Position numbers and translations under genes: made by a program. A DNA stretch of 64,000 nucleotides, taken from contig PWVH01000128.1 of the NCBI GenBank assembly GCA_003563465.1, positions 25,504 through 89,503 of the forward strand. The letters run 5' to 3'. Shown here piece after piece: positions 1 through 64,000 of the stretch. A model generated the notes under the pieces. That model worked only from the letters and a program-made list of their open reading frames with translations. It searched no databases and was not told where the DNA came from. Every line of letters begins with the position of its first letter. The first letter of the stretch is position 1. This DNA comes from Coriobacteriaceae bacterium. Lineage in GTDB: Bacteria > Actinomycetota > Coriobacteriia > Anaerosomatales > SLCP01.

Positions 1-90
1 CAGCAACGTCTCGATGAGCCATCTGCCGAAGCTCGGGAGCGCGCGCGTCTCGGGTTCCTCGATCTCCTGAAGCCTCGCTGGCTCAGTCAC
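1..90 (-). CDS. N-terminal fragment of an unidentified CDS (continues past window start)
   Basis: GTG at 88-90 lies 8 nt after a GGAGG inside the trmD 3' end. The frame stays open to position 1. It translates to VTEPARLQEIEEPETRALPSFGRWLIETLL, which is too short to name. Confidence 0.4.
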   Translation of the reverse strand, partial: MTEPARLQEIEEPETRALPSFGRWLIETLL

Positions 91-91
91 G

Positions 92-826
92 TTATTGGCC
101 TCCTTCGATGATTCGTGCCGCAAGAGCCCTTTCCGCTTCTGTGAGTTCGGCGGTTGCAAGCATTTCGGGGCGGTTGAGGGCAGTCTTGGCTATCGCTTGT
201 TCACGACGATACCTTGCGATGCGGGCGTGGTCACCACTTAGAAGCACGTCGGGGACGCTCATCTCTTCAAACACCTGTGGGCGAGTGTATTGGGGGTATT
301 CCAGAAGGCCTTCGGAGAACGACTCCTCCAATGTGGAGTCGGCGTGGCCTAAGACTTCTGGAAGAAGGCGTACCACGGCATCGATGACAACCATTGCCGG
401 CAGCTCCCCACCAGTAAGGACGTAGTCACCGATGGAGAGTTCGATATCTGCCAGAGTGAGGACTCTCTCATCGAAACCTTCGTATCGACCGCATATGACT
501 ATCATGCGCTCGGCCTCGGAAAGCCTGCCGGCTATCTTCTGTGTGAAGCGAGATCCGCTTGGCGTCATGAAGATCACGGTTGCGCGTGTGGGCTCGAGAT
601 CTTGTACGGTCCGCACTGCGCGGAATATCGGTTCGGGCTTCATCACCATGCCGGGACCGCCCCCATAAGGGTAGTCATCGGTCGTCCGGTGGCGATCGTC
701 GGTATGGTTTCGCAGATCATGCAGTCGTATCTTGACCAGGTTCCGCTCTCGAGCAAGGCCTATCACGGAAGCGGACAAGGGACCCTCGAACATGTCAGGC
801 AGTATCGTGATAACGTCTATGATCAA
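92..826 (-). CDS. trmD: tRNA (guanine37-N1)-methyltransferase TrmD
   Basis: 244-aa ORF. It has the MIIDVITILPDMFEGPL N-terminus and the DDYPYGGGPGMVMKPEP motif typical of TrmD. It sits in rimM-trmD synteny. Confidence 0.95.
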   Translation of the reverse strand: MIIDVITILPDMFEGPLSASVIGLARERNLVKIRLHDLRNHTDDRHRTTDDYPYGGGPGMVMKPEPIFRAVRTVQDLEPTRATVIFMTPSGSRFTQKIAGRLSEAERMIVICGRYEGFDERVLTLADIELSIGDYVLTGGELPAMVVIDAVVRLLPEVLGHADSTLEESFSEGLLEYPQYTRPQVFEEMSVPDVLLSGDHARIARYRREQAIAKTALNRPEMLATAELTEAERALAARIIEGGQ

Positions 827-1350
827 CGGGAAGGCTCCTCATCGATCAACCCAGGCAAGAGACGCACGCGGGCTCTTTCGTGCGCCTCGTCGATCTCGAG
901 AACCACGGAGTCTATAACGGGAATGAGTACTTGGCCGAAAGGTCCTGCGTCGATGACCCAAACGTCGTTGGCGCCGGTCTCTATCACGTCGGTTATTCGT
1001 CCGAGCATTCCGCGCTCCTCATCGATCACGCTCAGCCCGACGTAGGTCTTTGTTCCGTAATCCGACTCTTCCGGGACGTCAGCGGTTCGCGCTATCAGCG
1101 TGCGGCCACGAAGCGGTTCGGCGGCAGCACGGTCTTCGATACCGGCTATCTTGACGAGAGGGCCTTTCGGGCCGGGTCGCACCCACTGCACCGTACCGCG
1201 GCGTATCCCTTCGGGAGGTGGCACGATCCAGACCTCCAGGCCCTCATTAAGAGCCGAGGGAGAATCAGTGGTCGTTGCGACGGAGATCTCTCCTCCTGTG
1301 CCGTGAACCTTGACGATCCGCCCCACTGGGACGAAGGGCGTATCAATCAT
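823..1350 (-). CDS. rimM: 16S rRNA processing protein RimM
   Basis: 175 aa with a VGRIVKVHGTGGEI N-terminal barrel motif and a PRC-barrel-like C-terminus. It has a 4-nt overlap with trmD and sits in the rpsP-KH-rimM-trmD order. Confidence 0.9.
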   Translation of the reverse strand: MIDTPFVPVGRIVKVHGTGGEISVATTTDSPSALNEGLEVWIVPPPEGIRRGTVQWVRPGPKGPLVKIAGIEDRAAAEPLRGRTLIARTADVPEESDYGTKTYVGLSVIDEERGMLGRITDVIETGANDVWVIDAGPFGQVLIPVIDSVVLEIDEAHERARVRLLPGLIDEEPSR

Positions 1351-1355
1351 CGTCC

Positions 1356-1604
1356 CTACCCTAACACCTCGACTTCGACGTGCTCACCGTTGATGCTAGC
1401 GGCGGCGCGAGCTAGGGTGCGGATCGCCTTGATCACACGACCTTGGCGCCCGATCACCTTGCCGACGTCGTCGGGTGCGACCGACACCTCGAAGACGACC
1501 GAGTCACCACTCGACCGTTTCACGATGTCGACGGAATCGGGGTCGGCAACCAGAGAGCCGACAAGGTAGCGAACTAGGGCCTCCGGATCGGCTTCACGCG
1601 ACAT
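1356..1604 (-). CDS. KH-domain RNA-binding protein (YlqC/UPF0109 family)
   Basis: 82 aa with the GXXG KH motif GKVIGRQGRVIKAIRTL. It occupies the conserved position between rpsP and rimM. Confidence 0.85.
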   Translation of the reverse strand: MSREADPEALVRYLVGSLVADPDSVDIVKRSSGDSVVFEVSVAPDDVGKVIGRQGRVIKAIRTLARAAASINGEHVEVEVLG

Positions 1605-1619
1605 TTCGGGTGTGATCTC

Positions 1620-2051
1620 CTATTGTTCGGGGTCGGCTTCTGTGGCTTCGGCGGCCGACGCCTCTGCGGTCTCTTCGGGCACCGGCGGTTCCGTGTCGTT
1701 CTCAGCCGATACCTCCGCCCCAGAAGGCTCGGTTGCAACGGCGGACTCCTCGGATGCCTTGGCCCGGCTCTTCTTGGAAGGCTTGGGCTCTTTGACGGGC
1801 GCTTCGGCATCCGGATTCTTAGCGATGTCGAAGAGCTTCGCGACGGTAGGGCTCATTTGGGCACCTTTGTCGATCCATGCCTGGGTACGCTCGACGTCGA
1901 GTTCGATAGAACTGGGTTTCGAACGTGGATTGTACCGGCCGAGGATCTCTATGAAGCGACCGTCGCGTGGGGCTCGCGAATCGGCGGCGACGATGCGGTA
2001 GAGGGGGATCTTCTTAGCACCGGTGCGCGCCAGGCGGATCTTTACTGCCAA
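1620..2051 (-). CDS. rpsP: 30S ribosomal protein S16 with low-complexity C-terminal tail
   Basis: N-terminus [38 protein letters not shown] start at 2049-2051 with GGAGGTG 5 nt upstream. About 60 residues of Ala/Glu/Pro-rich tail follow the S16 core. Confidence 0.95.
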
Positions 2052-2109
2052 CAGTTCACCTCCGAGTAAGGTGGCCGGTTACGGCCACGTGCACGCAAAA
2101 CGATTGCTC

Positions 2110-2138
2110 ATGATACGGCATACCTAGAAGAGGGTCAA
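2110..2138 (-). promoter_or_regulatory. putative sigma-70-type promoter of the rpsP operon
   Basis: Minus strand reads TTGACC (2138-2133), a 17-nt spacer, then TATCAT (2115-2110). A perfect hairpin GTGGCCG-TAAC-CGGCCAC follows in the 5' UTR. Confidence 0.5.
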
Positions 2139-2178
2139 AGCGAAGAGATAGGTGAACCGGGCTCGTCGAGCAGGCTGG

Positions 2179-3531
2179 CTAAGATGGCAGTCGCATGCCG
2201 CCGGGCATGCCGAATCCCCCTCGCTTCTTCTTGCCCGGACCGCCGGACTGGAGCTGCTTCATTAGCTTGCGCGCCTGGTTGAACTGTTTGACGAGTTGGT
2301 TGACGTCAAAGACCGTCACACCTGCACCTCTGGCGATACGTTCGCGTCTGGAGCCGTTCAACAGTTTGGGGTTTGCGCGCTCCTCGGCAGTCATGGAGCG
2401 TATTATCGCGGCGACCCTGTCAAGCTGGCGTTCGTCGATCTCGGCAGCATCGAGGTCTTTGAAGTGCCCGGCACCAGGCAACATCTTGAGCATGTCGCCG
2501 ATTCCACCCATCTTCTTCAGGTGTGTGAGCTGCAAAAGGAAGTCGTCGAAGGTGAACTCTGCTTTCCTGAGACGCTCCTCCATCTCCTCGGTCAAATCAG
2601 CATCGGCAGCCTCCGTCGCCTTCTCTATCAAAGTGACGACATCACCCATGCCCAGGATACGCTTGGCCATCCGGTCGGGGTGGAACGGCTCGAGGGCATC
2701 GAGTCTCTCACCGACGCCAGCGAACACGATCGGCTTTCCGGTGACCTCACGGATGGAAAGGGCAGCCCCTCCCCTGGCGTCGCCGTCGAGCTTCGACATG
2801 ATGACTCCGTCGAAATCCACCCGCTCAGAGAAGGCGGCTGCGGCGGTGACAGCGTCTTGGCCGGTCATGGCATCGACGACCATCAGCACCTGGTCGGGCT
2901 TGAGAGCGGCTTTCACCCTGGCTGCCTCGTCCATCATCTTCTCGTCCACGTGCAGGCGTCCCGCAGTGTCTACGATAGCCAGGTCGCGCATCGAGGCGAT
3001 AGCTTCTTTGACTCCGGCCTTTGCGATCGCCTCGACGTCGGTACCCTCCCCGCGAAAGACAGGTATGTCAAGCTCACGGCCTAAGGATTCGAGCTGGTCA
3101 ATGGCGGCAGGCCGATAGATGTCGCAAGCGATGAGTATGGGTCGCTTGCCCTGCTTACGCAGATGGTTGGCCAGCTTAGCTGCAGCCGTGGTCTTACCGG
3201 AGCCTTGCAAGCCTACGAGCATGACGATTCCAGGTATCCGGCTAGTGAGAATCAGACGGGATTCGGTCTCGCCGAGGAGAGAGGTGAGCTCCTCCAAGAC
3301 GATACGGACGACGGTCTGACCTGGCGTGAGGCTCTTGGATACCTCGGCGCCTACGGTGCGCTGGCGCACGCGCTCGACAAATGACTTGACCACCTTGAAG
3401 TTCACGTCGGCTTCTAGCAGTGCAAGACGGATCTCACGCATCGCCGTGTCGACGTCAGCTTCGGATAGCCTGCCTCTGCCAGTGAGGTCAGCGAAGATCG
3501 ACTGCAATCTTTCGGAGAGATTCTGGAACAT
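2179..3531 (-). CDS. ffh: signal recognition particle protein Ffh
   Basis: 450 aa with P-loop GLQGSGKTTAAAKLA, DTAGRLH, and a Met/Gly-rich M-domain C-terminus. Confidence 0.97.
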   Translation of the reverse strand: MFQNLSERLQSIFADLTGRGRLSEADVDTAMREIRLALLEADVNFKVVKSFVERVRQRTVGAEVSKSLTPGQTVVRIVLEELTSLLGETESRLILTSRIPGIVMLVGLQGSGKTTAAAKLANHLRKQGKRPILIACDIYRPAAIDQLESLGRELDIPVFRGEGTDVEAIAKAGVKEAIASMRDLAIVDTAGRLHVDEKMMDEAARVKAALKPDQVLMVVDAMTGQDAVTAAAAFSERVDFDGVIMSKLDGDARGGAALSIREVTGKPIVFAGVGERLDALEPFHPDRMAKRILGMGDVVTLIEKATEAADADLTEEMEERLRKAEFTFDDFLLQLTHLKKMGGIGDMLKMLPGAGHFKDLDAAEIDERQLDRVAAIIRSMTAEERANPKLLNGSRRERIARGAGVTVFDVNQLVKQFNQARKLMKQLQSGGPGKKKRGGFGMPGGMRLPS

Positions 3532-3580
3532 GGACTATCCTCCAGGACGCGTCCGTACAGGCTAGTAGGTGCCCCTGGAC

Positions 3581-4120
3581 TCAGTCAACCGGGCCGAATC
3601 GGGTTATCGGTGAGAACACGAGCACCAATCGGCCTCTGACGTATTCTAGAGCGACCGGGCCGTAGAAGCGGCTGTCGAGCGAAGCGGGACGGTTGTCGCC
3701 GAGCACGAAGACGTGTCCCTCGGGAACGACGATCTCGGGCGTGGAAACGTCATCGGGGCTCAGCAGCACAGAGGTCGAGCTTTCCTCCGGGATTCCGTTG
3801 ATGAACGCGGTTCCCCTGTCTATTCGTACGCTGTCTCCGTTTAAGGCAAGGACTCGTTTGACTAAGTCGCGGCGCTCGAAGCCTGGTCTTGGAGAGACGC
3901 GAACTACTACCAAGTCTCCTATCTTCGGGTCGGCATAACCGCGGGTGATCAGGACCCGGTCACCGTCTTGCAGAGTCGGCAGCATTGATTCACCGGTCAC
4001 GCGTAGCGGAAAGAACGCGATCCAGAAGACGGCTAAGACGCATACCAGTATGAGCAGAAGAGGGATGAGGATTCGACGGGCTATCCTGTCGCCACGGCCG
4101 GCCGGTCCGAAAACGAGCAC
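3581..4120 (-). CDS. lepB: signal peptidase I
   Basis: N-terminal TM segment, catalytic Ser box GESMLPTL, Lys box LVKRVLALNGD, and GDNRPASLDSR box. Confidence 0.85.
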   Translation of the reverse strand: MLVFGPAGRGDRIARRILIPLLLILVCVLAVFWIAFFPLRVTGESMLPTLQDGDRVLITRGYADPKIGDLVVVRVSPRPGFERRDLVKRVLALNGDSVRIDRGTAFINGIPEESSTSVLLSPDDVSTPEIVVPEGHVFVLGDNRPASLDSRFYGPVALEYVRGRLVLVFSPITRFGPVD

Positions 4121-4122
4121 TG

Positions 4123-5037
4123 CTATCCCCTGCCGATCAAGGCGCGGGCGAACTCCTCGGCGACAAAGGGCTTCAAATCGTCGATGCCCTCACCTATCCC
4201 TACGCGAACCACCGGCAGGCCGAGTTCGCGGACGATCGCCACGGCGATGCCGCCTTTTGCAGTTCCGTCGAGTTTTGTGAGAACTATCCCGTCGAGCTTG
4301 AGCGCAGCGTCGAACTTCCGTGCCTGCGCGAGTCCATTCTGGCCGGTGGTGGCGTCCATGACTAGAAGTGTCATGACAGGAGCGAGGGTCTCGCGTTTGG
4401 CGACGCGCTGAACCTTCTGCAACTCCTTCATAAGGTCTGCAGAAGTGTGGAGACGGCCAGCGGTGTCGATCAGTGTCAGGTCGGGACGGCGTTCGTTCGC
4501 TGCTACTACCGTGTCGAAGGTAACTGCTGCCGGGTCGGCTCCTCGTTCGCGGCTGATGACTGGAACGGAAGCCCGTTCTGCGATGATGTCGAGCTGCTCG
4601 ATCGCCGCTGCTCGGAAGGTGTCTGCCGAGCCGAGAAGAACACTGCGACCAGCGTCGACGGCTTCTTTGGCAAGTTTGCCGATGGTCGTTGTCTTTCCGG
4701 TGCCGTTGACGCCTACTACGAGGATTACTACGGGCGAGACGGCCAATGGGTCGGATACATCGGTGGGAAACTCCGAGGCGATCTCTTCGGCAAGGTGCTC
4801 GATCACCGACTCTGCATCGGGAAGTGCCTTGCGTGAAGCGGTGTCGCGAAGCCTTTCGACGATGTCTGTGACGGCAGCCACACCGATATCCGCTCCGACT
4901 AAGACGTCCTCGAGATCCTCCCAAAACGCGACGTCGAGATCCGGGCCTCTGCCGACGAGAACGTTGAGCTGACCTTCGAGCCGCCCGCGACTCTTGGCGA
5001 GTCCCTCACTTATGCGTCTATACCAAGGCGTGGCCAT
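4123..5037 (-). CDS. ftsY: signal recognition particle receptor FtsY
   Basis: GVNGTGKTTTIGKLA P-loop, DTAGRLH, TKLDGTAKGG. It sits next to smc as in many Gram-positives. Confidence 0.95.
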   Translation of the reverse strand: MATPWYRRISEGLAKSRGRLEGQLNVLVGRGPDLDVAFWEDLEDVLVGADIGVAAVTDIVERLRDTASRKALPDAESVIEHLAEEIASEFPTDVSDPLAVSPVVILVVGVNGTGKTTTIGKLAKEAVDAGRSVLLGSADTFRAAAIEQLDIIAERASVPVISRERGADPAAVTFDTVVAANERRPDLTLIDTAGRLHTSADLMKELQKVQRVAKRETLAPVMTLLVMDATTGQNGLAQARKFDAALKLDGIVLTKLDGTAKGGIAVAIVRELGLPVVRVGIGEGIDDLKPFVAEEFARALIGRG

Positions 5038-8000
5038 CAGCGGGTTCCTGGCTGGTCAATTCCACTTGATCGAGTCTCTGGCTGACGACCTTGCTGACAC
5101 CGTCGGCGTGCATAGAAACGCCGTAGAGGACATCGGCCATCTCCATCGTGCGACGCTGATGTGTGACTATTATGAACTGGGTGTGCGCACGCATGGTATT
5201 CGTGAGCGCGATGAAGCGTCTGAGATTGGAGTCATCGAGGGCGGCCTCGACCTCATCTAAGAGGTGGAATGGGCATAGGCGAGTGCGGTAGACCGCGAAC
5301 AGGAGCGCCAGTGCGGTAAGCGACTTCTCGCCCCCGCTCATCAGCGTCATCTTGGATAGCTTCTTGCCTCTAGGCTGGGCAGTCACTTCGACACCTGTGG
5401 TCTCCGGATCGTCAGGTTCGGTGAGTTCCAAAGAAGAGTGTCCGCCAGGGAACAGCACGGCGAAGACCTCCTGAAAGTGGCCGTTTACCTGCTCGAAGGT
5501 CTCGAGGAAGCGATCCCGGATCTTGCGGTCGATAGCTGCCACGACCTTGTTAAGAGCGCGTCGGCTGGCTAGAAGGTCTTCAACCTGTTCGGTCATGAAG
5601 TCACGGCGAGCCTTCAAAGCCTCATATTCCTGCATGGCCACGGGGTTCACAGGACCGAGATTCTCTAGACGCTTACGAAGGGCGTGAGCACGATCTTCCG
5701 CCGATGTACGCGTCTCGAGGGGCTCCTGCTCGAGCGCGCGTTCCAGGGGCATGCCGTACTCATCGACGATGCGCGCCACGGCGGACTTCACCTGAATCTC
5801 GAGCTGACCTTTGTCGACTCGTGTGTCACTCATGAGCGAAGACTGGTCGTCTATCTGGGCCTGTATGGCACGGACGGCGTCCTGGGCCTCCCGGATGGTT
5901 CCCCGCAACGACTCGGAGTCGGCCTGTTCGAAGCGTGCACGGTCCTTGAGTTTCACCGCCCAGTGCTCTGCGCGTTCGAGTAGAGCGCTGTAGAGATCGT
6001 GGAGAGGCTGCAATCGCTCGCGCAAAACCTCAAGAGCGGCCTCTGTCTCGCGGGAGTGCCTGACGGTGTCCTCGAGTTCAGCCAGTTCGGAGGAGATTGT
6101 AGTCACCTGCCTCTTGAGGTGGACCTCGCGTTCGGAGATGGTGGCTATGTCGACTTGGCATGCGGAGAGGCGCTCGTTGATCGCTGTCTCCTCATTGAAG
6201 AGAGCGTCCCGTTGTTCTTGGGCCACCGCCGCCCTCTCCTCGAGTTCTGAAAGAGCGGCTTGCGCATCCTCGATGCCCTTTCTCAAGTCCTCTGCGGCGG
6301 GGATCTCCTTCTCGGCGCGCTGCTCTATCTCGAGAATGCGCTTGTCGATGCGTTCGGTCTCAGAGTCAAGGGAGGTAAGAGCTGCTTCCAGACGGCCGAT
6401 CTCTTCTCGGAGCGAGTCGTTCTCACCAGCGAGCTGTGCGAGCTTCTGGCCGAGTTCGAGTGCATCAAGTTGCGCGGCAGCAAGTGCTTCCTCGGCAGAA
6501 GAAGTTGCCGCCTCATGATCGCCGACGGCCACGTTCAGTGCGGCTACTTGGTCCTCCAGTTCTGTGAGACTCCGTTTGCGCGCCAGGACCCCGGCTCCGT
6601 CGGTGGCCATGACCCTGCCCAAGGTCACCTTTCCTCCTGGCCACGCGATGGCACCGGCCGGCGTGGCGAACCGTGCTCCGGTTCGGTCTGTGCGAAGTGC
6701 GGATAATGCCTCCGGAAGGGAATCGACCACGTATACATCGCCGAGCAGTGCTTCGACGGCGGGGAGTAGGGCGGTATCGCAGTCAAGGAGGTCAAGCAGC
6801 CTGGTGCCGGAGGTGGCTGGAAGACGCTCTGGAGGCGCAGGTGCATCCAAAGGGATCAAACAGAGTTCGCCCTCGGCCTGCGAAGCGGCAGCGTCGGCTA
6901 TCGTCAGGGCGTCATCGGTGTCCCTGACGAGAATGGCGAAAAGATCGGTCCCGAGAAGATGCTCTAGAAGGCGCTCGTATTCCTCGGGAACGCTGATACG
7001 CTCGGCGAACGGCCCCACAAGTTCAGGAAGCTCGCGCTCGTGGGCGAGCGCCCATGCGAGTGCAGGTGAGGCGGATTCGAAGGCTCGGTCGATCTCCTCT
7101 AGGGCGCGAACTTCGGCACAGGCCTTGGCGAGATGATCTCGTACAGAAGAGAGGTCCTTGCGGCGGCTTTCCAGAACCCGCACGCGTTTGTCGACATCTC
7201 TGTCTGCCAATGCACGCTCCTTGCGAACCTGCGCTAGATCGATATCGAGTTGTGCGAGGTGTGCCCTTCTACTGGAGAGTGTGGACGCGACCCTGGCGTG
7301 CTGTTCGCGGAGGCCATGAGCGTGCTCGACTAGCATGTCGGTTTCAGCACTGAACGAGGAGAGCTGCTGCTCGAGAGTCGCGAGTTCGGTGCGCTTGTCG
7401 TCGAGGTCTTTGCGCGTACGTCGTATCTCACCAGTGACTTCGGCAAGAGCCCCGTCGGCATTAAGGCGCTCCTTCTTGGAGTTCTCGGCCTCCCGACGCA
7501 GCTGAGCGAGCTGACCGTAGTGTGCCTTGAGGGTCGCGTCGGTCTCGGCGCGGTCTTGGGCTAGACGCTCCAGTTCGACCTTTCGAGCGGTTGCTCGGGT
7601 CTGAGCCTGATAGAGCTTCGCACGCAACTCGCTCAAGCGTGCGACAAGATGCTTGCCTTTCTCCTCAAGAAGAAGAAGCCCAGAGTTGATTCTTTCAAGA
7701 ACCGAGAGCAGGCGGCGACGCTGTTCGGAGATGTCTCCGACGAACAAGCCCTTCTCCTCCAGGAGGGTCTGGAAATCAGACAGCTCACGTTCCTTTTCCG
7801 CAAGGCTTTGTCGAAGGAGCTCTATTCGGGCCTCTTGCTCGTTCTCACGTTCGGCCAGTGCGTCCCACTCACTCTGAAGTCGTCGCAGTTCGTCGACAGC
7901 GAGGGCGGTCTCTAACGTGGAAAGCTCTTCGCGCATCTGGGCGTGCTGGGCTGCACGGGCTGCCTGGCGTTGAAGGGGCCGCAGCTGGCGGTCGATCTCG

Positions 8001-8587
8001 GCGACGATGTCCCGGGCGCGTTCTATATGAGCATCCATACCCGCGAGCTTGCGAAGCGACCGTTCCTTGCGCTTCTTGTGCTTGAGTACGCCTGCAGCTT
8101 CCTCTATCAAGGTTCTGCGGTCTTCGGGCCGTGAATTGAGGATCTCATCCAGTCGTCCCTGACTGATCACCGAGTTGGTATCCCGACCGAGACCCGTGTC
8201 GTGGAGCAGCTCCTGAACGTCCATGAGCCGACAAGGTGTCTGGTTTATGAGGTACTCGCTTTCGCCGTTCCTGTACATGCGGCGGGTGATAGTTACCTCA
8301 CTGAACTCCACCGGCAAAGCGCCGTCGGAGTTGTCCAGTACCATGTCGACTTCGGCCACTCCAACAGGACGCCTTGCCGAAGACCCTGCGAAGATGACGT
8401 CTTCCATAGCTTGTCCGCGAAGTGACTTGGCGGATTGTTCGCCGAGGACCCAGAGGACGGCGTCGGATATGTTGGACTTCCCGGATCCATTGGGGCCCAC
8501 GATGACGGTAACGCCCGGTTCAAGTGAGAGGGCCGTCTTGTCGGCAAAGGATTTGAAACCCTTGAGTATGAGGGATTTCAGATACAA
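5018..8587 (-). CDS. smc: chromosome partition protein SMC
   Basis: 1189 aa with Walker A GPNGSGKSNI, long heptad-rich coiled coils, a central hinge, the C-terminal signature LSGGEKSLTALALLFA, and Walker B LLDEVEAALD. Confidence 0.97.
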   Translation of the reverse strand: MYLKSLILKGFKSFADKTALSLEPGVTVIVGPNGSGKSNISDAVLWVLGEQSAKSLRGQAMEDVIFAGSSARRPVGVAEVDMVLDNSDGALPVEFSEVTITRRMYRNGESEYLINQTPCRLMDVQELLHDTGLGRDTNSVISQGRLDEILNSRPEDRRTLIEEAAGVLKHKKRKERSLRKLAGMDAHIERARDIVAEIDRQLRPLQRQAARAAQHAQMREELSTLETALAVDELRRLQSEWDALAERENEQEARIELLRQSLAEKERELSDFQTLLEEKGLFVGDISEQRRRLLSVLERINSGLLLLEEKGKHLVARLSELRAKLYQAQTRATARKVELERLAQDRAETDATLKAHYGQLAQLRREAENSKKERLNADGALAEVTGEIRRTRKDLDDKRTELATLEQQLSSFSAETDMLVEHAHGLREQHARVASTLSSRRAHLAQLDIDLAQVRKERALADRDVDKRVRVLESRRKDLSSVRDHLAKACAEVRALEEIDRAFESASPALAWALAHERELPELVGPFAERISVPEEYERLLEHLLGTDLFAILVRDTDDALTIADAAASQAEGELCLIPLDAPAPPERLPATSGTRLLDLLDCDTALLPAVEALLGDVYVVDSLPEALSALRTDRTGARFATPAGAIAWPGGKVTLGRVMATDGAGVLARKRSLTELEDQVAALNVAVGDHEAATSSAEEALAAAQLDALELGQKLAQLAGENDSLREEIGRLEAALTSLDSETERIDKRILEIEQRAEKEIPAAEDLRKGIEDAQAALSELEERAAVAQEQRDALFNEETAINERLSACQVDIATISEREVHLKRQVTTISSELAELEDTVRHSRETEAALEVLRERLQPLHDLYSALLERAEHWAVKLKDRARFEQADSESLRGTIREAQDAVRAIQAQIDDQSSLMSDTRVDKGQLEIQVKSAVARIVDEYGMPLERALEQEPLETRTSAEDRAHALRKRLENLGPVNPVAMQEYEALKARRDFMTEQVEDLLASRRALNKVVAAIDRKIRDRFLETFEQVNGHFQEVFAVLFPGGHSSLELTEPDDPETTGVEVTAQPRGKKLSKMTLMSGGEKSLTALALLFAVYRTRLCPFHLLDEVEAALDDSNLRRFIALTNTMRAHTQFIIVTHQRRTMEMADVLYGVSMHADGVSKVVSQRLDQVELTSQEPADGHALV

Positions 8588-8690
8588 AGAAGGCCTTTCG
8601 CGACGAGCAATGATTCGTTACAGGAGCGCGCGACGCGTGCCTGAACGCTGGTGATTCTACCACAGCGACATGTCCGCATCGGTGGGCTTC

Positions 8691-9410
8691 TCAGCCGTTC
8701 GAACCTTCGCGCAGCGTGGAAAGCGCTCGAGCAGCAGCCAGCATCTCGGCCTCCTTCTTAGTGCTGCCGCTGCCCCTGCCGAGCACACTTCCTCCGATGG
8801 TGACCTCTGCCTCAAAGCGCGGATCGTGGGGTGGGCCTGCCTCAGCGACTATGCGGTAGCTGACGATCTGCCTGCGTGCTTGAGCAATCTCTTGGAGACG
8901 TGACTTCGGGTGCTCGAGGTCGACCTTTTCGAGGGCTTCGGCAGTGATGAGGTGGCCGAGTGCTGAGCGTACGAACGAGCGTGCGGGCTCCAATCCCCCA
9001 TCGAGGTATATCGCACCTGCCACTCCCTCGAAGACGTTCTCCAAAGCAGACCTCAGTCCCCGGCCCTCCGTACCGGCTTCGGAATCGCCGATGACTATGA
9101 ACGGAGTCAGACCGAGATCCTCGGCGGCTTGCGAGAGGACGGATCCTGCAACCACCGATATTTTGAGCTTCGTCATCTCTCCTTCGGACAGATGAGTGAA
9201 GCGGCGATAGATCTCTTCGACGATCATGAGGTTGATTACGGCATCGCCGAGGAACTCGAGACGTTCGTAACTAAGGATTTCACACTCGTCACCTATAGCG
9301 CTGGGATGGGTCAGCGCCTGTAGAAGGAGGGAGCGGTCAGAGAAACGATAGCCGAGGATGTCCTCAGCCGCGTCGAGGGTTCTGAAGTCGGGTGTGGACG
9401 GGTCGGACAC
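8691..9410 (-). CDS. rnc: ribonuclease III
   Basis: RNase III signature ERLEFLGDAV plus a C-terminal dsRNA-binding domain (GSGSTKKEAEMLAA). Confidence 0.95.
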   Translation of the reverse strand: MSDPSTPDFRTLDAAEDILGYRFSDRSLLLQALTHPSAIGDECEILSYERLEFLGDAVINLMIVEEIYRRFTHLSEGEMTKLKISVVAGSVLSQAAEDLGLTPFIVIGDSEAGTEGRGLRSALENVFEGVAGAIYLDGGLEPARSFVRSALGHLITAEALEKVDLEHPKSRLQEIAQARRQIVSYRIVAEAGPPHDPRFEAEVTIGGSVLGRGSGSTKKEAEMLAAARALSTLREGSNG

Positions 9411-9417
9411 GGTGCCC

Positions 9418-10644
9418 TCAGTCTCGAGAAAGGACTAGCGTTGCATTGTGGCCGCCGAACCCGAAGGAGTTGTTCATAGCAACGCGGACACGACCTTCGC
9501 GAGCCACATTTGCGACGTAGTCGAGATCGCATTCGGGGTCCGGGTTTTCGAGATTAATGGTGGGAGCGATGACGCCGGAATGAAGGGTGAGCGCGCAGAC
9601 GACAGTCTCGACGGCCCCAGCCCCCCCGAGAAGGTGGCCAGTCATGGACTTGGTCGAGGACACAGGCGGTGGGGCGACGCCGAAGACGGATTTGACCGCC
9701 CTGGTCTCTATGACATCTCCCTGCGGTGTAGAAGTACCGTGGGCATTGATATAATCGATATCGCTGGCAGATATCCCTGCCTGTGCTAGCGCATGACGCA
9801 TGGCTCGGATAGCTCCATCTCCTGAAGGCTCTGGCGCAGTTATGTGATGCGCGTCAGCTGTTGCGCCGTACCCGGTCACATACCCGTAGATCCGGACACC
9901 TCTCGCCAAAGCGCGCTCCTCGGCTTCGAGGACGATGATGCCGCACCCCTCCCCCATTACGAAGCCATCTCTGTCGGCGTCGAATGGCCGCGACGCCCGT
10001 TCCGGCTCGTCGTTGCGCGTCGAAAGGGCTCTAGCAGCTGAGAATCCAGCAAGCCCGATGGGGGTGATAGCGGCATCGACACCTCCGGCGATTATCACGT
10101 CTGCTTGGTCACGCCGAATCGCCTCGGCCGCTTCGCCGACGGCATGACAACCGGTCGCACAGGCTGAGACCGGAGAGTAGTTGATGCCTCGGGCTCCGGT
10201 GCGTATGGAGATCAGGCCGGCGGCGAGATCGACGATCATCATCGGAACGAGGAAAGGGCTGACTTTGCGTGGGCCTTCGGCGGCGAGCTTCTCGTACTGA
10301 TCCTCCATCACATGCAGTCCACCGATGCCGGATCCCACAATCACTCCGACACGATCCGCCTCCTCTTCGGTGAAGGTGAGTTCGGAGTCAGCGATGGCCT
10401 CGTCCGCAGCAACCAAGGCGAACTGCTGGAATCGTGCCATGCGGCGGGCTTCCTTCGGATTGAGTGTGGCTGAAGGGTCGAAGTCGTCGACGGTGGCGGC
10501 GAAACGAACAGGGAACTCGGATGTGTCGAAGTGCGTGATGTTTCTAGCACCGGAACGTCCAGAGACCAGACCCTCGTGGAACGCCTGTATTCCGAGACCG
10601 ATGGGCGAGATGACACCGAGCCCCGTTATGGCGATCCTTCTCAT
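9418..10644 (-). CDS. fabF: beta-ketoacyl-ACP synthase II
   Basis: Contains MRRIAITGLGVISPIG, an active-site Cys in VSACATG, HGTSTPQGD and GHLLGGAG. The start is set at ATG 10642-10644 (ATGA overlap with the upstream stop). The ORF-track start is 12 codons further upstream. Confidence 0.94.
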   Translation of the reverse strand: MRRIAITGLGVISPIGLGIQAFHEGLVSGRSGARNITHFDTSEFPVRFAATVDDFDPSATLNPKEARRMARFQQFALVAADEAIADSELTFTEEEADRVGVIVGSGIGGLHVMEDQYEKLAAEGPRKVSPFLVPMMIVDLAAGLISIRTGARGINYSPVSACATGCHAVGEAAEAIRRDQADVIIAGGVDAAITPIGLAGFSAARALSTRNDEPERASRPFDADRDGFVMGEGCGIIVLEAEERALARGVRIYGYVTGYGATADAHHITAPEPSGDGAIRAMRHALAQAGISASDIDYINAHGTSTPQGDVIETRAVKSVFGVAPPPVSSTKSMTGHLLGGAGAVETVVCALTLHSGVIAPTINLENPDPECDLDYVANVAREGRVRVAMNNSFGFGGHNATLVLSRD

Positions 10645-11603
10645 CGGTCCGGCCCCTCCTCTCTGACAGCAGCTCGCCACTCGGCCTGGAGTCGTTCCAT
10701 GAGAGAGGCGACCGATGGTACGTCGTGGATGCGTGCAGCCGAACTGCCGGCGAAGACTAGACCTTCATCAACGTCCCCACGCTGCGCCTTAATCAGGCGG
10801 TCGACGATGCAGTATTCCTTGCCGCACTTCTTGAGACAGGCGATGCACTTGCCTATAGGTTCGATATCGCCACGTGCAAGTCTGCGAGAAAACGGATTCT
10901 GGATCGCACGACCCGGCAGACCTACAGGACTCTTCACCAGCACGATGTCGCCGTCGGCCGCATTCACATACATCTGCTTGAAGGCTTCAGGGGCCGAGGA
11001 TTCCAGCGTCGCCGCGAAGCGCGACCCCATCTGCACACCCGCGGCGCCGGCATCCAGAGTCCGTGCGATGTCATCGCCTGTTACTACGCCACCAGCACCG
11101 ATCACAGGTATGTCCACGGCCTCGAGGATCTCGGGGAGGAGTTCAAGCATAGGACGATCGGTTCCCAAGTGACCGCCAGCCTCGACCCCCTCGACAACGA
11201 CGGCAGCAGCGCCGAAGCGTTCCGAAAGCTGGGCGACACGAGCAGATCCGACGATGGGGACGATCGGAACACCGGCCTCACGTCCCCAAGTGAAGATGTC
11301 ACGAGAGAAGCCAGCGCCTGCTATGACCAGGTCAGCTCGGGCCGCGATTGCGGAGAGCACCAGCTCCTTGAACTTGCGGACCGCCACCATGATGTTTACG
11401 CCAACCACACCGTCGGTGGCATCTCGGGCAGCACGGATCTCAGACGCCATCTCCTCGGGTTCCAGACCGGAACCAGCGATGATTCCTATGCCTCCGGCTT
11501 CAGCTACTGCAGCCGCCAAGGGTGACAAGGAAATGCGCACGGCCATGCCGCCCTGCACTATCGGTAGCCGAGCGGTCTTAGATCCGATGGTCAATGTCGG
11601 CAT
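10641..11603 (-). CDS. FMN-dependent NPD/nitronate-monooxygenase-family oxidoreductase, FabK-like (second enoyl-ACP reductase II paralog?)
   Basis: Contains PIVQGGMAVRIS, GGIGIIAG, VEGVEAGGHLG, and a C-terminal Cys cluster CIACLKKCGKEYC. It is embedded between acpP and fabF. The start is set at ATG 11601-11603 with a GGAGAGA RBS. Confidence 0.7.
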   Translation of the reverse strand: MPTLTIGSKTARLPIVQGGMAVRISLSPLAAAVAEAGGIGIIAGSGLEPEEMASEIRAARDATDGVVGVNIMVAVRKFKELVLSAIAARADLVIAGAGFSRDIFTWGREAGVPIVPIVGSARVAQLSERFGAAAVVVEGVEAGGHLGTDRPMLELLPEILEAVDIPVIGAGGVVTGDDIARTLDAGAAGVQMGSRFAATLESSAPEAFKQMYVNAADGDIVLVKSPVGLPGRAIQNPFSRRLARGDIEPIGKCIACLKKCGKEYCIVDRLIKAQRGDVDEGLVFAGSSAARIHDVPSVASLMERLQAEWRAAVREEGPDR

Positions 11604-11708
11604 CGCGATTACGGTGTCTCTCCGTTCGAAATCTATATAGAGGATTCCATCCGCCCCGGCCACCGATCGAAGCCTGTGTGCGGCCGAGGCGGGAATCGTT
11701 TGGGATCC

Positions 11709-11948
11709 TCAGGTGTGGGCCTCAATGTAGGACACCGAATCGCCAACGGTCCTGATTGACTCGACGTCCTCGTCAGGAATCGAGACGCCGAACTCAGTCT
11801 CGAGAGCCATGACGAGTTCGACCAAGTCGAGAGAGTCAGCACCGAGGTCGTCGACGAAAGCAGCCTCCTCGGTGACGTCTTCACGTTCGACATTGAGCTG
11901 TTCCACGATAACATCTACAACCTTCTCCAGGATCTCGTCACGTTCCAT
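11709..11948 (-). CDS. acpP: acyl carrier protein
   Basis: 79 aa with [16 protein letters not shown], which carries the phosphopantetheine-attachment Ser. Confidence 0.95.
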
Positions 11949-12006
11949 CTATCTCACCACACCTCCCTTCGTGGTTCCTCGCAGTTATCGAAATCCGCTG
12001 GCCACT

Positions 12007-12762
12007 CTAGACGAACGTCATGCCCCCGTCGACGGCGAGAACCTGACCGGTGACGTAGCGGGCGTCATCGGAAGCAAGAAAGGCGACTGCTGCGGCAACG
12101 TCGGAAGGGGTGCCGAAGGTGCCCAACGCAATCTGCGAGAGAGCGCTTTCTCGCACTTTGTCTGGAAGCGATGCCGTCATGTCGGTCTCTATGAATCCGG
12201 GTGCGACAGCGTTCACCCGCACCGACCTGGACGCCAGCTCCTTCGCGACGGACTTCGTCAGGCCGATTAGTCCGGCTTTTGCCGAGGCATAGTTCGCCTG
12301 ACCCGCGTTTCCGACGAGTCCGACAACCGAGGCGATGTTCACGATCGAGCCCCGGCGCGCTTTCATCATCACCTTAGCAGCGGCCCGAGTCGCGAAGAAA
12401 GCCCCGGTGAGGTTCACTCGCAAGACAGCATCCCAGTCCTCGTCAGACATCCGGACCACAAGTCCGTCGCGAGCGATACCCGCATTGTTGACGAGGATGT
12501 CGAGGCCGCCGAGATGTTGAACGGTTGAGCTCACGAGATTCGAACACTCGTCCGGGCGAGATACATCTGCCTCAAGCGCCACAGCAACCCCCCCGCTCTC
12601 TTCGATCTCTGCGACCACAGCTGCAGCACCCTCGGTTCCGGGCGCGTAGTTGACTGCGATCGAGGCGCCTCTGGCGGCCAGAGTACGAGCAATCACGGCT
12701 CCTATCCCGCGAGAAGCTCCCGTGATCAATGCAGACCTACCAGCCAGATCGAGGGTACTCAT
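12007..12762 (-). CDS. fabG: 3-oxoacyl-ACP reductase
   Basis: SDR motifs TGASRGIG, NNAG and YASAKAG. It lies in the FAS-II cluster. Confidence 0.94.
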   Translation of the reverse strand: MSTLDLAGRSALITGASRGIGAVIARTLAARGASIAVNYAPGTEGAAAVVAEIEESGGVAVALEADVSRPDECSNLVSSTVQHLGGLDILVNNAGIARDGLVVRMSDEDWDAVLRVNLTGAFFATRAAAKVMMKARRGSIVNIASVVGLVGNAGQANYASAKAGLIGLTKSVAKELASRSVRVNAVAPGFIETDMTASLPDKVRESALSQIALGTFGTPSDVAAAVAFLASDDARYVTGQVLAVDGGMTFV

Positions 12763-13682
12763 TACAGGACCTCCTCAACAAGGGTCTTCAGATCGGTTTC
12801 CTCCACACTTATGGCGGGGAGGTTCTGAACCTTGCGCGCAAGACCCTTCAACACCGATCCAGGACCACTCTCGATGAGTGTGACCGGTGAGTATTCGGCC
12901 ATGGCGCGCATGGACTCCGTCCAGAGAACGGGTGATGTCATCTGTGCGTGGAGTGCGGAACGGATGGAGGCGGAATCGGTGCTTGGCTCTGGGCGGGAGT
13001 TCTGGATGACCGGGATATCGGCTTCATTGAGTTCGGTCTCGTCGAGTGTCTCTGAGAATCTTTCAGCGGCGCGGGACATCAATGGGGAATGGAACGGGCC
13101 AGCGACGTCCAGGTCGACGATGCGGCGAGCGCCTCCCGCAGTAAGCATGTCCCTCGCTTGAGCGACGCCTTCGTGTGTTCCGGAGACGACCACCTGTTCA
13201 GGTGAGTTATGGTTTGCCACCCATACGTCTTCGAGGTCGCCGATAGCATGAGCTACCGCTGCGTGATCGAGTCCCAGGCACGCGGCCATGGTACCGGGGG
13301 TGTCTTCAGCAGTCTGCGCCATCAATCGCGAACGTCGACATACGAGTTCGAGTCCGGCCTCGACAGAGTAGACGCCTGCGATAGAAAGCGCCGCCAGTTC
13401 TCCGAGGCTGTGTCCTGCGACGGCGACGGGTTTCACCCCGACATCCAAGAGGGCACTCCCCCACGCCCAGTCTGCTAGGTAGAGGAGCGGCTGGGCCACA
13501 CGGGTGTCCGATATCTCTGCGGCGCTGCCCTCGTATGCCAGACGTCTGAGTTCGTATCCGGTGAGAGCCTCGGCGGCATCGAGAAGTCGTTCGAGATTGT
13601 CGGACTCAGGGATGGCATCCAGCATGCCTCGGCGCTGGGAGCCCTGGCCGGGAAAGGCGAAGACGACACTACTTCGGCTCAC
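12762..13682 (-). CDS. fabD: malonyl-CoA:ACP transacylase
   Basis: Contains FPGQGSQ and the GHSLGE active-site Ser. The start is set at GTG 13680-13682, which overlaps the fabK stop (GTGA). The ORF track begins 9 codons earlier. Confidence 0.92.
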   Translation of the reverse strand: MSRSSVVFAFPGQGSQRRGMLDAIPESDNLERLLDAAEALTGYELRRLAYEGSAAEISDTRVAQPLLYLADWAWGSALLDVGVKPVAVAGHSLGELAALSIAGVYSVEAGLELVCRRSRLMAQTAEDTPGTMAACLGLDHAAVAHAIGDLEDVWVANHNSPEQVVVSGTHEGVAQARDMLTAGGARRIVDLDVAGPFHSPLMSRAAERFSETLDETELNEADIPVIQNSRPEPSTDSASIRSALHAQMTSPVLWTESMRAMAEYSPVTLIESGPGSVLKGLARKVQNLPAISVEETDLKTLVEEVL

Positions 13683-14635
13683 GAGCAGGCCTTTCCGAAC
13701 GTGGCACACAGTTTCGAGCTCGTTTGCTCCGCCTCGGCGATCATCTCTGAGACTATATCCGCAGCAGGCTGGATCCGGTTTACCATGGCACTACACTGAC
13801 CAGCCATGATGCTGCCCATGTCGACATCACCTTCGCGCATGCACAGCGATAGTTTCCCGGTTCCGAGTCGCTCGAGATCCTCAACGCGATTCTCTCTGTC
13901 GAGCTCGGTAAGCATCCTGGATAGGCGATTCTTGAGCACTCTGACCGGGTGTCCGGTGGAGTAGCCGGTGACTACGGTATCTCGATCGCGCGCCTTCAAG
14001 ATGCGAGCTTTGACATCGGAATGGATCGTACATTCGGAAGCACACATGAATCGGGTACCGACCTGGACCCCCTCGGCACCTAAGGCGAAAGCTGCCGCCA
14101 TGCCGCGTCCATCTGCGATGCCGCCTGCGGCGATCACCGGGATTTCGACCGCATCGGCCAGTTGAGGAGTGAGCACCATGGTGGTGAGTTCGCCGATATG
14201 TCCCCCCGCCTCCATTCCCTCTCCTATGATTGCGTTTGCCCCCATCGATTCCAAGCGTCTTGCGAGAGCTATGCTCGGGGCTACGGGCAGCACTCTGATG
14301 TCACGCTCGTGCAGCGCTGTCATATACTTTCCAGGATTGCCGGCTCCGGTGGTGACAGCGTGGACTCTCTCTTCCAAGACCAGTTCCACGAGTTCATCGA
14401 TGTGGGGCGTAAGAAGCATCAGGTTGACTCCGAAGGGCTTGTCGGTAAGCTCCTTAGCCAGTCGGATCTGATCGCGCAAAGTGGCAGTGGGCATATGGCC
14501 TGCACCTATGACACCTAAGCCGCCGGCGTTACTTACCGCCGCCGAAAGCTCGGCCGTAGCCGTCCAAGCCATCCCGCCTTGGATTATGGGGTGTTCGATT
14601 CCGAGGAGTTCGGTGAGTCGGGTCCGAAAGGCCAT
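13679..14635 (-). CDS. fabK: enoyl-ACP reductase II (FMN-dependent, FabK type)
   Basis: Contains IEHPIIQGGMAWTATAEL, GGLGVIGAG and GMEAGGHIGE. It lies between fabH and fabD as in streptococcal and clostridial FAS clusters. Confidence 0.85.
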   Translation of the reverse strand: MAFRTRLTELLGIEHPIIQGGMAWTATAELSAAVSNAGGLGVIGAGHMPTATLRDQIRLAKELTDKPFGVNLMLLTPHIDELVELVLEERVHAVTTGAGNPGKYMTALHERDIRVLPVAPSIALARRLESMGANAIIGEGMEAGGHIGELTTMVLTPQLADAVEIPVIAAGGIADGRGMAAAFALGAEGVQVGTRFMCASECTIHSDVKARILKARDRDTVVTGYSTGHPVRVLKNRLSRMLTELDRENRVEDLERLGTGKLSLCMREGDVDMGSIMAGQCSAMVNRIQPAADIVSEMIAEAEQTSSKLCATFGKACS

Positions 14636-15640
14636 CTAACCCTCCTTACTCTGTGTCGCCTTAGTCCAGCGAACAACGGCGGCCCCCCAGGTTAGTCCGG
14701 CCCCGAATCCGACGAGTGCCAGTATGTCTCCGTTGGCGATTCGGCCGCTAGTATACAGGTCGTCAAGAGCGAGCGGTATCGATGCCGCCGAGGTATTGCC
14801 AGTATCGTGCACGTGGCTGAACACTCGATCGGAAGGTATGCCGAGACGCTGACCGACGGTGTTGAGGATACGCTGGTTGGCCTGATGGGGAACGAGCCAA
14901 TCGAGGTCTCCGAGTTCGAGCCCGCTCGCCTCGAGAGCCTGCCTGGTAGCTGTCGGTATCGCATTAACCGCGAAACGAAACACCTCGTTGCCGTTCATGC
15001 GGACATAGTGGAGGCGTGAATCCAGCAGTGAGTGAGTTGCAGGCATAGCGGAGCCGCCGCCGGGTATCTTGAGCAGGTCGGCACCGGAACCATCCGTTCC
15101 AAGCACTATGCCCATCACACCTGGTTCATCGCTTCTCTCCAGAACCACTGCTCCGGCCGCGTCTCCGAAGAGCACGCATGTGGCACGGTCGGTGAAATCT
15201 ATATGTCGGGTGAGAGCATCCGCGCCAGCTACGAGTACTCGGCGAGCCCGGCCAGATTCTATCGCCGAAACTCCTGAGTGCATCCCGAATATGAATCCTG
15301 TGCAGGCAGCATTGAGATCGTAAGCCGGGCAGGTCATTCCGAGCCGGTTCTGCACTAGACATGCGGTGGCCGGAAAGATCATGTCAGGACTCGAGGTGCC
15401 TACAATCAGCAGGTCGATGTCTGCAGGAGTGAGTTCGGCGTTGTCCAGTGCGCGAGACGCGGCTATAGCAGCCAGGTCGGAGGTGGCCTGTCCCTCCTCG
15501 GCTATGCGACGTTCGCTGATACCCGTGCGTGCAATGATCCACTCGTCGGACGTCTCCACCATATTCTCGAGATCGGCGTTCGTGAGAATACGTTCAGGCA
15601 GGTAGGAGCCGATGCCGGCAATGTGGGCGACGGTGGTCAT
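14636..15640 (-). CDS. fabH: beta-ketoacyl-ACP synthase III
   Basis: The conserved protein starts MTTVAHIAGIGSYLPE. It has the active-site Cys in NAACTGF, plus HQANQRI and GFGAGLTWG. The 73-codon upstream extension in the ORF track is His/Pro/Ser-rich and unconserved-looking. Confidence 0.93.
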   Translation of the reverse strand: MTTVAHIAGIGSYLPERILTNADLENMVETSDEWIIARTGISERRIAEEGQATSDLAAIAASRALDNAELTPADIDLLIVGTSSPDMIFPATACLVQNRLGMTCPAYDLNAACTGFIFGMHSGVSAIESGRARRVLVAGADALTRHIDFTDRATCVLFGDAAGAVVLERSDEPGVMGIVLGTDGSGADLLKIPGGGSAMPATHSLLDSRLHYVRMNGNEVFRFAVNAIPTATRQALEASGLELGDLDWLVPHQANQRILNTVGQRLGIPSDRVFSHVHDTGNTSAASIPLALDDLYTSGRIANGDILALVGFGAGLTWGAAVVRWTKATQSKEG

Positions 15641-15732
15641 ACGGCGTGTGCTCTCCTGGAGAAGACAATCATGCGGGATAGGTGTCCGAGTAGTGTACAC
15701 GTCGTCCGGGTTAGCGGAAAGTGGCGACGGAT

Positions 15733-16737
15733 TCACGTTTCGCGGGGAATGACCGCTCCGGCTATGTGCGTGGTGAGCTGTTCGCGAACTGCTCGGGTTG
15801 AAACCTGGAGAGCGGCGGCGACCGCAGGGGTCTTCGAAGACCCATGCCCGATGATGCAAATGCCGTCAACCCCGAGCAGAGGAGCCCCGCCGTATGTGTC
15901 CGGATCGAAGCGAGACCTCAGTGCGCGCATGGAGGGTGCGATGACGGCGGCGGCCAGGCGCCTTGGCGCCGAGGAAGTCATAGCTTGCTTCACTTGAGCG
16001 AACAGAGTCCCGGAAACTCCTTCGAGCAGTTTCAGCACGACGTTGCCGGTGAACCCATCTGTGACGATTACGTCGGCGTTGCCTTTAAGGAGATCGTGTC
16101 CCTCGATGTTTCCGAGGAATCCGGGAATCTGGTCGCTCATCAATGCGTGGGTTTCGATAGAGAGCTGAGAGCCCTTGGCAGGCTCCTCCCCGATGCTGAG
16201 TAGGAAGATGCGAGGGTTTCGGACGCCTAGAACGGTCCTAGCGTAAGCGGATCCCATGTGTGCGAAATGCACGAGATGATCCGGCTTGCAGTCGGCAGTG
16301 GCTCCGACGTCGAGAAGCACCGTGGGTGAGCCTATGGTAGGGAGAACAGCCGCGATGGCCGGACGTGCGATTCCTGGGATACGGCCCATGATGAGCGTCG
16401 CTGCGGCCATACAGGCTCCAGTGGAGCCTGCAGAGAAGAAAGCTTCTGCAGCTGTTTCCCTTACGAGCCGGCAGCCCACCACGATCGACGAGTCCGTCTT
16501 CTTGCGGACTGCAGAAGCGGAGTTCTCATCCATGCCGATGATCTCTGTGGTGGGATGTGTGCTGGCATTCTCATATGCGTCTGCGAACGGCTCCACTACT
16601 TCGGCAGGCCCGGTCAGTATTACTCTCAAATCGGGATCGTCGGCCAGGGCGACGGCTACACCGGCGAGTATCTCGCCGGGAGCATGGTCTCCGCCCATCG
16701 CATCCACTACGACGCGAACCACGCGCCGGTGCTCCAT
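15733..16737 (-). CDS. plsX: phosphate:acyl-ACP acyltransferase PlsX
   Basis: Contains VVVDAMGGDHAP, a GAGGAGG RBS, and rpmF-plsX-fabH synteny. Confidence 0.95.
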   Translation of the reverse strand: MEHRRVVRVVVDAMGGDHAPGEILAGVAVALADDPDLRVILTGPAEVVEPFADAYENASTHPTTEIIGMDENSASAVRKKTDSSIVVGCRLVRETAAEAFFSAGSTGACMAAATLIMGRIPGIARPAIAAVLPTIGSPTVLLDVGATADCKPDHLVHFAHMGSAYARTVLGVRNPRIFLLSIGEEPAKGSQLSIETHALMSDQIPGFLGNIEGHDLLKGNADVIVTDGFTGNVVLKLLEGVSGTLFAQVKQAMTSSAPRRLAAAVIAPSMRALRSRFDPDTYGGAPLLGVDGICIIGHGSSKTPAVAAALQVSTRAVREQLTTHIAGAVIPRET

Positions 16738-16857
16738 CGAAGACCTCCTCGATGTCGTGTGAGATCTCGATCGATCAGCTTACGAAGGCGCCAGGAAAAG
16801 GGTCGTGATCGAACTCCGCCTAGAGCGCATCGCGTCTACGAAACCTCGAACCCCGAG

Positions 16858-17034
16858 CTACTCGGTGTCGATGACTTCCTTGCCCTTGTAGTACCCACAC
16901 TCGGGGCAAACGCGGTGAGGAAGCTTAGGCTGATGGCATTGGGGGCACACGGACCTGGGCGGACAATCGACCGAGTGAGTGGCCCGGCGGGAGTCGCGCA
17001 GCGCCCGCGATTTCTTTCGCTTGGGAACAGGCAT
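16858..17034 (-). CDS. rpmF: 50S ribosomal protein L32
   Basis: MPVPKRKKSRALRDSRRATH plus a CPQC...CPEC zinc ribbon. The start is set at the internal ATG (codon 56 of the 113-aa ORF). Confidence 0.9.
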   Translation of the reverse strand: MPVPKRKKSRALRDSRRATHSVDCPPRSVCPQCHQPKLPHRVCPECGYYKGKEVIDTE

Positions 17035-17149
17035 TCTATCTCCTTCTTCAGACGCGGCGCTCCGAGGCGGAACATAGGTGCTATCTGACGCGATGTAGGA
17101 AGCGGCACGGCGGAACACTATAACACAGGCGATTGCTTTGGGACTCGCG

Positions 17150-17683
17150 CTACCTTTCGTCGGGTGGGAGCAGTTCCTTGAGGATAGCGAAGGGCCCATC
17201 CGGTTCGGGCTTTGCGGCCTGCTCGCATGAGCATTCTTCTACGTTGAGATCGCAACCGCAGGTAGGGCAGATGCCCAGACATGCCGGGTCATGTAGGGGT
17301 GCGAACGGAATCTCCATACTGAGAGCGCTAAGCATCGCAGGCATGAGGTCGACGCGGTCTCCCTCGAGCGGATACCACTCCTGTTCGTCAGGGGGATCTT
17401 CGGCGATCGGTCGGCTGACGACAGCCTTGATCGATCCGGTGAGCACGATATCGAACGGTTCGAGACAGCGGGAGCAATCCAGGCGAGCGGTTCCTACGAC
17501 CGTTCCGTCGACTAGAATCGCTTCACCAGTATTTGTGAGAATGGCGTGCAGATGGGGTCGCTCGGCAAAGAGGACGAGGGAGTCGCCGACGGTGATGGAT
17601 TCAAGAGGGACGTCCTCATCGAGTTCGAGGGTGGCGGCGGCCTCACCGACTATCGGCGAGACGTCGATCATGAAGGTGTTCAT
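17150..17683 (-). CDS. yceD: DUF177/YceD-family protein (23S rRNA accumulation protein)
   Basis: 177 aa, acidic, with a C-terminal Cys cluster CLGICPTCGCDLNVEECSC. It is in the conserved position immediately upstream of rpmF. Confidence 0.85.
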   Translation of the reverse strand: MNTFMIDVSPIVGEAAATLELDEDVPLESITVGDSLVLFAERPHLHAILTNTGEAILVDGTVVGTARLDCSRCLEPFDIVLTGSIKAVVSRPIAEDPPDEQEWYPLEGDRVDLMPAMLSALSMEIPFAPLHDPACLGICPTCGCDLNVEECSCEQAAKPEPDGPFAILKELLPPDER

Positions 17684-17685
17684 CG

Positions 17686-18153
17686 CTATCGCTGCTGAGC
17701 GCCGCCGGTAACCTTGCCCTGCAGACGATCGCGGCCGCGCTGCACGGCAGTAAGAAGCTTCCCGAGGTTCACCTCTAGGTTGGCGAGCATCTCGTCGGCG
17801 TAGTCCTCAGCTCCCAATCGGATCTCACGCTCTTTGGTTCGAGCATCGTCCATGATACTGGCGGCTTGCTGCTCCGCCAGTTTGACGACTTCTTGCTCGC
17901 TGGCCAGCGCTTGGGCCCGGTCCCTGGCATCCTCAAGGATACGGTTTGCCTCTTTCTCAGCCTCTTCTAGCATCTCTTGGCGCTCCTTGACGATCCAGCG
18001 AGCTTGTTTCAGCTCATCGGGGAATTGCGCACGGATCTCGTCGATGATCTCGTAGACCTTCTCGGGATCGACCATCTTCGAGCCGGTGAGCGGCACAGAG
18101 CGTCCGTTGTCGACGAGCTCTTCGATTCTGTCGATCAGGGCCATGATATCCAT
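17686..18153 (-). CDS. coiled-coil protein resembling ATP-synthase b/E-like 'ATPase' family, function unknown
   Basis: 155 aa and Glu/Arg/Ala-rich with heptad character (EEAEKEANRILEDARDRAQAL). It lies between coaD and yceD, as do similar small proteins in Clostridia. Confidence 0.5.
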   Translation of the reverse strand: MDIMALIDRIEELVDNGRSVPLTGSKMVDPEKVYEIIDEIRAQFPDELKQARWIVKERQEMLEEAEKEANRILEDARDRAQALASEQEVVKLAEQQAASIMDDARTKEREIRLGAEDYADEMLANLEVNLGKLLTAVQRGRDRLQGKVTGGAQQR

Positions 18154-18657
18154 CTAAGTCCTCCCTTGACGGGATTCGACAAGACGTTCGGCGAGAGCGT
18201 CGTATACCTGCTGAGGCACCAGGCCCTCCACCGGTCCGCCATGACGGGCGATCTCCTTGACTGCCGAAGAACTCAAGTACATGTACTCAGGAATGGCCAT
18301 TATGAACATCGTCTCTATATCTGGCGAAATCCGATAGTTCAGTTGGGCCATCTGGAATTCGCGTTCGAAGTCCGTGACTGCTCGCAAACCCTTGATGATC
18401 ACAGAAGCGCCGACTTCTGACGCGAATTCCACCAAAAGAGTATCAAAAGGTCGCACCCACACGTTGCGCAGGTGCTCGGTAGCCGTTTCGATGAAGTCGC
18501 ATCTCTCATCTATCGAGAAGAGAGGCCCGCCCCCTTTGTCCGGGCTGAGTGCAACCGCGACGACCAGTTCATCCAGAAGGGCAGCGGCCCGTTCTATTAT
18601 GTCGATATGACCGGAGGTCACAGGGTCAAAGGTGCCAGGGCACATCCCGCGTTTCAT
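18154..18657 (-). CDS. coaD: phosphopantetheine adenylyltransferase
   Basis: CPGTFDPVTSGHIDIIERA nucleotidyltransferase motif. The start is set at ATG codon 30 of the ORF, a 4-nt overlap with the rsmD stop. Confidence 0.93.
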   Translation of the reverse strand: MKRGMCPGTFDPVTSGHIDIIERAAALLDELVVAVALSPDKGGGPLFSIDERCDFIETATEHLRNVWVRPFDTLLVEFASEVGASVIIKGLRAVTDFEREFQMAQLNYRISPDIETMFIMAIPEYMYLSSSAVKEIARHGGPVEGLVPQQVYDALAERLVESRQGRT

Positions 18658-19256
18658 CCGGTCATCTCCCCTCTCCAGATCGCAATGTCTACAATCGTGT
18701 CCCCATAGCGGCGTTCGCCCACGGGTTCGAAGGCAGATGGCCACTCTGGGCTCTCGGCGGCGTCATGCTCCCACACCACGACTGCATGAGGCGACAGGAC
18801 GCCGAGTTCGGCCAGAGCCACCACTGCTCTTCTGACCTCGGACTTGTTGATTCTATAGGGAGGGTCGATAAAGAGCAACGAAAACGGTCCGCCAGCGATG
18901 CTACGGCGAGAGAGATGAACGAGCAGCTCCCCTGGGATCACTGTCGCCCTACCGTGAAGCTCCAAGGTGTCGAGATTGTGCCTGAGCGCAGAAAGGGCGT
19001 GCCTGTCGCGTTCTACGAAAGTGGCGTGATCTGCTCCACGAGAGAGTGCTTCTATGCCGAGGGCACCGCTCCCGGCAAAAGCATCCAGCACCGACGGTCG
19101 GCCGAGGTCAGGACCTAACATCGAAGCAAGTCGGGAGAAGAGGGCCTCTCTGACACGGTCCGAAGTGGGGCGGGTGGCAAGACCCCGTGGGGCGACAAGA
19201 CGCCTGCCTCCGTGTGTTCCGGCGATAACCCTCAACCGCTGCTCACCCGATCCCAT
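18654..19256 (-). CDS. rsmD: 16S rRNA (guanine966-N2)-methyltransferase RsmD
   Basis: Contains LDAFAGSGALGIEALSRGA and FIDPPY. It shows rsmD-coaD synteny. The exact start is uncertain because the ORF overlaps the recG 3' end. Confidence 0.88.
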   Translation of the reverse strand: MGSGEQRLRVIAGTHGGRRLVAPRGLATRPTSDRVREALFSRLASMLGPDLGRPSVLDAFAGSGALGIEALSRGADHATFVERDRHALSALRHNLDTLELHGRATVIPGELLVHLSRRSIAGGPFSLLFIDPPYRINKSEVRRAVVALAELGVLSPHAVVVWEHDAAESPEWPSAFEPVGERRYGDTIVDIAIWRGEMTG

Positions 19257-21340
19257 GCACTTGCGAATCGACGCTTCGTCTCACGCAACAGTGGCGAGTT
19301 CTTGGCATCAGTGAGGTGAGGATCTGCTTCGATAAGCGTGAAAGCATCGATTCGAGCGGTTTCAAGCAGTACGGCGTCGTCGACGAGGGAGGCAATGGTG
19401 AGTTCTGGCAACCCATGTTGGGCCTCGCCCATCAGTTGTCCCGCGCCCCTGAGGCGAAGGTCTTCTTCGGCAAGGGCGAAGCCGTCGTCAGTAGAGGCGA
19501 TGGCACGCATACGACCCTTACCTTCCGAGGTCTTGGGATCGGCGAACAGAAACACCTCGCCGGGGTACTCGGCGCGCCCGACTCGGCCACGGAGCTGATG
19601 CAGCTGCGCCAGGCCGAATCTCTCGGCATCCTCGACTATCAACACGGTGGCATCAGGGACGTCGACACCTACCTCGATCACCGTAGTAGCGACCAGAACA
19701 TCAAGTTCTCTGCCGCGGAAGCCCTCCATGACATCTAGACGTTCCGACGGACGCATCTTTCCTGTCAGCAGACCGACCCGAAGGTCGCTGAATACCTCTT
19801 GCTGAAGGCGCCGAGCTTCCTTCGATGCCGCGCGGGCTTCGAGGACATCGGACTCGTCGACCAACGGACAGACCACGTATGCTTGCCGGCCCTGCGAAAC
19901 GGCTCGCCGGACCGCATCGTATGCTGCGGCACGGTCGGCGCGTTTCACAAGATGGGTGGTCACCCGGGGCCGGCTGTCACCATGTGGTCGCTCGCGCAGG
20001 TAGGAGGTGTCCAGGTCGCCGAATCGTGTCAGCGCGAGAGTCCGCGGGATCGGAGTGGCAGACATCACGAGCATGTCGGTCGCAACCCCCTTACGTCGCA
20101 AAGCGAGGCGTTGAGCCACTCCGAAACGGTGTTGTTCGTCGACGATCGCAAGGCTTAGGTTGCCGAAAGACACATCGTGCTCTATGAGGGCGTGAGTGCC
20201 GAAAAGCACGGCTATCTCGCGTTTTGCCACAGCTGCAAGTATCTCCGCTCGACGCGCCGACGACAGCGACCCTGTCAAGAGTTCCCAAGACACGCCAGCG
20301 GTATCGAGAAGAGGCCCGACCTTCTCGGCGTATTGGACGGCAAGGCCCTCAGTGGGAGCCATCATGGTCGATTGGGCACCGATGTCCGCAGACGCACAAA
20401 GAGCGTGAGCGGCAACGATCGTCTTTCCAGTGCCGACATCACCCAGCAGAAGCCGGTTCATCGGTTTTGCGGAAGCCATGTCAGCGAGGATGTTCTCTAT
20501 AGCGTTGGACTGATCTGCAGTGAGCTGGAACGGAACGGCTTTGCGCAGAGCCTCGAGCGAGTCCCCGTCGATGACATGGGGAATACCGGGCCGCTCGACG
20601 GTCAGGCGGTGACGCCGCAAAGCGAGTCCCAGTTGGAGACAGAGCAGTTCATCGTAGGCAAGACGGCTACGTGCGCGAGAGGCGTCCGACATCGTCGGCG
20701 GAAAGTGGATCATACGTAGAGCCGCCCTTAGCGGCAACAACCCGTGTTTGATGCGTAAGCTCGCCGGCAAGAAGTCAGGGATGTCGGAAGCGTCATCGAG
20801 CGCTGCTGCCACCAAACGACGGATCCAGTTGGTCGACAACCCTTCGGTACTGCGATGCACAGGGAGGATGCGGCCCAACGAGGTCGGCTCTCCGCTATCG
20901 TCGAGCTTCTCGACGAAAGGGTTCTTGATCTGCAGGAAACCGTATTCCTGTTCGACTCGGCCGGCGAAAGCGACATGTTCGCCTGTCTTGAACTGCTCCG
21001 CCATGTATTGCTGGTTGAACCAGACGCCGAGGAGCATGCCGCTATCGTCGGTGATGGCGACCTCTACGATGCAGAGTCTCGGTCGCGGACGTTTGACTTC
21101 GACGCGATGGACACGGCCGACCACAGTGGCGTCAGTGCCGGGCAGAGTCTCAGACAGCGGCCGCCTTTCGCTAAGGTCCAGATACCGGAACGGATAGTGA
21201 ACGATCAGGTCGCCGATGGTTCCGATATCGAGACGAGCGAGCGAATCCGCACGGCTGCGGTTGACGAAGCGTGCCTTGAGAACCGGACGATCCCAGTATG
21301 CGAGTTGTTCCGGGCGCGACTTTGCGACACGGGAGGACAT
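19232..21340 (-). CDS. recG: ATP-dependent DNA helicase RecG
   Basis: 702 aa with an OB wedge N-terminus and helicase motifs GDVGTGKT, DEQHRFG and QLHQLRGRVGR. Confidence 0.95.
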   Translation of the reverse strand: MSSRVAKSRPEQLAYWDRPVLKARFVNRSRADSLARLDIGTIGDLIVHYPFRYLDLSERRPLSETLPGTDATVVGRVHRVEVKRPRPRLCIVEVAITDDSGMLLGVWFNQQYMAEQFKTGEHVAFAGRVEQEYGFLQIKNPFVEKLDDSGEPTSLGRILPVHRSTEGLSTNWIRRLVAAALDDASDIPDFLPASLRIKHGLLPLRAALRMIHFPPTMSDASRARSRLAYDELLCLQLGLALRRHRLTVERPGIPHVIDGDSLEALRKAVPFQLTADQSNAIENILADMASAKPMNRLLLGDVGTGKTIVAAHALCASADIGAQSTMMAPTEGLAVQYAEKVGPLLDTAGVSWELLTGSLSSARRAEILAAVAKREIAVLFGTHALIEHDVSFGNLSLAIVDEQHRFGVAQRLALRRKGVATDMLVMSATPIPRTLALTRFGDLDTSYLRERPHGDSRPRVTTHLVKRADRAAAYDAVRRAVSQGRQAYVVCPLVDESDVLEARAASKEARRLQQEVFSDLRVGLLTGKMRPSERLDVMEGFRGRELDVLVATTVIEVGVDVPDATVLIVEDAERFGLAQLHQLRGRVGRAEYPGEVFLFADPKTSEGKGRMRAIASTDDGFALAEEDLRLRGAGQLMGEAQHGLPELTIASLVDDAVLLETARIDAFTLIEADPHLTDAKNSPLLRETKRRFASAWDRVSSG

Positions 21341-21357
21341 CCCGCAGTTCTCTCCCG

Positions 21358-22209
21358 TCAGCGCTGAGGATGGTATGCGACGCCTACCGCACCGGGACCG
21401 GAGTAGGTGCCGATGACAGCTCCGATCTCGCCGACGGAATCAAGTTGATACTTGGCGCCGGCAGCATCGAGGGCGTCGCGCATCGTCTCAGCAAGTTCCG
21501 GTGCGCACGAATGGAGGATCGTCAGGAGTGCAGGAGAATCCTGCGTGTCTGCCGCTACCTGCATTGCCACCTCGTTGATCGCCTTCTTCAGACCCTTGAC
21601 CTTCTTGAAGGGCTCGATGGTTCCTTCGGGAGTGAACGTGAGAACGGGCTTGATGTTCAGAACTGCGGCAGCTAGTCCTGAGGCTTTTCCGGCACGGCCG
21701 CCTTTGACCAGGTAATCCAGGGTATCGAGTATGAAGAGCAGACGACAGGATTCCGATGCAGCACGTGCGGCGCGCTCGACGACATCGGCTGTACCGCCCT
21801 CATCACGGGCGCGGATCGCGGCCTTCACAGCAAGAGCGGTGGCCTGGGAGACGAGTTTGGTGTCTACGAGCCGCACCGGTACTGGAGACTCGGCTGCGGC
21901 CATCGTCGCCGATTCGAGTGTTCCAGACAGAGCTGCGGAGAGATGGACTGAGACGATTTCGGTGTGGCCATCCTCGGCCATTTCGGCGTATGCCTCAGCG
22001 AAGTCGGCCGGCGAGGGCTGTGAGGTCTTGGGCAGTACTGCGGACGAACTCAACAGCTCGAAGAACCGTTCAGTGTCCAACTCCACCCAGTCGAGATAGG
22101 ACTCATCCTCGAAAAGGACTTTGAGTGGCACCATGCGAACACCTTCTTCCGCGAGCCAGTCAGGCGGCAGATCACAAGTGCTGTCACAAACGATACCCAC
22201 ACTACTCAT
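21358..22209 (-). CDS. fakB: DegV-family fatty-acid-binding protein (FakB-type)
   Basis: Contains VGIVCDSTCDLPPDW and SGTLESA. The start is set at ATG codon 23. It is adjacent to a DAK2-domain protein. Confidence 0.85.
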   Translation of the reverse strand: MSSVGIVCDSTCDLPPDWLAEEGVRMVPLKVLFEDESYLDWVELDTERFFELLSSSAVLPKTSQPSPADFAEAYAEMAEDGHTEIVSVHLSAALSGTLESATMAAAESPVPVRLVDTKLVSQATALAVKAAIRARDEGGTADVVERAARAASESCRLLFILDTLDYLVKGGRAGKASGLAAAVLNIKPVLTFTPEGTIEPFKKVKGLKKAINEVAMQVAADTQDSPALLTILHSCAPELAETMRDALDAAGAKYQLDSVGEIGAVIGTYSGPGAVGVAYHPQR

Positions 22210-22231
22210 GAATCCCCCCTTCGGTCGGTAG

Positions 22232-23845
22232 TTACTCGATGGACATGACCACTGGATAGAGCGGCTGTCCCCCACGATGATGCTCGACCTCTAGCTCCGG
22301 ATGAGCCTCAGCTATGTCCTCAGACAACACCTGAAGCTCCTCGTCAGTCAAGTCGCTGCCACCGAGGATGGTCAAAGTGTCTCCGTCGGCGGCGAGCAGT
22401 TCTGCGATTTGGCGGGCCACCTGCATCACATCATCGCCGACGACTTCGATCTCATGATCGACTATGCCTATGATTTGCCCCTCGGCGATAGGCCCGTCTC
22501 GGCTGACTGCATCCTTGACAGCAGCGGTGATCTCGCCGGTCCGCACTTCGGAAGCGGCGGTGGTCATCGCGTCGGCAATCTGACGTACATCGGCGTCCGA
22601 TTCGACGGCGAGCATGGCTGCAAAAGCCTCCGGAACGGAAGTGGTCGGGATGACTTCGACGGGACGGCTGGACACCTCTACAACCTGTTGTGCGGCCATC
22701 TGGATGTTCTTGTTGTTGGGAAGAACTATGACCGCTTGGGCATCTACCTTCTTCACCGCCTCGAGTATCTCGGCAGTAGAGGGGTTCATAGTCTGCCCAC
22801 CGTTCACCACCACGTCAACGCCCAGGCTCGAGAGTATCTCACGAATGCCATCACCGGCGCCCACTGCGACGAATCCTATGGGCTTAGCGTAGTCCGTAGA
22901 GCCTTCGTCCGTGAGAGCTTCCGAGCGGGCCTGTGTCTGGCGTCGCATGTTGTTGATGTGAACCTCGGCCACCTCGCCGATTGAGGTCATGTGTGACAAC
23001 ACCTCGCCAGGAGTGTCGGTGTGCACGTGGATCTTCAAAAGGTCGTGATCGCCTACTACTAGCTCAGATCCGCCTACGGACAAAAGATAGGAATGGACGG
23101 CCTCGCGGTCCAACTTCTCTCCGTGGAGCAGAAACTCAGTGCAGTAGAGGTACTCGTCTTCATCCCAGTCCTCCACTGGTTTCATCTCCAGCCCAGGAGC
23201 CTCGGCGCTCTCCATCACCGAAGAATCGAACTCCGTGCCGCGCCAGGATGCGAGCAAACCCTCAGCCAGGATCGCAAGTCCGAAGCCGCCCGCATCCACG
23301 ACACCGTTCTCTTTTAGGACCGGAAGCAGATCTGGGGTGCGACGAACCGAGTCGAGAGCCTCCTGAAGAGTCCGGTCAAGCACGCTGTCGAGATCCTCTC
23401 CGGAGTCAACAACCTTTCTAGCTGCAGCAGCCGAGTCCTTGAGCACGGTGAGCATGGTTCCCTCCACCGGCTTCCTTACCGCTTGGTATGCGACTACCGT
23501 GGCGCGCTCAAGTGCATCAGCGACGATTTCGGGCCCGCTCGCACCGGAACCAGAGCCTATGACGTCGCAAAGTCCTCTGAGAATCTGACTCAAAATGACA
23601 CCCGAGTTGCCGCGCGCACCCATCAAGGAAGCATGAGTGATGGTCTGGGCGGTGGTTGGTATGTCAGCGTCTTCGGGGAGTTGATCGAGCTCCATGACTA
23701 CGGCATCCATGGTCAGAGACATGTTCGTTCCGGTGTCTCCGTCAGGGACGGGGAACACGTTCAGCCGATTCACCTCTTCGGCTCGCTCTTTCAGCGCTGT
23801 CGCCGCGGATGACACCAATGTGCTGAAAGTGGGCGCTGGGGTCAT
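22232..23845 (-). CDS. fakA: DAK2-domain protein YloV/FakA-type (fatty acid kinase ATP-binding subunit)
   Basis: Contains LNVFPVPDGDTGTNM (DhaL/Dak2 motif) and GARGNSGVILSQ. It shows asp23-yloV synteny. The start is set at ATG codon 33, just downstream of the asp23 stop. Confidence 0.85.
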   Translation of the reverse strand: MTPAPTFSTLVSSAATALKERAEEVNRLNVFPVPDGDTGTNMSLTMDAVVMELDQLPEDADIPTTAQTITHASLMGARGNSGVILSQILRGLCDVIGSGSGASGPEIVADALERATVVAYQAVRKPVEGTMLTVLKDSAAAARKVVDSGEDLDSVLDRTLQEALDSVRRTPDLLPVLKENGVVDAGGFGLAILAEGLLASWRGTEFDSSVMESAEAPGLEMKPVEDWDEDEYLYCTEFLLHGEKLDREAVHSYLLSVGGSELVVGDHDLLKIHVHTDTPGEVLSHMTSIGEVAEVHINNMRRQTQARSEALTDEGSTDYAKPIGFVAVGAGDGIREILSSLGVDVVVNGGQTMNPSTAEILEAVKKVDAQAVIVLPNNKNIQMAAQQVVEVSSRPVEVIPTTSVPEAFAAMLAVESDADVRQIADAMTTAASEVRTGEITAAVKDAVSRDGPIAEGQIIGIVDHEIEVVGDDVMQVARQIAELLAADGDTLTILGGSDLTDEELQVLSEDIAEAHPELEVEHHRGGQPLYPVVMSIE

Positions 23846-23864
23846 CGAACCTCGTCTGACGGGG

Positions 23865-24212
23865 TCACTTGCGGATCTTGATTCCCTGAACGTGTACATC
23901 GACTTCGTCGACCTTGACTCCGGCTTGGGTCTCGAGCACATAGCGGACGCGATCGGAGAGGTTGTGGGAGACCTGGCTCAAGTTGGTGCCGTGTTCGATT
24001 ACCACATACAAGTCGACTTTCACGCTGTTGCCGAGACTGTGAACCGAAACACCTTTTCGCAACTTGTCTCGCGAGAGCAGTTGAGCCACGCCGTCACGCA
24101 GTGTGGGACTGGCCATACCTACGACCCCGTAGCACTCGAGAGCAGCGAAACCAGCAATCTCTGCGAGCACGTCGTCGTGTATCTCTATTCGTCCATGGAC
24201 CTCTTCAGGCAT
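23865..24212 (-). CDS. Asp23/Gls24-family envelope stress protein
   Basis: 115 aa with DDVLAEIAGFAALECYGVVGM. This is the yloU-like position upstream of yloV. Confidence 0.85.
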   Translation of the reverse strand: MPEEVHGRIEIHDDVLAEIAGFAALECYGVVGMASPTLRDGVAQLLSRDKLRKGVSVHSLGNSVKVDLYVVIEHGTNLSQVSHNLSDRVRYVLETQAGVKVDEVDVHVQGIKIRK

Positions 24213-24431
24213 CTAATCGCCTTCCTCGATGGACGTATGGGCCAAAGCCTCAAGCTCTTCTATCAAAGCCTCGACAGGTACATCGTGCATATGTGCGACG
24301 GCCCCGAGGCTCTCCATCTCGGCAGCCAAGCAGGACGAACAGGCGAGTCCGTGACGCTCGAAGACGCTGGGAGCATCAGGGTGGCTCATCAGGACATCAC
24401 GGATACACATGTCGGGATGGTAACCGGCCAT
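24213..24431 (-). CDS. DUF1858 / hybrid-cluster-associated redox-disulfide domain protein
   Basis: MCIRDVLMSHPDAPSVFERHGLACSSCLAAEMESLGAVAHMHDVPVEALIEEL matches the DUF1858 pattern (CxxC followed by ES..EA...H). The start is set at ATG codon 27. Confidence 0.75.
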   Translation of the reverse strand: MAGYHPDMCIRDVLMSHPDAPSVFERHGLACSSCLAAEMESLGAVAHMHDVPVEALIEELEALAHTSIEEGD

Positions 24432-24528
24432 AGGCGTCCTCACGTTGGGTCGGAAAGCTTCATGCACGAACAAGTATATCCGATTGTACGGGCTGCATCT
24501 GACCTGCAAATATCGGGTGTAAGCGCTC

Positions 24529-24557
24529 TTGTGGACATTGGGTCTGTGTGATAGTAT
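24529..24557 (+). promoter_or_regulatory. putative promoter of rpmB
   Basis: TTGTGG (24529-24534), a 17-nt spacer, then TAGTAT (24552-24557). It lies about 75 nt upstream of the rpmB ATG. Confidence 0.5.
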
Positions 24558-24631
24558 CAGCGAGCTTTTTGGCTGATTCCGCGCGGGTATCCCTCGATGC
24601 GCCCTGTGGGAGACGGAACGGAGTGACTTGG

Positions 24632-24820
24632 ATGTCCAAAGTATGCACCATCTGTGGGAAGCACCCCGCTGCCGGGCGCAGCGTGAGTCACTCGCATCGC
24701 GTGACGAACCGCATCTTCAGGCCCAATATCCAGAAGGTGACCGCCCTTGTGGACGGGAAGGTTAAGCGCGTAAACGTGTGCACCAAGTGCATGAAGGCCG
24801 GCAAGGTGCAGAGAGCCTGA
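24632..24820 (+). CDS. rpmB: 50S ribosomal protein L28
   Basis: [36 protein letters not shown]. The start is set at ATG codon 29 of the ORF, with GGAG upstream. Confidence 0.93.
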
Positions 24821-24850
24821 AGTCTGCCCGGATGCTGTGCGCGAGGCGAT

Positions 24851-26677
24851 TCAGGCGCCTTTCATCTGTACCCGGTCTGCTTGAGCTTCTTCGACTAGGG
24901 CTACGAAGATCTCGGCAACGTCGGGATCGAACTGAGTTCCAGCATTTCTCCTGATCTCGTCCAACGCTGCCTCTTGTGTCATCGCAGGCCTGTGCGGCCG
25001 ATCAGACGTCATCGCTACGAACGCGTCGGCCACGGCAAGAATCCTGGCCCCGAGTGGTATCTCGTCCCGCGCCAAACCGCCGACGTATCCTGTGCCGTCG
25101 TAATGCTCGTGGTGGTGATACACGATAGGCACGGCTTCACGCAACGCCGGAACCTGATCAATGATGTCTGCGCCGATGACCGGATGCATATTGAGCAGAC
25201 CTCGCTCTACGGTCGAAAGCGGGCGGTCGGAGATCATCGCCGTCTCACCGAGGGCAGACATACCGATATCGTGGAGCATCGCAGCTATCTCGAGCGCACG
25301 CTTCTTCTGCTGCGGAAGATCCAAAGCCTCACCGAGGATACTCGCATAGTGCATGACTCGATCGGTTCCTCCGATCGCAAAGGGATCTTTAGTCTCCAGA
25401 GCGAGGGCTAGCGCCTTCAAAGTATCTAGGCATAGGTCTCCCATCGAGGAGACCTTTCGGGCATGGCGCAAGGCTGCGGCCGTGTGACGAGCAATCTCTT
25501 GGAGTCCTTCGACGTGTGTCGACGTGAACGGCGAAGGATACTCACGGCTGCCGACGTTGAGAACTCCCAAGAGGCCTTCCTCGTCCAATATCGGCACGGA
25601 TGCGGCGGAACGGACACCGCGTGAGTGGGCCGACGTCGGACGATCTGGTAGGTCTTCTACGACCAGCGGCTGTCCGGAAAGTGCGACTAGGCCAGCGATT
25701 CCATCACCAGGCTTCACGGTGGTCTCTTCGACAACGTCTGCGGGAAGGCCGCGGGCAACGACGATTCTCAATGCGATTCCGGCCTCGTCGTAGAGCATTA
25801 CACTCCCCGAAGACGCCTCGACGAGTCTCAACGAACTGTCGAGGGCGGTGGCGAGGATAGAATCAGCTTCGGTCGGATGTTCAAGTTCACCAGCGAATGC
25901 GAGAACAGTTCGGGTGACCGCAGATTCGACTCGTGCGGTCTCCAGTATCAAGGCTGCAGCGACAGGCAGACGGAACGCACTAGCCAAATGCCCAAGAACC
26001 TGCATGTCCGGACGTGCATCAGCGAAATCAATCGTGGCGGCACCACGGTGGTCTCCGACAGAGACAGGAATCGAATAGCGCCAAACGGCGGAGGCGCCGG
26101 ACACGGGTTCTGCGACTAAGGTTCTCAGGAGCGGCGCATCTTGCCCGATCGCTTCGATAATCGTTTCATCTTGTGCGAGGTCCGGGGTCGCCGAACCAGA
26201 CACGATAAGCCTCACTGCCACATCGGAGACTTCATCTGAGCGCCATATCCCACAGGAAATAGGGTTTCCCGCTCTGGAAGCAGAGGCTAGCAGTGCGTCA
26301 GCGACGCTTTGAGCGTCGACCAGTGTGGGCAGGACCACGTTCTCCCCTGTGGCCGATCCCGATTCCTCGCGTTCAGCGGAGTCCGCCTTTGCGTGTTCTT
26401 CGGGTATGCGAGTCGGCCGTGAGGAAGAGACGGTCTCAGACGGGGCCGAAGGCCGGGCGGAGACGCGCGCGCGAGAGGAGTGGCGGCGGCGAAACATGAC
26501 GACAGCAGCTGCCAGGAGGAGCAGAACGATGACCGCTAACAGAAATGACAATGAAGAGTCTGCAGCAGCGAGAAGTCCTGTCACGACGAGAAACGAATCA
26601 TTGCCTGTGTCGATCATCGTCAACCACGCAATCGTGAACGGCGAGTTGTCCGTTACCGGCATTATACAGCGCGCCAC
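24851..26677 (-). CDS. membrane-anchored GAF + HD-GYP domain protein (putative c-di-GMP phosphodiesterase)
   Basis: An N-terminal hydrophobic segment is followed by a Ser/Arg-rich linker and a GAF-like region (GDGIAGLVALSGQPLVVEDL). The HD-GYP core reads HDIGM...HPVIGADII...HHHEHYDGTGYVGG. Confidence 0.85.
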   Translation of the reverse strand: MARCIMPVTDNSPFTIAWLTMIDTGNDSFLVVTGLLAAADSSLSFLLAVIVLLLLAAAVVMFRRRHSSRARVSARPSAPSETVSSSRPTRIPEEHAKADSAEREESGSATGENVVLPTLVDAQSVADALLASASRAGNPISCGIWRSDEVSDVAVRLIVSGSATPDLAQDETIIEAIGQDAPLLRTLVAEPVSGASAVWRYSIPVSVGDHRGAATIDFADARPDMQVLGHLASAFRLPVAAALILETARVESAVTRTVLAFAGELEHPTEADSILATALDSSLRLVEASSGSVMLYDEAGIALRIVVARGLPADVVEETTVKPGDGIAGLVALSGQPLVVEDLPDRPTSAHSRGVRSAASVPILDEEGLLGVLNVGSREYPSPFTSTHVEGLQEIARHTAAALRHARKVSSMGDLCLDTLKALALALETKDPFAIGGTDRVMHYASILGEALDLPQQKKRALEIAAMLHDIGMSALGETAMISDRPLSTVERGLLNMHPVIGADIIDQVPALREAVPIVYHHHEHYDGTGYVGGLARDEIPLGARILAVADAFVAMTSDRPHRPAMTQEAALDEIRRNAGTQFDPDVAEIFVALVEEAQADRVQMKGA

Positions 26678-26684
26678 GGTGGGA

Positions 26685-27365
26685 TTATTCGCCGAGGGGG
26701 GCTAGTCTGGCCTTGGGAGCTAGATCAACGGTGTGGGATAAGACCAGAAGCCTTCCCGAATGAAGTCTGATCTGTGAACCGTCTTCCGTCAGGGTGTTGC
26801 TTACTCCCCGCGAAGACAGCAGGCTCAGAGTGTCGCGTTCCAAGGGGTATCGCATGCCTGAGCAGGAGACGACCGCGACCTCGGTGAGGGCGAGCAAGGA
26901 GACGGTGCTTCCTTCAGGATCGAGCACCAAGGAGTTTCGGGTGTCGGTATTCAGAACCCAACCGGCCATGTGCGGATCGACGATGTCGACTACAAGGTCA
27001 GAAACGCCGGCGACGCTGCCTATTGCCGCGAGAGTGTGATCCAGTCTATCGGACCATGCCGCCGTCACGGTCACGTGTCGCATACCTGACTCTTGCACGG
27101 CCTGAAGCGAAAGGTCCAGGTCTGTCTGGTCTTTGTCGACCGGAGCGGTCAGGAAGCTTATGCCGAGACCGCGGAGCCTGTCAGAGATCTCAGAGGAAAG
27201 CGAGTCGAGATCACCGACGATGAGATCTGGGGGACGACCGTGTTCCAAACAGAGGAGTGCTCCGGCATCGGCTGCGACGACGAATTCTGCCCCGCTGATC
27301 AGGTCGCGGTAGAAAGCGGCTCCTGCTGGCGCGAACGCCGCGCACACAAGAAGTGCTCTGGTCAT
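26685..27365 (-). CDS. thiN: thiamine pyrophosphokinase
   Basis: Contains DLIVGDLDS and KDQTDLDL motifs. It has an ATGA overlap with thiT. This is the yloS-like position near rpmB. Confidence 0.85.
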   Translation of the reverse strand: MTRALLVCAAFAPAGAAFYRDLISGAEFVVAADAGALLCLEHGRPPDLIVGDLDSLSSEISDRLRGLGISFLTAPVDKDQTDLDLSLQAVQESGMRHVTVTAAWSDRLDHTLAAIGSVAGVSDLVVDIVDPHMAGWVLNTDTRNSLVLDPEGSTVSLLALTEVAVVSCSGMRYPLERDTLSLLSSRGVSNTLTEDGSQIRLHSGRLLVLSHTVDLAPKARLAPLGE

Positions 27366-27943
27366 GCGTTACCACCTCGGTCCATAAGAGGAGATATGCG
27401 AGCAAGGGCAGGAATGACCACAATGGCGGCAGCGAAACAGGCTGCTGCAGAGACAGGCACGTAGAGGTTATATAGGGCCGAGTATAGCCACACCGGTTGA
27501 CCCGGAGGTGCGTACTCTGAGAAGAAGACGACACCCGAGATCAGATGCGCAACGTAGCGCCCCACGGCCCCAAGCAGGATACCGGATGCTATCGCGAGCA
27601 CTGCCAACTTACGCGACCCCTTGTCCGTGACTCGCGCGAGAGTGGGAGCGGCTACGCCTGCGAGGCCGACGAGAAGATAGGCTATCGGGTAGTCGAGTAA
27701 CGGCTGTATCCAGTGGACAGGCGGGAACGGGTCGATGAAGAACATGTCTATCGGCCCATATAGCGCACCTGCGACGAGACCGGGCAGCAGTCCTCTGCGC
27801 AACGCAAGGACGAATATAGGCAGCATGCCCAAGGAAACGGTTCCTCCTTGCGGCATCTTCCACAGCGCTAGCATGTTCAGGACTGCCGAAAGGGCAAGTG
27901 TCAGTGCGATTTCGACGACAAGCCGGGTACGCTCCTGCGCCAT
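27362..27943 (-). CDS. thiT: thiamine ECF-transporter S component ThiT
   Basis: 193 aa with about 6 TM segments and the motif WKMPQGGTVSLGMLPI. It is preceded by a TPP riboswitch. Confidence 0.8.
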   Translation of the reverse strand: MAQERTRLVVEIALTLALSAVLNMLALWKMPQGGTVSLGMLPIFVLALRRGLLPGLVAGALYGPIDMFFIDPFPPVHWIQPLLDYPIAYLLVGLAGVAAPTLARVTDKGSRKLAVLAIASGILLGAVGRYVAHLISGVVFFSEYAPPGQPVWLYSALYNLYVPVSAAACFAAAIVVIPALARISPLMDRGGNA

Positions 27944-28014
27944 TTCTTATCCCCGTCCGGTGTGTGTGGCCACCGTACGGGAACGTCGCAGCGGTGCGTG
28001 ATATGGGCTGACAC

Positions 28015-28115
28015 ACCACATACCGCCATGCGAGCTCCGCATTACCGGAGCCGTCCTATCGGTCGCGGTCTTGGACCGCCTCTCAGCCGCTTGACGCAGC
28101 TCCCGATACGGTTCT
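28015..28115 (-). promoter_or_regulatory. TPP (THI-box) riboswitch
   Basis: Minus strand reads GGGAGC..GCGGCTGAGAGGCGGTCCAAGACCGCGACCGATAGGACGGCTCCGGTAATGCGGAGCTCGC. It has the conserved CUGAGA, ACC, and a pyrophosphate-sensor helix CUCCG-GUAAUG-CGGAG. It lies directly upstream of thiT-thiN. Confidence 0.75.
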
Positions 28116-28155
28116 GTTCACCGACTCTTACACACACAGTTTGGAGTGTAAAGAG

Positions 28156-29304
28156 TCACGATCCACTGAACTGTCTTCCGAGTGCGCGATAGATAGCTTG
28201 AGCAACAGAATCGCTCCAGGTAGGATCGCGAAAAGCAGCGGTGTCCTCTCGGACGGCGAACGATCCGAGCCGCACGCGCACAAGAGGGCTCGACACCGCG
28301 TTGGCGACTGGATCCGGAGGAAGGACGACACGCTGCACGGGGCTGTCGGGTTGCCCGAGAACGTCGATGATCTCGTCGGCCAGAAGAGAAGAGACTGCGA
28401 ATCGGTCACCCGCGACACCTTCCTGCTCCGGGACGAGTACTGCTAGACCTCCCGGAGCGGAGTCGGTCGCATCTATGCCTATGACCGCAGTGATCGAAGG
28501 GGTAGTCTCGGCTGCACGTTGAGCGCGGGCAGCTGGAGCCACATCGGTATCGGTGACCGAGCGAGTCACGACGACCCGTGCTCCAGCCGCCTCCAGAAGA
28601 GAACGAAGACGGCGTGTTGCTTCAAGCGGGGCGTCGACCTCGCCGGAGGGTACTGGCGAAGGATCGATGACGAAGACCTCGTCATGCAAGGGGAAGGGTA
28701 GCAACACCGATGGAACGCTCTCTTCGGAGGCTATGCGAACTCGTACGACGTCCGATGTTCTGACTGTCGCCCCAGGAGCTGGGATCGTCTCGAGCACCGT
28801 GTCAGGAGCGGCATCGGACTCGACCGCCTCGATATGGACTACGAGGCCACGCTGCTCCAGCTGTGCCCGGGCGACGACGATACCGAGCCCTATGACATCC
28901 GGCATCGAGAACTCTTCGGTACCGGCGGATACGACAAGCGCTACACCGCTCCCGCGCCTCACCCTGACGCCTGACGCGGGGTCCTGCAATAAGACCGTTC
29001 CTGCCGGTTGAGCATCGAATCGACGCTCCACACTGGCGACTGTCAGGCCATTCTGTCCCAGACGGGTTCGCGCGACTCCTTCTTGGATGCCGGTGATGTC
29101 TGGCACCGTGACGAGCATACCCGTGCCGTACCAGACGATTGCAGCGACGATGAGAAGTAGCAGCACGAAGGAACCCAATACTGCAAGAGCAGTGGCTCTC
29201 GAAAGCAAAGCCCTACGGGGCAGACGTTCACGAGATACTACCTGGTCGGCCTCCGGTATCTCTTGGTTGCGGGGAATGGTTTTTTGGGTATCTCTCATTC
29301 GCAT
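28156..29304 (-). CDS. membrane protein with two PASTA domains and a degenerate amidase_3 (MurNAc-LAA)-like C-terminal domain
   Basis: It has a cytoplasmic N-terminus, one TM segment (ALAVLGSFVLLLLIVAAIVWY), and two PASTA-like repeats (VPDITG...LVVSAG and MPDVIG...VRVRIA). The C-terminal 190 aa align by eye to amidase_3 but lack the Zn and catalytic residues. Confidence 0.65.
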   Translation of the reverse strand: MRMRDTQKTIPRNQEIPEADQVVSRERLPRRALLSRATALAVLGSFVLLLLIVAAIVWYGTGMLVTVPDITGIQEGVARTRLGQNGLTVASVERRFDAQPAGTVLLQDPASGVRVRRGSGVALVVSAGTEEFSMPDVIGLGIVVARAQLEQRGLVVHIEAVESDAAPDTVLETIPAPGATVRTSDVVRVRIASEESVPSVLLPFPLHDEVFVIDPSPVPSGEVDAPLEATRRLRSLLEAAGARVVVTRSVTDTDVAPAARAQRAAETTPSITAVIGIDATDSAPGGLAVLVPEQEGVAGDRFAVSSLLADEIIDVLGQPDSPVQRVVLPPDPVANAVSSPLVRVRLGSFAVREDTAAFRDPTWSDSVAQAIYRALGRQFSGS

Positions 29305-29399
29305 CGGTTCCGATTCGGTCAGTGAGAAAGACTTGCGGCGTTTACGGCGGAGCGCTATCCTCCAACGCTGGATATCGGGACGGGAAGAGGAAGCAGAAG

Positions 29400-29669
29400 A
29401 TGCCCGTTTATGAGTACAGCTGCAGCTCGTGCAACCTTCGCTTCGAGGTGAGGCATCCCGTAGGAAACTCGTCCGGCCAATGCTGCCCTGACTGCAACTC
29501 CGAGGCCAAACGGGTGTTCACGCCGGTGGGAGTCGTGTTCAAGGGCACCGGCTTTCATACGACGGACTATCGTGTCGAGAAGCCCGAGCAGATCGACAAA
29601 GGCGCGCCCGACGCTCCCGCGGCACCTGCCTGCGGTGCAGGTTGCCCCTCGTGTCCCGCTGCCGAGTGA
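29400..29669 (+). CDS. FmdB-family zinc-ribbon protein
   Basis: MPVYEYSCSSCNLRFEV...CPDCNSEAKRVF (CxxC...CxxC) plus a C-terminal Cys/Gly/Pro tail. The start is set at ATG codon 27. Confidence 0.8.
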   Translation: MPVYEYSCSSCNLRFEVRHPVGNSSGQCCPDCNSEAKRVFTPVGVVFKGTGFHTTDYRVEKPEQIDKGAPDAPAAPACGAGCPSCPAAE

Positions 29670-29676
29670 GCGCACC

Positions 29677-30642
29677 CTAGTCCCTGCGCACCCAGAACGG
29701 CTCTTCGCCGGTCTTGAAGACGGTTTCCACGAAGCGCACAGTGCCTGTAGACGCATCCATGGCCACGGAGTGCGTGCGCGAACCTTGTCCGAAGTACTTC
29801 ACCCCGCGCAAGAGTTCACCGTCGGTCACACCAGTAGCGATGAAAGCGGCCTGGTCGGTGGCTACCAGGCAGTCCATGTCCAACACGTCATCGATGTCGC
29901 ACTTGGCCATCCTTTCCGCACGAGCGCGTTCTTCATCGTTGCGGAATCGGAAGCGGCCCATGAACTGACCGCCGATACACCGCATAGCCGCGGCTGCAAG
30001 CACTCCCTCCGGTGCAGCGCCTATGCCAAGATAGAGATGTATGCCGGTTCCCTCGATAGCAGTGGCGACGGCGCCGAATACATCACCATCCGAGATCAGC
30101 CTGATCCTTGCTCCGGCATCGCGGACCTCCGCGATGAGGTCTTCGTGTCTTTCCCGGTCGAGGATGCAGACGACTATGTCGCCCACGGGGCGCTTGAGCG
30201 AGTTTGCGACGGCGTGCACGTTTTCGGTGGGTGTAGCGTCGATGTGTACGGCTTCAGCAGCGATGGGCCCGGTGGCGACTTTGAGCATGTACGTGTCCGG
30301 CGCATTGAGAAGCGTGCCCTTCGGCCCGAAGGCCATTACCGAGAGCGCGTTGGGCTGCCCGTAAGCAGTCAAGTTCGTGCCCTCCAGAGGATCTACTGCA
30401 ATGTCGATCTCTTGGCCTCCCGCCCCTACATGTTCACCGATGTAGAGCATCGGGGCCTCATCGCGCTCGCCTTCGCCGATGACTATTTCACCTGAGATAT
30501 TGATCGAATCGAACGCTGCACGCATCGCATCGACTGCAGCAGAGTCGGCAGCGTCCTTGGCACCCCTTCCCATCCAGCGTCCAGCAGCCAACGCGGCTGC
30601 TTCCGTGACCTCTAACATCTCGATGATTCTGGTGACACGCAT
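29677..30642 (-). CDS. glpX: class II fructose-1,6-bisphosphatase GlpX
   Basis: 321 aa with [25 protein letters not shown] and [11 protein letters not shown]. Confidence 0.93.
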
Positions 30643-30651
30643 GGCTCCTCC

Positions 30652-32043
30652 TCAGTCGGACGGTTCCGGACTGCGGCTTAAGACCGTTGCGAAATGGCCG
30701 TCTGGCCCGCCTGGCGCTGGAAGCGATCGGAACCATCCCTCTGAAGACACGAACGCTTCCCATCCCGCAGGAACCCGCGCCTGAAGCGAGCGGCTGGCGA
30801 AACCCTCCCCTGCCTCACCGGAAAGGAAGGTGTCGACTACTTCCCGGTTCTCACGTTCGGTGATCGTGCATGTGGAGTACACCACGAAACCGCCAGGGCG
30901 GACAAGAAGGGCGGCCGTGTGCAGCATGCGGAGACCGATCTCGGCGAGCCGGTCGACATCTGTCGGATTCAATCGCCACCGCTTCTCTGGATGCCTTCGC
31001 AACGCACCTGTTCCCGAGCAGGGTGCATCGACCATGACTGCGTCGGCAGAGGCGGGGCCTCCGAGGACATCAAGGGAATCAGTAGTGGTGGTGTCGGCGA
31101 CGACGGTGGTGATGTCCGGAACACCCAGAAGAGCCATTCGCTCTTCGAGTAGGCGGGCCTTGAATGCGTGTGCGTCGGCGGCGATCAGACGTCCGGTAGC
31201 ACCTGCTCTAAGGTACTCCGCCTGAATCAGCATAGTCTTCGTACCTCTTCCTGCGGCGATTTCTGTCGTGGTGCCACCTGGTTCAGACGAGGCCAGCGAG
31301 GCACAGAACTGGGCGGCCGCGTCTGCAATCAGACAGAGGCCTTCGGGAATGACCGAGCTTCGGATGGCAGCGGCAGGCTCGCGTGACTCGATGCAGCCGT
31401 GTATCGGACAGGCTACGGGGTCGGCTCCATCGGAAGATAGCCGGTCGAGCAGGGTTTCCAAGGAGCCTCGAAAAGGGTTATGCGCAACGTAGAGCGGCGC
31501 CGGAACGTTGTTGGCATGAACTACTGCGCGTGCGGTTTCAGAACCAAGATCGTTGAGAAGTGTCCGCACGAGCCAAAGCGGGTGTGCGGTCGCCCGAGCA
31601 AGCGCCTCGATATCTTCATCTGGGTCACCCCATGGGAATCTTGGGGCTTCTGCAGCCACCTTTCTCAAAACCGCGTTGACGACCCCGGAGGCCGAAGGCT
31701 GTAAGCCGCGAACGGACTCCACACCTTGATGCACTGCCACTCGAGCAGGAGTGCGCATGAAGAGCAGCTCGTAGGCTCCGACGCGCAGGACGTCTCTTAC
31801 CTGCGGGTGTATTCGGCCGGGACGATCGAGATGGCGATTGAGGATTTCGTCGAGCGTTCCTTCGGCAGAAAGCGTTCCGTAGGCGAGGCGGGTCGTGAGC
31901 GCGGCTTCACGCCCGGACAACTCGAACCGGTCGAGTGTCGGCCCCAATAGCTCATGTCCCCAGGCTTGACGGGTGCGAGCCTCGCTTACTAGATATCGAG
32001 CTGCCAGTCTGGCGGGCGTGGCGGTCACGGATGCATCCCCCAC
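30652..32043 (-). CDS. rsmB: 16S rRNA (cytosine967-C5)-methyltransferase RsmB
   Basis: NusB-like N-terminus. Methyltransferase motifs DAPCSGTG and YSTCT. It shows fmt-rsmB synteny. Confidence 0.9.
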
Positions 32044-32948
32044 CGGGCATTCTCGCTAAGCCGCGCCCCGCGTACAAAGGATGCGCCATCCATCTCACTG
32101 CGCCCCTCTGGCTTGACTCTATCGAGCGCTATCGTACCGTCGGCAAGTCCTAGAAGCAGTTCGGAACTGTCGACGACCACCCGACCCTTTTCGAGCAGGC
32201 CTTCCCGGCGGGATGCGCGGGAAATGGTAAGGACGTGGCCGTCGATACGAAGCCGAGAAGCAGCACTCGCTGTCGAGGCTCGAATCCGGCGAAGTGCGTC
32301 GTCGACGCTCAGCTGGGGATGAAGTGCCACGTCAGCTCTCGTGATCTTGGGCGCGTAGGTCGCCGCGGCCTCGTTCTGGGCGATCCACCGCGCATCGCCG
32401 GACTCGAGCTGGTCGAGGACTCCAAGCAGCGCGTCGGCGCCGATGAGGGCGAGCTCGCGCGTGAGATCGTCGACGTCGCGTTCACCCGTTCTGACAGGCA
32501 CTTGAAGGGCGTACGGTCCCGTATCGAGACCCTGCTCCATCAGCATTATCGATATCCCGGTCAGCTCGTCACCATCGAGAATGGCGCGGTGTACCGGAGC
32601 CGCTCCTCTGTGTCGCGGAAGCAACGATGCATGCACGTTGATGCAGCCGTAGGCAGGTATCTGAAGGATCTCGGGAGGGAGAATGAGTCCGTAGGCAGCC
32701 ACACAGACGACATCAGGCTCCAGTGCTCGCAAGCGAGTCCCCTCAGCGGGATCGCGCAGCGTGACAGGCTGGTGGACCGGAATTCCAAGTTCTTCTGCAG
32801 CGGACTTGACAGGTGACGGCACCAGCTTGCGCCCTCGTCCTGAAGGCTTGTCAGGCCGGGTGTAGACAGCTATGAGATTCTCTGCCGAAGCAAGCGCTCG
32901 CAGAATCGGGACGGCGAAGTCGGGTGTACCCATGAAAACGACCCTCAT
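32025..32948 (-). CDS. fmt: methionyl-tRNA formyltransferase
   Basis: Contains MRVVFMGTPDFAVP and HASLLPRHRGAAP. It shows def-fmt synteny. Confidence 0.95.
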   Translation of the reverse strand: MRVVFMGTPDFAVPILRALASAENLIAVYTRPDKPSGRGRKLVPSPVKSAAEELGIPVHQPVTLRDPAEGTRLRALEPDVVCVAAYGLILPPEILQIPAYGCINVHASLLPRHRGAAPVHRAILDGDELTGISIMLMEQGLDTGPYALQVPVRTGERDVDDLTRELALIGADALLGVLDQLESGDARWIAQNEAAATYAPKITRADVALHPQLSVDDALRRIRASTASAASRLRIDGHVLTISRASRREGLLEKGRVVVDSSELLLGLADGTIALDRVKPEGRSEMDGASFVRGARLSENARWGMHP

Positions 32949-32968
32949 CGGTCCCTCCAATTCTGCTT

Positions 32969-33460
32969 TCAGCCGAGAGTCCGCGTAATCTCGTTGTAGC
33001 GCCGGATAGCCTCCCGTCTCTGTTCCGGCGTGGCGCGATCGATGATCAAAGTGCCTTCCAGATGGTCGAGTTCGTGCTGAAGGACGCGCGCGAGCAGGCC
33101 CTCGGCAGTAATCGTCACCTCTTGCCCGTCGATATCGGTTGCCTCACATCTGACGGTGGTACTGCGCTCTATCGGCAATGCTATGCCTGGAAGAGAAAGG
33201 CATCCTTCTTCTTCGGTCACGGTCTCGTCGGAGAGATGGACAAGGCGGGGGTTGCAGAGGACGACGAGTTCATCATCGACGTCGTATACGAGAATCCGCT
33301 TCATGATGCCGAGTTGAGTTGCAGCAAGTCCGACTCCGTGAGTGTCATACATGGTTCTAGCCATCTGGTCGACGAGCTTCTGCAGCTCAACGCGCGACAC
33401 TCCCTCGACATCGGCAGCACGTTGCTTGAGCGCAGGACTTGGGTGGGTGAAGATTCGCAT
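32969..33460 (-). CDS. def: peptide deformylase
   Basis: Contains GVGLAATQ, EGCLSLPG and QHELDHLEG. Confidence 0.95.
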   Translation of the reverse strand: MRIFTHPSPALKQRAADVEGVSRVELQKLVDQMARTMYDTHGVGLAATQLGIMKRILVYDVDDELVVLCNPRLVHLSDETVTEEEGCLSLPGIALPIERSTTVRCEATDIDGQEVTITAEGLLARVLQHELDHLEGTLIIDRATPEQRREAIRRYNEITRTLG

Positions 33461-33592
33461 AGGGTTCGGTACCCTCCATCGGCACGCTCGCCTAAGGTCG
33501 AGCCGCGCTCGTTTCTGCGGAGTAGCAAGCTGCAGCCTATTCTACCCCAATTGGAGGCATGAACAGCAGGTTCAGTCCGGTCCAAACTGTTG

Positions 33593-35815
33593 TCAAGCAA
33601 GGTCGAGAGGATCGATGTCGACGGTCACGATGACCTCCTCTATGGACTTGACCCCCTGAAGGGCTGCACGCAACTTAGTGGGTAGAGGTGAGTCGACCGG
33701 CGTTTTGACTAGAACATGCCATCTGAAGCGATTCTTGAGCCGAGCGAGGGGTGCAGGGGCGGGTCCGAGTATCTCCCACTCGGGTGGAGCGGCATTGCTG
33801 AGTTCCTCAGCAACCGATGTCGCACAGCGTCGGGCCAAGCTATCGGCTGAAGCCGTTACCAGGATGTTGGCCAGACGCCCGTACGGCGGGAAGTGCAACT
33901 CCTGCCGCTGTTGACGCTCCCGTGCGTAGAAGACTTCCGGGTCGTTTAGGGCGAGCGCTCTGATCGCAGGGTGTTCGGGCCAGTAGGTCTGCACCAAGAC
34001 CCGCCCTTCTTCGTGTCCCCTGCCCGCTCTGCCTGCAACCTGTTCCAGCATCTGAAACGTGCGTTCACCGGATCTGATGTCCGGGATATGGAGCGTGGTG
34101 TCGGCGCTGACCACTCCTACGAGAGTCACTTCAGGGTAGTCAAGTCCCTTCGCTACCATCTGGGTACCGACAAGCACACCAGAAGAGACTGCTTCGAACT
34201 CAGCGAGGCGGGCTTCGTGCCCGCCCTTGACCGATGTCGTGTCGGCATCCATCCGGATGACAGGAAGTTCCGGAAGCAGCGAGCTGACTTCATTCGCCAC
34301 TCTCTGCGTGCCAGCTCCGAATCGCCTTAGGTAAGGACTCCGACACATCGGACAAACCCCCGGTGCGTGCGAACTCTCTCCGCAGTGATGGCAGACAAGT
34401 GTGGCACCGGATTCATGGAATGTCAGAGAGGTAGAGCATCGGGTACAGCCTGGAACGTGCCCGCACTCACGACACAACAGAAACGAAGCGTATCCACGGC
34501 GGTTAAGGAGCAAGATGGCCTTCTGACCCTTTGCTGCGACCTGCCTTAACTCCTCGGCAAGTCGACGCGAGAACATCGACCGGTTTCCGGCGAGGAACTC
34601 AGCGGACAGGTCTATGATCTCGATTCGAGGCCGGATGCCTCCACCGACTCTCTCCGGCATACGCACGGCCACTATGGCTCCGTGCTCGGCCGCATGCAGC
34701 GCTTCTAAACTCGGTGTCGCGCTTCCGAGCACCAGCGTTGCGCCACGTTCTTCGACGAGTCTTCGTGCAACGTCGCGGGCGTGGTATCGCGGTGCCGAGA
34801 AATGCTTGTAGGAGGCTTCATGCTCTTCGTCGATGATCACAAGCTGCAGTCGATTTACGGGGGCGAATACTGCAGAACGGGCTCCCACGACGATTCGGGC
34901 ATCGCCCGATGCTACGCGGTCCCACTGATCGAGACGTTCGCCACGGCCGAGCCGACTGTGGACGACAGCGACCAGATCACCGAAGCGCGATCTGAAGCGT
35001 CCGACCGTCTGCGGTGTCAACGAGATTTCCGGAACAAGGACTATGGCGCCTCCGCCCTCATCCAGAACCCTCTCGATTGCTTGCATGTAGACTTCAGTCT
35101 TCCCCGAGCCAGTGGTTCCATGGAGCAGGATACAGGCGCCTGGATTCGCCACAGATATCGCTTCGAGTGCGGAAAGCTGCCCGGGAGAGAGGTTCTTATG
35201 CCGAGGAGCAGGGCGTCTGTGACTCAGAGGGTCTCGGAAACGGCGGCGTGCCGACATGCGTATCGCACCGGCGCTTTCCAAGCGGGCTAGTACGGAGGAC
35301 ACCGAGCCGAAGGCTGCAGTGAGCTCTGCAACCGTAACAGGACCCTGCGAGAGGGCTCCGAGCAGAGCGCGCTGTCGATGCGCGTTCGGTAGAGGCTCAA
35401 ACGAGCTGTGTGGTACCAACTCGACTACACGTTCCTGAACCGGTGAGACGCTGGGTGGCTTAAGTCTCCAAGAATCGCCGTCCCGGATGGCCGTCGGAAT
35501 ACTTCCCGGAGGCAGCAGCAGGCGTATAGCGTCGGACAAAGGCGCTAGATACTCTTCGGCGATCCAGAGCGCGATATTCGCTGAGACTGCGTCGAAGCGC
35601 GGAGGACCGATTACCGCAAGCACGGGTTTACGCTCAGGAATCTTGCTCGTCGTACTGATTCCGATGACGTGGCCTAGCGCACGACGACTGCCGAACTCGA
35701 CGAGCACGGGGGCACCGACATCCACACGGGCGTAAAGGTCATCCGGGATGTCGTAGTCGAAGGCCGAGGAGAGCTTCTTGGCGGGTATGTCGACGACCAC
35801 TTGGGCGACGTGCAC
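33593..35815 (-). CDS. priA: primosomal protein N' (PriA helicase)
   Basis: 740 aa with HGTTGSGKTEVY, DEEHE, and a CxxC zinc-finger insert (CRECGHVPGCTRC...CHHCG...CPMC). Confidence 0.95.
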   Translation of the reverse strand: MHVAQVVVDIPAKKLSSAFDYDIPDDLYARVDVGAPVLVEFGSRRALGHVIGISTTSKIPERKPVLAVIGPPRFDAVSANIALWIAEEYLAPLSDAIRLLLPPGSIPTAIRDGDSWRLKPPSVSPVQERVVELVPHSSFEPLPNAHRQRALLGALSQGPVTVAELTAAFGSVSSVLARLESAGAIRMSARRRFRDPLSHRRPAPRHKNLSPGQLSALEAISVANPGACILLHGTTGSGKTEVYMQAIERVLDEGGGAIVLVPEISLTPQTVGRFRSRFGDLVAVVHSRLGRGERLDQWDRVASGDARIVVGARSAVFAPVNRLQLVIIDEEHEASYKHFSAPRYHARDVARRLVEERGATLVLGSATPSLEALHAAEHGAIVAVRMPERVGGGIRPRIEIIDLSAEFLAGNRSMFSRRLAEELRQVAAKGQKAILLLNRRGYASFLLCRECGHVPGCTRCSTSLTFHESGATLVCHHCGESSHAPGVCPMCRSPYLRRFGAGTQRVANEVSSLLPELPVIRMDADTTSVKGGHEARLAEFEAVSSGVLVGTQMVAKGLDYPEVTLVGVVSADTTLHIPDIRSGERTFQMLEQVAGRAGRGHEEGRVLVQTYWPEHPAIRALALNDPEVFYARERQQRQELHFPPYGRLANILVTASADSLARRCATSVAEELSNAAPPEWEILGPAPAPLARLKNRFRWHVLVKTPVDSPLPTKLRAALQGVKSIEEVIVTVDIDPLDLA

Positions 35816-35858
35816 AGCGATCCCCTCGCCGATTGCGGGAAGGAACGCTCACAGCATA

Positions 35859-35889
35859 CAGAAGGCCACCGACATACGTGGCGGCCTTC
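35859..35889 (-). terminator. hairpin terminator after metK
   Basis: Minus strand reads AGAAGGCCGCC-loop-GGTGGCCTTCT (about 11 bp). It sits 20 nt after the metK stop and has only a weak U-tail. Confidence 0.5.
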
Positions 35890-35908
35890 TTGAGCCTGGA
35901 AGCGATAA

Positions 35909-37168
35909 TCAGTCGTTGAGACCCGCTGCCGCAGCAAGGTCTACAGCCCTGTCCGTCCTTTCCCAGGTGAAGTCCTTGTCGTTGCGTCCGAAATGACCGT
36001 AGGCTGCAGTCTTGCGGTATATGGGGCGTCTCAGATCGAGATCGCGGATGATGGCTCCCGGCCGCAAGTCGAAAACCTCGGCGATCGCGGTCTCGATGGC
36101 GCCAAGAGCGACCTTCTCGGTACCGAAGGTTTCAACGAATACCGAGAGAGGGTGGGCCATCCCAATCGCGTAGGCCAACTGTATCTCGCATCGATCTGCT
36201 AGACCCGCCGCGACCACGGTCTTGGCGACCCATCGAGCGGCATAGGTGGCCGAGCGATCGACCTTTGTGCAGTCCTTGCCCGAGAAAGCACCGCCGCCGT
36301 GGCGACCCATGCCGCCATAAGTATCGACGATTATCTTGCGGCCGGTCAGTCCAGTGTCGCCCATAGGGCCGCCGATGACGAAACGCCCGGTGGGATTGAC
36401 GTATACGTCGGCGTGACCGTACTCGATGCCTTCGAGGTCGAACACCGGCTTGATCACGTGTTCGATAACGTCAGGCTTCATGAGTCCCTCGATGTCGACT
36501 CCGTCAGCGTGTTGCGCAGCAATCAGAATCTTCTCGACGGCGATTGGCTTGTCTCCTTGGTAGCGAACAGTAACTTGCGTTTTGCCGTCGGGACGCAGGT
36601 AGTCCAGCACGCCAGCCTTCCGCACGGCGGTCAGACGTTCGGCCAGGCGATGGGCAAGGTAGATCGGCATCGGCATGAGCTGGGTGGTCTCTTTGCAGGC
36701 GTATCCGAACATCATGCCTTGGTCGCCGGCGCCGACAAGGTCGAGGGGATCGCCGTTGTAACCGTGCTGTACCTCGAAGGACTCGTCGACACCCATCGCG
36801 ATGTCTGGGCTCTGTTCGTGGATCGTTGTGATGACTCCGCAAGTCTCATGGTCGAAGCCGTATTTGGCTCGTGTGTAGCCTATCTCTTCGACCACGTTGC
36901 GTACGATCGCGGGTATCTCGACATAGGCATGAGTGCGGATTTCACCAGAGACTGCGACAAGGCCTGTGGTGACCAAGGTCTCGCATGCGACCCTTACGTA
37001 CTCCGGATGCGCTTTCGAACCGTCGGGCGATACGAAATCGGACTCGGCCAACTCCGCTTCTCTGGCTATGATCGCGTCAAGCACGGCATCGGATATCTGG
37101 TCGCACATCTTGTCGGGATGACCCTCCGTGACTGACTCTGAGGTGAAAGAGTACTCGCGCTCGGACAT
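35909..37168 (-). CDS. metK: S-adenosylmethionine synthetase
   Basis: Contains [30 protein letters not shown] and GGGAFSGKD. The start is set at ATG codon 37 with a GGAGG RBS. The ORF-track extension runs into riboswitch-flanking sequence. Confidence 0.97.
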
Positions 37169-37267
37169 GAGACCTCCTGTCTTCGTAGCGAACGCCGCTG
37201 CATAAGAAAAGCCCCAACCTGGACGGCAAGGGCGCTCACTGGCGCACTCCGTGAAGCCAGCGCGGTA

Positions 37268-37406
37268 TGCCCTCATCTTCCAGGCCGGTAAAACCTGCCG
37301 AGACTTGGCACCGTGCGCTCATTTCAGCGTCGGTTGCCGGGGCTTCGCGGGGCTCGGTCCCTCCACCCTCTGCGGTCTTCGCGCGACCGCCTCTTGATGA
37401 GCACCG
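37268..37406 (-). promoter_or_regulatory. SAM-I (S-box) riboswitch
   Basis: Minus strand reads GCTCATCAAGAGGCGG..GCAGAGGGTGGAGGGACCGAGCCCCGCGAAGCCCCGGCAACCG..GGTGCCAAGTCTCGGCAG..GGAAGATGAGGGC. All hallmark S-box blocks are present, and it lies upstream of metK. Confidence 0.9.
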
Positions 37407-37408
37407 CG

Positions 37409-37437
37409 ACGATAGCACGAAGGCGGCGCTATGAAAA
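37409..37437 (-). promoter_or_regulatory. putative metK/riboswitch promoter
   Basis: Minus strand reads TTTTCA, a 17-nt spacer, then TATCGT. It ends about 6 nt before the riboswitch P1 5' strand. Confidence 0.45.
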
Positions 37438-37507
37438 GGACGTGCCGATTCGGAAACAGTTACCATAGTCGGGGTCGAGACGGTCGGCGGAGAACGAGGA
37501 GCATCAC

Positions 37508-39004
37508 GTGGCCGAGCGGGTAAGAGTGCGTTTTGCACCCAGTCCGACGGGACAACTACACATCGGCGGGGTCCGTACAGCTATCTACAATTGGGCGTTT
37601 GCTCGGCGACACGGAGGATCGTTCGTTCTACGGATAGACGATACTGATGCAGAGCGCTCCACAGAAGCGAACACCCAGGCAATACTCTCATCGCTGAGAT
37701 GGCTCGGTTTAGACTGGGATGAGGGTCCTGAGATAGGTGGTCTGTCTGGTCCGTATTTCCAAACCAAGCGTCGTGCTTACTACGACGCTGCTCTCGAGCG
37801 CCTGCAAACGTCCGATGCGGTCTATCCTTGCTTCTGTTCCGCCGAGGAGCTGGCGCTCAGGCGCGAGACCGAACGTGCGACAGGTGGATTCTCCGGCTAC
37901 GACCGGAGATGTCGATCGCTCTCGGTCTCTGAAGCGAAGAGCCGTCTGGTCTCCGGCGAGCCACATGCGTGGCGGTTCAAAGTCCCGGACGACCGGGGAG
38001 ACATCGTGTTCTACGATGAGGTACGTGGAAAGAGCGTGTTTCCTTGCGACGCGATGGACGATTTCGTCATAGTACGCAGCGACGCTACTCCTACGTACAA
38101 CTTCGCTACAGTGATCGATGACATCGAGATGGCCATCTCCCACATCATACGCGGTGACGATCATCTTCCGAACACGCCGCGACAGATACTTCTGTTCGAA
38201 GCGCTGGGAGCGGAATCCCCATCCTTCGCCCACCTGTCCATGATTCTGGGACCGGACGGCAAGCGCCTGTCAAAACGTCACGGCGCGACCTCTGTAGAAG
38301 AGTATCGTGATTCGGGATACCTGCCCGAGGCATTGTTGAACTATCTTGCCCTCCTTGGGTGGTCACTCGATGATCGCACTACCATCATCGATAGCTCGAC
38401 TCTGGTGCAGAACTTCTCGCTTGAGCGTGTTTCCAGCAATCCTGCAGTCTTCGACCCGGAGAAACTGGAGTGGATGAACGGAGTCTACATCCGCGATTTG
38501 CCTCCGGAGGATTTCCTCGAGCGGATTACCCCCTACATCGATGCAGCTTTTCAAACCGACATCGCTGCCAGTGCGACTCTTGCCCCCAACGCAGAAGGCC
38601 AAAAGGAACGGAACGCATGGTTTCTTCAGCTCGCGCCGCTGATTTCCGAACGCGTGAAGAGGCTCACCGAGGTGGTTCCCTTGGTCGAGTTCCTATTCGT
38701 CGATGAGATCGAGATAGAGGAAGAGGCTAGAACCAAGGCACTGCTCAAAGAAGGCTCCCGGGAGACGCTGTTCGCTGCCGCCGACGCGCTTGAAGCGCTT
38801 GAGGAGTTCGATACCGAAGCGGTTGAAGGAGCACTTCGCGCCATTCCGGAGCAGGTTGGACTGAAGCCGAAGACAGTCTTCCAAGCGATTCGGGCAGCCG
38901 TTTCGGGAAAGCTGGTCAGCCCCCCTCTGTTTGAGTCGATAGCGCTGCTTGGTCGAGAGAGAACTGTTGATCGCATCCGTCGAGCGGCGGCTTCGGTCAC
39001 GTAA
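37508..39004 (+). CDS. gltX: glutamate--tRNA ligase
   Basis: GTG start. HIGH-type motif PSPTGQLHIGG and KMSKS-type motif KRLSKRHG. 498 aa. Confidence 0.95.
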   Translation: MAERVRVRFAPSPTGQLHIGGVRTAIYNWAFARRHGGSFVLRIDDTDAERSTEANTQAILSSLRWLGLDWDEGPEIGGLSGPYFQTKRRAYYDAALERLQTSDAVYPCFCSAEELALRRETERATGGFSGYDRRCRSLSVSEAKSRLVSGEPHAWRFKVPDDRGDIVFYDEVRGKSVFPCDAMDDFVIVRSDATPTYNFATVIDDIEMAISHIIRGDDHLPNTPRQILLFEALGAESPSFAHLSMILGPDGKRLSKRHGATSVEEYRDSGYLPEALLNYLALLGWSLDDRTTIIDSSTLVQNFSLERVSSNPAVFDPEKLEWMNGVYIRDLPPEDFLERITPYIDAAFQTDIAASATLAPNAEGQKERNAWFLQLAPLISERVKRLTEVVPLVEFLFVDEIEIEEEARTKALLKEGSRETLFAAADALEALEEFDTEAVEGALRAIPEQVGLKPKTVFQAIRAAVSGKLVSPPLFESIALLGRERTVDRIRRAAASVT

Positions 39005-39032
39005 TGCGCCTTGCCGAGGGGTCGTAGTTCGC

Positions 39033-39061
39033 TTGACAGGTCCCGTGGGGCTGGGTAGGAT
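39033..39061 (+). promoter_or_regulatory. putative promoter of the tRNA-Gln/tRNA-Glu unit
   Basis: TTGACA (39033-39038), a 17-nt spacer, then TAGGAT (39056-39061). It lies about 45 nt upstream of tRNA-Gln. Confidence 0.55.
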
Positions 39062-39106
39062 TCCGAACCGCGCCCTGATGGGCGACAGGATCACCGGATG
39101 TCGCAA

Positions 39107-39180
39107 TGGGGCGTCGTCTAATGGTAGGACAGCGGATTCTGGTTCCGTAAGTGGGGGTTCGACTCCTCCCGCCCCAGCCA
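39107..39180 (+). tRNA. tRNA-Gln (anticodon CTG), CCA encoded
   Basis: Hand-folded cloverleaf. Acceptor stem TGGGGCG/CGCCCCA, D stem GTCT/GGAC, anticodon stem GCGGA/TCCGT with loop TTCTGGT, T arm GGGGG-TTCGACT-CCTCC, then discriminator G and CCA. Confidence 0.9.
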
Positions 39181-39197
39181 TTCGATGCGCCGGGCAA

Positions 39198-39274
39198 GGC
39201 CCGTTAGTCTAGTGGACAAGGACGCCGCCCTCTCAAGGCGGAGATCACGGGTTCGAATCCCGTACGGGCTACCA
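39198..39274 (+). tRNA. tRNA-Glu (anticodon CTC), CCA encoded
   Basis: Acceptor stem GGCCCGT/ACGGGCT, anticodon stem CCGCC/GGCGG with loop CTCTCAA, and T arm ACGGG-TTCGAATC-CCGT. It is closely collinear with E. coli tRNA-Glu. Confidence 0.9.
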
Positions 39275-39284
39275 TACCGACATT

Positions 39285-39314
39285 AAGGAACGCCTTTTCG
39301 GGCGTTCCTTTTGC
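39285..39314 (+). terminator. rho-independent terminator after tRNA-Glu
   Basis: AAGGAACGCC-TTTTCG-GGCGTTCCTT followed by TTTG. Confidence 0.7.
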
Positions 39315-39370
39315 AAGCTCTGTGGAGCTTGGAGAGCGATAGCAAAGCTTTCACCTGATAAACTAGATAT

Positions 39371-39720
39371 GGAGTGGGCTGGATGGTCGCGCGGATCTGT
39401 GTGATCCGTGAGGAAAGTCCGGACTCCAAAGGGCAGGGTGCCTGCTAACGGCAGGGCGGGGCGACCCGACGGAAAGTGCCACAGAAAAGAAGACCCCCTG
39501 GTCATGATGGACCAGGGGAAAGCTGAAACGGTGCGGTAAGAGCGCACCAGCGTTGCGGTAACGCAGCGGCTTGGCAAACCCCACCCGGAGCAAGAGCGAA
39601 TAGGAGCGATCAAGGTCGGCCCGGCCGTCGCTCGGGTTAGCTCGCTTGAGGCTGTGGGCGACTGCAACCCCAGATAGATGATCATCCACGACAGAATCCG
39701 GCTTACAGGCCCACTCCACC
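39371..39720 (+). ncRNA. rnpB: RNase P RNA, bacterial type A
   Basis: P1 pairs GGAGTGGGC with GCCCACTCC. It has CR-I GAGGAAAGTCCGGACTCC, GGTAACGC, AAGTGCCACAGAAAA, and CR-V ACAGAATCCGGCTTA. The minus-strand ORFs 39269-39784 and 39363-39806 overlying it are artefacts. Confidence 0.92.
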
Positions 39721-39733
39721 CTGTACATCCGAC

Positions 39734-39768
39734 GAAGGAGACCACGCGAGCGGTCTCCTTCTTGCTTG
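39734..39768 (+). terminator. hairpin terminator after rnpB
   Basis: GAAGGAGACC-ACGCGAGC-GGTCTCCTTC followed by TTGCTTG. Confidence 0.65.
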
Positions 39769-39850
39769 TAGTGGCGATTCTCACGAAGATAGGGATAGCT
39801 CAACATGCGGCAGCGGCGCCCGCAGCGTTGTTGATACGGTTTCTAGAGAT

Positions 39851-41101
39851 TTAGACGGACTTCCACTGGAAGGATCCGCAGGATGCAGGATCACTTTCCC
39901 CGCGTTTCGGACACGTATCCAGATAGACACAATCTTCACAGCTGAGTTCGGCGAGGTCCGAACCTCCGGCCTCGTACGTCCTATCGGGTTCGATCGGCTT
40001 GTCAGCGGGGACAGGCATAGAGTCGTTGCTAACTGTGGATGAAGTGTCGTTTGACAGCTTCAGATCCTCCAAAGGGGTGTCGGCGACGACCTCCGGTGTC
40101 TCTGGGAAAGATGTGGGCATCTCTGGCTCCGCGAGAGCGGAAGGCTCTTCGAGATTCGAATCCGCGACCTCAGGAATATCAGACAACGTCGGCTCGTCGG
40201 GAGTGACAGGCTCGTCCACTGAAGGTGGCTCGACGGATACAGGCTCGTCCACGGATGCGGGCTCGGCCACGGCAGGTGGCGGAGGTGGCGGTGGCTCCGA
40301 TTCGAGTTCTGGATCTACGAACGACGCGGGTGATTCCGGTTCCGGTCGATCCTCAGGCTCAGATTCGATTTCTGTTGACGGAAGATCCCACGGCCAGGAC
40401 TCGCTGGGAACCTCGGGTTCGGACTCAATAGCAGGTATCGGCTGAGAGATAGATTCAGGTTCCGGAAGAGGCTCAGACAGGACGGCCTCGTCAGACTCAA
40501 GAGTGGCAGCTGAGGCGTTTTTCTTGGGAAGAGGCTGCTGTGCTGCAACTTCGTCATCTCCCATAAGCTTCTCATCAATGTCCTGGCCGGAGATAGCCTC
40601 GATGGTCTCGAGCTCTAAGCTCTCGGACTCCGGCTCTTCGGTCTCGAGCTCCGGCTCTTCGGCCTGCGACTCTGCGTTTTCGGTATCCGGTTCAGGGCTC
40701 TGAAGTTCCGAATGTAAGCTTTCGAGCTCGGATTCCGACTCCGTGCCCACGGGTTCTGACTCGGTGAACTCAGGCTCCGTGCTCTCGGGTTCCGGCTCGG
40801 TGAACTCAGGCTCCGTGCTCTCGGATCCAGGGATGTCAACAACAGGCGCCTCCCAGACCGCGGCACTCTCCGCATCGAGTATCTCTTCGGAGAATTGGGG
40901 TCCGACAGCAGATGTGCGAGGCACGATCAGGACAGGTGTGCCGGAGTCAAGGTCTAAGACGAAGATCTCTTCGGCAGTGACGGCATCGGGCAAGGCTGAA
41001 AGGCGCGACAGCTCTGCCAGAGCCTCATGCCGGGTGGGAAAGAGCGCAGGCACGATAAGCCGTACCTCGTCCTCATCGCGTCCCAATAGGAAGAAGCCCA
41101 T
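39851..41101 (-). CDS. highly acidic, low-complexity protein with small N-terminal domain and C-terminal 4-Cys motif (function unknown)
   Basis: 416 aa from ATG 41099-41101, with GAGGTG 6 nt upstream. An N-terminal region of about 70 aa looks foldable. About 300 aa are Glu/Pro/Ser/Asp-rich and include a PPPPPPP run. The C-terminus reads SCEDCVYLDTCPKRGESDPASCGSFQW. Confidence 0.6.
   Translation of the reverse strand: MGFFLLGRDEDEVRLIVPALFPTRHEALAELSRLSALPDAVTAEEIFVLDLDSGTPVLIVPRTSAVGPQFSEEILDAESAAVWEAPVVDIPGSESTEPEFTEPEPESTEPEFTESEPVGTESESELESLHSELQSPEPDTENAESQAEEPELETEEPESESLELETIEAISGQDIDEKLMGDDEVAAQQPLPKKNASAATLESDEAVLSEPLPEPESISQPIPAIESEPEVPSESWPWDLPSTEIESEPEDRPEPESPASFVDPELESEPPPPPPPAVAEPASVDEPVSVEPPSVDEPVTPDEPTLSDIPEVADSNLEEPSALAEPEMPTSFPETPEVVADTPLEDLKLSNDTSSTVSNDSMPVPADKPIEPDRTYEAGGSDLAELSCEDCVYLDTCPKRGESDPASCGSFQWKSV
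40761..40824. repeat. in-frame 36-bp tandem duplication inside the acidic-protein gene
   Basis: TCGGTGAACTCAGGCTCCGTGCTCTCGG occurs at 40761-40788 and again at 40797-40824, a period of 36 bp. It encodes the STEPEFTE(P/S)EP repeats. Confidence 0.75.
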
Positions 41102-41150
41102 CGCTCGCACCTCGAATCATCTCTGTACGAATACGATTCGTTCGCCCCTT

Positions 41151-41179
41151 ATGCTAGAACCCATGGTCTCACGGGGCAA
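41151..41179 (-). promoter_or_regulatory. putative promoter of the acidic-protein gene
   Basis: Minus strand reads TTGCCC, a 17-nt spacer, then TAGCAT. An inverted repeat CGAAT-N3-ATTCG (41129-41141) lies between the -10 element and the start codon. Confidence 0.45.
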
Positions 41180-41248
41180 CCGTTAGGGCTTTCTGAGTCT
41201 GCCTGAGCACAGAGTGGCAGATTCAGAGATCAGGTTCGGTGACGCCGC

Positions 41249-42181
41249 TCACACTCGCTGGTCTCTCAAGAACGTCAGCCGGCGGATGTTCTCACGGTCC
41301 TTGTACGGGATTTCACCCGGCATTTCCATCACTGCTGGCACGCCTTCTAGCTTCGGATGACGGACCATGGCAGCGAAGGCATCCAGACCGAGGGTTCCGT
41401 CTCCAATCCATGCATGCCGGTCGCGATGGGATCCTCGCTCGTACACACAGTCGTTGGCGTGGACAAGTCGCAATGCCTTACTGCCGCATCGATTCTCGAT
41501 TTCGTTGAGGACGATGCTCCACCGATGCTCATCGCTAAGATCGATGCCTGAGGCGTGTGCATGACATGTATCGAAGCAGACGCCTAAGAGGCGGGAATCT
41601 TCCTCAGCTCGGTCGATCACGGCGGCGAGCTCGCCTATCGTTCGACCATAGGCGTTTCCACTGCCTGCGGTGTTCTCCAGCAGAAGCATGGTCGGCGAGT
41701 CCGACTGCGTGCCTGCTAGGTCGAACGCGGCTTGAACAGCCGAGGCGATACGGTCTGCAGCTGACTCTGGGTTTCCAAACGGATCGGTCCCGAGATGAGT
41801 GGCTACCCCATCGGCAAAAAGGAGGCGGGCACGCGCTATCTCGTCGGCCAGTGCGGCGATGGATCGCTCGCGAAGTATCTCATCAGGTGTGGCCAGGTTG
41901 ATCAAGTATGCGGTATGGGTGAAAGCAGCCCGAATTCCTGCAGCGAGGCGGTGTTCCAGAAACGGCTTACCTGCTTCGGGATTCGCCGGAGGGCCTTCCC
42001 ATCGGCGAGGGCTCTTCGCGAAGAACTGCATGGACTCGCATCCGACCGAGGCGGCATAGTCGACAGCGGCAGCAAGGCCGTTCGCGACGGAGACGTGCGC
42101 GCCGATAAGCAAGATGCTCCTTTCAACGCCGGTTTCTGCGTAGATCGGGTCTGCTGAGCATTCTACGCGAGAAGTGACCAT
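41249..42181 (-). CDS. nfo: endonuclease IV (AP endonuclease family 2)
   Basis: Contains IGAHVS, HTAYLINLA, LLENTAG and CFDTCHAHASG metal-ligand blocks. The exact start is uncertain. Confidence 0.88.
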   Translation of the reverse strand: MVTSRVECSADPIYAETGVERSILLIGAHVSVANGLAAAVDYAASVGCESMQFFAKSPRRWEGPPANPEAGKPFLEHRLAAGIRAAFTHTAYLINLATPDEILRERSIAALADEIARARLLFADGVATHLGTDPFGNPESAADRIASAVQAAFDLAGTQSDSPTMLLLENTAGSGNAYGRTIGELAAVIDRAEEDSRLLGVCFDTCHAHASGIDLSDEHRWSIVLNEIENRCGSKALRLVHANDCVYERGSHRDRHAWIGDGTLGLDAFAAMVRHPKLEGVPAVMEMPGEIPYKDRENIRRLTFLRDQRV

Positions 42182-42212
42182 CCACAGCGGCGACGGTTAA
42201 ACTCGATGAGAT

Positions 42213-43457
42213 ATGAAAGAGGGCTCTACACTATGGAAAGGACGTGCGATCCTGCACGTCGACATGGATGCCTTCTTCGCTTCGGTGGAGCAGTTGGACC
42301 ATCCGGAGTGGAGAGGGCTGCCTGTGATCGTCGGCGGCGATCCTGCAAGGCGCGGAGTCGTTTCAGCAGCCTCCTACGAGGCGCGGCGCTTCGGAGTCCG
42401 ATCCGCGATGCCTTCTATGCGAGCGGCCGCGCTATGTCCTCAAGCTGTCTGGGCTCGTCCTCGTAGAGAACGGTACCGTGAGGTCTCTCAAGAAGTACGT
42501 AAAATCCTCGCCGAGGAGACTCCGCACGTGCAGCCCTGCTCGATAGACGAAGCCTATCTCGATGTCACTCCTGGATCACATGCATATGAGGATCCAGGAG
42601 TTGTCGCTCGGCGTATCCAGGAACGTGTGGACGCCATAGGAATCACGTGCTCTGTGGGGGTAGCGACTTCGAAGACAGTGGCGAAGATTGCTTCCGACAG
42701 AAACAAGCCACACGGCTTGACAGTGGTATATCCGGGTGAAGAAAGGGACTTTCTCTCCCCCCTTCCCGTGTCCCTGATGCCTGGAATCGGTTCGATCGGT
42801 GCTGGGCGTCTGGAACGATTCGGCGTCACGACCCTGGGTATGCTGGCCGACTTGGATGCAGAGACCGCACGAGAAGTGCTCGGGTCTCACGGAGAGGATC
42901 TCATCAAACGAGCTAGAGGAATCGACGAGCGGCCCGTAAGGGATACCAGACCCGTGAAGTCCGTGTCGAACGAAATGACCTTCGGCACCGATGCACACAG
43001 TGTCGACGAGGTGAAGACGGCCATGTCAGCTCTGAGCGCGAAGGTGGCCGGGCGCTTGAGACGAAAGGGGATCTCCGGACGGACCGTGACTGTGAAAGTG
43101 AGGTATGGTGATTTCACGACACGTACCGTCCGATGTACGATGCCAAGGCCTACAGATACGCGTGAAGCCATCCTGGACGTCGCGCTGCAGCTGCTCGATT
43201 CGATATGGTCTCCCGGTGTCGGCATCCGCTTGCTTGGGGTGGGCGTGAGCGGCTTCGAAGAGCGTGCGGTACAGATGGATCTTCTCGAAGCCGATCCAGA
43301 GGATTCGCAGCACCGCGGGCGCAGGCGTCTGGCGATGAGCGTCGATGAGGTATGCGAGCGGTTCGGAGACAACGCGATAGGATATGGAGTATCGTTTACG
43401 CGCGACGCTGACGAACTGCCCGACCGGGCTGACGACACGGAGAACGGGGGGACGTAG
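42213..43457 (+). CDS. dinB: DNA polymerase IV (Y-family)
   Basis: Contains ILHVDMDAFFASVEQ, SIDEAYLDVT and the little-finger C-terminal half. It is divergent from nfo. Confidence 0.93.
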   Translation: MKEGSTLWKGRAILHVDMDAFFASVEQLDHPEWRGLPVIVGGDPARRGVVSAASYEARRFGVRSAMPSMRAAALCPQAVWARPRRERYREVSQEVRKILAEETPHVQPCSIDEAYLDVTPGSHAYEDPGVVARRIQERVDAIGITCSVGVATSKTVAKIASDRNKPHGLTVVYPGEERDFLSPLPVSLMPGIGSIGAGRLERFGVTTLGMLADLDAETAREVLGSHGEDLIKRARGIDERPVRDTRPVKSVSNEMTFGTDAHSVDEVKTAMSALSAKVAGRLRRKGISGRTVTVKVRYGDFTTRTVRCTMPRPTDTREAILDVALQLLDSIWSPGVGIRLLGVGVSGFEERAVQMDLLEADPEDSQHRGRRRLAMSVDEVCERFGDNAIGYGVSFTRDADELPDRADDTENGGT

Positions 43458-43867
43458 TGAGCAGGTTCGCACGGGGGGCTGCGTTACTTTCGGCATGCAT
43501 CATAGGCCTCCAATTCACTGCGGCATGTGCGCCGTCCAGGACGCCATCTTCTCACTTTCCTCCACCCACACAAGTCGATGAACCCGGTGTCTACGAGACT
43601 GCCGACGGACGTATGAGGGCTGTCGGTGTGCTCGAGTGGGTCGATCTTGAAGGCGGGTTCTTCGCAGTGGTAGACGTTGCCGAAACCGAGGCTGCGGAGA
43701 TTCGTGTCGTTGCCGTGATTGCCAACTCCGAAGAGCTGGAAGACGAACTTCTCGCTTCGCGAGGACGTTATGTCGAGGTCTTGGGGGAGGCTTTCGACGG
43801 TGTCTCGATTCGGATGGCGGGTCCCGAAATCTTGGCCGAGGAAGTCCGTCCGCTTCTCGACGATTAG
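43457..43867 (+). CDS. putative secreted/lipoprotein, unknown function
   Basis: The GTG start overlaps the dinB stop (TAGTG). The N-terminus MSRFARGAALLSACIIGLQFTAAC is signal/lipobox-like. The mature part contains LEWVDLEGGFFAVVD. Confidence 0.5.
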   Translation: MSRFARGAALLSACIIGLQFTAACAPSRTPSSHFPPPTQVDEPGVYETADGRMRAVGVLEWVDLEGGFFAVVDVAETEAAEIRVVAVIANSEELEDELLASRGRYVEVLGEAFDGVSIRMAGPEILAEEVRPLLDD

Positions 43868-43893
43868 CAGGACCGGGATTCCCGAACCAATCG

Positions 43894-46800
43894 TCAGGAA
43901 TCCTCCTCAGGAGCTCCTGCTCCACCGAGCGACGGTCCCATAGGTCCGCTCGGCACACCGCGTCTAAGCCTTACTGGCGCCCCCGAAGAGGAGCGCACGA
44001 CGTACGGCCGGATATCCTCAGCTATTATCGCCGTTCCCTGCTCGGCATTATTCTGCAACCTCCCTTCTACGAGATAACAGCGATGTTTGACGATGGCCTC
44101 CCCTGCTCGGCGGAGGGAGTCCTCGAAGACCACGACATCCAAAAGACCGCTGGAATCCTCGAGGGTCAGGAAGCACGTGCGTCTTCCCGAGCGAGTCCGG
44201 GGAGTTTGAGCGCGCTCGCGCACTCCGCATACGAGGACACGACTGCGATCGGGCATGCCGGGTAGCTGTTCGGCGAAAGTGATACCGCGGTCAAGCAGGT
44301 CTTCTTCGGCGATATCGAGTGGGTGGCATGTGAGCGAAAGTCCTAGCAACTCGAGCTCGGCTGAGAGCCTGCGTGCGGGCGACCAGCCGCTTACATGCGA
44401 GAGGTCCTCGGCTGGACGCGTGGGAGCGGGAACTAGCGCTAGCACATCGTCATTGATGCTCTCCTCGCGAGCGATAGCGGTCTTGATCCCCGGTAGGAGC
44501 GCCAGCAACTCGTCTCGCGTGGGAGGCCTTCCTCCTTCAGTGATTCCAAGACCATCGAGAGCTCCGATGCTTATCAGGCTCTCGGCAGGGGCTGGCTCCG
44601 CATTCGTACGGCGCAGGAAGTCTGCAAGATCGCGAAAGGGACGGATCTTGCGCTCCGCCTCGATAGTGTCGAGCAGACGGCTGGGCATCGCGTATACATC
44701 CCGCAAGCCCACAAGGATCGCCCGCCCATCTTCTCTTACTGTGTAGCGTATAGCGGAGGTATTGACGTGAGGAGACAGAAGATCGATGCCGTGCCGCCTT
44801 GCGTCGTTTGCGACGAGTCTAGGCGTGTAGAATCCCATAGGCTGGTTGTTCAGGATGGCCGCAGCGAACTCAGCCGGGAAGTATGTGCGCAGCCAGGCGC
44901 TGGCGTAGGAGATCTTAGCAAAACAAGCCGCATGAGCTTTGTTGAAGCCGTAGGCCGCAAAGCCTTTCAGCTGCCGGAAGACCTCCTCGGCGACTTCTGG
45001 GTCTACTCCTCGTTCGATCGCCCGCTCCAAGAAGTAGGCACGTATTCGGCTCATGTCTGCGCGGCTTCGACCTCTGGTCATCGCTCGGCGCAGTGAGTCA
45101 GCTTCTGCGAGATCGAACCCAGCGACGGCCTGTGCTACTAGAAGTACCTGCTCTTGGTAGACGATAACCCCGTAGGAGTCTGAGAGTGACTCGGCCATCG
45201 CAGGATGAGGCACGCTCACATCCTCCAAACCATGACGCCGACGGATGAACGGAGCTATCATCTCGGCTTCGAGTGGCCCGGGACGAAACAGAGATATCGC
45301 CGCGATGATGTCTTCGAAGCACCTCGCGCGAAGTCGCGTGTTGAGGTTGCGTTGACCGCTCGACTCTAGCTGGAAGACCCCCACGGTATCAGCGCGAGCT
45401 ATGGTGTCATACACCTGTTGATCGTCGGGTGTTAAGTCGAACGGCTCCGGCACGGCTTCTTTTCCTACTCGGCTGCGTGCAAGGTGGAGCGTCTCGGTTA
45501 TCGCCGAGTGCATTCGCAGGCCTAGTATGTCCATCTTGACGAGTCCGAGAGCTTCGATGTCATCCTTGTCATACTGCGAGACCACGACGCCCTTGGCTGC
45601 CCACTGCAGCGGCGTCCATGTGTCGACGGGCTCTCGTGTGATGATGAATCCTCCTAGGTGCGTACCTAGGTGCATGGGACAGGCATCGAGTCTCTCGGCA
45701 AGCTCCACCAAAGTCTCATGCCGTTCTTCCTTAAGCGGATGGCTCGCGCACTCGGGATAGGTCTCGAGGACCTCACGGAGTCGGCTGGCTGACGCCCACG
45801 GCAGGTGTCTTGAGAGCGCGTTGACCTCACCGATCGGATACCCGAAAGCTCTTGCTACGGTTCGAACGGCAGAGCGGGCGGTCATCGTGTTCACGGTAGC
45901 GACCATTGCTACGTGCCCGGAGCCGAACCTCTGGTAGATGAAGTCGACGACTTCATCACGACGGGTGGAGTCGAAGTCGATGTCTATGTCGGGCATCTGC
46001 CGCCGAGCTGGATTCAAGAACCGTTCGAAGAGCAGTTCGTGCTCTATCGGATCGGCATCACTCATGCCGAGTACATAGGAAACGATCGAATCCCCCGCAC
46101 TTCCTCGGCCCGAACAGCGTATTCCTTTTCCTCTGGCGTAATCCACGATCTCTTTGACCACGAGGAAGTAGTCGGAGAACCCCAATTCATCAATGATGCC
46201 GAGTTCGTGCTGCAAACGTGCGAACGCTGCTGGACTCACGGGACGATATCGCTTCTCGAGCCCGTGCCATGCAGCTTTAGAGAGGACCGAGTAGGGCGTC
46301 TCACCGGATGGGATATCCGCTGACGGGAAGTGAAAAGACCCGAGTCCGAGATCTAGATCGCAACGCTCGGCAATTTCGAGAGTGGCATCGCACGCCTGCG
46401 GCAACGAGGCGAACATACGCCGCATCTCAGTTGCAGGCTTGAGCCACAGTTCGGCGTTGGGGCGTCGATAAGGACCGGGAAGGCCCATACCTGCCGAAGC
46501 GGCTGCAAGCAAATCGTGTATTCGATAGTCTTCGGGATTCACATAGTGGACGTTGTTGCTAGCGACCGTGGGCAACCCGCATGACTCGGCGAGCGAGGCG
46601 AGCGAGGCGATGTAGCGCGGGCTTTCGGGGGTCAACAGGTTCATGAGTTCGATGTAGAAACTCCCGGGCTTGAAACAATCGGCGAGTCGCATGAGGGCAG
46701 CTCGAGCACGCGCAAGAGAGCCAGCCAAGACTGCCGATCCCACCTCGCCGTTCGGGCAGCCACTCAAACCGACCAGACCCTCTGAGCACTCAGCGAGATC

Positions 46801-47223
46801 TTCTAGGCTCACCACGCTCGACGTCTCAGCAGAACGTATATGAGTCCGTGAGATGAGGCGGCACAGATTGCGATAGCCCGTCAGGTTCTCGGCGAGTAAT
46901 GTGAGGTGGAATCCTATGCCGGCAGCTCGGCCGAAACCCACGCTTGCGGGCAGTGTTAGGGGCTCTCGCGCAGCCCGAGTGCCCTCTTTAGCGTCCAAAC
47001 CGGCTGTCGCAAGCACTATCTCAGCACCGATCACAGGGTGGACGCCGGCTTTCAGTGCCGCTTTGTAGAAACGCAGCGCTCCATAAAGACCCTGGTGATC
47101 GGTGAGCGCTACAGCTTCCATACCGAGTTCGACGCAACGGGTGATGATCTCTTCGATGTTCGCGGCGCCATCACCGAAGCTGAAAGTGGAGTGTGTGTGT
47201 AGATGCATGAAGGAGGCGTCCAT
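43894..47223 (-). CDS. dnaE2: error-prone DNA polymerase III alpha-type subunit DnaE2
   Basis: 1109 aa, which is short for an alpha subunit. It has a PHP N-terminus HLHTHSTFSFGDGAA and a polymerase core. An OB fold lies near the C-terminus and no long tau/beta-binding tail follows it. It lies downstream of an SOS box. Confidence 0.88.
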   Translation of the reverse strand: MDASFMHLHTHSTFSFGDGAANIEEIITRCVELGMEAVALTDHQGLYGALRFYKAALKAGVHPVIGAEIVLATAGLDAKEGTRAAREPLTLPASVGFGRAAGIGFHLTLLAENLTGYRNLCRLISRTHIRSAETSSVVSLEDLAECSEGLVGLSGCPNGEVGSAVLAGSLARARAALMRLADCFKPGSFYIELMNLLTPESPRYIASLASLAESCGLPTVASNNVHYVNPEDYRIHDLLAAASAGMGLPGPYRRPNAELWLKPATEMRRMFASLPQACDATLEIAERCDLDLGLGSFHFPSADIPSGETPYSVLSKAAWHGLEKRYRPVSPAAFARLQHELGIIDELGFSDYFLVVKEIVDYARGKGIRCSGRGSAGDSIVSYVLGMSDADPIEHELLFERFLNPARRQMPDIDIDFDSTRRDEVVDFIYQRFGSGHVAMVATVNTMTARSAVRTVARAFGYPIGEVNALSRHLPWASASRLREVLETYPECASHPLKEERHETLVELAERLDACPMHLGTHLGGFIITREPVDTWTPLQWAAKGVVVSQYDKDDIEALGLVKMDILGLRMHSAITETLHLARSRVGKEAVPEPFDLTPDDQQVYDTIARADTVGVFQLESSGQRNLNTRLRARCFEDIIAAISLFRPGPLEAEMIAPFIRRRHGLEDVSVPHPAMAESLSDSYGVIVYQEQVLLVAQAVAGFDLAEADSLRRAMTRGRSRADMSRIRAYFLERAIERGVDPEVAEEVFRQLKGFAAYGFNKAHAACFAKISYASAWLRTYFPAEFAAAILNNQPMGFYTPRLVANDARRHGIDLLSPHVNTSAIRYTVREDGRAILVGLRDVYAMPSRLLDTIEAERKIRPFRDLADFLRRTNAEPAPAESLISIGALDGLGITEGGRPPTRDELLALLPGIKTAIAREESINDDVLALVPAPTRPAEDLSHVSGWSPARRLSAELELLGLSLTCHPLDIAEEDLLDRGITFAEQLPGMPDRSRVLVCGVRERAQTPRTRSGRRTCFLTLEDSSGLLDVVVFEDSLRRAGEAIVKHRCYLVEGRLQNNAEQGTAIIAEDIRPYVVRSSSGAPVRLRRGVPSGPMGPSLGGAGAPEEDS

Positions 47224-47233
47224 CGGAGCTGTG

Positions 47234-47653
47234 CTAGTCCTGTATGCCGAGGAGAAGCCATCTCCCGTTCAGCCGATCGAACGCCAGGTCGTACGGGCCC
47301 CCTTCGCGCGTCAAAACGCGCCAGCAGCGACGGCTTATGTGCTGCACGGGATCCCACCACGCGTACTCGACGGCCCAACTCTGGACTATCGAATCCACAT
47401 GATATGTTCGCCTGCCTCTGACGAACGTCACCGGACGCCGTTCGTTCACTTCCCAATTGACGAATATCGCTTCACGGACCCGACGGCCTACTCCCGCGTC
47501 ACCTGGATAGTCGAGTTCGGAAGCTCGAAATATCCACGTCGTGCCCAGGAGATCGAGAACGACGAGGCGACGCTCCTCGACAGGCTCGAACAGATCGAGT
47601 GTCCGGGCGCCCAGAATGGGTCGATATCGTTTGATCGCGACATTGCGGCCCAC
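47234..47653 (-). CDS. small protein resembling the C-terminal domain of ImuB, with a beta-clamp-like motif (mini-ImuB candidate)
   Basis: 139 aa with a GTG start and AAGGG 6 nt upstream. It ends 11 nt before dnaE2. The C-terminal half is PVTFVRGRRTYHVDSIVQSWAVEYAWWDP...GRWLLLGIQD, and the N-terminus carries TLDLF. Confidence 0.55.
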   Translation of the reverse strand: MGRNVAIKRYRPILGARTLDLFEPVEERRLVVLDLLGTTWIFRASELDYPGDAGVGRRVREAIFVNWEVNERRPVTFVRGRRTYHVDSIVQSWAVEYAWWDPVQHISRRCWRVLTREGGPYDLAFDRLNGRWLLLGIQD

Positions 47654-47721
47654 GGAAGACCCTTCGCCGTAGAACGGATCCCGTCATAGGCATGGCCTCT
47701 TGAGAATGCAACGGGAAACAG

Positions 47722-47750
47722 AGTATATCGAACATATGTTCGATATACAA
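47722..47750 (-). promoter_or_regulatory. SOS promoter with embedded LexA box
   Basis: Minus strand reads TTGTAT, a 17-nt spacer, then TATACT. The spacer is filled by TCGAACATATGTTCGA (47728-47743), the core of the perfect 24-bp palindrome TATATCGAACATATGTTCGATATA (47724-47747). Confidence 0.8.
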
Positions 47751-47792
47751 ACGGGGTCTTCTAGCTAGAAAACGTCATACCGCAAGGACAGC

Positions 47793-48455
47793 TCAGGATT
47801 CGTTCTGATCGCCTTTTTCGACCAAGACCCGTTCTGCGACGTCTCGAGCAATCGCGTATTTCGAGCCTTTGACCTCGATGAGCAAGGGGCCCTCGAACGG
47901 AGCCGATTCGCACACCTTGACCTCGGTACCAGGATACATACCGAGAGAGCCAAGGTAATTCAGGATTTCTTCGTTATCCTCGGCCACCTGGAGGATAGTC
48001 GACCGCATACCGCTGGCAAGTTGGGATAAGGAGACTCCTTCGATTGCCACTATCTCGCCTCTGGCCGTAGGAATGGGATGGCCGTGTGGGCATACCGATG
48101 GATTATCCAAGAAATCCTCGAGTGCTTCGATCACCCTGGGCGAGAGTGCATGCTCGAGACGACAGGCGTCCTCATGGGCGTCTTCCCACGGGATACCGAG
48201 GACATCCACGAGTAAGCGCTCGGCGACACGATGACGCCGGATTATGTCTACAGCAAGGGCACGGCCCTCTTCGGTAAGAATCACATCGCTGTCATCGCGA
48301 ATTACGAATCCTCGAGACTCCAGACGTTTCAGAGTGGCGGTTACCGTAGGCCCTGCAACTCCGAGAGCGTGAGCTATGGGCGTCGGTTTGACGACCCCTT
48401 GTTCAGAGAGCTTGTAGATGATCTCCAGGTATTCCTCGAGCGTGGCTGAAGGCAC
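47793..48455 (-). CDS. DtxR/IdeR/MntR-family metal-dependent regulator with C-terminal FeoA/SH3-like domain
   Basis: Contains LEEYLEIIYKL, PTVTATLKRLE, RRHRVAERLL and CPHGHPIP. The start is set at GTG 48453-48455 with GGAGA 7 nt upstream. Confidence 0.88.
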   Translation of the reverse strand: MPSATLEEYLEIIYKLSEQGVVKPTPIAHALGVAGPTVTATLKRLESRGFVIRDDSDVILTEEGRALAVDIIRRHRVAERLLVDVLGIPWEDAHEDACRLEHALSPRVIEALEDFLDNPSVCPHGHPIPTARGEIVAIEGVSLSQLASGMRSTILQVAEDNEEILNYLGSLGMYPGTEVKVCESAPFEGPLLIEVKGSKYAIARDVAERVLVEKGDQNES

Positions 48456-48504
48456 GTGAAATCTCCTAGAATCAAAGGTTTTGAACTTGTGAAGCCGTGT
48501 GGCC

Positions 48505-48533
48505 AGTCTACCTGTGGGGCGGCAAGTCAACAA
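48505..48533 (-). promoter_or_regulatory. putative promoter of the DtxR-family gene
   Basis: Minus strand reads TTGTTG, a 17-nt spacer, then TAGACT. An inverted repeat TCAAA-N3-TTTGA (48472-48484) lies in the 5' UTR. Confidence 0.45.
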
Positions 48534-48659
48534 GGCGAGTTGATTCTCCTGCCTCTTCGGAGTGTTCCTCGGCAGAATACCGTAGAACCGCTTCTGGTTG
48601 CCGTTCGGACTTCGAAAGCGACCGTTCGGCGCATACTCGAGAATTTCTCGAAAAGGCTA

Positions 48660-48688
48660 TTGACCCCCCTTCCGCCTACGTGTAATGT
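48660..48688 (+). promoter_or_regulatory. orphan plus-strand promoter (drives candidate sRNA 1)
   Basis: TTGACC (48660-48665), a 17-nt spacer, then TAATGT (48683-48688). The perfect 15-bp palindrome TCGAGAA-T-TTCTCGA (48637-48651) lies just upstream of the -35 element. Confidence 0.45.
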
Positions 48689-48694
48689 CACAGT

Positions 48695-48895
48695 TGTCCC
48701 GAGAAGTCGGACCTGGCGAGCACCGAAAGGCCGCGTACCAGTAGCCGCCGACGGGGAGCTGTGAGAGAAGGCGCGACGCGAGTTGGCCGGATCGATCGGA
48801 GCCCCAACGGAAGGAAATGGGAAGCGGTTGAGTATGGTAAGACGCGGGCGAGGTTTCTCGGGACACTTCTATGTCCCTGGGGATATCTTCTTTGG
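48695..48895 (+). ncRNA. candidate structured small RNA, class unassigned
   Basis: It lies in a 480-bp gap with no credible ORF. GTCCCGAGAA (48696-48705) pairs with TTCTCGGGAC (48855-48864). Further helices are 48729-48735/48843-48849, 48736-48740/48835-48839 and 48743-48748/48824-48829. There is an 18-nt purine-rich internal loop AACGGAAGGAAAUGGGAA. The 3' end is uncertain. Confidence 0.3.
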
Positions 48896-48934
48896 TTCCG
48901 CGAGAAACCCGTAGTACGGGAGACTGCTCCCGTC

Positions 48935-49300
48935 TCATGGATGATAGGTTATCCGCGCAACCGGTGATTCCCAGACCGCCACCTCGGTTACGCGCACCTC
49001 CGCACCGACCTTTTCGTCGAGCTTCTCGAATACGACACGCGCAAGGTTTTCTGCTGTCGGATTGAGAGAATCGAAGGGCGGAACCTCGTTTAGAAACGCG
49101 TGATCCAAAGGCTCGAGGACTGCTGCAAGATCGTCTTTGAGGCGCTTGAAGTCGTAGACGATTCCGATGTCATCGAGCTCTTCCCCGGAGACAGTGGCCT
49201 CGACGTCCCACGTGTGCCCATGGAGCTCACGGCACTCCCCGGGATACCCGTGCAGAGCATGGGCGGCGTCGAAATGACTTTTCACTCTCAGCTCATACAT
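48935..49300 (-). CDS. queD: 6-carboxy-5,6,7,8-tetrahydropterin synthase QueD
   Basis: 121 aa with HFDAAHAL and CRELHGHTW. Confidence 0.92.
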   Translation of the reverse strand: MYELRVKSHFDAAHALHGYPGECRELHGHTWDVEATVSGEELDDIGIVYDFKRLKDDLAAVLEPLDHAFLNEVPPFDSLNPTAENLARVVFEKLDEKVGAEVRVTEVAVWESPVARITYHP

Positions 49301-49309
49301 GGCACTTCC

Positions 49310-49786
49310 TCAGAAGAGTGGGCGTTGCGTGAAGGAACGCTCGTTCGGCACCTCTCGATCCCCCACTGCCGAACGCGTGTCCATGGCCTCGTTCGCCAAG
49401 CGATCGGCGTCGGCGTTCTCCTCTCGTGGAATATGGACGAAACGCACTTCATCGAAACGGTCGATGTGAGATTGCGCCTGGACGAAGAGAGGTCTCAATC
49501 CCTCGTTCTTCACTCGGTAGATTCCGGTCATCTGACGTACGATAAGCTCGCTGTCCATGCGTATCTCGACTGCGCGACAGCCACGTGCCAGCGCCACCTG
49601 CAGTCCCCACACAAGCGCATCGTACTCGGCGAAGTTGTTGGTCGCCTCACCTAGATATCTCCCTGCAGAACAGATGACCGAGCCGTCAGAGCTGGATAGG
49701 ACGAATGCAGCACCTGCGGGTCCGGGATTGCCTCGAGACCCGCCATCGGTGTTGAGAACACACCAGTCGAAGTCAGTCTGGGACAT
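49310..49786 (-). CDS. rnhA: ribonuclease HI
   Basis: Contains TDGGSRGNPGPAG, NNFAEYDAL and REENADADRLAN, which carry the DEDD catalytic residues. Confidence 0.9.
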   Translation of the reverse strand: MSQTDFDWCVLNTDGGSRGNPGPAGAAFVLSSSDGSVICSAGRYLGEATNNFAEYDALVWGLQVALARGCRAVEIRMDSELIVRQMTGIYRVKNEGLRPLFVQAQSHIDRFDEVRFVHIPREENADADRLANEAMDTRSAVGDREVPNERSFTQRPLF

Positions 49787-50504
49787 CGACGCCCCTCACC
49801 ACGAGTAGGCGACGGCAGCTAGGACACACTGCGATATCCGGACCTTCACGCAGATCGCGCAGACGTTCAATCGGTAGTTCCACTCGGCAAGCGGTACACG
49901 CGGACTGGCGAAGCCTTGCAGCTCCGATACCGCCTTTTGCCTCGCGAATCCTCTCGTAGCGTTGGAGTAGTTCGTCATCGAGTTCTGCGACGATGGAAGT
50001 CCTTCGGGCTTTGCTCTCCTCGAGAGTGGTCTGGACCTGGCCGCCCTTTTCGCGAAAACGCTCGATCAACGAGACTTCGTCGTCAGTGAGCTTCTGAAGT
50101 GCAGCGTCTATCTTGTTCAGTTGAAGCCCGGCTTTTTCCATTCGCTCCATCACCCCGAGGGTATCGGTGTCCAGCTTGTCCTTTCTGCGTCGAAGCGCAT
50201 CGATCTCACGTGAGAAATTGTGAACCTCCTTCGGATTGGTGACCTTACCCGAGTCTAGCGTGGCTTGTACGCTAGCGATTTTCTCGTCGATGGATGAGAC
50301 CTCGTCGTTGTTCGCGGCTATCGTACGCTCAAGGCGGTTGACGAGGAGTTCGGCTCTAGTCTTGAGTTCGCCGACCTCGACGCTCTTGCGACGAGTTTCG
50401 AGGATGGTGCGCTTTTCCGGCAGCTCATCCAGTTGCTTCTCGGCCCGGTGTATCTCTAGATCGCATTCCTGTAATTCGAGCAGTGCGGAAGGTGCGTCCA
50501 TCAT
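49773..50504 (-). CDS. DUF164-type coiled-coil protein with C-terminal C4 zinc ribbon
   Basis: It has a long coiled coil and then CTACRVELP...CPSCRRLL. The start is set at ATG 50502-50504, downstream of the Nif3 stop. Confidence 0.8.
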   Translation of the reverse strand: MMDAPSALLELQECDLEIHRAEKQLDELPEKRTILETRRKSVEVGELKTRAELLVNRLERTIAANNDEVSSIDEKIASVQATLDSGKVTNPKEVHNFSREIDALRRRKDKLDTDTLGVMERMEKAGLQLNKIDAALQKLTDDEVSLIERFREKGGQVQTTLEESKARRTSIVAELDDELLQRYERIREAKGGIGAARLRQSACTACRVELPIERLRDLREGPDIAVCPSCRRLLVVRGVDVPD

Positions 50505-50512
50505 TCTCCTTC

Positions 50513-51607
50513 TCAGGGAGTCCACCAGGCAGTCGTTGGGCTGTCGATTGCTACGCGATCGGGATCTAGCCCGGGTGTAGCAGACACAGCCTCGGCAAGC
50601 ACAGGTACCAAAGGCCACTCGGAGACATCGTGACCAATCTCGATTATTGCAAGTCCTTCTGAGGTGGCGGCCAGTGCGTCATGATACCGCACCTCCCCTG
50701 CCAGAAGGACGTCGGCATCGGAGTGGATGGTGACGGATACGAGCGAGCCAGCCGATCCCGTTGCAGTGGCGATGACGCTGACATGCGTGTCCGGCGAGCC
50801 CCACACTCTGGGAGTGATGCCGAAGGCCTTGGCCGCCTTGTCGGCCAAGGCGCCCAGATCGGTCGAGGCTTGCAGCGCCGAGATACGTCCCATACGGGCG
50901 GCCCCGCGTGCTAGTCGGTGATCCGAGATCGTTATGAGCGGTTCTTCGTAAGGATGGGCTGACCGCGCGGCAGCGACGACCTGATCCACCGCCTCGGGCG
51001 GGGCGACCATCTCTAGACGTACCTCAGAAGCGGTCGAAGGTTGGCCGGGAGAGCCGATGGACGGAGCAGCGTCTGGGGCTGGGATGAAAGAACCTGTGCC
51101 GGACGCAGCGAAGGAGCAAGCACGGTACTCTCCGATACGGCCGGCTCCAGCAACACTCATGGCGGCGGCGACTTCACGCTCGTTGTCCTGCGGGAGATAG
51201 ACCGTCACGATGCAGAGCGCTAAGTGTGAGTCTTCAAGTGGTACTCCAGGCTCCAGTCCAAGCATGCGTGGCAGGACTTCACCCGCTGCAGGAGAACGGT
51301 CGAGATTCGTGTGGGCGGCGATGAGTGCGACGCCCCTTTCCACGGCGGCAAAGGCGATCCCGGCAGAACGCGGAGTGATCCGTTGAGGAGGCCGGAGGAA
51401 GGCCGGGTGGTGGGTGACCAAAACGTTGGCTCCTGACTGAATCGTACGCGCTAGCGTCTGAGGCGTAAGGTCGAGGCTCACAAGGACCCCGTCGACGCCA
51501 CTGTTCGGATCGCCGACAAGGAGCCCGACATTGTCCCATTCATCGGCCCAGTGAAACGGGAAAGCATCATCGATGGCGTTGAGCATGTCTCTTACGCACA
51601 CGTTCAT
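50513..51607 (-). CDS. Nif3-family dinuclear-metal protein (GTP cyclohydrolase 1 type 2 homolog)
   Basis: Contains WDNVGLLVG, VTHHPAFLRP, AAHTNLD and a C-terminal IGHDVSEWP. Confidence 0.88.
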   Translation of the reverse strand: MNVCVRDMLNAIDDAFPFHWADEWDNVGLLVGDPNSGVDGVLVSLDLTPQTLARTIQSGANVLVTHHPAFLRPPQRITPRSAGIAFAAVERGVALIAAHTNLDRSPAAGEVLPRMLGLEPGVPLEDSHLALCIVTVYLPQDNEREVAAAMSVAGAGRIGEYRACSFAASGTGSFIPAPDAAPSIGSPGQPSTASEVRLEMVAPPEAVDQVVAAARSAHPYEEPLITISDHRLARGAARMGRISALQASTDLGALADKAAKAFGITPRVWGSPDTHVSVIATATGSAGSLVSVTIHSDADVLLAGEVRYHDALAATSEGLAIIEIGHDVSEWPLVPVLAEAVSATPGLDPDRVAIDSPTTAWWTP

Positions 51608-52401
51608 AGGGAGACCTTTCTCATTTCACGCTCTTCGAAATAGACTACTTGGCCATAACCGGCAGCCACAAGCGATTCGATAGCGCGGTCGAGCCCGAAG
51701 CCAACCTCTGAGGGCTTGTGGGCATCCGATCCTGTAGTGGCAGGCACGCCCGAGCGAGCGAAGGCAGCTAGTAGTTCGTCGGATGGATAGAGTTCGGCAC
51801 AGGGCTTGCGTAGCCCGGCTGAGGAAACTTCGATGGCGACACCGGTGTCTGCGATAGCGCCAGCGACATCGGCATACAGCTTGGTCATATCTCCAGGAGG
51901 ACGGAAGCCGAACTTCTTGACCAGGTCTGGATGAGCCATCACGTCGAAGTGGCCACTACTCGCTGCGCGTGTGAACGCCGAGAAGTAGGATTGCCATACA
52001 TCGGTCACATCTCTACCGGACCACTCGTCGATCTTCTCGGGGTCGTCGAAGGTCCATTCATCTAGGAAGTGGACCGCGCCCATGACGACATCGAATGGGT
52101 GCTTCGATATGGAGTCCGCAACCTGTGTGATGTGTTCGGGAATCCAATCGGCCTCGATGCCAAGGAGCACCCGGGTCTTGGTGATGCTTCCGGCTACCGA
52201 TCGGACTTCGGCGACATAGTCGGATAGCTCGCCGGGTCGCATCGAATAGACCCCAAGAGGATCGTAACCGTCCGGTAGAGGGTGATGCTCCGTTATTCCT
52301 AAGACATCCACCCCTGCGGCTATTGCCGCATAAGCGTATTCCAGTGCAGAGCCTTCAGCGTGACCGCAGCGGTAGGTATGAGTATGCATGTCGATCAGCA
52401 T
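51604..52401 (-). CDS. PHP-family histidinol-phosphatase-like hydrolase
   Basis: Contains MLIDMHTHTYRCGHAEG, ITEHHP, GAVHFLD and GSDAHKP. The start is set at ATG codon 19. Confidence 0.8.
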   Translation of the reverse strand: MLIDMHTHTYRCGHAEGSALEYAYAAIAAGVDVLGITEHHPLPDGYDPLGVYSMRPGELSDYVAEVRSVAGSITKTRVLLGIEADWIPEHITQVADSISKHPFDVVMGAVHFLDEWTFDDPEKIDEWSGRDVTDVWQSYFSAFTRAASSGHFDVMAHPDLVKKFGFRPPGDMTKLYADVAGAIADTGVAIEVSSAGLRKPCAELYPSDELLAAFARSGVPATTGSDAHKPSEVGFGLDRAIESLVAAGYGQVVYFEEREMRKVSL

Positions 52402-53441
52402 GACTTCGCCTCCATGACGACTCCGCCTCCGACAACCCTGTCTTCGTCGTAGCATACGACAGCCTGTCCAGGAGCTACGCCATCGACCAGTTCGACGAAA
52501 TGCACTGTCAGTTGATCCGGCTCCGGGACGACTCTGGCCGGTACTGGTTTCGCTCTGTATCTCACCATTGCGGATACCTCGCGTTCGCCGCCACGCCAGA
52601 CGGGATTCCCCGCGACGATTCGGACGGCACCTCGCGGGCGGTCAGATGTGACGACCAAAGTGTCGCGTTCAGGACGTATCTCGGCTATGTACCAAGGACC
52701 CCCGGAAAGTCCGAGACCTTTGCGTTGACCGACAGTGTAGTGCACTATGCCGCGATGGGTTCCGAGGGGCTGTCCGTCCGCATCCACGATCGGACCTGCC
52801 CGCCCTGAGGCAGGAGCTCGAGCCTCGACGAACGAGCCGACGTCGGACGGGATGAAACACACCTCCTGGCTTTCTGGACGAGTCGCACTGGGTAGCCTGA
52901 GGCGACTCGCCTCAGCCCGGACTTCGTCCTTGGAGAGATTTCCGAGTGGGAACATGACATGGCGCAGAAGCTCAGGCACCAAGCGATAGAGGAAATAGGA
53001 CTGGTCTTTGGCCGTGTCTTTCCCTCGGGCAAGCCAAAACTCCTCATCGGGGCCGACAAAGACTCTCGCGTAGTGCCCCGTGGCGAGATACTCTGCCTCA
53101 TGAGCCCGTGCCTTGGCCAGCAATTCGCCGAACTTGATCTTCATGTTGCACTCGATGCATGGATTCGGTGTCAGGCCAGCAGCATAGGAATCAACGAACG
53201 GCGCGATCACTTGGCGCTCGAAGACATCGCGCATGTTGAGGGTGTGGTGAGGGATATCGAGCCGTTCGCAGACGCGACTGGCCGCTTGGATCGCATCTGC
53301 AGAGCAGCAAGTGTCGTCACGCTGCCCTTCCGGAAGCAACTGCAGCGTCACACCGGTGACTTCGTGACCTTGTTCTACGAGTTGAGCGGCAGCGACTGAG
53401 GAGTCGACACCGCCACTCATGGCTATCCAGACGCGAGCCAT
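52395..53441 (-). CDS. mnmA: tRNA 2-thiouridine(34) synthase MnmA
   Basis: PP-loop AMSGGVDSS, plus NPCIECN, KDQSYFL and a C-terminal barrel. Confidence 0.95.
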   Translation of the reverse strand: MARVWIAMSGGVDSSVAAAQLVEQGHEVTGVTLQLLPEGQRDDTCCSADAIQAASRVCERLDIPHHTLNMRDVFERQVIAPFVDSYAAGLTPNPCIECNMKIKFGELLAKARAHEAEYLATGHYARVFVGPDEEFWLARGKDTAKDQSYFLYRLVPELLRHVMFPLGNLSKDEVRAEASRLRLPSATRPESQEVCFIPSDVGSFVEARAPASGRAGPIVDADGQPLGTHRGIVHYTVGQRKGLGLSGGPWYIAEIRPERDTLVVTSDRPRGAVRIVAGNPVWRGGEREVSAMVRYRAKPVPARVVPEPDQLTVHFVELVDGVAPGQAVVCYDEDRVVGGGVVMEAKSC

Positions 53442-53449
53442 CTCGTCTG

Positions 53450-53917
53450 CTAGTCGTTCTCGATCTCACACGCATCATCGTAGTCTGCGGCGTGCGGATC
53501 GAAGTCGGGATCATCATGGGCGATAGTGCCAGCAGCGATAGGCTGACGGCCGTTCCTTACCAGGTAGTCATCGACGGCCTTCTTCAGCCCGTCGGTAGCC
53601 AGCAAACTGCAGTGCATCTTGGCTGGAGGAAGGCCGCCAAGTTCATCGGCAACTTGCTTCTTGGTTATCGAGACAGCCTGGGTGAGAGACATCCCACGTG
53701 CTATCTCCGTGACGACTGACGATGTGGCTATGGCCGCACCACAACCGAGAGTCTGGAACCTGATGTCTTCTATGATGTCGTCGGCGACCTTGATCGATAT
53801 CTTCATAACGTCGCCACAGACCGGGTTGCCCACCTCGCCGACGCCGTCAGCGTCATCTATCATCCCGACATTGCGTGGATTGTTGAAGTGGTCCATGACT
53901 TTGTCGCTGTAGAGCAC
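53450..53917 (-). CDS. iscU: Fe-S cluster scaffold IscU/NifU-like
   Basis: Contains HFNNPRNVG, NPVCGD, FQTLGCGAAIA and PPAKMHCS. Confidence 0.92.
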   Translation of the reverse strand: MLYSDKVMDHFNNPRNVGMIDDADGVGEVGNPVCGDVMKISIKVADDIIEDIRFQTLGCGAAIATSSVVTEIARGMSLTQAVSITKKQVADELGGLPPAKMHCSLLATDGLKKAVDDYLVRNGRQPIAAGTIAHDDPDFDPHAADYDDACEIEND

Positions 53918-53965
53918 GAGCCTCTCCTACTCTTCTGAAGAAGGTTTCTTGCCAGCTTGAAACAT

Positions 53966-55177
53966 CTATCCCGCCGAGGAACCGAACATCTTAGCGTACA
54001 GAGGGGACATCGCCCGGAGCTTCTGTACTATCGGAGGAAACACGTCAAGGAAGTAGTCGACGTCCTCGACAGTGGTAAAGCGACCCAAAGAGATACGCAA
54101 AGATCCGTGGGCGAGCTCTGGAGGACAGCCGATCGAAAGCAGCACATGACTGGGTTCGAGGCTTCCTGAAGAACATGCGGAACCGGTAGAAACGGCGATG
54201 CCTTTCGCATCCAGCTGCAGCAACATCGCCTCCCCTTCCACCCCTTTGATTATCAGGTGAGCGAGGTTAGGGAGCTTCTCGGGATGCATCGCGCTTTGCT
54301 CGGTGTTCTCGATGGTGGTGAGGATGCTTCTGGTCACGTGGTCCCTGAGTTCAGTCAATCGTGAGGTCTCTGCGGGCAGTTCTTCGACCGCTATCTCTAG
54401 CGCTTTGACGAAACCTGCTGCGCCAGCAACGTTCTGAGTGCCGGAACGCTTCTTGAATTCCTGTCCGCCGCCGCGCAGCTGAGGAGCGAAAGGAGTGCCT
54501 CGTTTCAGGTAAAGCGCTCCCACACCCTTCGGCCCGTATACCTTGTGAGCAGAAAAAGATGCAGCGTCCACCCCTAGACCGGCAAGATTCAGAGGCACCT
54601 TTCCAAGGGTCTGCGCAGCATCGGTGTGGAAGAGCGCGCCACCTTCGTGGGCGACGGCTGCAAGTTCACTTACCGGCTGCACGGTACCGATCTCGTTATT
54701 GGCGTGCATCACCGAGACTAAGACGGTGGTCTTCTTCAGCGCAGCTGCAAGGTCATCGGGATGTACGAAGCCTTCATTGCGGGGTGGGAGATACGTGACT
54801 TCGTAGCCGAGCTTCGCGAGATGATGCGCTGGGTCCAAAACCGCATGGTGCTCGAATGCGGACACCACTACATGACCACCTTCGGGTCTCGCCCTAGTGG
54901 TTATCCCGATCAGGGCAGCGTTGTCGGACTCGGTACCTCCACTAGTGAAGATGATTTCGTTGGGGTGTTTCGCCCCTACCAGTCTTGCGAACTCTTCGCG
55001 AGCGGTCTCAAGTGTGGTGTAGGCATCACGTCCGATTTGGTACAGGCTGTTCGGATTCCCCCATCTATCTTTGAGAAGGGATACCATCAGGTCGACCACA
55101 CGGTCGTCGACAGGTGTAGTGGCTGCGTAGTCGAGGTAGATACGTCTTTCGTTCACGGCTTTCGCCTTTCTGATCAC
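53966..55177 (-). CDS. iscS: cysteine desulfurase (NifS/IscS type)
   Basis: Contains YLDYAATTP, the PLP Lys in FSAHKVYGPKG, and the active Cys in STGSACSSGS. Confidence 0.93.
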   Translation of the reverse strand: MIRKAKAVNERRIYLDYAATTPVDDRVVDLMVSLLKDRWGNPNSLYQIGRDAYTTLETAREEFARLVGAKHPNEIIFTSGGTESDNAALIGITTRARPEGGHVVVSAFEHHAVLDPAHHLAKLGYEVTYLPPRNEGFVHPDDLAAALKKTTVLVSVMHANNEIGTVQPVSELAAVAHEGGALFHTDAAQTLGKVPLNLAGLGVDAASFSAHKVYGPKGVGALYLKRGTPFAPQLRGGGQEFKKRSGTQNVAGAAGFVKALEIAVEELPAETSRLTELRDHVTRSILTTIENTEQSAMHPEKLPNLAHLIIKGVEGEAMLLQLDAKGIAVSTGSACSSGSLEPSHVLLSIGCPPELAHGSLRISLGRFTTVEDVDYFLDVFPPIVQKLRAMSPLYAKMFGSSAG

Positions 55178-55180
55178 TTG

Positions 55181-55618
55181 TCACACGTTGGTGCCGGACT
55201 CATTCAGTGCTTCCTGCTTTCGGGCAAGTGAGTGCAGGGTGGTGGATACGAAGACTTCACGTGCGGCAGCCGTCGCGCTTTCCCAAACGTCAGCAGCAGC
55301 ACAGCCGTCTCCCCTTCCACAGCGGGCGACACGCTCGCTGTCGCATATCACTGGCCTTAGAGGTCCCTCAAGGGCTTCGACGATATCCAGAACCGTGATA
55401 TCAGTAGCGAGCCGATTTAGCGTGAAACCGCCTCTAGCACCGCGTACGGCGCTGACTAGACCAGACCGCCGAAGCGCGACGAAGAGCTGTTCGAGGTACT
55501 TCGGAGGTATTTGTTGGACCTGGGAGATCTCCCGGGCACTGACCGGTTCTCCACTTGAACGGCATGCGAGTTCGATCATCGCGAGCAATCCGTATTCGCT
55601 CTTTGCGGTAAGACGCAC
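55181..55618 (-). CDS. Rrf2-family transcriptional regulator (IscR-like)
   Basis: It begins (V)RLTAKSEYGLLAMIELA and contains GARGGFTL. A three-Cys cluster is spaced C-x7-C-x5-C. The start is set at GTG 55616-55618 with a GAGGAG RBS. Confidence 0.85.
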   Translation of the reverse strand: MRLTAKSEYGLLAMIELACRSSGEPVSAREISQVQQIPPKYLEQLFVALRRSGLVSAVRGARGGFTLNRLATDITVLDIVEALEGPLRPVICDSERVARCGRGDGCAAADVWESATAAAREVFVSTTLHSLARKQEALNESGTNV

Positions 55619-55669
55619 TGTGCCCGACTGCTCCTCAGATAATCCTGACCATATTAGTATGATTTCAGC

Positions 55670-55699
55670 AAGATAGCCCTCGGCCGGCGTGGATGTCAA
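55670..55699 (-). promoter_or_regulatory. putative promoter of the Rrf2-iscS-iscU-mnmA operon
   Basis: Minus strand reads TTGACA, an 18-nt spacer, then TATCTT. An AT-rich imperfect dyad ATCATACTAATATGGTCAGGATTAT (55639-55665) lies just downstream. Confidence 0.55.
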
Positions 55700-55747
55700 G
55701 CAGAGGTTCCGAACGGACTGCGGCTCGATACCCTAACGGCCGTGCAC

Positions 55748-56455
55748 TCAGTCGTGAGCAGCAGCACGTATGATCGCCAACACCTCGCCCACGTCGGCAT
55801 TGGCTATGGGCGTGAGCAGAACGAGAGCGCGGGAATGGTCGATCACGCCTGCATTTAGAAGAGAGCGGATCGCCTCAAGATTCTCTAGGGATATGGTACG
55901 CACCTGGTCGTAAAGACGACGTTGCCTGATGGCGACCTTGAAGATATCGGCGCTCTGTTGTGAGTCCACGACGAGCAAGCAAGTGGCATCAGGCACACCA
56001 CCGGCTTCGAGGACACCGGCGACCTTGTCGACCAAGTCGGTCGCAGCAGCATAGGAGAGGTCGTGCTCGACCACGCGTGTAAGAACAGAGACACCCGTTG
56101 GCGATTCCCATATCCCCCCTGATTCGACGTCGAAACCGAGCGCCATTGCTATGCTTTCAACCCTGGCGCGAAGCCCCGCTCGACCGGGGCGGTCGGTGGA
56201 ATCTCCCCCGTGCTGGGAGTCCGGTTCCTCTTCGGTTGGAGATCGCTCGACGGTCTCGGTCGCTCTGCGTACCTGATCGGCGTCTAGGAAGTTACGGATG
56301 TCGCTCGCTAGTGCGTCTCCGGCCTCCATCGTCAAGACCTCGGCGATCCGCCGGTTCTTGACTTTCAGTTGCATGCCGAAGAGCTCGAGGACTGTCGTCT
56401 CGTCCTCGCCATGCGGCACTTCAGCCCCATTAGTCGTTCCCTCGTGGTGACTCAT
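55748..56455 (-). CDS. hypothetical protein
   Basis: 235 aa from ATG 56453-56455, with GGAGGGG 5 nt upstream. I recognise no family. It has an acidic, disordered middle and a C-terminal alpha/beta-looking region of about 130 aa. Confidence 0.55.
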   Translation of the reverse strand: MSHHEGTTNGAEVPHGEDETTVLELFGMQLKVKNRRIAEVLTMEAGDALASDIRNFLDADQVRRATETVERSPTEEEPDSQHGGDSTDRPGRAGLRARVESIAMALGFDVESGGIWESPTGVSVLTRVVEHDLSYAAATDLVDKVAGVLEAGGVPDATCLLVVDSQQSADIFKVAIRQRRLYDQVRTISLENLEAIRSLLNAGVIDHSRALVLLTPIANADVGEVLAIIRAAAHD

Positions 56456-56590
56456 TTCGCCCCTCCAAACGGTATTGCAATCGAACTTCAACCGTTTGCG
56501 CCTTCTCGCATTGTATACGACCGCACGGCAGAAAGCGGATGCCTCTCACTACTCTGCCGAAGCCGTTTATCAAATCGAACAAAGGGTCCC

Positions 56591-56619
56591 TTGTGAGGGT
56601 ACTTGCCATCTGCTAGGGT
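56591..56619 (+). promoter_or_regulatory. orphan plus-strand promoter (drives candidate sRNA 2)
   Basis: TTGTGA (56591-56596), a 17-nt spacer, then TAGGGT (56614-56619). Confidence 0.4.
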
Positions 56620-56625
56620 ATGACA

Positions 56626-56740
56626 CCCGCCTCGCGAGGCGTGGAGGAGACCAACGGTCCACGGCTGATAGCCACAGGGTGGCGAGAGCCCACTGGACAC
56701 GGAGGAGGCCCCGGCGTCTGCCGAGGCCTCCTCGTTGTTT
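56626..56740 (+). ncRNA. candidate ~115-nt small RNA, class unassigned
   Basis: It is bounded by the promoter above and a strong terminator with a plus-strand U-tract. Internal hairpins are CGCCT-CGCG-AGGCG and GTCCA...TGGAC, the latter enclosing GGC-TGATA-GCC and GGG...CCC. No plausible ORF is present. Confidence 0.3.
56700..56740. terminator. strong intrinsic terminator (U-tract on plus strand; hairpin also placed right after the ribH stop)
   Basis: GAGGAGGCC-C-CGGC-GTCT-GCCG-A-GGCCTCCTC followed by GTTGTTTTAG. On the minus strand the same hairpin follows ribH but has no U-tail. Confidence 0.75.
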
Positions 56741-56755
56741 TAGCAGGTAGAAAGG

Positions 56756-57223
56756 TTAATCGAGCGTCTTGTAAAGGTTGGCTGTCTCGATTGCCGCCAG
56801 TGCAGCGTCCCATCCTTTGTTTCCTGCTTTGGTGCCGGAACGCTCCACCGCCTGTTCGATGGTGTCGGCCGTTATCACTCCGAACATCACTGGTACTCCA
56901 GTTTCGCGATTCGCGTGCCCGATTCCTTTGGCGACCTCGGAGGCGACGTAGTCGAAGTGTGGTGTGCCGCCGCGGATGATGACAGCTAGAGCGACGATCG
57001 CATCGTATCTGCCCGTTGCCGCCATCTTGCGCGCCACAGGCGGCATCTCGAATGCGCCAGGGACCCAGGCGACGTCGACGTTCTTCGACTCGACACCGTG
57101 ACGTTCGAGCGCATCTTTCGCTCCAGAAAGAAGACGGCTGGAGAGCAGTTCGTTGAAGCGGCTGACGACGACTCCGACTCTTAGCCCGGTCCCGATGAGG
57201 TTTCCTTCGAACACGCTCATCAC
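56756..57223 (-). CDS. ribH: 6,7-dimethyl-8-ribityllumazine synthase
   Basis: 155 aa with [16 protein letters not shown] and TPHFDYV. Confidence 0.95.
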
Positions 57224-58476
57224 AAATCCCTCCTGTTCGGTGACGCATCACTCGGAAGGCACAGAGTGTGCGCCATCTTCTCCCGTTTCGTCCTAAGATA
57301 TGCGAGGTTCTCCTGACAGGCTGGAACCTCGAGCGGAACCTGCTCGGTTATGGTGAGGCCATGGCCCTCCAAACCGACGATCTTGGTAGGGTTGTTCGTC
57401 ATCAGGCGCATCGAGGTCAGACCGAGGTCTGCGAGTATCTGTGCACCGATACCGTAGTCACGAAGATCCGGAGCGAAACCGAGAGCCTCGTTCGCCTCGA
57501 CCGTATCGGCGCCAGCCTCCTGCAGCTCGTAGGCACGAAGCTTGTTGGCCAATCCGATACCTCGGCCTTCGTGTCCTACGATGTAGAGAATGACTCCCCT
57601 TCCCTCTTGCTGGACGCGGCACATCGCTTCCTCGAGCTGAGGGCCACAGTCACAGCGAAGGCTTTGGAATACGTCACCTGTCAGGCACTCGGAGTGGACT
57701 CGCACCAACACGTCAGAGGCTCCGGCGACGTCACCGGCCACTAAAGCGATGTGCGTCGATGCGTCGACATTCGACGTGTACCCATGGGCGGTGAACTCCC
57801 CGTGCTCAGTCGGCAGGTGGATGGTAGAGGTTCGTTCGACCAAGCGCTCGGTCCGACTGCGGTAACCTATGAGATCGGCTACGGTGACCATAAGCAGACC
57901 ATGCTCGGCAGCGAACGACTCGAGTTCGGCGCGACGGGCCATGGTGCCGTCTTCGTTCATGATCTCGCAGATCACGCCTGCGGGGTAAAGGCCGGCGAGC
58001 CGGGCAAGATCTACTGCCGCCTCGGTGTGCCCAGCTCTCTCGAGGACTCCCCCAGGCTTTGCGCGAAGAGGAAAGACATGGCCCGGCATGGAGATGTCGT
58101 CAGGACCGGTTTGAGGGGCTATGACGGCAAGCACCGTGGCTGCGCGGTCTGCCGCTGATATCCCGGTCGTGATGCGATGTTTAGCGCCGATCGAGACGTG
58201 AAAAGCCGTTGCGTGCTCGGACGTGTTGGTCTGAGTCATAGGAGGTATCCGAAGCTCGTCGAGACGTTCTCCCGTCAGCGGCAAACAGATGAGTCCTCGC
58301 CCGTAGGTCGCCATGAAGTTCACGGTGTCGGGAGTCGTCTTCTCCGCGGCTATGACGAGGTCTCCCTCGTTCTCGCGGTCTTCGTCGTCTACGACGATTA
58401 CCATGCGCCCCGAAGCAATCTCGGCTAGAGCGTCGTCGATACTGGCGAAGACAGATCGCTCCTTGGGGTAAGACAC
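57220..58476 (-). CDS. ribBA: bifunctional 3,4-dihydroxy-2-butanone-4-phosphate synthase / GTP cyclohydrolase II
   Basis: Contains [14 protein letters not shown] and the CxC zinc site [19 protein letters not shown]. 418 aa. Confidence 0.95.
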
Positions 58477-58481
58477 CGGTA

Positions 58482-59150
58482 TCAGCCTCCGTCGGTGAGA
58501 TCGCGTAGCATCTCGCCGAGCCCTCGGCGTCCCGGGCGCAAGGACACATCGTCGTCCATCGCGTAGAGCTCTACGAAACGTCTCACGTACTTGGCCATCG
58601 TGTCGACCTCGATGTTGACTTTGGCGCCTACTGGCTTATCCCCCAGCGTGGTGGTCGTCTCCGTATGAGGAATCACGGAGGCGGCGAAGGAGTCCGCATG
58701 TGTCTGAGCTACAGTCAACGATATCCCGTCCACAGCGATCGAGCCTTTGGGGATTACGTATTCCAAGAGCTCGACGGGGACCGAGAACTGATAGACAGTG
58801 GAGTTACCTGCCGGATGACGCATGAGGAGCGCGCCGACTCCATCTACGTGCCCAGTCACGATGTGACCACCGAGGCGATCAGACAGACGTAAGGCGCGTT
58901 CGAGGTTGACCTTCGTTCCCTGACGCATGCCAGAAAGGGTAGTGCTCTGCAACGTCTCATCGCTAACGTCCGCTATGAATGCTCCTCGGATGAATCTCAC
59001 CACCGTCAGGCAAGCCCCGTCCAACGCGATTGAATCGCCGATTGACATGTCGCGACCGAACTCGGGTGCGTAGACCTCGACTCTCATACCACCGCCGATG
59101 CGTTCGACTCGGGTTATGATGCCCTCTGACTCGACGAGTCCCGTGAACAT
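58482..59150 (-). CDS. ribE: riboflavin synthase alpha chain
   Basis: It begins MFTGLVE and has the duplicated barrel repeats GDSIALDGACLTV and KGSIAVDGISLTV. The start is set at ATG codon 7. Confidence 0.92.
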   Translation of the reverse strand: MFTGLVESEGIITRVERIGGGMRVEVYAPEFGRDMSIGDSIALDGACLTVVRFIRGAFIADVSDETLQSTTLSGMRQGTKVNLERALRLSDRLGGHIVTGHVDGVGALLMRHPAGNSTVYQFSVPVELLEYVIPKGSIAVDGISLTVAQTHADSFAASVIPHTETTTTLGDKPVGAKVNIEVDTMAKYVRRFVELYAMDDDVSLRPGRRGLGEMLRDLTDGG

Positions 59151-59186
59151 CTGTCGCATCCTCTCCAATCCCGGCGCGCTGTGCGC

Positions 59187-60290
59187 CTATCCAGTCGGAC
59201 GCCAGAGCGTCACGGCTTCGCCACCTGAGATCCCAGCTTCTATCGCTCTCAGCTCCCGCGGTAAGGCCGACACATCTTCGGATTCTGCTCCCAGATACAT
59301 ACCCGGTGCGGAAGAACCGGCGAAGCCACCCGCATGAACGAGAACGATTTCATCAATGAGGCCATCTTCCCAAAACGCGGTGAACAGGCCAGCCCCGGGT
59401 TCGACAAGAACACGGCGGACTCCAAGCTCGGCAAGCACGATGAGAGCGGCACGTGGTCCGGCAGCGGAGTCATACTCCATCACATCGACTTCATCCGGCA
59501 GGGCTACCTCGGTGGCTCTGTCTCGCGATACCAAGAGCAGTGTAGGTGCGCGGCCGTCAGTATACATGGAGGCACATTGCGGCAGAGCTTCACGGCAAAG
59601 AACTGCTCGCAAAGGCTGCCGAGTCATGTCAGAGCCGTCGGCGTCACGAACCGTAAGTAGTGGATCGTCGACAGCGACTGTTCGAGCGCCGACTAAAACA
59701 GCGTCTGCAGTGGCTCGCAAGCGCATAGTCACAGAGCGTCCGCCATCGCCAGTCATACGGGTCCTGACACCAGGCGCGCCGGCGACCTTACCATCCAATG
59801 ACAAGGCGAGCTTGACAGTAACCCATGGCAGACCGGTCCGAAGATGTTTGAGCCACGCTTCGTTGAGCTCCTCGAAAGGAGCAGAGTCTCTTGCGAAGGA
59901 GACATCGACACCCGCTTCTTCGAGCAAGCGAGCACCGCCGCTTGCAAGGGGCGTAGGGTCCGGCATCCCTGCGACAACGCGAGCGATACCTGCTCTAGCG
60001 AGTGCGATCGCGCACGGTGGAGTGGCGCCGTGGTGGGCACAAGGTTCGAGAGTCACGTAAGCAGTGGCTCCACGAGCGGTGTCGCCGGCGGCTCGAAGAG
60101 CGACCTCCTCCGCATGGGGCTCCCCAGCACGCTCATGCCAGCCCTCGCCGAGGACACGTCCGTCTCTAGCGATAACACATCCGACGAGAGGGTTAGGCAA
60201 TGTGGTACCACGACCGAGTTCGGCAAGATGTGCGGCGCGACGCAGGTGTGGATCGTCGACTGACGCAAACGCGTCGGAGAACAAGCGCAT
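59187..60290 (-). CDS. ribD: bifunctional riboflavin deaminase/reductase RibD
   Basis: The deaminase site is HAEEVAL...PCAHHGATPPC, and a reductase C-terminal half follows. The start is moved to ATG 60288-60290 because the 32-codon ORF-track extension overlaps the FMN riboswitch. Confidence 0.92.
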   Translation of the reverse strand: MRLFSDAFASVDDPHLRRAAHLAELGRGTTLPNPLVGCVIARDGRVLGEGWHERAGEPHAEEVALRAAGDTARGATAYVTLEPCAHHGATPPCAIALARAGIARVVAGMPDPTPLASGGARLLEEAGVDVSFARDSAPFEELNEAWLKHLRTGLPWVTVKLALSLDGKVAGAPGVRTRMTGDGGRSVTMRLRATADAVLVGARTVAVDDPLLTVRDADGSDMTRQPLRAVLCREALPQCASMYTDGRAPTLLLVSRDRATEVALPDEVDVMEYDSAAGPRAALIVLAELGVRRVLVEPGAGLFTAFWEDGLIDEIVLVHAGGFAGSSAPGMYLGAESEDVSALPRELRAIEAGISGGEAVTLWRPTG

Positions 60291-60304
60291 AATCCCGTGC
60301 CCGT

Positions 60305-60422
60305 CCTTCCTTCTCCCATCCAGACTCTCACTGTCGGCCCCGGGAATTCTCCGGGTCGGCCCCTGTTGGGGTTCGCGGGCTGTCACCGCCGGTGGGGAGT
60401 TTCACCCCGCCCTGAAGAAAAG
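60305..60422 (-). promoter_or_regulatory. FMN riboswitch (RFN element)
   Basis: Minus strand reads CTTCAGGGCGGGGTGAAACTCCCCACCGGCGGTGACAGCCCGCGAACC...GGGGCCGACCCGGAGAATTCCCGGGGCCGACAGTGAGAGTCTGGATGGGAGAAGGAAGG. This is a near-consensus RFN element directly upstream of ribD. A TACAAT -10-like hexamer lies at 60431-60436. Confidence 0.92.
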
Positions 60423-60436
60423 ATGTGCATATTGTA

Positions 60437-61129
60437 TTACAAGACGCTCTGGCCTGCTTCTCGGATAGCCTCCATAGCAGCGACGGGATCGTCTTCACAG
60501 AAGACAGCGCTACCTGCAACAAGCACACGAGCGCCAGCTTGGACCACCTTCGGGGCGGTTCGAGTATCGATGCCGCCGTCGACTTGAATCAGCGGAGACG
60601 CACCCTCCCCAGCGCACAACGCTGCAAGGCGCAGAACCTTCTCGGTGGAGCGAGGGATGAAGGATTGTCCTCCGAAGCCGGGATTCACGCTCATGATGAG
60701 TACGAGATCTACATCGCTGACGATGTCGCCCAGGACTTCTACCGGGGTGGCTGGATTCAGACTGACTCCGGCTTTCGCGCCACTAGTCTTGATGGTCTGC
60801 AAAACGCGGTGGAGATGTTCGCAGGCTTCTGCGTGGACCGTTATCCAGTCAGCGCCGGCGTCCAGGTACCAGTCGACACTATCCTCAGCGTTTTCGATCA
60901 TCAGATGAACGTCGAGCGGGACGGTCGCGACACGCTTCAGCGCCTTTATTACCGGAGGACCTATCGTGAGGTTCGGTACGTAGTGTCCGTCCATCACGTC
61001 GACATGGATCAGGTCTGCGCCGCCTTCTTGGACAAGATCGACCGCCTTGCCGAGTTCCGTGAAATCAGCTGACAGAATCGATGGGGCCATTAGGACGCGC
61101 TCTTCCATGAAGGATTCCTCCTCACTCAT
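60437..61129 (-). CDS. rpe: ribulose-phosphate 3-epimerase
   Basis: Contains MAPSILSADF, HVDVMDGHYVPN, VNPGFGGQ and VDGGI. The exact start (M1, M8 or M14) is uncertain. Confidence 0.93.
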   Translation of the reverse strand: MSEEESFMEERVLMAPSILSADFTELGKAVDLVQEGGADLIHVDVMDGHYVPNLTIGPPVIKALKRVATVPLDVHLMIENAEDSVDWYLDAGADWITVHAEACEHLHRVLQTIKTSGAKAGVSLNPATPVEVLGDIVSDVDLVLIMSVNPGFGGQSFIPRSTEKVLRLAALCAGEGASPLIQVDGGIDTRTAPKVVQAGARVLVAGSAVFCEDDPVAAMEAIREAGQSVL

Positions 61130-62141
61130 CGATCAAAGCCATTCCGTGTAGCTCATCGGTCGTGTCCCGGCCCATGAGCGCATCTACCGCTGAAGCGACG
61201 GGAGCGTTCTCATGGACAATCATGCGCACCTGATGTGCCACGGGCATCTCTATTCCGTGTTTGGAGCCCAGTTCGTCTACGCTGACACATGACATAGCGC
61301 CTTCGGCAACCATGTGTGTCTTCTCCTCGAACTCCTCGGCACTGCCTCCGTTCGCGATGTGTTCTCCGAGCGCGCGGTTACGGCTGTGTCTCGAGGTGCA
61401 CGTCACGATCAGGTCGCCCATGCCCGCGAGTCCCATGTATGTTAAAGGATTGGCGCCTTCGACGTGTCCAAGCCTGCTCATCTCTGCAAGGCCACGCGTC
61501 ATCAGCGAAGCCTTGGTGTTGTCCCCGAAACCCAATCCATCCGACATGCCGGCTGCTACCGCTATCACGTTTTTCGATGCTCCAGCAAGCTCGACACCGA
61601 CGATGTCGGAGTTGGTGTACGCACGAAACGCAGGGGTCGTGAAGAGCTCCCGAAGCCATATTCCAAGCTTGGGCTCGTAGGCCGAGATTACGGTCGCGGA
61701 GGGTATGCCTCGGGAGACCTCCTCAGCATGGTTTGGCCCCGAGAGCGCGGCAAGTCTGCTCTCGTGGCCGAGGACATCGGTAAGCACCTGGGTCATCCGC
61801 ATCAGAGAATCAAGCTCGAGACCCTTGGCAAGGCTCACGACCGGGGTGTTTGGTGCCAGGAGGGGCTTGAGTGCGCTGGCGGCCTCGCGTACTGCTCGTG
61901 AAGGAGTGGCGATTATTACGATCTCTGCATCTCTAACGGCCTTTTCGAGATCCGTAGTCGCCCAGACCTTGGCGGGCAGTTCGATCTCGGTGAGATAGCT
62001 CGGATTGCGTCGGGTCATCGAGATGCCCTCTGCTATGCGAGCATTGCGGGCCCAGAGCGCAGTGTGTATACCCTTCTCAGCAAGCAGACGAGCGACCGCT
62101 GTACCCCACGAACCTGCTCCGATCACTACGACACTCGTCAC
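61122..62141 (-). CDS. gpsA: NAD(P)H-dependent glycerol-3-phosphate dehydrogenase
   Basis: Contains VIGAGSWGTAVA, GPNHAEEV and KNVIAVAAG. Confidence 0.95.
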   Translation of the reverse strand: MTSVVVIGAGSWGTAVARLLAEKGIHTALWARNARIAEGISMTRRNPSYLTEIELPAKVWATTDLEKAVRDAEIVIIATPSRAVREAASALKPLLAPNTPVVSLAKGLELDSLMRMTQVLTDVLGHESRLAALSGPNHAEEVSRGIPSATVISAYEPKLGIWLRELFTTPAFRAYTNSDIVGVELAGASKNVIAVAAGMSDGLGFGDNTKASLMTRGLAEMSRLGHVEGANPLTYMGLAGMGDLIVTCTSRHSRNRALGEHIANGGSAEEFEEKTHMVAEGAMSCVSVDELGSKHGIEMPVAHQVRMIVHENAPVASAVDALMGRDTTDELHGMALIDE

Positions 62142-62797
62142 TCGCCGTCCTCCTTCTCGGAAGGCTGCCTGCGGCGTCCGATTGATATCTTAGCCTCTTC
62201 ACCCTTGAAGATGCGCACGATGTTCTCTCGATGACGCCATAAGACAAGCCCAGAGGCGAGCAAGGAAAACACGAGGAAGGGCTCACGGTCGGGGTATAGC
62301 CACAACACGAGCAGAGGAAACTCGATGGCTATCACTACGGAGGCGAGGCTCACAATGCGGCTTGCCACGACGACTACGACGAATGTTGCGAGCAGAATAG
62401 GCCACGCTTGGGGCGTCAGCACGAGCAGCGCGCCTGCGGCGGTGGCGCCCCCCTTCCCGCCTCGCATGCGCAGATACGGCGAGTAGGAATGGCCGACGAC
62501 AGCTGCAAACATGGCGGCGATGAGAACCCAGTCCTTGGCTACCGTGTCCATTTGTGGCGGATGAAGCGCATGGGCAATGAGAACCGCTGCCGCACCCTTT
62601 ATCGCATCGAGAAGAAGTACAGCAGCGCCAGCCTTGGGACCGAGCACTCTGAACACGTTCGTAGCCCCAAGGTTGCCCGATCCATGCATGCGGACATCAA
62701 CCTGATAGAAGACCCTTCCTACGAGAAGCGCAAAGGGTATCCCGCCCAACAGATATGCTGCGCCGAGAACTAGCAGTATCCGTAGAGCACTATCCAT
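62138..62797 (-). CDS. plsY: glycerol-3-phosphate acyltransferase PlsY
   Basis: Polytopic membrane protein with HGSGNLGATNVFR and GGKGGAT. Confidence 0.93.
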   Translation of the reverse strand: MDSALRILLVLGAAYLLGGIPFALLVGRVFYQVDVRMHGSGNLGATNVFRVLGPKAGAAVLLLDAIKGAAAVLIAHALHPPQMDTVAKDWVLIAAMFAAVVGHSYSPYLRMRGGKGGATAAGALLVLTPQAWPILLATFVVVVVASRIVSLASVVIAIEFPLLVLWLYPDREPFLVFSLLASGLVLWRHRENIVRIFKGEEAKISIGRRRQPSEKEDGE

Positions 62798-62800
62798 CTA

Positions 62801-64000
62801 TCACTCCTTCTTCTTGAAGTGCAGGAGTATAGGAGTACCTGTGAAATCGAACGCCTCTCGGAGGCGATTCTCCACGTAACGCCTGAAAGAGGCGCTAACC
62901 AAGGTCGGGTGATTTGCGAAGAAGGTGAATCCAGGCGGTGCAGTGTGGGTCTGGGTCGCATAGTGGATACGCAGAGTACGGCTGCCTTTCGTCACGGTGT
63001 GGCCGAAATCGCGCATTTCGGTGAGAAGGCGATTGAGTGCGCTAGTCGTGAGCTGACTAGTGTAGTTGTGCCAGACCACGTCGATGGTGCTCCAAATGCG
63101 TCCGACCCTAGCGCCAGTGAGAGCGCTTATGCGAAGAACTGGAGCGTAGGAGACGAATCCAAGACGATCGCCGAGCTGATAGTCGATCTCGTCCTTCCAC
63201 TCCTGATCGTCGACTAAGTCCCACTTGTTCAGTAAGACGATCAGTCCGCACCCGCGTTCGGCTGCGAACCGAGCAACGCGCTGATCCTGATCGGTGATGC
63301 CGCTGGTGGCATCGATGACCAGCAGTGCGACGTCGGAACGGTCTATCGCACGCATGGCACGCACGAAACCGTAATACTCCACGTCTTTGTCGATTCGGGC
63401 CTTACGCCGGATGCCGGCGGTGTCGATGAACCTGTAGTGACGGCCTTCCCGCTCGACCACCACGTCCAGAGCGTCGCGAGTGGTGCCGGGTACTTCGCTG
63501 ACGATGGCGCGCTCGGCACCGGTCACGCGGTTCAGCAAGGAAGACTTTCCCGAATTCGGCTTGCCTATGATCGCGATATCGACCGCATCGGTCTCGCTCA
63601 CAGGCTCGACTGGCGGCAGCGCCCCGATGATCGCGTCGAGCAGGTCGCCCGTTCCGTGCCCGTGTGTCGCAGAAACCGGCCACGGTTCCCCGAGGCCAAG
63701 CGACCAGAACTCGTGGATTACGTCGTCTCGTCCGGGAGTGTCCACCTTGTTGACGGCCACAAAGGCAGGTATCCGTGCTCGTTTGAGCTTGCGGGCAACC
63801 TCGGTGTCGGCAGCAGTCACACCGGTTGTGCCGTCAACGAGCAGCAGGACTAAGTCAGCTTCGGCGGTGGCCAAGAGCGCCTGGGCAGTGACCGATTCCG
63901 CGAAAGGATCGCCGCTATCGTCTTCGATGCCACCAGTGTCGACGACCATGAATTCCCGTCCTGCCCACTCGGCTCGGTGATAGCTCCGATCGCGTGTTAC
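62801..64000 (-). CDS. der: ribosome-associated GTPase Der/EngA (N-terminus lies beyond window end)
   Basis: The frame stays open to position 64000 (VTRDRSYHRAEWAGREFMVVDTGG). The second G domain has GKPNSGKSSLLN, DTAG and NKWD. The C-terminus is KH-like. Confidence 0.93.
   Translation of the reverse strand, partial: VTRDRSYHRAEWAGREFMVVDTGGIEDDSGDPFAESVTAQALLATAEADLVLLLVDGTTGVTAADTEVARKLKRARIPAFVAVNKVDTPGRDDVIHEFWSLGLGEPWPVSATHGHGTGDLLDAIIGALPPVEPVSETDAVDIAIIGKPNSGKSSLLNRVTGAERAIVSEVPGTTRDALDVVVEREGRHYRFIDTAGIRRKARIDKDVEYYGFVRAMRAIDRSDVALLVIDATSGITDQDQRVARFAAERGCGLIVLLNKWDLVDDQEWKDEIDYQLGDRLGFVSYAPVLRISALTGARVGRIWSTIDVVWHNYTSQLTTSALNRLLTEMRDFGHTVTKGSRTLRIHYATQTHTAPPGFTFFANHPTLVSASFRRYVENRLREAFDFTGTPILLHFKKKE

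Follow-up and report, generated by a model that had tools for sequence, protein, structure and literature searches.

A new structured RNA encoded between queD and a DtxR-family gene in environmental Coriobacteriia, possibly a polymerase-binding RNA of the 6S/Ms1 kind

In the 64,000-nucleotide stretch of DNA analyzed here (the window), queD and a DtxR-family gene are separated by a spacer of 479 bp, for which a preliminary description made from the sequence alone had proposed a plus-strand promoter and a rod-like structured RNA. Does this spacer hold the gene of a functional RNA and, if so, to which class might that RNA belong? The coordinates of the features discussed are collected in Table 1. 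No frame-specific open reading frame was found, and no frame of the RNA region was specifically open when its coding potential was checked, in keeping with the non-coding character first attributed to the spacer; all three minus-strand frames are open because that strand is purine-poor. The view that the RNA is not a cis-leader was likewise borne out, since the next gene downstream is the convergent queD and the downstream genes differ among lineages. It is strongly supported that the region, present in one copy in the 64-kb window, is a stand-alone, non-coding plus-strand gene with its own promoter and a predicted transcript.

Table 1. Positions within the window of the RNA gene, its promoter region, its structural elements and the adjoining genes.
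Feature	Position	Strand	Remarks
DtxR-family gene, true start GTG	48455	-	AGGAGA ribosome-binding site precedes GTG
Upstream repeats, consensus aCCGTTCrnC, three copies	48579-48631	+	helically phased, 21 bp apart
Repeat copy 1, CCGTAGAAC	start 48580	+	
Repeat copy 2, CCGTTCGGAC	start 48601	+	
Repeat copy 3, CCGTTCGGCG	start 48622	+	
AT-rich tract, TCGAGAATTTCTCGAAAAG	48637-48655	+	directly 5' of -35; includes palindrome 48637-48651
-35 element, TTGACC	48660-48665	+	17-nt spacer to -10
-10 element, TAATGT	48683-48688	+	actinobacterial TANNNT type
RNA gene	48695-48876	+	rod of about 176 nt and short tail; single copy
Closing helix P1, 5' strand, UGUCCCGAGAAGUC	48695-48708	+	pairs with 48852-48865
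Internal loop, 5' strand, GAAAG	48725-48729	+	faces UGAGUAU 48829-48835
Central loop, 5' strand, GUACCAGUAGC	48735-48745	+	about 41-51 nt from RNA 5' end
Apical hairpin, CGAC-GCGA-GUUG	48774-48785	+	GNRA tetraloop, consensus C-GYRA-G
Central loop, 3' strand, GAAAUGGGAA	48814-48823	+	part of the 18-nt purine-rich loop of the preliminary description
Internal loop, 3' strand, UGAGUAU	48829-48835	+	opposite GAAAG 48725-48729
Closing helix P1, 3' strand, GGUUUCUCGGGACA	48852-48865	+	pairs with 48695-48708
Pyrimidine-rich tail, CACUUCUAUGUCCCU	48866-48880	+	family consensus ACAC-YU-SU-WU-KYYC
Hairpin ACGGGAG-ACUG-CUCCCGU	48906-48923		read from sequence; between RNA and queD stop
queD	48935-49300	-	stop codon 48935-48937; convergent with RNA gene

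The promoter proposed for the RNA (TTGACC, 17 nt, TAATGT) was verified at its coordinates and is kept in relatives. All homologues with enough upstream sequence (87/87) carry the arrangement TTGNNN-N16-19-TANNNT-N5-9 followed by GUCCC at the 5' end of the RNA, and about 77% of homologues have AC directly after the TTG of the -35 element. A generic, E. coli-type sigma-70 scan of the window did not flag this promoter because its -10 element fits TATAAT at three of six positions only. The RNA is predicted to start at U48695 or G48696, 7-8 nt past the -10 element, and its conserved part ends near 48877. The palindrome TCGAGAATTTCTCGA (48637-48651), which had been read as an operator, is indeed present 8 bp upstream of the -35 element, but its perfect form is specific to the window and the operator reading found no support. 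What GC-rich genomes do keep, between -17 and -6 relative to the -35 hexamer, is a T-tract and an A-tract (ATTTC-N2-5-GAAAA). AT-rich UP elements lie 5' of the -35 element at rrn-type promoters, and the position and composition of the AT-rich tract suggest that it is UP-element-like more than an operator.

Farther upstream lie three phased CCGTTC repeats that were absent from the preliminary description. Counted from the first T of the -35 element, their CC(G) core sits at -80, -59 and -38 and is found in 82-95% of 83-84 homologous loci; the repeats also occur in loci selected by DtxR protein similarity alone. They are presumed to be binding sites of an activator. Phased CCGTT repeats as a general feature of stable-RNA promoters were considered and rejected, since the window's tRNA and RNase P promoters lack them; other triple CCGTT matches across the window were at chance level, and the 71-73% complementarity seen over about 21 nt between the upstream repeats and the body of the RNA was judged to be chance.

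The plus strand folds as one rod (-84.4 kcal/mol), with a far poorer fold on the minus strand (-57.6 kcal/mol). Two RNA covariance models scored 202 bits (R1) and 176 bits (R2) on the window, the latter against 18.7 bits for the antisense strand; as G-U pairs make such folds and scores strand-specific, the RNA was assigned to the plus strand. Judged from the single sequence, the fold was not above chance (z = -1.55; 16 of 200 shuffles were equally stable). That the feature is nevertheless far beyond chance follows from its homologues (about 100), strong covariation and the position-conserved promoter. The consensus structure, an unbranched series of 11 helices with 52 nested pairs in all, is a single extended hairpin; RNAalifold returned the same rod from 88 sequences, and covariation supports it as the shape of the transcript. 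The closing helix first placed at 48696-48705/48855-48864 exists and is really a perfect 11-bp inverted repeat (48695-48705/48855-48865), which reaches 14 pairs when G-U is included. Of the cells in this helix, 99% are paired, and seven of the 14 pairs show compensatory changes; at the sixth, G-C is replaced by A-U or C-G in homologues. At the opposite end of the rod, the CG..AG of the apical hairpin is conserved to at least 90%, its stem covaries, and the pair adjoining the loop varies (GC:30, CG:21, UG:19). The enrichment of GGA motifs that had been suspected did not hold, with 8 occurrences compared to 5.7 +/- 2.0 expected from shuffles (p = 0.18).

The roughly 100 homologues come from contigs, metagenomic or MAG-derived, that are labeled Anaerosomatales, Coriobacteriia or Actinomycetota, and are 37-83% identical, with a GC content of 45-68% and a length of 177-191 nt. 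One of them (L026) lies on the 2.04-Mb contig MCHG01000001.1, from an Antarctic permafrost enrichment. In two GTDB genomes the RNA adjoins the DtxR gene, metagenome contigs contributed about 90 further homologues, and every one of the distinct loci retrieved solely through DtxR protein similarity had the RNA (8/8). The covariation set consisted of 89 distinct sequences. Here 88% of cells were paired, 37 of the 52 pairs showed compensatory changes (12-16 in slid controls) and the covariation score was 0.39, as opposed to about 0.05 in slid controls; none of 500 shuffles reached the observed pairing and covariation values. With 68-79% nucleotide identity where DtxR has 57-60% amino-acid identity, the RNA is better conserved than the flanking proteins.

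The gene order queD - RNA - DtxR, with the RNA divergent from the regulator gene, was observed in 65 of 91 loci. The other 26, among them a low-GC lineage and another lineage of Coriobacteriia, have different neighbors (gatB/5'-nucleotidase/MFS genes, or DUF1844/NlpC-P60 genes); both queD and the DtxR gene are missing there, whereas the RNA is retained together with its promoter and the CCGTTC repeats. Two copies of the RNA were present in several loci, and in one sub-lineage these flank the regulator gene. As the RNA thus occurs in at least three gene contexts, and sometimes twice, it was taken to be a free-standing gene and not a leader or an accessory of DtxR or queD. It was absent from more distant DtxR-gene loci (Chloroflexota, Archaea and other Actinomycetota; L003-L025). 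A pattern match in a viral contig (L140) was dismissed as chance, the covariance model giving no match there, and a literature search for conserved sequence strings returned unrelated primers only.

The rod is interrupted by internal loops that are conserved in sequence. In the loop formed by GAAAG and UGAGUAU, the GAAA and (G)UA columns are at least 90% conserved and predicted to be unpaired (mean unpaired probability 0.8-0.9); by its sequence alone it resembles a sarcin-ricin/loop-E type module (AGUA opposite GAA). In the central loop, both GUACCAG and GAAAYGGRAA are invariant in the eight loci chosen by DtxR similarity without reference to the RNA sequence, and these are free of the search pattern that partly imposed the invariance seen in the metagenome set. 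This loop has 10 nt in its 5' strand and 9 nt in its 3' strand, and contains two invariant C-G pairs, predicted between CC 48738-48739 and GG 48819-48820 with an unpaired probability of about 0, which leave a 3x3 loop and a loop of about 5x4, although covariation can neither confirm nor refute pairs that are invariant. Where a single 18-nt purine-rich loop had been drawn, the consensus structure has two short helices.

At the 3' end, the pyrimidine-rich tail is conserved in 88 homologues and predicted to be unpaired. Among low-GC homologues, a clear U run comes straight after the closing helix in L037 and L050 and after a short second hairpin in L124 and L030. Tail and closing helix probably make up an intrinsic terminator, as its U-rich tract and its hairpin, respectively. 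The GGGAC/GTCCC hairpin that had been thought to compete with this helix can be drawn at 48860-48877 (GGGACA/UGUCCC), but it is probably no conserved switch because only 36 of 88 homologues form at least five consecutive pairs.

The Rfam search suggested in the preliminary description found no catalogued family at the RNA (Rfam 15). Run at gathering thresholds on the whole window and 15 homologous loci, cmscan gave no RNA-family match, and at E<=10, on stretches of about 200-600 nt from the window, L124 and L050, it gave no RF00013 or other credible match; the matches that did fall on the RNA (mir-1233, ZEB2_AS1_2, a ctRNA terminator-like hairpin and nuclear RNase P) were attributed to chance. 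It is well supported that the RNA represents a new structured family outside Rfam. Several known classes were rejected, in each case with no Rfam match: SRP RNA, whose GNAR loop differs from the GYRA cap seen here; Y RNA, with no Ro gene nearby; retron RNA, with no reverse-transcriptase gene nearby; and a riboswitch, with no same-strand gene downstream. RNAs of the CsrB/RsmZ type, whose separate hairpins display numerous GGA motifs in their loops, had been the alternative raised at the outset and are likewise non-coding RNAs thought to bind protein. The window RNA differs from them in being one continuous rod with GGA at chance level and a GNRA sequence in its sole hairpin loop.

A 6S-type or protein-sequestering class, as originally suggested, is plausible for this RNA, and we advance tentatively, as the leading possibility, that it is a 6S/Ms1-like decoy binding RNA polymerase. 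Canonical 6S RNA is reported to be widespread in bacteria with the exception of Actinobacteria, where it has not been found and where the clade-specific RNAs Ms1 and CoRP bind RNA polymerase instead; a single abundant RNA associated with polymerase has been suggested for every species (PMC9130861, PMC11077062). The RNA described here may be the 6S-type polymerase-binding RNA that seems to be missing from Actinomycetota. Its transcription would start at a strong promoter of the primary-sigma type, boosted by the UP-like tract and probably also by a factor on the three CCGTTC sites; the first base of the closing helix would also be that of the transcript, which would most likely stop in the U-rich tail directly after this helix. 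Presumably abundant, the RNA would dock into RNA polymerase as a decoy and tune global transcription, with a docking surface of fixed geometry made up of a 42-nt closing arm, the sequence-invariant central loop and an apical arm of about 68 nt.

The comparison with 6S RNA (ssrS; RF00013) speaks on both sides. Shared with it are a stand-alone gene of about 180 nt, independent of its neighbors and with its own primary-sigma promoter, and an irregular long hairpin in which a central loop, about 42 nt in from the 5' end, separates the closing arm from the apical arm. The length of 177-191 nt and the single long hairpin, whose conserved central internal loop (nt 41-51) is flanked by G-C, fit a 6S-like role, and the bubble of E. 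coli 6S RNA sits in that same position. The closing helix contains GAGA/UCUC in both RNAs, and the two copies in some of the genomes recall Bacillus, which has two 6S paralogues, 6S-1 and 6S-2. Searched with R2 with filters off, E. coli ssrS ranked first in its 1.4-kb locus and matched end-to-end, but its score was just 6.1 bits (E about 0.04), compared to 5.2 bits for the antisense strand and up to 12.7 bits for chance matches in the window. Against a 6S role, the window RNA fails the Rfam model and no big open bubble is predicted in its center, the central loop being small and predicted to be partly paired. Its closing helix, helix ends and loops are near-invariant in primary sequence, whereas 6S RNAs keep shape and not sequence (PMC11077062). 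Further differences are the loop-E-like modules, the GNRA cap and the three phased promoter repeats, and the loops look like structured non-Watson-Crick modules that would suit another RNA-binding protein.

Ms1 (MTS2823), which binds core polymerase in Mycobacterium, Streptomyces and many other Actinobacteria (PMC4191392, PMC9130861), is likewise an actinobacterial single-gene unit with a sigma-A-like promoter and a long hairpin with a central loop, from a phylum without canonical 6S RNA. It is about 300 nt long (PMC4191392), unlike the 177-191 nt observed here, and its gene lies between those of an oxidoreductase and a HAD-IB hydrolase/phosphoserine phosphatase (PMC9130861), neighbors quite unlike those of the window RNA; no sequence or model similarity between the two was detected. 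CoRP of Corynebacterium is a lineage-restricted, abundant structured RNA of an actinobacterial group in which neither 6S nor Ms1 was found, and thereby a precedent for clade-specific polymerase-binding RNAs (PMC11077062). At 516 nt, with tRNA genes on both sides and cleavage into two fragments (PMC11077062), it is unlike the window RNA in size, context and shape. The latter is a concrete candidate polymerase RNA for environmental Coriobacteriia (Anaerosomatales/OPB41-type) and related lineages, which are common in sediments, groundwater and permafrost and experimentally almost unstudied. If it truly bound polymerase without a large open bubble, the known mimicry of promoter DNA by RNA would be widened. 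Whatever its partner, it is a new structured RNA with about 100 members, strong covariation, invariant loops and an unusual promoter architecture, and adding it to family databases could improve the annotation of the host genomes.

The same features could instead belong to an abundant ribonucleoprotein RNA of a class not described before, from uncultivated, deep-branching Actinomycetota, a rigid 176-nt rod that is not a 6S homologue; we consider this possible, if on balance doubtful. Two sarcin-ricin-like modules and the invariant central loop could then recruit a new partner, and the gene would be served by a dedicated promoter, the UP-like tract and three phased CCGTTC activator sites. A role as scaffold or sponge for a non-polymerase protein, with ribosomal-protein-like, dsRNA-binding or RNase-type candidates, appears rather unlikely. 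Such a partner is proposed to recognize the two sarcin-ricin/loop-E-like modules (GAAA opposite AGUA; GUA opposite GAA), and also the AGUAG/AAAY loop and the sequence-invariant closing helix. This would account for loops and a closing helix conserved beyond what pairing demands at 37-83% identity and 45-68% GC; the loops are small, purine-rich and symmetric, like structured non-canonical modules, and the RNA has no match to the 6S model. However, no gene that might encode such a partner accompanies the RNA across the three contexts, the motif assignments come from sequence resemblance only, and the central-loop invariance of the metagenome set is in part an artefact of the search, though kept in the eight unbiased loci. 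Should the partner prove to be another protein, the RNA would define a new ribonucleoprotein.

An improbable alternative is that the RNA regulates in trans by base pairing, with the rod as a stabilizing body and the tail (ACACCUCUAUUCUC in many homologues) as an anti-Shine-Dalgarno-like seed that would base-pair with purine-rich ribosome-binding sites. The tail is conserved and predicted to be unpaired, contains CCUC in about half of the homologues and fits the 3' end of E. coli 16S rRNA, GGAUCACCUCCUUUCU, at 12 of 16 positions. However, CCUC is missing from many tails, including that of the window RNA, ACACUUCUAUGUCC; where U-rich sequence follows a strong helix, a terminator tract is the simpler explanation, and a covarying 176-nt rod with invariant loops exceeds the needs of a seed carrier.

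Less probable still is a metal-responsive sRNA or antisense RNA tied to its neighbors, either controlled by DtxR or acting on the convergent queD transcript. The prevailing gene order with divergent regulator, the two copies that flank this gene in one sub-lineage and the presence of feoB just 3' of it in several relatives would agree with such a role. It is opposed by the 26 loci that keep RNA, promoter and repeats without either neighbor, by the distant DtxR loci that lack the RNA, and by the window palindrome, which is not conserved; moreover, a scan of the whole window for IdeR/DtxR-type operators with three or fewer mismatches found none.

Finally, the element might be no more than an imperfect palindrome at the DNA level, a repeat or mobile element, or a fortuitous fold of a long spacer. 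This would fit the non-significant single-sequence fold, the generic promoter and terminator scans that found nothing and the contigs that often break close to the element, but the absence of a functional RNA is effectively already refuted by compensatory changes, strand-specific G-U pairing, the position-conserved promoter and conservation exceeding that of the flanking protein genes, in an element that is single-copy in the window and has no terminal repeats or transposase.

Beyond the RNA, the hairpin that lies between it and the stop codon of the convergent queD is likely the terminator of queD and possibly acts in both directions. It was missed by the terminator scan because it has no T run. 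Many homologues have a GC-rich hairpin in the same place.

That the rod-shaped RNA predicted between the queD and DtxR-family genes is a real gene can hardly be doubted. The first search, in which the DtxR protein guided a scan of GTDB genomes, gave two relatives (60% and 57% amino-acid identity for DtxR), whose upstream spacers were 79% and 68% identical in nucleotide sequence to window 48694-48876, the three-sequence alignment already containing 14 compensatory pairs. In a second search, against metagenomes, 113 stretches matched a degenerate DNA pattern derived from the two best-conserved loops, and with a cutoff of E<1e-6 a covariance model of the three sequences located 90 sites, from 82 sources, with more in the remaining loci. 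As this pattern forces conservation of the central loops in the set it selects, loci picked by DtxR protein similarity alone were used as a control; the RNA was present in all eight distinct loci (116-159 bits), with GUACCAG and GAAAYGGRAA invariant throughout. Homologues were 177-191 nt long, ranged in GC from 45% to 68% and were 37-83% identical (median 66%) to the window's single copy. The nearest proteins of both main groups were named by NCBI as Anaerosomatales, Coriobacteriia, Actinomycetota, and the protein encoded beside the RNA in the low-GC group likewise had its relatives in Actinomycetota.

The plus strand folded into one rod (-84.4 kcal/mol) and the minus strand reached only -57.6 kcal/mol, a difference that fits an RNA using G-U pairs; the single-sequence fold of the window RNA was not significant (z = -1.55). 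In an alignment of 89 distinct sequences, fitted to the covariance model and hence biased toward structure, 88% of cells held standard pairs, 37 of the 52 pairs had changed on both sides and the covariation score was 0.39. None of 500 shuffles attained these values, and sliding the partners by 1-3 columns left a score of about 0.05 with 12-16 compensatory pairs. RNAalifold gave the same unbranched rod on these sequences and on a plain MAFFT alignment of three. The rod proposed in the preliminary description was thus upheld by the pairs changed on both sides, and its closing helix was found where expected. The GGGAC/GTCCC hairpin said to compete with that helix is present, but only 36 of 88 homologues could form it, and the supposed abundance of GGA motifs proved not to be an enrichment. 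As had been claimed, the RNA appears non-coding, no reading frame in it being specifically conserved. Ensemble calculations on all homologues predicted that two invariant central C-G pairs are formed, leaving a GUA/GAA 3x3 loop and an AGUAG/AAAY loop; by resemblance, we take the GAAA/AGUA and GUA/GAA loops to bear the sequence signature of sarcin-ricin/loop-E modules.

Features of the window around the RNA gene, with the elements of its rod from the closing helix inwards
Feature	Window position	Strand	Description
SAM riboswitch	37270-37403	-	Rfam match
Two tRNAs and class A RNase P RNA	39107-39721	+	Rfam matches
DnaE2-type polymerase gene	43894-47223	-	1109 aa
DUF6504 gene	47234-47653	-	directly upstream of the DnaE2-type gene
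DtxR-family gene start	48455	-	GTG, AGGAGA ribosome-binding site six bases before
Non-coding gap	48456-48934		479 bp
aCCGTTCrnC repeats	48579-48631		three, starting at 48580, 48601 and 48622, exactly 21 bp apart
Palindrome	48637-48651
-35 element	48660-48665	+	TTGACC, 17-nt spacer
-10 element	48683-48688	+	TAATGT
RNA gene	48695-48876	+	start predicted at 48695 or 48696
Closing helix	48695-48708/48852-48865	+	5' end of rod, 14 bp, sequence nearly invariant
Short helices		+	small loops between
Conserved loop		+	GAAAG opposite GAGUA
Helix		+	5-6 bp, between conserved loop and centre
Centre		+	GUACCAGUAGC opposite GAAAYGGGAA, invariant
Apical arm		+	about 68 nt, variable but covarying, cap C-GYRA-G
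GGGAC/GTCCC hairpin	48860-48877	+
queD	48935-49300	-
FMN riboswitch	60304-60423	-	Rfam match

The RNA is a new family. No Rfam 15 family matched it in the window or homologues (two low-GC homologues included), whether the gathering thresholds were applied or, on short stretches, a limit of E<=10, and its conserved strings were absent from the searchable literature. The nearest kind is 6S RNA, which it resembles in size, single-hairpin shape, central-loop position and flanking G-C pairs, as well as in its free-standing gene and occasional paralogues; the failed model match, a small and probably structured centre and strong primary-sequence conservation argue against membership. When the family model was run without filters, E. 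coli ssrS came first in its own 1.4-kb locus and was aligned end to end, albeit weakly (6.1 bits; antisense, 5.2). In other Actinobacteria, Ms1 (about 300 nt, different synteny; PMC4191392, PMC9130861) and CoRP (516 nt, flanked by tRNA genes; PMC11077062) are functional analogues, not relatives. A polymerase-binding role of the 6S/Ms1 kind is tentatively ranked first; another protein partner, which would be recognised via the loop modules, comes a fairly close second.

A pyrimidine-rich tail is conserved after the closing helix. As this tail is an obvious U run in low-GC homologues, helix and tail together probably form a terminator. The last bases of the helix and the tail (window 48860-48880), which read GGGACACCUCUAUUCU in about half of the homologues, there agree at 12 of 16 positions with the 3' terminus of E. 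coli 16S rRNA (GGAUCACCUCCUUUCU), most of the anti-Shine-Dalgarno core among them. Base-pairing through the tail is nevertheless well behind as a function, CCUC being missing from the window's own tail.

An upstream TTG, the DtxR-gene start in the mechanical ORF, was rejected in favour of the GTG with its AGGAGA, which sets the limit of the gap. The order NIF3 - DUF164 - RNase H - queD - RNA - DtxR gene, followed by feoB or DUF6504 - dnaE2, was seen in 65 of 91 loci. Since the other 26 have different neighbours, loci with more distant DtxR genes (Chloroflexota, Archaea, other Actinomycetota) lack the RNA and the window holds no IdeR/DtxR box, it was concluded that the RNA is an independent gene and no mere adjunct to those beside it; these points also place any function linked to DtxR or queD well behind. 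One group of the 26 carries the RNA near gatB, 5'-nucleotidase and MFS genes, and the low-GC group near DUF1844 and NlpC/P60 genes.

Generic promoter and terminator scans returned nothing at the RNA. The promoter reported in the preliminary description was confirmed, and TTGNNN, 16-19 nt and TANNNT, ending 5-9 nt before GUCCC, occurred in all 87 homologues with enough upstream sequence (-35 mostly TTGAC). The palindrome read as an operator exists, but its perfect form is not conserved, being a local elaboration of a T-tract/A-tract (ATTTC..GAAAA) that is conserved upstream of the -35. Counted from the start, this tract spans about -53 to -42, where an UP element would lie. The CCGTTC repeats (-80, -59 and -38 from the -35) were conserved in 82-95% of loci, also in DtxR-selected, unbiased loci and in lineages with other neighbours (within the comparison loci L026-L150), and were not general to the window's stable-RNA promoters. 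Their unit resembles GTTCACC, from which the PHO boxes of Streptomyces are built, an analogy that hints at an OmpR/PhoB-type activator.

Directly after the DtxR-family gene, feoB is found in many relatives (L141-L143, L147-L150), which suggests an iron (Fe2+ uptake) regulator; it is absent there in the window. The DUF6504/DnaE2 pair, kept in most syntenic loci and with a Y-family polymerase gene nearby in L150, looks like a mutasome-type cassette. In locus L053 the FMN riboswitch and the RNA lie about as far apart as in the window, indicating long-range synteny.

Two inverted RNA copies flank the DtxR gene in one sub-lineage, and tandem or nearby copies occur in others. L099 has copies at 1175-1363(-) and 2476-2662(+), with two likewise in L075, L060, L104, L119 and L054; copies are tandem in L103 and 1.6 kb apart in L127. 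In the second copy AGCUGC replaces AGYAGC in the central loop, and the apical arm differs. Several short-read contigs (L139, Logan SRR490155; L033, L035, L049, L056, L073) end inside the RNA gene or a few bases away, as expected if a near-identical element shared by co-occurring strains or copies disrupts assembly. The RNA is also carried by L026 (MCHG01000001.1), a nearly genome-sized, Coriobacteriia-like contig (2.04 Mb, GC 65%) obtained by metagenome sequencing of an Antarctic permafrost methanogenic enrichment (PMC5146446), a possible living source for experiments.
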